DNA from: a virus
Lineage: Duplodnaviria; Caudoviricetes
DNA length: 28,611 nucleotides
IMG/VR virus record: IMGVR_UViG_3300010048_000364
Span: 1 to 28,611 of that record
Strand: one strand, 5' to 3'
Positions 1-28,611 of this stretch are shown piece by piece; the first letter of the stretch is position 1, and the number at the start of each line of letters is the position of its first letter. A model generated the notes under the pieces. It ran no database searches, was not told the DNA's origin, and worked only from the letters and a program-made list of their open reading frames with translations. The position numbers were made by a program, and so were the translations under genes.

Positions 1-123
1 GAGGGGGAGCTACCCCAGTAGCCGGAAATGCCCTTCGCGCGCTGGCGGGCCTCACAGAGGCGCAGGGGCGGGGCAAAAAAAATGCCCCAGACCCGGGAGG
101 GGAGGGGCAAAGGTGTCAGCGTG
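1..123. repeat. Left inverted terminal repeat (123 bp)
   Basis: Bases 1-123 (GAGGGGGAGCTACCCC...GGTGTCAGCGTG) are the exact reverse complement of 28489-28611; identity breaks at 124/28488. Confidence 0.97.
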
Positions 124-179
124 ACAAGAACAACGAATCCACGCGCTACGCACCCACCTCGCTAATCAGCGTCCTTAGC

Positions 180-207
180 TTGGTTGATGCGAAAGCATGG
201 CTATTAT
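180..207 (+). promoter_or_regulatory. Putative sigma70-type promoter for terL (TTGGTT-N16-TATTAT)
   Basis: Hexamers read directly. An ATG at 215 follows 7 nt after the -10 with no SD, suggesting a leaderless start. Confidence 0.3.
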
Positions 208-2014
208 GCGCGCCATGCCGACAATCCGCCAAGGCATCTACGACCTGCTGACCAGCGTATCGATCGATACGAAAGAAGAGGGGCGCACTCACGTCACACC
301 GTGGCCGTCGCAGCGCCTCGTAATCGACACCATCGCCAAAGGGCTGAGCGAGGGCGTGCATGAATTCGTCGTGCTGAAATGCCGCCAGGTCGCGATCACC
401 ACGGTGTGCAGCGTCATCGAGCTTTTTTGGGCGCTCGCCAACCCGGGCGTGCAGGGCGCGATCATCGCCGATCGCACCGACAATCTCGAGCGGTTGCGCC
501 GGATCTTTGCCAACCTGCTCGAAACCCTGCCGCCCGAATGGCGCTCGGTCGAGCACCGGTTGATCACCAACAACCGCAACGGCATGGTGTTCGCCAACCG
601 CTCGGTGATTGACCTCTTGGCGGCTGCGAACAACCCCGATCTCGGCGCCTCCCGCGCGCTGAACATGGCGCACATGACCGAGTGCGGCACCTGGAAGAGC
701 CTTGCGGGCGTGGAGTCTCTGCGCGCCGCGCTCGCGCGCGAGAACCCGCACCGGCTCTACGTCTGGGAATCGATCGCCAATGGCTTCAACTGGTATTACG
801 ACCACTGCCAGCGGGCGAAGCAAGACCGCCACATGCGCTTTGTGTTTTGCGGTTTCTGGTCGAACCCGACCTACCAGATCCCAAAGAGCGATCCCGATTA
901 CAAAACCTACTGGGATGGTTCGCTCACCGACGATGAGCTTCTGCGGGCGCGCTACTGCCTCCAAGAATATCAAGTAAAAGTGACGCCATCGCAAATAGCG
1001 TGGTGGCGGCGCGAAAACGAACACCGCGCCGATGAGTATATGTTGCGCCACTACCCGTGGACCGAAAAAGAATGTTTTATCGCCAGCGGCTCGAGCTTCT
1101 TCCCCGCCGCACGCACCCTCGAGATGAGCGAAACGCTGGCCGCCGGGCCGCCGTACCAAGCCTATCGCTACCATTTCAACGAAAAGTTCCTCGAAAGCGA
1201 GATCACCCAGACGCTCGATACCGACGAGGCGATGCTGCGCGTCTATGAGCCGCCCGAGCCGGGGGGCATCTACTGCATCGGTTGCGATCCCTCGGGGGGT
1301 GGCGGGCACGATGCCGACGACCACGCGGTGCAGGTGCTGCGCTGCTATGCCGACCGGGTCGTGCAGGTCGCCGAGTTCCAGTCGAACAAGCCCTTGACCT
1401 ATCAGTTTGCCTGGGTGCTCGCGCACCTCGCCGGGGCCTATCGCGACCACATTGTCAATCTCGAGGTGACCGGGATCGGCGCGGCGGTGATGCCCGAGAT
1501 CCGCAATCTGCGGCAACTCGCTGACCGCGGTCTGATGAATTCGGTGCCGATCGGCGGCGAGGATCAGATCATGGCGCTGATTGGTGCGGTGCGGTGGTTT
1601 CTCTATAAGCGCGCCGACACCTACGGCGGGGTCGGCAACGTCCTCAACTGGAAGACCAACAGCGACAACAAGAGCATGATCTTTTCGGCGCTGCGCGACT
1701 CCTTGATGCTGCGGCGCATCGAGATCCGCTCGGTGCGGCTGATGCGGCAGCTACAGGCGATCATCGAAGACCAGGGCTATATCGGCGCGGGGGCCGACAG
1801 CGCCGAGGGCGACGACCTCGTCATGGCGCTGGTCCTGGCGCACTGGTCGTGGATCGATCAGCGGCGCGATTCACTGGTCGCCCGGCAGATGACGTGGGAC
1901 TCGCAAAAGGGCGAGCGGCCCGCGCAGAATGCGGGCACCGTGCTGAGCCAAGCCTATAGCGACTTCTGGGTCAACTTGAACCGGCGCAGGCGCGTCGGCG
2001 CGCAGGTGTTCTGA
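197..2014 (+). CDS. terL: Terminase large subunit
   Basis: Walker A-like VLKCRQVAITT, Walker B AHMTECG, coupling motif WESIANG, RNase H-like nuclease motifs IGCDPSGG and DDLVMALVLA. True start may be 206 or 215. Confidence 0.92.
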   Translation: MAIMRAMPTIRQGIYDLLTSVSIDTKEEGRTHVTPWPSQRLVIDTIAKGLSEGVHEFVVLKCRQVAITTVCSVIELFWALANPGVQGAIIADRTDNLERLRRIFANLLETLPPEWRSVEHRLITNNRNGMVFANRSVIDLLAAANNPDLGASRALNMAHMTECGTWKSLAGVESLRAALARENPHRLYVWESIANGFNWYYDHCQRAKQDRHMRFVFCGFWSNPTYQIPKSDPDYKTYWDGSLTDDELLRARYCLQEYQVKVTPSQIAWWRRENEHRADEYMLRHYPWTEKECFIASGSSFFPAARTLEMSETLAAGPPYQAYRYHFNEKFLESEITQTLDTDEAMLRVYEPPEPGGIYCIGCDPSGGGGHDADDHAVQVLRCYADRVVQVAEFQSNKPLTYQFAWVLAHLAGAYRDHIVNLEVTGIGAAVMPEIRNLRQLADRGLMNSVPIGGEDQIMALIGAVRWFLYKRADTYGGVGNVLNWKTNSDNKSMIFSALRDSLMLRRIEIRSVRLMRQLQAIIEDQGYIGAGADSAEGDDLVMALVLAHWSWIDQRRDSLVARQMTWDSQKGERPAQNAGTVLSQAYSDFWVNLNRRRRVGAQVF

Positions 2015-2463
2015 TGATCCTGAGGACCTATGCGTGCGAATTCTGCGGACACGTAATCGAGGTGCAGCTGACCTCTGAGCAGTGGAACGCCGAGCCGCCC
2101 GATTGCGAATACTGCGCGGCCACCCCGATGGTGCAGGAGTTCAAGCCGCCCGCGATCGGCGGCAGCCCCGCGGGCAAGGCGCGCGCGCTCGCCGAAACCA
2201 TCGCCGCTGAGGATTACCAGGTCGCCGACATGCCGACGAGCGAGAGCCGCGGCCGGGTGCGCTACAAGGACCAGGGCGCCGAGGTGATCCCCGCTTCCAG
2301 CTGGGCGGCCGCGGGGAGCCAGCTGAGCCAAGCGGTGGCGCTCGGGCGCGAGGTCCGGTTGCGCCATGGCAACGGACTCGACGTCCTGCAATCGGCGCTC
2401 AAATCGGGCGCGCAGCGCGACCTCATCGCCGACAGCAAAAAACGCAGCATCCGGGTCTACTGA
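2014..2463 (+). CDS. Zinc-ribbon protein (FmdB-like N-terminus)
   Basis: YACEFCGH...CEYC (two CxxC); TGATG coupling to both terL and portal. Confidence 0.7.
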   Translation: MILRTYACEFCGHVIEVQLTSEQWNAEPPDCEYCAATPMVQEFKPPAIGGSPAGKARALAETIAAEDYQVADMPTSESRGRVRYKDQGAEVIPASSWAAAGSQLSQAVALGREVRLRHGNGLDVLQSALKSGAQRDLIADSKKRSIRVY

Positions 2464-4181
2464 TGCTGCGCATCCCGACCAACCCCGATCGCGCGGCCGA
2501 GTGGGCTCGCGAACTGGTCGACGAGTGCATGGCGACCGCCGATGAGCGCGGGCAGGTCTATCAGAAGGCGGCGCAGTACTACTACACCGGCTCGGGCGAT
2601 GTGCGCGCCGCGATCCACAACAAGGTGCGCGGCTTTGTCGACCGCCTGTCGGGCTACTACTTCCAGCCGCAGAATGTCCGATTCAATCTGCTCTTCGATT
2701 CAAACGAGGCGCTCGACGTGCTCGAGCGGGCGCGGGCGCTGGGGCAGATGCTCGCCGCCGACTACCGCTCGACCGACACCGATCTGCGCTTCTCGGACGC
2801 GGTCACCTGGGGATTGATCTGTGGAAATTATCTGCTGAAGCACTGGGGCGAGGGCTACGGGTTCCGCGCCGCGCCAGTGCATCCGATCAATTTCGGGGTG
2901 CTCTCGGAGTCTGTGGTTAACTTGGACGAGCAGGAGGCGTTCTGTCACTGCTCCTACCCGACGGTGACCCGGCTGCGCTCGATGCTGGTCGACAGCGGCC
3001 ACCCGCGGGTCAGCCAGGTCATGCAGAAGATCATGGAATCGCGCCACAGCGAGCGCGACCAGGACGAGCCGAGCTTTTTTCACCAGATGGTGGTCGGCGG
3101 CATGTCGCCGCTCGGCGATGTCGGCTCGACCCCCTCGGCGGCTGGCATCGTGCAGGTGTTCCCGATCCCGACCCCTTGGCGACCGCAGCGCCGGGTCACC
3201 GAAACCGTTAAACACTGTGAACTCTGGGTGAAGGACCAGAACCGCGACGGCGACTACACCACGATCCAGCTGATCTACGGACCCGAGCCGCTGATCCTCG
3301 AAGGCATCGACGCACCGAAAAACCTCAGCGGCGTGCCGGGGCACCACCCCTTTGTCCAGGTCAAGGCGAACGAAACCCCGGGTTATTTCTGGGGCCGCTC
3401 GGTCGTCGCCGACGTGCAGATGCTACAGGATGTCATAAGTAAGCGACTACGGGACATCAAGGTGATGTGGGATCGAAACGCAGCGGCACCTTACTCGTTC
3501 GCCGGGTTTAACAGCATAACCGAAGAACAGTATTATAAGCTGATTAGTGAAGGTGGCTTTATATCTGACCCCAATCCCAACGCCAAAGCCGCCAAGCTGA
3601 CCGAGCCCCCGCCCCCGGGTTACCTGGAAGAGTTGGAGTTCCTGTGGAAGCTGTTCGACGAGGCGGGCGGGTTCAGTCCGATCATGACGGGTCAAGGCGA
3701 GCCCTCGGTGCGAGCGGGCGTCCATGCGCAGACGCTGGTGCGAACCTCGTCGCCCGCGCTGATCGACCCCGCCACGCGCATCGAACGCCAACTCGCCGAC
3801 AGTGGATACCTTGCCTGCCGCTTGATGGCAAACAACGATCCGCGGATCTACCGCACGGAGAGCGGTCTTGAATTCGAGATCGAAGCTTTTCTCCATGCTC
3901 ATGAGAATTTTCAGGTCGAGGTCGACAGCCACTCGGCCTCGCCCGCTTTTGCTGAGGACTCCCGCCAGACCGCCATCGCGCTGGCGCGGGCGCAAGCCAT
4001 TGGCGCGGAAGATCTCATAGAGATGCTCAACCCGCCCAACGCGCAGCTGCTCCTCGCTCACCTGCGCGAGCGCAAGGCGGCGATGGCAAAGCAGCAGCAG
4101 CAGGAGGCGGCGCAGGCCGCCGCCACCGGGCAACCGCCGCCGGGGCAGGCCGCGAGCCGCAGGCAACCCGCGCGTCACTAA
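2463..4181 (+). CDS. Portal (head-tail connector) protein
   Basis: 572 aa, directly after terL; motif PFVQV...PGYFWGRS.V.D...LQD.I typical of podovirus portals; Q/A-rich C-terminal tail. Confidence 0.82.
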   Translation: MLRIPTNPDRAAEWARELVDECMATADERGQVYQKAAQYYYTGSGDVRAAIHNKVRGFVDRLSGYYFQPQNVRFNLLFDSNEALDVLERARALGQMLAADYRSTDTDLRFSDAVTWGLICGNYLLKHWGEGYGFRAAPVHPINFGVLSESVVNLDEQEAFCHCSYPTVTRLRSMLVDSGHPRVSQVMQKIMESRHSERDQDEPSFFHQMVVGGMSPLGDVGSTPSAAGIVQVFPIPTPWRPQRRVTETVKHCELWVKDQNRDGDYTTIQLIYGPEPLILEGIDAPKNLSGVPGHHPFVQVKANETPGYFWGRSVVADVQMLQDVISKRLRDIKVMWDRNAAAPYSFAGFNSITEEQYYKLISEGGFISDPNPNAKAAKLTEPPPPGYLEELEFLWKLFDEAGGFSPIMTGQGEPSVRAGVHAQTLVRTSSPALIDPATRIERQLADSGYLACRLMANNDPRIYRTESGLEFEIEAFLHAHENFQVEVDSHSASPAFAEDSRQTAIALARAQAIGAEDLIEMLNPPNAQLLLAHLRERKAAMAKQQQQEAAQAAATGQPPPGQAASRRQPARH

Positions 4182-4252
4182 GCGCGGTACTTGCTTACCG
4201 CATCTATGTCGGTTTACCGTCTGCGCCGCTAAATCTAGGCGGGATTCTACCC

Positions 4253-4693
4253 GTGGCAGATGGCATGGACGCGGGGATGCCGCCGGGCCCCGGCGACTCT
4301 CCCCCACAAGCAGGCGCAGCAGGCCCGCCCGGTGCCGCCGGTTCGCCGGTTCTCGCCGCCTTGGCGCGTGCCCGCGGGGCACCGCAGGCCTCGGCCCCCG
4401 GTCAGGGCGCGCAGGGTGCGGCGCTGATGCAAGTGAAGGCCGCGCTCGACATGCTGCAGAACGCGCTGCCGCAATTGGGCATGGGCTCGGACGTTCACCG
4501 CGACGTGATCAACGCCGTCAACCGCCTCAGTCGCCACCTGCCGCAGGGCATCCCGACCGCGGGCGCGCAGCAGACAATGGCGCAGGATCTGGTCCGCAAC
4601 ACCCAGCGCAACGCGCTGTTGCAGCGCCTCATGGCGATGCAGGGCGGCCAGCAGCAGCAGCCGCAACCCTCGACACCGTTACCGGGAGCCTGA
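4253..4693 (+). CDS. Hypothetical head-region protein (G/P/A/Q-rich)
   Basis: 146-aa ORF with genome-typical codon usage between portal and scaffold. Confidence 0.7.
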   Translation: MADGMDAGMPPGPGDSPPQAGAAGPPGAAGSPVLAALARARGAPQASAPGQGAQGAALMQVKAALDMLQNALPQLGMGSDVHRDVINAVNRLSRHLPQGIPTAGAQQTMAQDLVRNTQRNALLQRLMAMQGGQQQQPQPSTPLPGA

Positions 4694-4694
4694 G

Positions 4695-4886
4695 ATGGCA
4701 CAGAACCGCAGCTACGATCCGCCGATCTCGACCCCGCCCGATGTGCCGCCGCGCACCATCCGGCAGGTCGACACCCAGTCCGAGGTGAGCGAGTGGGGCG
4801 CCATCCCGCGCGTCGTGCCGCGGCTCGCGGGCGGCATCCCCTTACAGCCCTCGATTGTCGGTCGCTCTGAAGGTCCGACCCGCTGA
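4695..4886 (+). CDS. Hypothetical protein (63 aa)
   Basis: GGAG SD upstream; TGATG coupling to next gene. Confidence 0.65.
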   Translation: MAQNRSYDPPISTPPDVPPRTIRQVDTQSEVSEWGAIPRVVPRLAGGIPLQPSIVGRSEGPTR

Positions 4887-5080
4887 TGGCGGAGCAGGGG
4901 GAATTGCCGACGCTCGAGCGCACGCCGATGGACGCGCTTAACGAGGCGCGTTTCCATGCCTACCGGATTGCGCTTGAGGCGGTCGAGTTCCTCCACACGA
5001 CAATGAACGACGCCGAGGAGGACACCGACCGGCGCATCATGGCCGCCGCCGAGATCCTTAATTTCATCAAGGTGCCGTGA
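4886..5080 (+). CDS. Hypothetical protein (64 aa, acidic)
   Basis: Translationally coupled on both sides. Confidence 0.6.
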   Translation: MAEQGELPTLERTPMDALNEARFHAYRIALEAVEFLHTTMNDAEEDTDRRIMAAAEILNFIKVP

Positions 5081-5655
5081 TGCCGGTCACCCTCACCGAT
5101 GAGCAGGTCGCGGAGCTACGCCAGCGCCTGGGGCAGGCGGAAACCAATCGGCAGATTGCGGAGGCGGCGTCGGGCGTGTGGAACGACCCCGAATTCGGCG
5201 ACGAGGCCAAGCGCCTGTGGAAGCGCAAATATCCCGACACCTCGATCCCCGATTTCGACCTCGAGCAGCGCATCAACAAGCGCCTCGACAGCGAGCGCGA
5301 GGAGCGCGAAGCGGAGCGCAAAGCTTCGCGTGATCGCGAGCAGGACCAACGCATTGCCGCTCAGCGCAAGGAAGTACAGGACAGCTATGGGTTCACCGAC
5401 GACGCGATGAAGCGTCTCGAGGACTTCATGGTCGAGCGCAATGTCGGCGATTACGAGGTCGCCGCCGAGCACTTCGCGAGCCGCAACCCGCGCATGTCCG
5501 ACGGCCAGGACGCAGGCTACGATTCACAGTTTTGGCATCACGAACGGCAGGACACCTTCAAGGAAATTGCCGCCGATCCCGAGGAGTGGGGGCGCAAGGA
5601 AATCCTGAAGACGCTGCGCGAAGGCGAGCAGCGACGACCGGGTCGCCAGTGGTAG
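5077..5655 (+). CDS. Putative capsid scaffolding protein
   Basis: Highly charged, helical/coiled-coil (EREEREAERKASRDREQDQR), immediately upstream of the capsid gene. Start 5077 or 5080. Confidence 0.6.
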   Translation: MMPVTLTDEQVAELRQRLGQAETNRQIAEAASGVWNDPEFGDEAKRLWKRKYPDTSIPDFDLEQRINKRLDSEREEREAERKASRDREQDQRIAAQRKEVQDSYGFTDDAMKRLEDFMVERNVGDYEVAAEHFASRNPRMSDGQDAGYDSQFWHHERQDTFKEIAADPEEWGRKEILKTLREGEQRRPGRQW

Positions 5656-5693
5656 ACGCCATTGCGATTATATCATAAAAGGAGGCATTGCTA

Positions 5694-6710
5694 ATGCCGC
5701 AATTGGGGGCCGGGATCATCCCAAACGGACCCATTGGGTTCGAGCTAGAGGCTACTGTTCGCAGGGTTTTTGCCCAGATGGTCGTCGTGCTCATCTACAA
5801 GCAGAATCCGCTTTTAGCACTATTGTTGCGCAATGCGATTCGCGCAAGCGGTGGCGTGAGTCCCTATACGCAGCCGGTGCAGACTGGGCGCTATGTCAAT
5901 TCGTCGTGGATTGGCCCAGCGGGCAACTTTACGATCCCGCCCGATGTCGCGGCGACGGTGAACGCCGAGTTCAACCTCTGCGCCCTCGCCACCCCGGTGA
6001 CCAGCTTCGGCCTTGAGCAGCTGGTGACTCAGGATGCGGTTGCGGTTACCTCGCGACTGATGCTCAAGCTCAACGACATGAAGAATTCGGCGCTCGACGC
6101 GCTGTGCACGTCGCTGTTCTCGTCATCCACGTCTGGGGGCGTGGTGAACCCGCTGCAGATGTTCGGGCTGCTCGACGCTTACGGCTCGGCCGCGAACGTG
6201 CCGATCTACGGCGGACTGTCGCGCACTACTTATCCGATGTGGGCAGGCGGCGCGGCGACCGGGGGAGCGGGCAGCCTCACCCGCCGCGGCTTTATTCAGT
6301 TCATCCTGCAGAACGTCCAGCACGCGGGCGGTGAAGCCCCCGATTTCGGGGTGATGAACATCACCGACTGGACAACCTTGATGACCGATTTCATGGCGCT
6401 GGAACGCTACAACAACGATCCGTCAAGCCGGTGGGGGAAGGAAGACCCGGTCAACAGCGGGTTCAGGGGATTGCTCTTGGGCGACACCCCGCTGTTCTTT
6501 GATCTGCAGTGCCCGCAAGGCACCGCGTTCCTCTTCAACTCGCGCTACATCACGATGGTGGTTCACGAAGACGCAAATTTTGCCTGGACGGGCTGGTACT
6601 CGACCATCCCGCAGGGGCAGGTGGCGAGCGTCGGCTTGAGCCTCACCGCGCTCAATCTGGTTTGCAGCAAGCCTGCCACCGGCACCATCATCACCGGCTT
6701 GGCCGCGTAA
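5694..6710 (+). CDS. Major capsid protein
   Basis: 338 aa, strong SD AAAAGGAGG before ATG 5694, position after scaffold; C-terminal pattern GFRGLLLGDTPLFFDLQCP.G.AFLFNSRYI typical of HK97-fold podovirus capsids. Confidence 0.82.
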   Translation: MPQLGAGIIPNGPIGFELEATVRRVFAQMVVVLIYKQNPLLALLLRNAIRASGGVSPYTQPVQTGRYVNSSWIGPAGNFTIPPDVAATVNAEFNLCALATPVTSFGLEQLVTQDAVAVTSRLMLKLNDMKNSALDALCTSLFSSSTSGGVVNPLQMFGLLDAYGSAANVPIYGGLSRTTYPMWAGGAATGGAGSLTRRGFIQFILQNVQHAGGEAPDFGVMNITDWTTLMTDFMALERYNNDPSSRWGKEDPVNSGFRGLLLGDTPLFFDLQCPQGTAFLFNSRYITMVVHEDANFAWTGWYSTIPQGQVASVGLSLTALNLVCSKPATGTIITGLAA

Positions 6711-6722
6711 GGGAGACAAGCG

Positions 6723-7028
6723 ATGGCAGGAAGCGGTGGCGTTGTTTTCGGCCCCGGCTCGATCACCGAGGGGCGGTTCTCCACGGGCGTGGCATTGGGG
6801 GCGGGGGCGGTCGTGCCGCCCGGCGCGTGGTTTCTCCCCGGTGCGTTTGTCATCACCGTGCCCGCGATCCCGCCCGCGACCGGCACGACGGCGGTCAATT
6901 GCCCGGGCGGCTTCTGTGTCTCGGACGGGGTCAACGTGACCCTGACCGCGGCGGGCACCGCGACCCGCCTCGGCGCGGGGAACCCCTACCAATGGCCGTG
7001 GCCCAACCCGTGGCCGCTGACCCCGTGA
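6723..7028 (+). CDS. Small virion protein (possible capsid decoration)
   Basis: SD GGGAGA; small beta-rich G/A/V/T protein directly after the capsid gene. Confidence 0.55.
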   Translation: MAGSGGVVFGPGSITEGRFSTGVALGAGAVVPPGAWFLPGAFVITVPAIPPATGTTAVNCPGGFCVSDGVNVTLTAAGTATRLGAGNPYQWPWPNPWPLTP

Positions 7029-7034
7029 CGTGAT

Positions 7035-7727
7035 GTGCTCGCCACCTACATCGCCGAAACCCAGAACCATCTGAACGACAGTCAGGGTCAGTTCTTCGCG
7101 ATCCCGACGCTGACCACTTACGTCAACCGCGCACGACGGCGCATCGCCTCGGCGAGCGGCTGCTGCCGGGTTCTGGTTCGCGCCAAGACCCAGGCGAACC
7201 AGGAGCAGTATCAGTTCAACGACTGGAAGGCTCTGGCCCAAGAGGTGCCGGGGATCCGCGAGATCCTCGCGGTGCGCTCGCTCGCGATCGCCATCGGCCC
7301 GGGCGACGGTGCCTGGAAGCCCGCGTGGAACCGCTTAGCCTGGTCTGACTTCCAGGCCCGGTTCCGCATCTGGAACCATGCCTGGGTCGGCACCATCAGC
7401 TATCCCGGGTTCTACGCGCAGTATGGCTTCGGCACCGCGGGGTCGATCTTTCTCGCACCCATCCCCTCTCAGGTGCAGCCGATGGAACTCGATTGCTCAT
7501 GCCTGCCCTTCCCCTTAGAGAACGACGACGACCCCGAGCCCATCCCCGAGCCGTGGACCGACGCGGTCAGCTACTTTTCGGCATGGCTCTGCCTCGTCCA
7601 GCAGCAGCGGCGCGAGGACGCGACGGCGATGCTGCAGATGTTCCAGGCCGAGTTGCCGTTCTGCGCCAGCGTCGTGGCGCCGAGCATGGTCACAAGCCCC
7701 TACGGCGCGGTTCTGCGCTCGTCATGA
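7035..7727 (+). CDS. Head-tail adaptor / tail tubular protein A-like
   Basis: 230 aa; N-terminal helices (LTTYVNRARRRIA) and C-terminal IPEPWTDAVSYFSAW pattern typical of adaptor proteins; synteny. Confidence 0.65.
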   Translation: MLATYIAETQNHLNDSQGQFFAIPTLTTYVNRARRRIASASGCCRVLVRAKTQANQEQYQFNDWKALAQEVPGIREILAVRSLAIAIGPGDGAWKPAWNRLAWSDFQARFRIWNHAWVGTISYPGFYAQYGFGTAGSIFLAPIPSQVQPMELDCSCLPFPLENDDDPEPIPEPWTDAVSYFSAWLCLVQQQRREDATAMLQMFQAELPFCASVVAPSMVTSPYGAVLRSS

Positions 7728-8254
7728 GCGGGATCGGCGGCTCGAGCGACCCGCCGGGCACCCAATGGCTGCGATCGTACTGGCGCTGGAAACCAGATAA
7801 CCCTGGAGACATGTTCACGCCGCAGCAAAACCTCGAGCGCAACCAGCAGTTCGCCAAGCCGGGGCCGTACATCACGCCGCTGAGCGCGCAGGAGCAGCCG
7901 CTGTTCAACGAGTGGCTCAAGACCGGGGCGATGGGGGCGCCGGTCAACTACCAGCATGGCGACCTCGACTACGACATGCCGGGCTTCTGGAAGGCGATGC
8001 AGGCAGGCGACCCCGAAGCAAAGCCCCAGGTGGTGCGGGAGGACATCGATCGCGCCACCGGCAAGCCGAGGGTGCACTTTCCCGACAAATGGAAGACGCC
8101 CTACGAGGCAACGTTTTCGCAGGGCTCGATGTACGCGCTGCCGCACGCGCCCAAATGGGTGCAGGTGGGCAAAGATCACTGGCAGTACCGGCTCGGCTCG
8201 CACGTCATCTTTGATGACAACGAGAGGCGTTGGCGCGGGATGCCGCAGCAATAA
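7724..8254 (+). CDS. Hypothetical protein (176 aa)
   Basis: ATGA overlap with upstream stop and TAATG overlap with downstream start; the ORF-track start at 7493 is an over-extension. Confidence 0.7.
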   Translation: MSGIGGSSDPPGTQWLRSYWRWKPDNPGDMFTPQQNLERNQQFAKPGPYITPLSAQEQPLFNEWLKTGAMGAPVNYQHGDLDYDMPGFWKAMQAGDPEAKPQVVREDIDRATGKPRVHFPDKWKTPYEATFSQGSMYALPHAPKWVQVGKDHWQYRLGSHVIFDDNERRWRGMPQQ

Positions 8255-9864
8255 TGCCGATCGCCTCCGACAACCAGCCGACCATCATCGAGCTTGCGCA
8301 CTGGCCGCAGGGCGGGCTCAACCAGTCGACCCGGCGCAGCACAATCGAGGACGCGGATCTGTGGTGGGTTGAGAACTATTTCCCCTTGGCGAACGGCGAA
8401 TTGCGCACCGCCTGGGGACCGTCGGCGCCGCTGTGGACCGCGCCCGCCGGGGTGTCGATCCTGCGCATCTTCTTCACCAACATGAACGGCACCGACCCGA
8501 TCGCCCTGCTCTACCTCTCCAACGGCACCATCCAGGTCGTCAACCTCAACACCAACGCCACGCTCAACCTCGGCATTCTGTGGAACCCGGTGGCGCCCAA
8601 CTACCCCGCCGATTTCAAGTTGTGGACACCGACGACGGTCGGCAACACCACCGGACAGGTCGGCGGCGGGCTCATCGGCAGTCCGCGCGGGCTCTACGCG
8701 ATCGACGCAAACTTCACCATCAGCCCGCCGGGGTCGAACGCCCCGACCTGGCTGACCGGCGGCGCCACCACCGATGCGAGCGGCAACCCGCTGGTCATGC
8801 CCTCGGGATTGCCGGGCATCTTTGCGATGGAGGTCTATAACCAGCGCCTGTTTGTCCTCGGGCAGACGGTGGTCAGCTTCTCGGCCCCGAGCAACGGCGC
8901 CGACTTCTCGACCGCGGGCGGTGGTGGCAGCTTCCCCTATTTCGGTGACCAACTGACTGTGTCGTTCACCGAGATGTGCGCCACCGCCGGGTTCCTCTAC
9001 ATCTTTGGCGATTCGATGACCGACTGGATCTCGAACATCCAGCTGGTCGGGCAGGCGCAGGCGACGACCTCGCCTTCTGTCACCACGCCCTACACCACCG
9101 AGTTCCAGCTGAGCAACTACAACCCGCAGATCGGTCAGCGGTTCTTCCGCCCGGTGGGCAAGTGGCTGCAGGCACTGACGGTGTTTGATCTCGCCGGGGT
9201 TTATTTGATGTCTGGCGACGGTCAGGCGACGTGGCTGACGCAGAAGGTCACCAATCTGTGGCACAGCCTCAACCCGACGCCGTTTCAGCCGACCGCAGCC
9301 CCGGTGCATGTCTTCGGGCAGCGCTGGCTGCTGTTCAACGGCACCTTTACCGATCCCTGGGGTGTCGCGCGCTCGATGATCCTTTGCTGGAACGGACAGA
9401 TCTGGACCGTCGCCTCGCAACGCTACGCGCTCACCCATATCGGCTTCTACGAGCAGGATTCGTGCATCACCGCCTACGGCACCGACGGCTCGGTGCTGGT
9501 GCAGCTGTTCGCCCAGCCCGATCCCGCGCTCGAGAAGCGGCTCAGCACAAAAGCCTATAACGGTTCCCCGCCCGAGCCGCTCGCGATCAAGAACTGGAAG
9601 CGCAGCTACATGCACCTGCGCGACATGGCCGGACAGCCCGAAGGCAGCTTTCTCACCGGCAGCTTCTCAACCGCTGGCGGCGGCATCCCCAACGGCTCGC
9701 AGCGGGTGTCGTTCGAGGTGCAGCCGAATATCGATGACATCCGCCCGCACCCGACCGAGGGTCAGGGGATCTTTGGCTGGCTCGACCTTACGTCGAATAG
9801 CCCCGATTTCATCATCGAGCGGATTTTGCTAGCCTACGAATCGCGAACACTCTTCGGCGCCTAG
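8254..9864 (+). CDS. Tail nozzle / packaged-DNA stabilisation protein (P22 gp10 / tubular protein B-like)
   Basis: 536 aa, beta-propeller-like composition, N-terminal GGLNQ...IED motif, YNQRLFV; position after adaptor. Confidence 0.7.
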   Translation: MPIASDNQPTIIELAHWPQGGLNQSTRRSTIEDADLWWVENYFPLANGELRTAWGPSAPLWTAPAGVSILRIFFTNMNGTDPIALLYLSNGTIQVVNLNTNATLNLGILWNPVAPNYPADFKLWTPTTVGNTTGQVGGGLIGSPRGLYAIDANFTISPPGSNAPTWLTGGATTDASGNPLVMPSGLPGIFAMEVYNQRLFVLGQTVVSFSAPSNGADFSTAGGGGSFPYFGDQLTVSFTEMCATAGFLYIFGDSMTDWISNIQLVGQAQATTSPSVTTPYTTEFQLSNYNPQIGQRFFRPVGKWLQALTVFDLAGVYLMSGDGQATWLTQKVTNLWHSLNPTPFQPTAAPVHVFGQRWLLFNGTFTDPWGVARSMILCWNGQIWTVASQRYALTHIGFYEQDSCITAYGTDGSVLVQLFAQPDPALEKRLSTKAYNGSPPEPLAIKNWKRSYMHLRDMAGQPEGSFLTGSFSTAGGGIPNGSQRVSFEVQPNIDDIRPHPTEGQGIFGWLDLTSNSPDFIIERILLAYESRTLFGA

Positions 9865-9877
9865 AGGAGGGCATCCC

Positions 9878-10030
9878 GTGGCAAGGCTACGCAGTCGGTT
9901 TGGGGTTCGCCGCCCCGCGCTACGACAACACTACGGCGTGGGCATCCGCTTTCCTCGACCACCAAACCACCGCGCCTTGCGCGGCGGCGACATGCGCGCC
10001 CGCATCGGCCGCATGAGCCGCAGACGCTAA
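9878..10030 (+). CDS. Arg-rich peptide 1 (50 aa)
   Basis: GAGGAGG SD at 9864-9870, GTG start; MARLRSRFGVRRPALRQHYGVGIRFPRPPNHRALRGGDMRARIGRMSRRR (16 Arg). Not in the ORF track. Confidence 0.7.
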   Translation: MARLRSRFGVRRPALRQHYGVGIRFPRPPNHRALRGGDMRARIGRMSRRR

Positions 10031-10107
10031 TGGCTTTTCGTAGCCCGCTCGAAGGCGGGCGAACCGGCCCCGTTCGTGGTGAACGGGCAGAAGAAGGAGG
10101 GCGAAAG

Positions 10108-10170
10108 ATGGCACGTCGATTAAAGAACACGCGCAGAGCCCGTCGCATAAGGGCACGTCGCCGCCGCTAG
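10108..10170 (+). CDS. Protamine-like peptide 2 (20 aa)
   Basis: AAGGAGG SD at 10094-10100; MARRLKNTRRARRIRARRRR. An in-frame upstream ATG at 10030 (TAATG overlap) could give a 46-aa form. Confidence 0.72.
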   Translation: MARRLKNTRRARRIRARRRR

Positions 10171-10604
10171 ATTCCCGGCAGGATCAATTGCGGGGATTGA
10201 TTTGTGGCGTGGTGCGTGAGGTACGCAATCATCTTGCGTAGCAAGTCCCTGTCATCCCCCACCTGACCGAGAACAAGGTTGCAGCGGCTACAGAGCCAAC
10301 CTCTGGCATGGCCGAGTTTGTGGCAGTGGTCAGCGTTGAGTTTTTTGTCGCTCGCTTCGCCACAAAGCTCGCAAACCTCAGGCGGGGGGCGTCCCATCAG
10401 TTCGATGCGGCGGCGCTCTTCCCAACGGCGGCGATAATCATCCCGTTTTTTGGGGTTCTTTGCGTTGTAGTCGCGAGCGTATGCCCGAGACTTCGCTCTT
10501 GCCTCTGGCTTCGCTAAGTACTTGAGGCGGCTTTTGCGGAACTTGTCGGCATGCGCACGTGCGTAGGCGCGCATGTAGTCCTGCTTCTTTGTGGTATTAG
10601 GCAT
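10167..10604 (-). CDS. Endonuclease VII-like (HNH) nuclease
   Basis: CELCGE...DHCHKLGHARGWLCSRCNLVLG motif; basic N-terminal repeat region; AAGGAG SD on the - strand. Confidence 0.88.
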   Translation of the reverse strand: MPNTTKKQDYMRAYARAHADKFRKSRLKYLAKPEARAKSRAYARDYNAKNPKKRDDYRRRWEERRRIELMGRPPPEVCELCGEASDKKLNADHCHKLGHARGWLCSRCNLVLGQVGDDRDLLRKMIAYLTHHATNQSPQLILPGI

Positions 10605-10637
10605 CAGCCGTGCTCCTTCTAGGCAGGAGTAGGGTCA

Positions 10638-10673
10638 GGGGCGATGGCAACCGGCCCAGGTTGCTATCGCTCC
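10638..10673 (+). promoter_or_regulatory. 15-bp stem-loop with G-U pairs
   Basis: GGGGCGATGGCAACC-GGCCCA-GGTTGCTATCGCTCC in the divergent gap between the endonuclease and peptide 3. Confidence 0.55.
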
Positions 10674-10697
10674 GTAGTTTAGCAGGAGGGAATAGCT

Positions 10698-10781
10698 ATG
10701 GCACGTCGTAGGGGTGGTCGCCGATTGGTTTTAGTTCCGGCAAGTCGCAGGGCAGCCCGTGCCCGCCGTCGTCGCCGGTAA
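10698..10781 (+). CDS. Protamine-like peptide 3 (27 aa)
   Basis: AGGAGG SD at 10684-10689; MARRRGGRRLVLVPASRRAARARRRRR (13 Arg). Confidence 0.72.
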   Translation: MARRRGGRRLVLVPASRRAARARRRRR

Positions 10782-11280
10782 CTTCAAGCTGACCGCACCG
10801 GAGCCGTCCGAAAAAGACATTCACGGCGCGGTTCGCGATCTGCTGGATCTGTGCCTCGCCCCACCGGCAGTTTGGACGCCATATCCGGCGGGGGTTACTG
10901 CGCTCTCGCCAGCGCAATTCGCGCAGTATTCACGCTTTGGTTTGAAGCGTGGTTTTCCGGATGTGCTTATTTTTTACGATCTTGTTTTCGGCATTGAGCT
11001 AAAGCGCCGAGGCGGGCGCCTGTCGAAGACCCGCATCGTTCGCACCCGCCGGGGAAGTCCCCGCGAATTGATCGGGCAGGAAGAGATGCACGCCAAGCTG
11101 CTTGGCACGGGAGCCTTTGGCGCGATCGCCGTTGCGCGTAGTGTCGATGATGTGTGCCGATTGCTTGATGATTGGCATATCCCCAGAGTAGGAGGCAGGA
11201 AATGGCTAGCCGCGCTCAGCGTAAGGCCGCTCGCAGAAATCTCCGCAGAGCCCGCGCCCGCAGGAGGCGGTAGTGCCTAA
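10759..11280 (+). CDS. VRR-NUC / PD-(D/E)XK nuclease
   Basis: SEKDIH...GLKRGFPDVLIF...IELKRRGGRLS...Q...VARSVDDV, the VRR-NUC signature. Start uncertain. Confidence 0.82.
   Translation: MPAVVAGNFKLTAPEPSEKDIHGAVRDLLDLCLAPPAVWTPYPAGVTALSPAQFAQYSRFGLKRGFPDVLIFYDLVFGIELKRRGGRLSKTRIVRTRRGSPRELIGQEEMHAKLLGTGAFGAIAVARSVDDVCRLLDDWHIPRVGGRKWLAALSVRPLAEISAEPAPAGGGSA
11202..11273 (+). CDS. Protamine-like peptide 4 (23 aa), nested in the VRR-NUC 3' end
   Basis: AGGAGG SD at 11190-11195; MASRAQRKAARRNLRRARARRRR; the stop overlaps the next GTG start (TAGTG). Confidence 0.72.
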   Translation: MASRAQRKAARRNLRRARARRRR

Positions 11281-11578
11281 CCGAGATCGATCATGGCCGT
11301 ACAGAACGGGTCAGGCGGACTCACCCCCGGCGATAACGGTGAGTCCGGATACGGATCTGAACTCCGCGCGCTCACTCGCCGGGCCTTTGCGGCTCGGTAC
11401 GGAGCCGAGGGTCGGCCCGCGGGGGAACGTCGCAAACGGCGGCGAGTTCGCAACCGACTTCGGCGTCGATAGGATCAGCCCGCGCGGGTTTGACCCGATG
11501 GGGACCAGCGATACGCGCCTGCCGCCGCAGGAAGCCTCGGAGTTGCTGAGCCGTGCCGGGCGTCGCAGGCGGGGTTAG
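11273..11578 (+). CDS. Hypothetical protein (101 aa, basic C-terminal RRRRG)
   Basis: AGGAGG SD upstream, coupled to the peptide 4 stop. Confidence 0.6.
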   Translation: MPNRDRSWPYRTGQADSPPAITVSPDTDLNSARSLAGPLRLGTEPRVGPRGNVANGGEFATDFGVDRISPRGFDPMGTSDTRLPPQEASELLSRAGRRRRG

Positions 11579-11975
11579 CAGCCGCAAGCTCGAGGCGGGG
11601 CAATCGCCGATCCAGTACCCCGACCTGTTGTCGGCGTCGACCACGCTGGTGCAATCGGGCTCGGGCTATCTGCGCCTCGTCAACGCGCTGCAGACCCTCG
11701 ACCAGGCCGCCAACGTTCTAACGCTCGACGGACTCATCACTTCGCAGGCGTCGGCGATCGCCACCTTGCAGTCGCAGATGGCGCAGACCATCACCGCCGT
11801 GCAGACGTTGCAGACCCAGGTCTTCACGTTGCAGTCGCAGGTCGCGGCGCTGCAGGCGCAGCTTGACGGGGTCAGCTTTGGCGCGGTCGGGCCGACCGTG
11901 CCGTCGATCGCCGCGGGGAGCATCGCCACCACCATCAGCGGCACGCAGTATCTGCTCCCGCTTTATTCGTCGTGA
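11553..11975 (+). CDS. Coiled-coil virion protein (tail needle / short fibre-like)
   Basis: Heptads IATLQSQ-MAQTITA-VQTLQTQ-VFTLQSQ-VAALQAQ-L; position equivalent to P22 gp26. Confidence 0.55.
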   Translation: MPGVAGGVSSRKLEAGQSPIQYPDLLSASTTLVQSGSGYLRLVNALQTLDQAANVLTLDGLITSQASAIATLQSQMAQTITAVQTLQTQVFTLQSQVAALQAQLDGVSFGAVGPTVPSIAAGSIATTISGTQYLLPLYSS

Positions 11976-12382
11976 TCCGCGACATCACCGCCAACGACAT
12001 CCCGTGGGTGGCCGCGCTCTGTCAGCGCCGCTACGACATGAGCCGCTACGACGTCGGCGGCGGGCTGGTGGCGCTGACCCAGGCGATGAACCTCCCGACC
12101 GCGATTGCTTGGCGCAATGATCACGCCTTTCTCGTCGGCAATCAGCAGGCGCGGACCTGGGCGCCGAAGCGCCGCTCTTTGCATATTCTCGCGATTTGCG
12201 TCGAAGAGGGGCATCATTGGGCAGCGGCAGAACTCTTGCGCGAGAGCGTCGAGTGGGCCCGCGCTCGGGGGTGCAAAAAGTGGTGGATCGCGACCGAGAC
12301 TGAATTCGAGGTCGGCGCCCTTGCCAAGCGGATCGGGGCGCACCCCGAGACAGTCTACGCGATTGACCTTGCGAAGGACTGA
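11972..12382 (+). CDS. GNAT-fold protein
   Basis: MIRDITANDIPWV...LHILAICVEE...AAAELLRESVEWARARGCKKWWI; GNAT-like genes commonly precede ejection proteins in podoviruses. Confidence 0.7.
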   Translation: MIRDITANDIPWVAALCQRRYDMSRYDVGGGLVALTQAMNLPTAIAWRNDHAFLVGNQQARTWAPKRRSLHILAICVEEGHHWAAAELLRESVEWARARGCKKWWIATETEFEVGALAKRIGAHPETVYAIDLAKD

Positions 12383-12385
12383 GCC

Positions 12386-12940
12386 ATGACAAGCTCGTTA
12401 TTTAGCGGCGGCAATGTCGCGGGCGTCGAGCAGCAGATCGAAAACCTCATCCCGTCATTCCAGAACTTCGCGGGCCAGTCCGACACCCTTGGCGGCATCG
12501 AGCAAAGCCAGGGGGTCAACGACATCTACCCGACCGCACTGGATCAGTACCAGAAAGGCGCGGCGGGGCAATTGACCGACGCGCAGCAGGCGGCGGTCAA
12601 CCAGACCAAGCAGCAGATGGATCTCGCCACCTCGGGCACCTATGCCAATCTGGGGCTCGGCGGCTCGACCATGAAGACGCAGGATCTCGACGCCAACGCG
12701 CAGAAGAGTCTCGCGCAGACCGTCGGCTTCTCGGCGCTCGATGAGGAGCTTGGTCTGAAGGGATTGTCCACGGCGCTCGGCTTTGAGCAGGGGGCGAACA
12801 CCTCCTTTGGCACGGCGGCGAGTTCATTGGGGCAGGGGGCGAACGCGCTCGCGGGCGTCGGCAATCTCGCCGCAGGCCAGCAGGCGGCGCAGATGCAGGC
12901 CTTGGGCAGCATCGGCTCGGCGCTCGGCAGTAAGTTCTGA
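12386..12940 (+). CDS. DNA ejection / pilot protein (small)
   Basis: G/A/Q/S-rich with C-terminal ALGSIGSALG; position equivalent to P22 gp7. Confidence 0.6.
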   Translation: MTSSLFSGGNVAGVEQQIENLIPSFQNFAGQSDTLGGIEQSQGVNDIYPTALDQYQKGAAGQLTDAQQAAVNQTKQQMDLATSGTYANLGLGGSTMKTQDLDANAQKSLAQTVGFSALDEELGLKGLSTALGFEQGANTSFGTAASSLGQGANALAGVGNLAAGQQAAQMQALGSIGSALGSKF

Positions 12941-15873
12941 TGCCGACCCCCGACGATTACGAGCCGACAACCCCCTCGCCGTTCCTCCCGGGTTCGGTGC
13001 CGGGGGCGGACAATTACCTCCAGGGATCGAACATCGACCGGATCATGCCCTATGTCGGCAGACCGCTGTCGCAGGTGCCGCAGGTCACCCCCGCGGCCTT
13101 TCGCACGGTTCAGCCGCCAACCGACCCGTACACGGCGCCGGGGGATACGCGGCCGCCACCAACTCCCACTCCCGGCGCATTCACGCTCGATCCCTCGAGC
13201 GGATACATCTTTCCGCGCCGCGAACAGCCGATGCCGCCAGTGCCGCGCGAGGGCACGCCCACCCCGCCGATCACCAGCCCCGGCAATCCCTGGTGGATGT
13301 CGACGCCGCGCGGCCAACCCGCGCAGACCCCGTTCCAGCCGCAGATCCAGCGTTACGCGAACGAGTACGGTCTGCCGCCCGCGCTCTTTAACGCGCTCAT
13401 CCACGCCGAATCGAATTTCAGTCCGGGCGCGCGATCGAACGCCGGGGCGATCGGCCTGGGGCAACTCGAACCCGACACCGCGCGCGGGCTTGGGGTCAAC
13501 CCCTACGATCCCGAGCAGAACCTGCAGGGGGCGGCGCGGTATCTGCGACAGATGTACGACCGCTTCGGCTCTTGGTCGAAAGCGGTCAGCGCCTATAACC
13601 GCGGGCCCGAGGGCGCCGAGAAGACCGGGTTCAGTCTTGCGGGCTACCGCGGCTATGGCGCGGGCACGACGCTGGTCGCCACCGCCGCCGCGCTCGACAG
13701 CGGTCTTGTCAAGGCGGGCCCGCGGGCCCCGCCGCCGCAGAACTACCGCCCGGCATCCTACACGCCGCGCGGCGGCTATCCTTCGATGATCCCCGACCGG
13801 CCGCCCTCGATGTGGGGCAAGGACGAGGGGCTTTTTGGCGACGGCCCGGGCAGCATCCCGCATCAGCGCGAGATCCCCGGCATCATCCAGGGCATCGCGC
13901 CTTTCTTGATGATCGGCCTCGCGCTCTTCTCGAAGGGCGCGGCGTTGCCGATGCTGTCGGCCTTTGCCGGTTACCAGTCGGCGCGCAACAAGCGGCAGGA
14001 GGCCGACGCCAAGGAGCTCAAGACCAAGTACCAGGACCACCTGAAGGAACTCAAAGCGCGTATGCAGGAGGAGCAGCTGGAAGCGGCGGGGGCGATGGGC
14101 GACCCGCAGGCGCTGCAGGCGATCGCGCTCAAATACGGCGACTCGCAGCTGCAGGCCGTGCTCGCCCAAGGCGGCGACCCCTCGGCGCTCTTCCAGGCGC
14201 GCGACAAGGCCTACCAGGATGTCAGCAAGACGAACCTCGCCGAGCAACGCCTCGTTCTTGCCGAGCAGAAATTCGCGGTCGAGCAACAGAAGTGGTATCT
14301 TGAGCAGCAGGAAAAGGCCGAAACCGATCCGCTCAAAAAACAGAAGCTGCAGGATGAGGTCGCTGAACTTGAAAGGAAGCTCAAGGACAGCGAGAAGAAG
14401 CAGCATGACCTAGAACGCGGTATCGGCATCGAGACAGCGCCCTACGGCAGCGATGGCGGCGAATCGGGCAAACCGGCGGCAGAGCCGCCTGCCGAGCCCG
14501 CCTCGCCAGAGGCGCCTGCCGCACCCTCTCCAGCCGCACCTGCGACCCCCGAAGCTCCTGCTTCCAGCGAAGCTCCGACCGCACCCTCGCCTGCCCCAGC
14601 CGAAGCACCCGCCCCCGAGACAGCGCCCGCGCCACCACCATCGACCCCGACGCCATCGGGTGCCGCGCCCGAGCGCGGTGCGCAGGCCACCCCGCCGCCG
14701 TCCGGCGGTGAAGACCAGGTGGTCGATGCGCAGGGCAACCCGATCCGACCGCGCGCTGACGTGGTGCCTGCGGGCTATACCGGGCCGCCGGGGGCCGCAG
14801 CTGCTCCCGCCACCGCGCTGCCGCAGGTCGATGTCGGCGGCCTGCCGCCCTATTACCAGTCAGCCCCCGATCTCTTGAAGACGACGGGGCTCTCGCCCGA
14901 GCGGCTCGACCAGAACGCCCGCACCTACCTCGAAACCGGACACGATGTTTATCGCGGCGGCCCGAGCGGCGACCCGCTCGCGATCCCGCGCAACGAAGCA
15001 GTGGCGCGGCGCGCGTCGCAGATGCAGTCCTTTATCGACAAGGTGATCCGCGACACCAAGCCGGGCGACATCAACAGCGCGCTGCAGAAGATCGCCACCG
15101 CCGACCCTGGCCTCGCCTCGGTGGCGCGCTCGGTCGACAACGGTGACATGCCGGGGCCGAGCGGCTGGCAGTTGCGGGCACCGTTTTACCAGAATGTCCA
15201 GAAGCTGGTGACTTCGCTCGACCCGAGCTGGGACGCCTCACGGTGGGTGACGAACTATCGCACCAAAGTCGCCTACCACGTCGGCACCCAGAGCAATCAG
15301 ATCCGCTCGGCCAATACCGCGCTCGCCCATATGTCGACGCTGTGGGACATGGCCGACGCGATGCACAACGGTCAGTTCCCGACCGTCAATGCTATGCGCA
15401 ACTGGTGGAAGACGCAGACCGGGCATGAAGCGGCAACCGACTTCATCGCGGCGCGGGCGGCCGTGTCGCGCGAACTCGAGCGCGCGTTTCGCGGCACGGG
15501 CGGGGCCTGGGGCGAAATCAAGGAGGATCTGCAGAACGTCAACGAAAACTCCTCGCCCGAGCAAATCCAGGGCTACATCCGCACCGTCACCGAGCTCTTG
15601 AAGGGGCAACTCGATTCGCTCGCCGACCTTTATCAAGGCGGCACCGGCAAGCCGACCACGGGCGACGACCTGCTGTCGCCCGCCGCGCGCGGCACATTTC
15701 ACCGCTTCCAGCGTCTTGAACTCGGCTCTGGCGGTGCCCCGATCCCGAAAGCGGGCGCCGAGCCGTCTGTCCTTGATGACACCGCGACCTATCCGCCAAA
15801 TTCGGCTTACGGACCCGGCCCGGCCCCGGCAGAGCAGGGAACTTGGTCAGCGCAACCGGAACCGGAGCAATGA
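12940..15873 (+). CDS. Internal virion/ejection protein with soluble lytic transglycosylase domain
   Basis: SLT motifs ALIHAESNF, GAIGLGQL, DPEQNLQGAARYL, AVSAYNRGP; then a hydrophobic segment, coiled coil and long P/A linker. Confidence 0.85.
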   Translation: MPTPDDYEPTTPSPFLPGSVPGADNYLQGSNIDRIMPYVGRPLSQVPQVTPAAFRTVQPPTDPYTAPGDTRPPPTPTPGAFTLDPSSGYIFPRREQPMPPVPREGTPTPPITSPGNPWWMSTPRGQPAQTPFQPQIQRYANEYGLPPALFNALIHAESNFSPGARSNAGAIGLGQLEPDTARGLGVNPYDPEQNLQGAARYLRQMYDRFGSWSKAVSAYNRGPEGAEKTGFSLAGYRGYGAGTTLVATAAALDSGLVKAGPRAPPPQNYRPASYTPRGGYPSMIPDRPPSMWGKDEGLFGDGPGSIPHQREIPGIIQGIAPFLMIGLALFSKGAALPMLSAFAGYQSARNKRQEADAKELKTKYQDHLKELKARMQEEQLEAAGAMGDPQALQAIALKYGDSQLQAVLAQGGDPSALFQARDKAYQDVSKTNLAEQRLVLAEQKFAVEQQKWYLEQQEKAETDPLKKQKLQDEVAELERKLKDSEKKQHDLERGIGIETAPYGSDGGESGKPAAEPPAEPASPEAPAAPSPAAPATPEAPASSEAPTAPSPAPAEAPAPETAPAPPPSTPTPSGAAPERGAQATPPPSGGEDQVVDAQGNPIRPRADVVPAGYTGPPGAAAAPATALPQVDVGGLPPYYQSAPDLLKTTGLSPERLDQNARTYLETGHDVYRGGPSGDPLAIPRNEAVARRASQMQSFIDKVIRDTKPGDINSALQKIATADPGLASVARSVDNGDMPGPSGWQLRAPFYQNVQKLVTSLDPSWDASRWVTNYRTKVAYHVGTQSNQIRSANTALAHMSTLWDMADAMHNGQFPTVNAMRNWWKTQTGHEAATDFIAARAAVSRELERAFRGTGGAWGEIKEDLQNVNENSSPEQIQGYIRTVTELLKGQLDSLADLYQGGTGKPTTGDDLLSPAARGTFHRFQRLELGSGGAPIPKAGAEPSVLDDTATYPPNSAYGPGPAPAEQGTWSAQPEPEQ

Positions 15874-17762
15874 CAAAATTTACCGTCACCGGGCCGGACG
15901 GGAAGCAATATCGCGGCGTTGAGGCGCCCACCGCCGACGAGGCGACCCGCCTCATACAACAGCGGCTTGCGCATGCGCCGCCGGATTTCGGCTCGCCGAC
16001 CAATCCGCCGCAGGATTTTGGCAGCACGCCCGCCAACCTTGCCGCCGGTTTCGGGCAGGGACTGCTCGATCCGATCGAGGGGCTCGGGCAGATGGCTGAG
16101 CACCTGCCGCTGGTCGGCGGCGCGGTGCGCGCCATGATCCCCGATGCGCTGCGCAATTGGGCGAAGAATTACCAGCGCCGGGTCGGTGCCTCGACCGCAG
16201 GTGAGATCGGCGAGTTCGCGGGCAATGTCGTGCCGTGGCTCTTTCAGCCGGAACTCGCCGCCGGGCGTATCGCGTCGACAGTGCCGCGCGTGGCGGCGCG
16301 GATCGCTGAGCGCGCCACCTTGCCCGCAACCCTCCAGCCGGTGCCGCAACCCGGCAACGATTTCTGGACACAGAAGGGCGAGCAGGCAGCGGTCGGCACA
16401 GCGCTCGGTGCACCCCTCGAGGCGGTGGCGGGCTCGGCGGCGCGACAGCAGGCGACCAGCCAAGCGGCGGCGCAGGCTGCTGCCGACCATGCAAGCGCGC
16501 TGGCGGCGCACGGCACCGCGCTGGCGGCACATCAAACAGGCACGCTCGAGCGGGCCGCCGAGCAGCAGGCCCGCAACCAAGCCGCCAATACGCGCGCGGG
16601 CATTCCGGGCGACACGACGCTGCGCTGGTATCGAGAAACATTGGGACGCATCGGCCTTGCCGACCAAGCGCCGACCGCGGTCACGCCCGAGGCCAGCGCA
16701 AGAGTGCAGAAGCTCGTCGGCGAACGGCTCAACAGCATCATCGGCCGGATGAAGCTCGACCCCAGTGACCCGCAGTTTACCGAAACCCTCAACAACATCC
16801 GGAGCGATACGCTGCGCGAATTGCCCGAGAGCGCGCAGACGCGGTTTTACAAGGAGCCGCCAAAACCAGAAGAGGAACCGTTGCTGTTCTCGCAGTACGG
16901 CCGTCCGCTGCGCCGCACCACCCGCGACCGCGAACCGCCAAAGCCAGCGGGCGACTGGGTTCGCACCGTCATGGAGCCGCTGGCGAAGGGCGAACTCTCG
17001 GGGCGCGATCTGACGAACTACATCAGCCGCCTGGGGGCGCGCGCCGAAGAACTCGCAAGGCAGGCGCGAACCGTGCCGCAGGATCAGCGCGCCGAGCTTT
17101 ACGCCGCATCGAACGCCATGCGCCAGGTCGAGGACGCGGTCATCGGCCACGCCGCGGGTTCGTCGCAGGACAAGCTCGCGCTCGAGGAGGCGCGTAAGGC
17201 TTACAGCATGTGGTCGATCGGCAACGATGCCGGGCGGGCGAGCCAGGGCGGCTCGATGACGCCGCAGCGGCTCATCCAGACCATCAGCCGCCGCATGGGC
17301 GAGGCGCGTTACAAGCAGGCGCTGGCCGATCCCAACCATCCCGACCGCGACCTCTACCAGCACCTGCAGCAGCAGCTTGATGCTCTGAAGGCGCCATTAC
17401 CGGGCGTTCGCCCGGCGAGTGCGGTGCCGCGCCACCCCGGCAAGCCACCAACGCCACCGCGACCGCCCGCCGAGCCCCAGGCCGCGCATCCTCTGGCGCA
17501 GCACGCCGCCAACGCAGCGGCGCACATGGCGCTCTGGCACATGCCCGGCGCAGGGCACGCGGCTTATTGGTTTGGCCGCCCCATCCTGCACGCGATCGCG
17601 CGCCGCGCCGCCCCCAGCCTTGCCCGTGCGTCCCAGCGTGTCGGTCGTGCCGCGCGCCGCGCCGAAGCACCGGTGAGCGCGGGTACCGCGAATATTGTCA
17701 AACAATCGGACGAGCCGGATATGAGTTACCGCGCCCCCTCAAACTTCAGGCCGCCGCGATGA
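15870..17762 (+). CDS. Internal virion/ejection protein (large)
   Basis: ATGA overlap at 15870 with GGAG SD; N-terminal FTVTGPDGKQY motif common in ejection proteins; Ala-rich helical. Confidence 0.65.
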   Translation: MTKFTVTGPDGKQYRGVEAPTADEATRLIQQRLAHAPPDFGSPTNPPQDFGSTPANLAAGFGQGLLDPIEGLGQMAEHLPLVGGAVRAMIPDALRNWAKNYQRRVGASTAGEIGEFAGNVVPWLFQPELAAGRIASTVPRVAARIAERATLPATLQPVPQPGNDFWTQKGEQAAVGTALGAPLEAVAGSAARQQATSQAAAQAAADHASALAAHGTALAAHQTGTLERAAEQQARNQAANTRAGIPGDTTLRWYRETLGRIGLADQAPTAVTPEASARVQKLVGERLNSIIGRMKLDPSDPQFTETLNNIRSDTLRELPESAQTRFYKEPPKPEEEPLLFSQYGRPLRRTTRDREPPKPAGDWVRTVMEPLAKGELSGRDLTNYISRLGARAEELARQARTVPQDQRAELYAASNAMRQVEDAVIGHAAGSSQDKLALEEARKAYSMWSIGNDAGRASQGGSMTPQRLIQTISRRMGEARYKQALADPNHPDRDLYQHLQQQLDALKAPLPGVRPASAVPRHPGKPPTPPRPPAEPQAAHPLAQHAANAAAHMALWHMPGAGHAAYWFGRPILHAIARRAAPSLARASQRVGRAARRAEAPVSAGTANIVKQSDEPDMSYRAPSNFRPPR

Positions 17763-18100
17763 TGACCGAAGACGAACGCGCCGAATACGCGCTGGCGCAG
17801 CGCCTTGCCTGCCGCCCGCTCGAATGCACCGCCGATCCCTATTGCTGGGTGGCGCTCGGCACCAAGGAGTCGCTCTCGGAGCGCATCCAGGGCACACCGC
17901 GCTGCGCGGCCTGCAGCGGGAAGGTCAGGATCAGCGAGTGGCGCACCCCCGCCGGGCTGCAGTTGGCACCGCACGGCAGGCTCAATCCGAGGGGTCACTC
18001 GCGGGGGCCAGACGGTCGCAGGGGTGAGTTGCGGCCAGGGGAAGCTGGGGGATCTCCGAAGGGGGCGGAATCCTTTTCCCCCGCGAGCGGGACGCTCTAA
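17759..18100 (+). CDS. Hypothetical Cys-containing protein (113 aa)
   Basis: ATGA overlap; MMTEDERAEYALAQRLAC...C...C...CAAC. Confidence 0.5.
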   Translation: MMTEDERAEYALAQRLACRPLECTADPYCWVALGTKESLSERIQGTPRCAACSGKVRISEWRTPAGLQLAPHGRLNPRGHSRGPDGRRGELRPGEAGGSPKGAESFSPASGTL

Positions 18101-18107
18101 ATAGCAT

Positions 18108-18266
18108 ATGACCCCCGCGCAGCGTGAGGCGCTGAAGGCGCACATTCAGAACACCACGCTCTACCGCCCGAGGGAGAGATCGACATGGCCGCACGTCGTA
18201 GCAACAACGGTCTTGATGCTTCTTATGATGCTTGGGCTAACAACAATCCTCGCCCTCTCCCCGTAG
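18108..18266 (+). CDS. Small protein with C-terminal transmembrane helix (52 aa)
   Basis: MTPAQREALKAHIQNTTLYRPRERSTWPHVVATTVLMLLMMLGLTTILALSP; not in the ORF track; overlaps the next gene by 82 nt. Confidence 0.5.
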   Translation: MTPAQREALKAHIQNTTLYRPRERSTWPHVVATTVLMLLMMLGLTTILALSP

Positions 18267-18703
18267 AGGTCGACATTCTCAGCCCCATCGCGCGACGACC
18301 CGGTCGGCCGCGCGGTCGTGGCAGGGGCCCGGCCGCGCCGCGGCTCATCGTGCACGACACCAAGGCCGAAGCCTTTGAGGAACCCGAATACAATGTTGAT
18401 GAGCAACTCGACCGGCTGACCCGCAAGGTCATCATGCGGCTGCACCAGGAGATCGCCAATTACAGCGTGCCGCAGCTGCTGAGCGGGCTCCACAAGTGCC
18501 TGCAGGTTCGCGTGCTGATACAAACCCTGCGATTGAAGGGCGGTGGAGACACCAATGTCGGATCAGCAGTCGCCAAGTACAGCGCCGCGTTCTCGCCGAC
18601 CGATGACGCTGGTAACGGAAAGCGTGGTCGAGGACGCCCGGCCACCAACAGCGCCCACCACGACGACGACGCCGTCCTCAACTACATCACCGACGAGTGC
18701 TGA
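18185..18703 (+). CDS. AT-hook-like DNA-binding protein
   Basis: GGGAGAG SD; motifs RRPGRPRGRGRG and KRGRGRP flank a helical core. Confidence 0.65.
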   Translation: MAARRSNNGLDASYDAWANNNPRPLPVEVDILSPIARRPGRPRGRGRGPAAPRLIVHDTKAEAFEEPEYNVDEQLDRLTRKVIMRLHQEIANYSVPQLLSGLHKCLQVRVLIQTLRLKGGGDTNVGSAVAKYSAAFSPTDDAGNGKRGRGRPATNSAHHDDDAVLNYITDEC

Positions 18704-18926
18704 CGAGCTTATCAGCCGCGCGGCGTGGCGCGCGGGCATCATCGCCTCGCTGACGATTATCACCAAGATCCTGGCGGCACGCGCCATCCTCATGCTCGCG
18801 GTCCTGGGCGCGATCAGCCTCGCGGTCATGGCGCTGTTGCAGGGCGACTGGCCGCACCTCGCGGTGCTCGGCACTTACCTGGTCGGCGGCCTCCTGCCGC
18901 TGGTGTGGCTCGCGAGTCGTAGCTAG
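18603..18926 (+). CDS. Membrane protein, 2-3 TM helices (holin-like)
   Basis: Hydrophobic segments AGIIASLTIITKILAA, ILMLAVLGAISLAVMALL, LAVLGTYLVGGLLPLVWL. Start uncertain (18543-18603). Confidence 0.6.
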   Translation: MTLVTESVVEDARPPTAPTTTTTPSSTTSPTSADELISRAAWRAGIIASLTIITKILAARAILMLAVLGAISLAVMALLQGDWPHLAVLGTYLVGGLLPLVWLASRS

Positions 18927-19270
18927 ACGACCCTTAGAGGCGGCCGTGATTTGTCGCTGCTCTCGGGTTTAGCTTTTGGTGTGCGGTATACGAGCGGTGC
19001 TAATGCGGTCAACCGCCACAGAAATTCGCCTTGATCGGTATATTCACCTTCGACGCGTTCAACGTAACCAAGCTCAGTCAATCTCTGAATGGTGCTGCGG
19101 ACGTTATCGTATTGCCGAGGAAACTCGCGCGGCCTTGCCCCTCTGGGCGTCCTATGGATTAGCCGGGTCAGCATCATGATGCTCTGAGGAGGCAGGGCTT
19201 TAAGCAATCGGACAATCTCCATTTGCCGCTTTCCATGCCCGCCCCGAGCGGCTATGTTTTTTCGGTACAT
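18923..19270 (-). CDS. Winged-helix DNA-binding protein
   Basis: RQMEIVRLL...SIMMLTRLI...NVRSTIQRLTELGYVERV...LWRLT wHTH pattern; start uncertain. Confidence 0.6.
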   Translation of the reverse strand: MYRKNIAARGGHGKRQMEIVRLLKALPPQSIMMLTRLIHRTPRGARPREFPRQYDNVRSTIQRLTELGYVERVEGEYTDQGEFLWRLTALAPLVYRTPKAKPESSDKSRPPLRVV

Positions 19271-19284
19271 TTGCAGTACAAACT

Positions 19285-19310
19285 CCGTATTTGGCACCCG
19301 ATAAATACGG
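19285..19310. promoter_or_regulatory. Inverted repeat (operator-like) CCGTATTT-N10-AAATACGG
   Basis: Perfect 8-bp arms in the gap between divergent genes. Confidence 0.45.
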
Positions 19311-19341
19311 CAATCGTCCGGTATCTGTACAGGGGAAACCG

Positions 19342-19827
19342 ATGAGTGATCCACGCGACCGCGATCTCGTTTCAAGACTGAAAAGGATCATCGCCCAAAT
19401 TATCGACGCCCATCGCGATGACGACAAAATCAGTCCTGAGGAAATCGCCGCCGATGTGTTGGATGTGATTTCGCCAGCGATGATGCGGGAAGCTGCCGAT
19501 CTTGAAATCCGACAACTGTCGCGTGGAATGCTGCGGCGAGAATTCGATCCAGATCACGATGAGCGAGAACGGCGAAAGCGCGAACCGCTGTTCCCGGACT
19601 TTGTTCGAGTGCAGCGCCGCTACCCAGCTGCAGACGGCTCAGGATACATCAAGGTCGAGGTGCTTCCCGAGAAGGATTGGGCTTACAACGTTCGCAGATT
19701 GCGCCGCACTGGCAGCAGCATCATCGCGCACTCCGAAGACTTGAACGGATGGGGAAAGGCGTACCGCGATTGGACGCTTCCCGAAGATGATACTGGCGAA
19801 GAAGGGGTTGAGCCTGACATCGGGTAA
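19342..19827 (+). CDS. Hypothetical protein (161 aa)
   Basis: AGGGGA SD before ATG 19342; lower GC than the virion genes. Confidence 0.7.
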   Translation: MSDPRDRDLVSRLKRIIAQIIDAHRDDDKISPEEIAADVLDVISPAMMREAADLEIRQLSRGMLRREFDPDHDERERRKREPLFPDFVRVQRRYPAADGSGYIKVEVLPEKDWAYNVRRLRRTGSSIIAHSEDLNGWGKAYRDWTLPEDDTGEEGVEPDIG

Positions 19828-19936
19828 GTTGGGCTTGCATGGGATAGTTTATGGGTCAGATTTTCGGCCATCGGCGCTGGCTGTTGACATCATTCGTCTA
19901 ATCCGCCTTTCGGCGCGGATGTCCTCTCCTCACTCA

Positions 19937-20197
19937 TCACGGGTTGCCCTTTAGCTGGCGAATAGCCGCCGACCCTGCTTCGCAGGCTTCGTTCCATTGA
20001 TCGGCGTGCTCATGGCTGACGCCATAAGTATCGGGGTCGATGAGCATGTCCTCCATGACTTGAGCGCACCGCTCGATCATGTCGTCGAGTTCGATGAGCT
20101 TGTCGCGGATGGCGGTTAGCTCATCGCGCCGCACCAGAGTGAGGAACTCGTCGTTGTCAATCCAACGGGCGAGTTTCGGCATGATGTCGTCATTCAT
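19937..20197 (-). CDS. Hypothetical protein (86 aa)
   Basis: ATG 3 nt after a repeat copy that supplies the SD; MNDDIMPKLARW... Confidence 0.7.
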   Translation of the reverse strand: MNDDIMPKLARWIDNDEFLTLVRRDELTAIRDKLIELDDMIERCAQVMEDMLIDPDTYGVSHEHADQWNEACEAGSAAIRQLKGNP

Positions 20198-20381
20198 GCG
20201 CGGATGTCCTCTCCTCACCGAAACCGTGCGGGATAACCACGCCTTCAATGCTGCAAGGCAGCGTGGGATCGCGCACAAGACGATCTATCGCGGCTTCAAG
20301 TCGCACATCCTGTCGGCGACGTTCCGCCGGCCATAACCGCATGAACCGCTCCCATATGGAGCGCTGCCGCAATTCAATCAT
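20190..20381 (-). CDS. Hypothetical protein (63 aa)
   Basis: ATG 3 nt after a repeat copy; MIELRQRSIWERF...EERTSAHE. Confidence 0.65.
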   Translation of the reverse strand: MIELRQRSIWERFMRLWPAERRRQDVRLEAAIDRLVRDPTLPCSIEGVVIPHGFGEERTSAHE

Positions 20382-20398
20382 GCGCGGATGTCCTCTCC

Positions 20399-20674
20399 TC
20401 ACTCTCGCCAATGTTTTTCATTGCGGATGGCCGAGGCGATGGTCGCTGGCGGGAGTTGATCGAAATACTCAGCGATCCGCGCGCACCGCTCTCGTTCCTC
20501 TGCGCGAACGGCAGCAAATTGGCTCACCAAATCACCGGCAAATTCTGCGATCACCTCTGCACGAATGGTGTCGAGGGCAATAGCCACGCGAAGGATCGTT
20601 TCCCCCAATAGCCATTCGCCACCATCCAGAGCATCGCGCGCCAGTTCCATCGAGCGCGAGGATGGCTCACTCAT
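20399..20674 (-). CDS. Hypothetical protein (91 aa)
   Basis: ATG immediately after a repeat copy; contains AVRAEERERCARIAE...IASAIR, a motif frequent in phage accessory proteins. Confidence 0.7.
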   Translation of the reverse strand: MSEPSSRSMELARDALDGGEWLLGETILRVAIALDTIRAEVIAEFAGDLVSQFAAVRAEERERCARIAEYFDQLPPATIASAIRNEKHWRE

Positions 20675-21971
20675 CGGATGTCCTCTCCTCACTCTTTGCA
20701 GCAATTTCAATGCGCCCCAGAATCCAGCGCACGACCGGCACCGCCATGCTGTTGCCCAGCGCGCGGTAGCGCGGGCCATCGGCGGCCGGCTTGCCGCGCC
20801 AGGCGATCAGCGTGAAGTCGTCGGGGAAGCCCTGTAGGCGCTCGCATTCGCGCGGCGTCAATCGACGCACCGACATGGCTGATGCAACGTGCGGCGTGCG
20901 CTCTGTACTCTGCAAAGGATAGGACGGCAGATCAGCCGCAAACCGCGTGCGATCATAGGGCGAGGTGACCTTGTTCGGATTGAACGCGACCGCCGGATAG
21001 CCTTCGCCAGGTTTGCCGCCGCCGGTCGTCAGTTGCGCCGCAATCTCTGCTGTGCGCAGTTCGCCACGCTGGTTCTGGGCAAAGGCGACGGCGTGCTGGT
21101 CGCGCTTGGTGAGCGTAAACACGACGGCGAGCGGACCATCGGTCTTCAGCGGCTTGTTGAGGCTCCATTCCGGTTGTCGCGCGGTCGGGTCGAAGACAAA
21201 CGTGTCGTTGTCGAGATCGCCGCGCCAGCCGCCGTCGCCCTTCGCGCCCAGCGGGTTGGCGACTAGTGCATCGCACTCATTCTCGTTTCCAAGTCCGCGG
21301 TTGCGCCCAAGGCTTTCGCTAAGTGTCCCGGCAACTCCTTCCCCCGTCTCTCGGCCCGGCGCAGGATGCCGCTGCAAGCTCGCGGGCTCAAAAAGTACCG
21401 TTGCGGCAGCGGCCCATCCTCCAAGAGGTCCGACAACGAAGACGCGACGCCGTCGCTGGGGAACTCCGAAATGTTGAGCGTCAAGCGTCCGGTAGGCCCA
21501 CCCATACCCGCATTGCTCCACTGCCCCGACAAAGATGCCAAAGTCCCGTCCGCCTTCCGATGACAGGAGGCCGGGGACGTTCTCGAAAAGAAACCAGCGG
21601 GGGCGCAGTGCTGCAACCAAACGAAGGGCGACGAGGGCCAGGTTGCCGCGCGGATCGTCCAGCCCGGCGCGCTTTCCGGCGACGGAGAAGGATTGGCAGG
21701 GCGAGCCGAAGACGATGAGGTCCACAGGCTCAACTGTGCGGAAGTCGATTTTCGTGACGTCGCCAAGGTTGGGGACTCCTTGGAAGCGGGTTTTGTGGAC
21801 GGCAGCGGCGAACGGCTCGATCTCGGCGCACCAGCGCCAGTCGATCCACGGCGCGGCGATCTCCGGTGCGCCGATGCCGCTGAAGAGCGTGCCGCCCTTG
21901 AGCGAGGATGGCGTATCCGCGCTGTAATTCGACTTTTCAGCAGCTTGTGGCGGGATGCTATCTGTTCCCAC
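20667..21971 (-). CDS. C5-cytosine DNA methyltransferase
   Basis: Motifs LFSGIG (I), GSPCQSFS (IV), ENVPG (VI), PQRRRRVF (VIII), RRLTPRECERLQGFPD (IX), ALGNSMAVPV (X); AAGGAGG SD. Confidence 0.95.
   Translation of the reverse strand: MGTDSIPPQAAEKSNYSADTPSSLKGGTLFSGIGAPEIAAPWIDWRWCAEIEPFAAAVHKTRFQGVPNLGDVTKIDFRTVEPVDLIVFGSPCQSFSVAGKRAGLDDPRGNLALVALRLVAALRPRWFLFENVPGLLSSEGGRDFGIFVGAVEQCGYGWAYRTLDAQHFGVPQRRRRVFVVGPLGGWAAAATVLFEPASLQRHPAPGRETGEGVAGTLSESLGRNRGLGNENECDALVANPLGAKGDGGWRGDLDNDTFVFDPTARQPEWSLNKPLKTDGPLAVVFTLTKRDQHAVAFAQNQRGELRTAEIAAQLTTGGGKPGEGYPAVAFNPNKVTSPYDRTRFAADLPSYPLQSTERTPHVASAMSVRRLTPRECERLQGFPDDFTLIAWRGKPAADGPRYRALGNSMAVPVVRWILGRIEIAAKSEERTSDE
21263..21766 (-). CDS. Nested out-of-frame methyltransferase partner (M.EcoHK31I beta-like arrangement)
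   Basis: Alternative frame reads SSLSDLLEDGPLPQRYFLSPRACSGILRRAERRGKELP, a segment I recognise from ORFs overlapping phage C5-MTases. Start uncertain. Confidence 0.6.
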   Translation of the reverse strand: MATSRKSTSAQLSLWTSSSSARPANPSPSPESAPGWTIRAATWPSSPFVWLQHCAPAGFFSRTSPASCHRKADGTLASLSGQWSNAGMGGPTGRLTLNISEFPSDGVASSLSDLLEDGPLPQRYFLSPRACSGILRRAERRGKELPGHLAKALGATADLETRMSAMH

Positions 21972-22053
21972 GATTCGCCCCCTCCTTCAGCGGATCAGCA
22001 GCGTGACGAGCATTCCGGTGCAGGCCCCGCGAGCAGCATCAAGAGGTAATGGC

Positions 22054-22251
22054 TCACTCCGCGCTATTCCTGCTGACGACCGAGATGTAGGCGCGGCCGG
22101 ATTTGCCCTGGACGACAAGCTCGTTGAGTTGGCTGTCGAGCGATTGCACTGCGGTCGTCAGCGGCACCAGCACCTGGGTGATTTTCTCGATCGCCGCGGC
22201 GATGCGGACGAGGTGCTTCAACAGGATCTCGGTCTGCTGCTGCTCGGTCAT
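22054..22251 (-). CDS. Hypothetical coiled-coil protein (65 aa)
   Basis: GGAGG SD; packed in the operon. Confidence 0.65.
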   Translation of the reverse strand: MTEQQQTEILLKHLVRIAAAIEKITQVLVPLTTAVQSLDSQLNELVVQGKSGRAYISVVSRNSAE

Positions 22252-22252
22252 C

Positions 22253-22441
22253 TCACCCCTCCACCTTCATTTCCTCGCAGTGGTAGACCGGCATGAAGTG
22301 CCCGACCCCGCTCTTCTCGCCGGCGGCGGCATAGCGTGCCTGCGCCGCCTGGCATCCCGAGAGGGTGCTGTAGACCCCGAGATTCCGCCCGCCATCGACG
22401 CACAGCGCGGTCATCACCACGGCGAGCACAAAGACGCTCAT
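22253..22441 (-). CDS. Small protein with hydrophobic N-terminus and Cys residues
   Basis: MSVFVLAVVMTALC...CQAAQA...C; ATGA coupling. Confidence 0.6.
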   Translation of the reverse strand: MSVFVLAVVMTALCVDGGRNLGVYSTLSGCQAAQARYAAAGEKSGVGHFMPVYHCEEMKVEG

Positions 22442-23037
22442 GCGATGACCTGTCGAATCAGCGTTCTGCTTACAGAGAATTGCCGGGCAAGACCCCGTTG
22501 TGACACACCGTTTGCGGATGCCGCGCGAATTTCTAATCGCTGTTCTCTGGTGAGTTTTCTTGTTGGTTGCCGACGGTTTTTGCCTTGTTCATTCAATGGA
22601 AGCCAAACGCAGTTCCCTGGCTCATAATTTCCATCGTTGTTGATCCTTTCGATGGAATGTCCTGACGGCCTCGGCCCCATATCGGCGATGAAGTTTGCGA
22701 AAACGTGCCACCGTTCGCAAACCGTAATTCCGCGCCCGCCATAATTCTTGTAGCCAGCATCTTTCGTATTGGTACAGCGTTGAAGAAGATGGTTCCAAGC
22801 GCAGTATTCGGGCGAGCCACTCTGTCCGTGTGTGGTAATCAATTCGCGGCGCAGACAACCGCATGACAGAGTATTTCCGGTCACTAAGTTGACGGCCGTC
22901 ACGATTGTGTACCGGCCACAATCACAACGGCAGGACCATGCCGTATTGCGGCGCGGAACCCGGCTAGCGCGCTGATGTAGCGTCATAACTTGAAGCCGAC
23001 CAAATCGCAATCCGGTGATGTCACGCAGAGTTGCCAT
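22438..23037 (-). CDS. HNH homing-endonuclease-like protein with C-terminal HTH
   Basis: DITGLRFGRL, WSCRCDCG, SCGC, YGGRGITVCERW, SIERINNDGNYEPGNCVW; C-terminal SQRGLARQFSVSRTLI; lower GC than neighbours. Confidence 0.88.
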   Translation of the reverse strand: MATLRDITGLRFGRLQVMTLHQRASRVPRRNTAWSCRCDCGRYTIVTAVNLVTGNTLSCGCLRRELITTHGQSGSPEYCAWNHLLQRCTNTKDAGYKNYGGRGITVCERWHVFANFIADMGPRPSGHSIERINNDGNYEPGNCVWLPLNEQGKNRRQPTRKLTREQRLEIRAASANGVSQRGLARQFSVSRTLIRQVIA

Positions 23038-23668
23038 TCCACTTTTTCCAGATCATCTCGCACTTGCGGAAGTTCTCCTCCAAACGGTCGCAGAATCCTT
23101 CCAGCGTGCGTGCCATTGCACGGATGAACGCTTCATCGCGTCCCAAGCTAATATAGTAAGGGGGGGCATCGTGCCGATAGCTAAAAAAGTGGCATGAATC
23201 GCACTCGCTGACATAGAGTTGCCCCTGCACCTGCGTGTAGTAGTCCTCGCCGATGCCGTTGATCAGATGCTTGATCTGCGTGGTGATCTCGGGGGCCTTG
23301 ATTTCTACCAGTTCCAAAGTGTTGCCGACCTCGATGCGGCGGTCGGGCGAGGCGCCGAGGTGCCCGTCGTCGGTGGTAAAGAAGCCGCCGGGGAAGAGCA
23401 GAGTGTTAAGCTCTTTCCCGAGCTTTTCCGCCGCCTCGTCCTCACGCTCGACGCCGTAGCGCACCGCTGGAGTGTTGGGAACATCGCGCCCCACAGGTCG
23501 CCCGAAAAGCCGCTCGCCGATGAGTTCGGCCTCGTAAGTCTTGGCGCCCTCGGCCTTGAGCGCACCCTTGGCGTTGATGAAGCGGGAGAAGGCGGATGCG
23601 GTGGGCTTGCCGCGCCGCGCCTCGTACCACTTGTCCGAGCGGTGGATCAGGGGTTCAAATTTCATCAT
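23021..23668 (-). CDS. YqaJ / lambda-exonuclease family protein
   Basis: WYEARRGKPTAS, YGVEREDEA, LGASPD, VEIKAP, YYTQVQGQL; real start MMKFEP at 23668 with GGGGAGGG SD. Confidence 0.92.
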   Translation of the reverse strand: MMKFEPLIHRSDKWYEARRGKPTASAFSRFINAKGALKAEGAKTYEAELIGERLFGRPVGRDVPNTPAVRYGVEREDEAAEKLGKELNTLLFPGGFFTTDDGHLGASPDRRIEVGNTLELVEIKAPEITTQIKHLINGIGEDYYTQVQGQLYVSECDSCHFFSYRHDAPPYYISLGRDEAFIRAMARTLEGFCDRLEENFRKCEMIWKKWNGNSA

Positions 23669-23816
23669 CCCTCCCCTCGACCTCGACGCTGCCTTCGCCG
23701 CCGCAGGTGCGGCAGGTGTCCCACTGCAGATGCACACGGTCGTACTGGTCGCAGACTTCGCTGACGATGGTTGCCCCCTGGCCGCCGCAGGTCGGGCACT
23801 CTTCACTCTGGTTCAT
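23655..23816 (-). CDS. Stand-alone DnaJ-type zinc-finger mini-protein (53 aa)
   Basis: MNQSEECPTCGGQG...TCRTCGGEGSVEVEGRDDEI (two CxxCxGxG); fills the gap between erf and the exonuclease; not in the ORF track. Confidence 0.75.
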   Translation of the reverse strand: MNQSEECPTCGGQGATIVSEVCDQYDRVHLQWDTCRTCGGEGSVEVEGRDDEI

Positions 23817-24549
23817 GCTGTTCTTCTTCCTTCTTCTGTTTGTTTTGCTCGATGGTCGTCGTCAGCCAGCGGACGACGCGCTCGTAGTGGGAATCGGAAA
23901 TCTCATCGATCCGCGCGGCGTTGACCGCGTTCAGCATCTTGGTCAATCGCTCCTCATCGAGGTTTGCCTCGTCGGTGAGCTTGCGGATTTCGGCGGCGCG
24001 CTCCGAGGAAATCGGCAGGTCGATCGGGACTTGCGGTTGGCCGCCGCGCCCGTCGTCGTCCTTCTCTGCCGCGACCCCGAGCGCCGCCTTGAGCGTGTAG
24101 CGCTGTAGGTAGCTTACGGTGCTCCCGACCGACTGCACCGGGTTCTTGGCGCCCGTGGTGTCGGGCGGGGCGGTCAGCGAGGACTCTTCCGAATAGCCCC
24201 ATTTGTGGCTCAGGATGCAGGTGACCGTCACCGTACGGTCGGGATTGCTCTGGGTGCGCCAGCGATAGTGCAGCCCGTGATCCTTGAGCACTGGATCGAC
24301 CAGCTTGCAGATCTCGGCGAGGTCTTCGTATTTGTATTTTGGGCCCCGCCCCTGATCGACCGGGATGTTTTTGAGGATCGGCGGCAGCTCCACCCCGGCA
24401 AGCGCTTCCTCGAACGCCTGCTTCGCCCGGTGATGCTCCCAGCGTTCTTGCAGGCCCATCAGCTTCTCGATTACCTCGGGCGTGGCGTTCGCCGTCACGG
24501 CGCGGTCGAGGATGGTTACCGGCGTTAGTTCGCGCCTGTCGTCGCTCAT
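23803..24549 (-). CDS. erf: ERF-family single-strand annealing protein
   Basis: YKYEDL...PVLKDHGL...VTCILSH..G...Q.VGSTVSYLQRYTLKAALGV...DDDG; AAAGGAG SD; paired with the exonuclease. Confidence 0.93.
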   Translation of the reverse strand: MSDDRRELTPVTILDRAVTANATPEVIEKLMGLQERWEHHRAKQAFEEALAGVELPPILKNIPVDQGRGPKYKYEDLAEICKLVDPVLKDHGLHYRWRTQSNPDRTVTVTCILSHKWGYSEESSLTAPPDTTGAKNPVQSVGSTVSYLQRYTLKAALGVAAEKDDDGRGGQPQVPIDLPISSERAAEIRKLTDEANLDEERLTKMLNAVNAARIDEISDSHYERVVRWLTTTIEQNKQKKEEEQHEPE

Positions 24550-24574
24550 TGCTGTCTCCTTTCGCGGGGCATGA

Positions 24575-24612
24575 CTTGCGCCACGCCCCTAACGTAGACT
24601 ATCTATATAGAC
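24575..24612. promoter_or_regulatory. Divergent promoter/operator region between erf and the HTH gene
   Basis: AT-rich; palindrome TCTATATAGA at 24602-24611; TTGCGC at 24576; no SD before ATG 24613. Confidence 0.45.
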
Positions 24613-24930
24613 ATGACTACTCCAAATCATAGACCAGACCGAGGTCGCGCGGCGCGTGCGGCAGACCTCGTCGCCCTCCTCTGCGACCAGCTGCCGCTCG
24701 GCTCCCCGGCGCGGGCAACGGTCAAGGAACTGCAGCAACTCTTTCCCCAGCGCAGCAGTGAGATCCGCGATCTGCTCGAGCGCGTGCCCGGCGCAAGCTT
24801 AGCGAAGAAAGGGGAACGAATCGGCATCCCGAAAGGCACGGTGTGGGCGATCGCGCACGGTAAGTACATGCCAAGCCCCGATATTTTGGCGAAAATCAAG
24901 GCCGCGGCGGGAGATCAAGATGACCAGTGA
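24613..24930 (+). CDS. XRE/Cro-type HTH regulator
   Basis: C-terminal SLAKKGERIGIPKGTVWAIAHGKYMPSPDILAKI. Confidence 0.75.
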   Translation: MTTPNHRPDRGRAARAADLVALLCDQLPLGSPARATVKELQQLFPQRSSEIRDLLERVPGASLAKKGERIGIPKGTVWAIAHGKYMPSPDILAKIKAAAGDQDDQ

Positions 24931-25129
24931 ATTCTTAATGGACAACGGCGCGGGGGTTGTGACGCATCTGTGGCGCACCGCTGGCACGGGCCGCCGCTAC
25001 ATCTGGCGCGACGGTCCGCCGGGCGACCCCTACGCACTCCAGTTCGACGACGAGCGCGGCCGCCCGGTCGATGTCTTCGGTTTGCCGCTAGATGGAAAAT
25101 TTATCGAACCGTCAACAAAAAATACTTGA
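24920..25129 (+). CDS. Hypothetical protein (69 aa)
   Basis: GGGAG SD; overlaps the HTH gene stop. Confidence 0.55.
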   Translation: MTSEFLMDNGAGVVTHLWRTAGTGRRYIWRDGPPGDPYALQFDDERGRPVDVFGLPLDGKFIEPSTKNT

Positions 25130-25154
25130 CGGCCGCAGCGGGCGGGCTTACATG
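25126..25154 (+). promoter_or_regulatory. Putative sigma70 promoter TTGACG-N17-TACATG with A-rich upstream tract
   Basis: AACAAAAAATAC precedes TTGACG; SD and ATG (25185) follow. Confidence 0.5.
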
Positions 25155-25184
25155 AGGCTCCATTCCCCGCGAAGGAGACAAGAG

Positions 25185-25358
25185 ATGGACACCGGCCTCC
25201 CGGCTTTTGAAGAACTGCAGAGCGTGCTTTCGACCATGCAGTTCGAACTGACCCGACGCGAGTGGGTCGGTGATCTTTACCAACGCGCCGAGCGCGCTCG
25301 TAAATTCCGCGAGCAGTTGTGGGCTGCGATCGCCGCTTACTGCGACGAGTTCGCGTGA
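25185..25358 (+). CDS. Hypothetical protein (57 aa)
   Basis: AAGGAG SD; MDTGLPAFEELQ...; TGATG coupling. Confidence 0.7.
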   Translation: MDTGLPAFEELQSVLSTMQFELTRREWVGDLYQRAERARKFREQLWAAIAAYCDEFA

Positions 25359-25855
25359 TGAGCGTCACCTGCATCGCGCCCGACGGCGCTCGCTTTTCGA
25401 ACTCATGGTGGGAGTGGCGGCCGCTGGCGCGGTACTGCTTCGCGGTCTGCCCGACCATCCTCGAACGCTCGAACCACTACCGGCGCTGGCAGACCAATGA
25501 CGGCTCGGCGACCGCAGCCGAGGCTTATGCGCTCGGCACCCGGCTCGAACAGGAAGTGCTGAGCGGTCGCTGCCTCGAATACCTGCAGGCGCGACGGCGG
25601 CAGATCGAGGCGATGCCCGACGAGCCGTGCGACCTGTGCAACGCCACCGGCACGCGGCACCACACGCCGCTCACCGCATCGATGTGCGCGACTTTCGGCG
25701 GCGAGCCGGTCGAGGTCGGCCAGTCCTTTGAATGCAACGCGTGCGGCGGGCTCGGCAGCAAGCGACCGAATGAGGATCTCTATTTCTTCACCGTCGAGAA
25801 TGTTGCGGCGTTTGCCGCGTTCTGCCGCCGCTCGGGCGGCTTTGAGGTGACGTGA
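25358..25855 (+). CDS. Hypothetical protein with inserted DnaJ-type zinc finger
   Basis: FSNSWWEWRPL...CDLCNATG...CNACGGLG...FAAFCRRSGGFEV. Confidence 0.75.
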   Translation: MSVTCIAPDGARFSNSWWEWRPLARYCFAVCPTILERSNHYRRWQTNDGSATAAEAYALGTRLEQEVLSGRCLEYLQARRRQIEAMPDEPCDLCNATGTRHHTPLTASMCATFGGEPVEVGQSFECNACGGLGSKRPNEDLYFFTVENVAAFAAFCRRSGGFEVT

Positions 25856-25996
25856 TAGCGCGTCGGGGAGATAGGCGCGTTATGGGTCAAGTCGGTCAGT
25901 GACCCGGGTTTGCATTCCCAAAACAACACCGACCGCCGGTGGCGAATTTAACTCACTCGCGCGATCGGCATTAACCATCGAAGAAGGAGCAAGCAC

Positions 25997-26143
25997 ATGA
26001 AGCGTATCGTTTTGGCACTGGCCGTGGTGGCCGCTGTGGCAGGGGCGTATGTGATGTCGGCAAAAGCCGGTTGCACCACGACCTGCTATCACACCGGCGG
26101 TGGGGCGGGTGCGCCTGACGAAACCTGCCGCACAACCTGCTGA
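25997..26143 (+). CDS. Secreted 4-Cys mini-peptide (48 aa)
   Basis: AAGGAG SD; signal peptide MKRIVLALAVVAAVAGAYVMSAKA, then GCTTTCYHTGGGAGAPDETCRTTC; not in the ORF track. Confidence 0.8.
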   Translation: MKRIVLALAVVAAVAGAYVMSAKAGCTTTCYHTGGGAGAPDETCRTTC

Positions 26144-26152
26144 CCCCGCGAG

Positions 26153-26183
26153 AGGCGGCGCTGCGGTGCCGCCTTTTTTCTTT
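26153..26183 (+). terminator. Rho-independent terminator
   Basis: AGGCGGCGC-TGCG-GTGCCGCCT followed by a T tract, 10 nt after the peptide stop. Confidence 0.85.
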
Positions 26184-26209
26184 CCGCCCTTCGGCGTTAA
26201 AATCCCCGT

Positions 26210-26338
26210 ATGGCCGAGAAGCTTTCCCGCGAGTGTGCCGCCGACGCCAAGCGCGCGGTCATCGCGCATGAGCGCCGGATGCATCGCGGCAAGCGGCCGA
26301 CTTTCCGCGCCAGACGTTCCCGCGCCGGGAGGCGCTGA
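26210..26338 (+). CDS. Small basic protein (42 aa)
   Basis: MAEKLSRECAADAKRAVIAHERRMHRGKRPTFRARRSRAGRR; TAAAAT -10-like box 6 nt upstream of the ATG; TGATG coupling. Confidence 0.6.
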   Translation: MAEKLSRECAADAKRAVIAHERRMHRGKRPTFRARRSRAGRR

Positions 26339-26508
26339 TGCCCGGCCCGAGCCGCTTCTCCGCGAAAGAGGATCGGCAGGCCGCCCATGTAGCCGCTTCC
26401 GAGCGCGCCCGCGGTCGGTCAGCCAGGGATGCCAAACGTATCGCTTATGCGACAATTGTCTCGCGGGGCGGTGGGCGACGTTCAAAGCGTAGGCACAAGC
26501 GCAGGTAA
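26338..26508 (+). CDS. Small basic protein (56 aa), ChaB-like helical pattern
   Basis: MPGPSRFSAKEDRQAAHVAASERARGRSARDAKRIAYATIVSRGGGRRSKRRHKRR. Confidence 0.65.
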   Translation: MPGPSRFSAKEDRQAAHVAASERARGRSARDAKRIAYATIVSRGGGRRSKRRHKRR

Positions 26509-26512
26509 CCAG

Positions 26513-26704
26513 ATGCGCCTCCTTGTCCTCCTCTTGATCATCATCCTGGTGTGCGCGGCCTTTGGCGGGGGCTGGGGCTTTATGAACCGCACGCCCGGCA
26601 CGCCCTGGGCGCAGTACCCCTATAGCGGCTACTACTACGGTGGCGGGGCGATCTGGATCGCGCTCTTGATCCTCTTGCTGCTGATCCTCACCGGGAACCT
26701 ATGA
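26513..26704 (+). CDS. Small membrane protein (DUF3309-like)
   Basis: Two Leu/Ile-rich TM helices joined by a G/W/Y-rich loop. Confidence 0.7.
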   Translation: MRLLVLLLIIILVCAAFGGGWGFMNRTPGTPWAQYPYSGYYYGGGAIWIALLILLLLILTGNL

Positions 26705-26877
26705 GCGAGGACGTGCATGCGCTCTGCCGGGCCAGCTTCCCCGGGCCATGTATCCGCGTCATCGGCAGCGACCTGAAAACCGTCACGCAAACCCTCGAAT
26801 GCGTCGTCTGGTGTCCGCTCTTGAATCGGCGCATCGAGGCAGAGGATGAGGGAGGTGTGGATGGCGGGAATTCTTGA
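26701..26877 (+). CDS. Hypothetical protein (58 aa, 4 Cys)
   Basis: ATGA overlap; fills the gap to the next gene. Confidence 0.45.
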   Translation: MSEDVHALCRASFPGPCIRVIGSDLKTVTQTLECVVWCPLLNRRIEAEDEGGVDGGNS

Positions 26878-27064
26878 CGACCTGGTAGGCGCGGCGCAGG
26901 CCGTTGCCGCGACCTCGGCGAATGCACCCGCAGGCCCGGTGCCCGAGCAGGCGGCGCAACCGAGCGTGAGCGATCGGCTCGCGGCGCTGGAAAACTTCGC
27001 GATCACCTTCGGCCCGGTCCTGGAAAAGCTCGCCCCTCTCTTGGAAAAACTGGAGGCGCTATGA
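26861..27064 (+). CDS. Hypothetical protein (67 aa)
   Basis: GGAGG SD before ATG 26861; ATGA coupling with the lysozyme. Confidence 0.7.
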   Translation: MAGILDDLVGAAQAVAATSANAPAGPVPEQAAQPSVSDRLAALENFAITFGPVLEKLAPLLEKLEAL

Positions 27065-27519
27065 CCAGCTACGCAACCTCGGCGCCCATGCGCCAGCTGA
27101 TCGAATCGTGGGAAGGCTGCAGATTAGAACCGTACCAAGACTCGGTCGGGGTCTGGACAATCGGTTTCGGCCACACGGGCGATGATTGCTACGAGGGCTG
27201 CGACCCGATCGCGCAGGAACAGGCCGACCAGCTGCTCGCCGCCGATCTGCAGCGGTTCGAAGAGGCGGTCAACGGCATGGTTGCCGACGCCACATCGCAG
27301 CAACAGTTCGATGCGATGGTCAGCTTCTCGTATAATCTCGGCGAATCCGCGCTCAGAGGCTCCACATTGCTGCGCCTGCACAACGCGGGCGACTACCAGG
27401 GCGCCGCCGGGCAATTCGGCCGCTGGAACCACGCGGGCGGGCAGGTGCTCGCAGGGCTCACCCGGCGCCGCGAGGGCGAAGCCAAGGTCTATGCGGAGGG
27501 CAATTACAGCGCAGCGTGA
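27061..27519 (+). CDS. Endolysin, GH24 lysozyme
   Basis: Catalytic E-x8-D-x5-T (WEGCRLEPYQDSVGVWTIGFGHT), QFDAMVSFSYNLG, GLTRRREGE. Confidence 0.96.
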   Translation: MTSYATSAPMRQLIESWEGCRLEPYQDSVGVWTIGFGHTGDDCYEGCDPIAQEQADQLLAADLQRFEEAVNGMVADATSQQQFDAMVSFSYNLGESALRGSTLLRLHNAGDYQGAAGQFGRWNHAGGQVLAGLTRRREGEAKVYAEGNYSAA

Positions 27520-27626
27520 TGCCGATCTGGGCGTGGTTCATCCTCGGCTATCTCGTCCTGGCGATCCTCGTCAGCCCGCTCATCACCGCATGCCTGCACG
27601 ACACCAGCGATGACGACTGGCCGTGA
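27519..27626 (+). CDS. Single-TM peptide (35 aa) in the lysis cassette
   Basis: MPIWAWFILGYLVLAILVSPLITACLHDTSDDDWP; TGATG and GTGA coupling. Confidence 0.65.
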   Translation: MPIWAWFILGYLVLAILVSPLITACLHDTSDDDWP

Positions 27627-28003
27627 GCGACAATCCCTCGCCCAACTTCCAGCGCGATCTCGAGGCGGTCGAGGGCTACCACGCGTTTGCTGCGATGCCG
27701 CGCCCGGTCGATCCGCTGCAGGCGCAGACCGCGTTCGAAAAACGCGCCGCGCGGGAGGATTGGGTTGCTCACATCATCGCGATTATTCTAACGAGCGGTT
27801 TTTTTCTTCTCGCGTTCGCGGCATTACTTGGCTTTGTCAATATCAGCAACGCGGCAACCGCAACTTTCCTCGGCACCACAATGGGTTACGCGGTCGGGCA
27901 GTTCCACCCGATCCTGGAACGATACTTTCACGCGAGGGGCGCTAAACTCGCCGACACTGCACCCGCAGCATCGCAACCAACGCAAGAGGAACCGCGCCCA
28001 TGA
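27623..28003 (+). CDS. Putative holin (2 TM)
   Basis: IIAIILTSGFFLLAFAALLGFV and TFLGTTMGYAVG...RYF; adjacent to the endolysin. Confidence 0.6.
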   Translation: MSDNPSPNFQRDLEAVEGYHAFAAMPRPVDPLQAQTAFEKRAAREDWVAHIIAIILTSGFFLLAFAALLGFVNISNAATATFLGTTMGYAVGQFHPILERYFHARGAKLADTAPAASQPTQEEPRP

Positions 28004-28455
28004 CGACACCCACCGATCCCAATGCCCCCGGCGCCACCACCTTCTCGCAGGCGCCAGCGCCCGATCCAGCGACACCCCCTGCTGCCGATCCAGCCGCCGC
28101 ACCCGCCGCGCCCGTCGACGCGACGACCGCGACCGATCCCGCCGCGCCCGCTGTTTCCGATCCCGCAACCGATACCTCGGGTGCTTCGGCCGCGACTGCG
28201 ACCGACACGACCGCCGCAGCCGCAGCCAGCGCCGCGACCGCCGCGGCAACGCCGACGCCCTCAAGCCCGACCAACACGGCGGCCGCCGCTGCGGCGAGCA
28301 CCGTTGGCGCGCTGATGCATATCCTTGGCGACCCGTGCGCGGATGACGATGACGTGATCGAGGCGGCCAAGGTCATCATCGACGCGCTCGACAACTCGAG
28401 CTTTGTCGGGCTGCTGAACACCGCCGATTCGCAGGCCGCGACATCCGACTGCTAG
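28000..28455 (+). CDS. Low-complexity A/T/P/D-rich acidic protein
   Basis: GAGGA SD, ATGA overlap; ~100-aa disordered N-terminus plus a small helical C-terminus. Confidence 0.7.
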   Translation: MTTPTDPNAPGATTFSQAPAPDPATPPAADPAAAPAAPVDATTATDPAAPAVSDPATDTSGASAATATDTTAAAAASAATAAATPTPSSPTNTAAAAAASTVGALMHILGDPCADDDDVIEAAKVIIDALDNSSFVGLLNTADSQAATSDC

Positions 28456-28488
28456 GGGCGTTTGCCTCGTATCCGGTTATTGTCCATC

Positions 28489-28611
28489 CACGCTGACACC
28501 TTTGCCCCTCCCCTCCCGGGTCTGGGGCATTTTTTTTGCCCCGCCCCTGCGCCTCTGTGAGGCCCGCCAGCGCGCGAAGGGCATTTCCGGCTACTGGGGT
28601 AGCTCCCCCTC
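28489..28611. repeat. Right inverted terminal repeat (123 bp)
   Basis: Exact reverse complement of 1-123. Confidence 0.97.

Follow-up and report, generated by a model that had tools for sequence, protein, structure and literature searches.

Does a tailed phage encode protamine-like peptides of its own, and what would it use them for? This question is raised by a locus in the window, a stretch of 28,611 nt from a virus of the Caudoviricetes, in which an earlier note had described four Arg-rich micro-genes hidden in the virion module. All four ORFs were found on the + strand with the described positions and translations (Table 1). An AGGAGG motif is located 7, 7, 8 and 6 nt upstream of the starts of peptides 1 to 4, respectively, and the C-termini consist of runs of 3, 4, 5 and 4 Arg. 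Peptides 2 and 3 have the nucleotide start ATGGCACGTCG in common. With 11 R in 20 aa, 13 R in 27 aa and 11 R in 23 aa, peptides 2 to 4 are composed of 48–55% Arg without any D or E, which is a protamine-like composition. Peptide 1 contains 32% Arg (16 R) and one D in 50 aa, and its start codon is GTG, which corrects the earlier note. The motif R.RARRRR, previously attributed to peptides 2 to 4, stands for peptides 2 and 4; peptide 3 displays RARRRR alone. No other SD-led ORF on the list for the window reaches an Arg fraction as high as these four.

Table 1. Position of the array units, embedded genes and flanking genes in the window
Feature	Position	Strand	Remark
Tail nozzle (P22 gp10 / T7 gp12 fold), upstream anchor of the array	8230..9864	+	AlphaFold and Foldseek
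Peptide 1, family D (YG.G.RFPRPP core), GTG start, SD spacer 7	9878..10030	+	50 aa, net +15
Family H unit (GGRTGPV core)	10030..10107	+	fifth unit, absent from the earlier note
Peptide 2, family A (L.[QM]TRRA[RK]R[IM]RAR core)	10108..10170	+	20 aa, net +12
Endonuclease VII-family gene	10167..10604	-	PF02945 E 2.5e-18; between peptides 2 and 3
15-bp hairpin, between endonuclease start and peptide 3 SD	10638..10673		fold of 10605-10710
Peptide 3, family B ([ML]VLVPASR core)	10698..10781	+	27 aa, net +13
VRR-NUC-like putative Holliday-junction resolvase, overlaps peptides 3 and 4 in another frame	10759..11280	+	phrog_5702 E 7.9e-4
Peptide 4, family C (R[RK]NLR[KR]AR core)	11202..11273	+	23 aa, net +12
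101-aa Gly/Pro/Arg-rich protein, last gene of the array	11273..11578	+	conserved
Needle-like coiled coil and GNAT gene	11553..12382	+	phrog_1219 E 0.0083 (weak), phrog_1249 E 8e-8

The family H unit belongs to ORF 10030–10170, the start of which overlaps the stop of ORF1. It continues in frame into peptide 2, so that translation could yield a product of 46 aa as well as one of 20 aa. The same in-frame run-on from H to A is present in the relatives L005 and L008. For the 101-aa gene that closes the array, frame and start are retained in relatives, and the protein is likely disordered according to its Atlas model (pLDDT 0.30). Searches of Pfam, PHROG and NCBIfam gave no match for it; on size it is a gp7.3-like candidate. 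By eye, a PR..DP.G-like stretch in this protein is similar to the core of family F. An Arg-rich alternative frame (11293–11472) was considered as a gene and rejected as a shadow of ORF 11273–11578.

The nozzle gene was identified from an AlphaFold model of its 544-aa product (pLDDT 77.7), for which Foldseek returned the Pa223 tail (E 2.4e-15), the P22 tail complex (9.4e-12) and T7 gp12. The window further encodes a terminase, portal, major head, adaptor-like, needle-like, GNAT and transglycosylase-bearing ejection protein, several of these labels coming from weak matches. Ejection-protein genes follow the needle-like/GNAT gene. This is the order of the P22 tail and ejection genes, 10-26-14-7-20-16 (PMC5850374, available part), except that the array comes in between nozzle and needle. 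A promoter and terminator scan of positions 9000–12500 remained at chance level. Genes for a C5 DNA methyltransferase, an HNH protein, a YqaJ exonuclease and an ERF annealing protein are located at 20667–24549 on the minus strand. Near the lysozyme gene (27061–27519), an SD-led 56-aa basic ORF with an Arg/Lys tail was noticed on the + strand (26338–26508, net +14). It had no match in Pfam, PHROG or NCBIfam, nor did tblastn find one in the retrieved loci, the majority of which may end short of this region. GenBank matches to the head protein were limited to 2 records, at 36%. The best match to the DNA of the window comes from a soil metagenome, possibly its source; in three DNA runs, one contig covers the entire stretch, beside pieces of other relatives, and no RNA data set with the stretch was listed. 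Relatives were found in four genome bins, and the array is present on both of the long contigs, which were binned with Xanthobacteraceae and Caulobacteraceae; such binning can mislead. In L165 (5001–7253), L416 and L419 (2486–4750), the nozzle match extends over about 2,250 nt instead of the usual 1,630 or so, which suggests an insertion of about 600 nt.

The earlier note had considered that SD-led poly-Arg units of this kind are hard to obtain from GC-rich frame noise. A strict scanner (strict SD, 9–80 aa, R+K of at least 30%, D+E of at most 10%) detected 4 ORFs in positions 9865–11280. The same scan of 2000 dinucleotide shuffles of the array yielded no ORF in 1962 cases, one in 36 and two in 2, and never more than two, in agreement with that view.

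Conservation was investigated with 80 loci obtained by the head protein (the best 80 of 146). From these best 80 of 146, 46 distinct relatives span the region between the nozzle and the 101-aa gene, giving 47 intervals together with the window. With a strict SD and R+K of at least 33%, these intervals (again from the best 80 of 146) contain 102 Arg-rich SD-led micro-ORFs in 70,284 nt, against 9 in the 811,069 nt that make up the remainder of the same loci. In this set from the best 80 of 146, no strict-SD basic ORF was found on the minus strand of the intervals, and 3 of the 47 intervals lack any ORF under the strict-SD rule. When a looser rule was applied (M-A or M-P start, R+K of at least 22%, SD not required), each array showed 3–9 basic micro-ORFs with a median of 6, compared to 0–2 in control stretches. 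The micro-ORFs tile the interval, often stop-to-start, and both content and order of the array vary between relatives. A six-frame check of the relatives between nozzle and needle, as proposed earlier, revealed that ORFs and SD sites are retained and that changes are biased to synonymous sites (pN < pS). This runs against the frame-breaking changes and SD loss predicted for non-genes, and indicates that the micro-genes are real and selected.

Peptide families were defined by a six-frame motif search blind to the SD, and the family motif matches lie on the + strand except for 2 stray ones. The motifs were counted in 112 distinct post-nozzle stretches (the window among them) that have 1 kb or more of flanking sequence, and in 127 nozzle genes as controls. 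Family A is the best conserved (85/112 stretches vs 0/127 controls), followed by H (74 vs 7), C (49 vs 0), B (34 vs 1) and D (10 vs 2); these counts describe spread and are no independent test, because the patterns were derived from these loci. Families F, G and pure poly-Arg occur in relatives and not in the window; counts for the F and G patterns were dropped as too loose (20/127 and 6/127 controls). The peptides had been described as paralogous. Each of them rather represents a separate orthologous family, recognisable by a fixed core of non-Arg residues; what they have in common is the low-complexity Arg tail alone, so that paralogy is unsupported. A possible homology between D and G was rejected (hhalign probability 0.3%); the two motifs co-occur in only 2/111 loci.

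Selection was estimated from several comparisons. Within the cores, pN/pS is 0.21 for A, 0.15 for B and 0.21 for C, against 1.3–20 in other frames, values that are partly circular because the cores were picked by protein motif. In family A, 44 distinct DNA cores encode 15 peptides. The less circular whole-ORF values range from 0.22 to 0.44 in seven families, with pN < pS in 7/7. For positional pairs between the window and L005, pS is 0.61–0.89 and pN 0.14–0.31, with pN < pS in 5/5; the individual pS and pN values are 0.61 and 0.30 for peptide 1, 0.72 and 0.14 for the family H unit, 0.76 and 0.17 for peptide 3, and 0.64 and 0.17 for peptide 4. The head gene gives 0.70 and 0.11 in the same comparison. 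Synonymous sites are close to saturation with the peptides retained. Among 279 array ORFs, 163 terminate in R, 25 in L and 20 in Y.

No match to the peptides was found in Pfam and NCBIfam at E up to 1, where short low-complexity queries lower the sensitivity, and PHROGs returned just two matches, to families without function (E 0.25–0.43). The Atlas held no usable match for peptide 1 or the 101-aa ORF. A profile of family F matched 79 proteins, all unnamed or 'hypothetical'.

The array is not restricted to one position. A degenerate DNA pattern of family A identified 74 stretches in IMG/VR, of which 69 lie 53–758 nt downstream of a nozzle gene and 5 (4 distinct) directly after a portal gene whose product is 26–28% identical to that of the window. 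A near-identical peptide 2 occurs in sister clades with a portal about 27–29% identical. Portal searches (18 loci; best 80 of 315) provided 66 distinct post-portal stretches with enough flank. In this set, including the best 80 of 315, 64 of the 66 stretches bear SD-led basic peptides of 9–26 aa, and L259 and L261 bear none. With a slightly looser SD rule, 111 peptides were counted in 58,518 nt, compared to 4 in 572,007 nt and 0 on the minus strand (same stretches, including the best 80 of 315). In a clade of mostly 44–50% GC, the post-portal peptides are 12–14-aa Lys/Arg forms. Arg is exchanged for Lys with GC content (R/K 0.59/0.02 vs 0.29/0.28), suggesting that charge is the feature kept by the generic members. 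Basic peptides follow the portal in 1/75 members of the window's clade and the nozzle in 0/8 evaluable members of the sister clades, where nozzle ends come from partial matches; the two slots look mutually exclusive. Directly after the portal, three loci of the window's clade (L017:8095, L021:8515, L060:8423) show an SD-led ORF that ends in a short Gly/Arg tail and may be left over from the post-portal slot. With the strict scanner, no ORF was detected in the control phages BPP-1 and P22, and one stray ORF each in PBC5 (50 of 57 kb read) and F116 (50 of 65 kb read). The array is absent from Hydrogenobaculum phage 1, whose terminase is 29% identical. At MW202753 (4740–5038) and MW202825 (L088:8246–8506), hypothetical genes annotated on the minus strand in GenBank cover SD-led 13-aa peptides.

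The possibility that the units are noise of GC-rich frames or non-coding sequence can be dismissed: although the window has about 63% GC and the peptides are absent from every family library searched, shuffles never reach the observed number of ORFs, the micro-ORFs are confined to the + strand of arrays in both the nozzle and the portal slot, third-position entropy is 1.5–1.6 vs 0.1–0.6 bits, all six Arg codons are in use, and GC noise is ruled out by the Lys-rich counterparts of 12–14 aa at 44–50% GC. As far as sequence comparison reaches, noise is refuted, and protamine-like micro-genes under protein-level selection in the virion module are confirmed.

Further genes are embedded in the array. 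The VRR-NUC-like relatives show weak matches to PF08774. In the resolvase slot of 46 relatives (from the best 80 of 146), 27 VRR-like, 13 Hjc-type and 5 RuvC-like genes and 1 other were found; in this remaining relative, L073, a RuvC-like motif is present. The types were assigned by comparing ten representatives with PHROGs and Pfam. The label 'RuvC-like' stands for what we take to be the RuvC motif, and PHROGs names this group Holliday junction resolvase. Each nozzle-type array thus has one resolvase-like gene out of three alternative families, and such non-orthologous replacement at a single site points to a role of the block in DNA maturation. In the window, the only start of the VRR-like ORF is a GTG at 10759, inside peptide 3. 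The corresponding ORF of L005 (8947) has no canonical start, and that of L347 (6022) shows none in the short stretch examined; in L004 and L013, a GTG sits on the stop of the peptide. A non-canonical start or decay is possibly involved. The endonuclease VII gene was not found at the corresponding spot in L005, L007 and L008 and is probably a mobile passenger. HNH endonuclease genes inside the arrays of L005 (9356–9898) and L031 (17398–18024) look like passengers as well, and an endonuclease VII relative is located between terminase and portal in L016 (5729–6097).

What do the peptides do? In the explanation put forward here, the chances of which we consider evenly balanced, they would be late, virion-associated DNA-binding polycations achieving a partial neutralisation, some of them docked by fixed motifs like T7 gp7.3. 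The array peptides would be made late together with the structural proteins, and would associate with the phage DNA inside or at the particle. Motif-free poly-Arg/Lys members would act as multivalent counter-ions partly screening the packaged DNA and, unlike polyamines, would be retained without leaching. Members with fixed Leu/Val/Pro/aromatic cores would probably be anchored to proteins of the head, portal or tail and reach the DNA through their Arg tails, as is the case for J/VP8 and gp7.3. At the same late stage, the embedded resolvase would make replicated DNA ready to be packaged. That the peptides are expressed late, bind DNA and reside in the virion is what we infer. Both known slots, behind nozzle and behind portal, lie in the virion module only; gene position shows timing, not location. 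The lack of a universal family (A 85, C 49, B 34 and D 10 of 112) counts against this explanation, and so does the lack of such ORFs in BPP-1 and P22. The near-identity of family A between clades with portals 27% identical would be explained more readily by a nucleic acid or a host factor as the target, or by horizontal transfer, than by a dock on a phage protein. Full neutralisation of the genome is unlikely, because about 3,500 copies of a +12 peptide would be needed for half the charge of a 42-kb genome. According to the available part of PMC3281028, there is no evidence that basic proteins play a large part in neutralising phage dsDNA, and dense packing leaves scant room. Polyamines relieve the pressure inside the capsid and can inhibit ejection to some extent (PMC2771126).

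It is less probable, though it deserves weight, that all members are low-copy plug or assembly peptides of the portal-tail channel, comparable to T7 gp7.3/gp6.7, without any bulk counter-ion role. By analogy they would hold the DNA end and aid nozzle assembly. A portal or nozzle gene flanks both slots, the fixed cores contain invariant Leu/Pro/Trp, and the nozzle is acidic (net -12), all of which fits such peptides; gp7.3 itself is basic, and its six copies sit where adaptor and nozzle meet and bind the DNA end in the tail channel (PMC11784390, available part). A single channel is nevertheless a poor fit for 3–9 peptides of variable content and order, the 12–14-aa forms have no docking motif, and no PHROG match at E up to 1 points to a structural family.

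The near-invariance of family A across divergent virions would agree with peptides that stay intracellular, an explanation to which we give slightly less weight. They would coat or condense progeny or host DNA late and then be stripped by the terminase, serving nuclease protection, host shut-off, or packaging staging with the resolvase, which is co-located in 45/46 relatives (from the best 80 of 146). The scant room in dense heads is in line with this as well (PMC3281028, available part). Both arrangements, however, place the array strictly among structural genes. Moreover, a condensed substrate should impede the packaging motor.

Conserved RNA structures near some of the arrays bear on another explanation, namely that the peptides are arginine-rich RNA-binding regulators (translational control, antitermination, ribosome inhibition), some binding RNA beside their own genes. 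This is improbable in our view. The peptides presumably resemble arginine-rich RNA-binding motifs, and in the low-GC clade a hairpin with an H-type pseudoknot was observed between two post-portal peptides, directly 5' of the second SD (L087:4795–4885, L088:8314–8402 and many of L262–L341). In 27 sequences, 91.6% of the cells are paired and 7/11 pairs have changed on both sides, the structure having been derived from these 27 sequences themselves; 0/500 shuffles, taking the best of slid registers, reached it. Four loci with the element had no match in Rfam, and at gathering score Rfam gave 0 matches in 7 sources. No such pseudoknot-type RNA was seen in the array of the window, and the element may merely control the translation of its own peptide. 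In addition, profiles of families A and F returned 0 matches in a PDB sequence search at E up to 10, and many families would be needless for a regulator. The window has the hairpin listed in Table 1 (z -4.3, 0/200 shuffles). In the loci with the pseudoknot, a terminator-like hairpin and TTGACA were seen by eye after the second post-portal peptide. L247–L251 have another non-coding motif that is conserved and includes a hairpin of variable form; it is located behind the portal between the family A and poly-Arg genes, directly 5' of the SD. Membrane-active or cell-penetrating peptides aiding entry or lysis are very improbable, since the peptides have no hydrophobic or signal segment and lysis genes are about 15 kb distant, despite an Arg content of 32–55% and ejection-protein genes directly downstream.

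Returning to partly neutralising, virion-associated polycations, known systems offer partial likenesses. T7 gp7.3/gp6.7 share the context of a tailed dsDNA podovirus and are small, basic, largely unstructured proteins encoded in the virion module (PMC11784390, available part). In contrast to gp7.3, a single 99-aa gene whose six-copy product has a C-terminal anchor, the array consists of 3–9 genes, mostly of 12–60 aa, Arg-terminated and from up to about ten families, and no homology to gp7.3 was detectable by PHROG/Pfam family search. J/VP8 of the Microviridae is likewise a tiny Arg/Lys-rich packaging peptide, with the basic part on DNA and a short capsid-docked motif; VP8 lines the SpV4 capsid (PMC11281519, in part). 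It belongs to ssDNA T=1 viruses, is encoded by a single gene and has a buried C-terminal hydrophobic/aromatic anchor, whereas the terminase, portal, major head and podovirus nozzle genes of the window belong to a dsDNA phage, and its four peptides all end in Arg. Adenovirus VII/mu and the protamine-like proteins of eukaryotic dsDNA viruses are also Arg-rich and near acid-free, and core proteins of the VII/mu type compact DNA in the virion (PMC4189039 and PMC3281028, available parts). These are eukaryotic viruses, and mu is cleaved from a precursor; the array peptides are instead encoded by stand-alone SD-led genes and are basic from residue 2–3 to the stop without a leader, the H-A run-on being the sole longer form in the array. 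Polyamines and cations are likewise proposed as multivalent counter-ions lowering capsid pressure (PMC2771126, in part). The peptides differ in being gene-encoded with net +12 to +15, and would not be expected to exchange freely through the shell. In the literature searched, no account of such arrays turned up, although catalogues of small genes could include the ORFs. The word 'arginine' is absent from the available part of PMC11323111. The multi-family array, its move between slots and the resolvase slot are new.

Lineage-wide selected protamine-like arrays in tailed phages make the neutralisation of phage DNA by basic proteins directly testable. Annotation misses this gene class, as illustrated by MW202753 and MW202825. 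If packaged, the peptides would offer a natural means of stabilising capsids and condensing DNA; otherwise they would serve a conserved late function of another kind. A bolder reading, which we hold only tentatively and find rather doubtful, is that a large uncultured podovirus lineage encodes a protamine set of several components and packs its dsDNA with it; the set would be a modular cassette of 2–9 peptides, the shortest of 12 aa, moved between the post-portal and post-nozzle slots. If true, it would provide a protein-based nucleoid-like core that adjusts the pressure in the capsid and the stability of the particle in settings poor in free cations.
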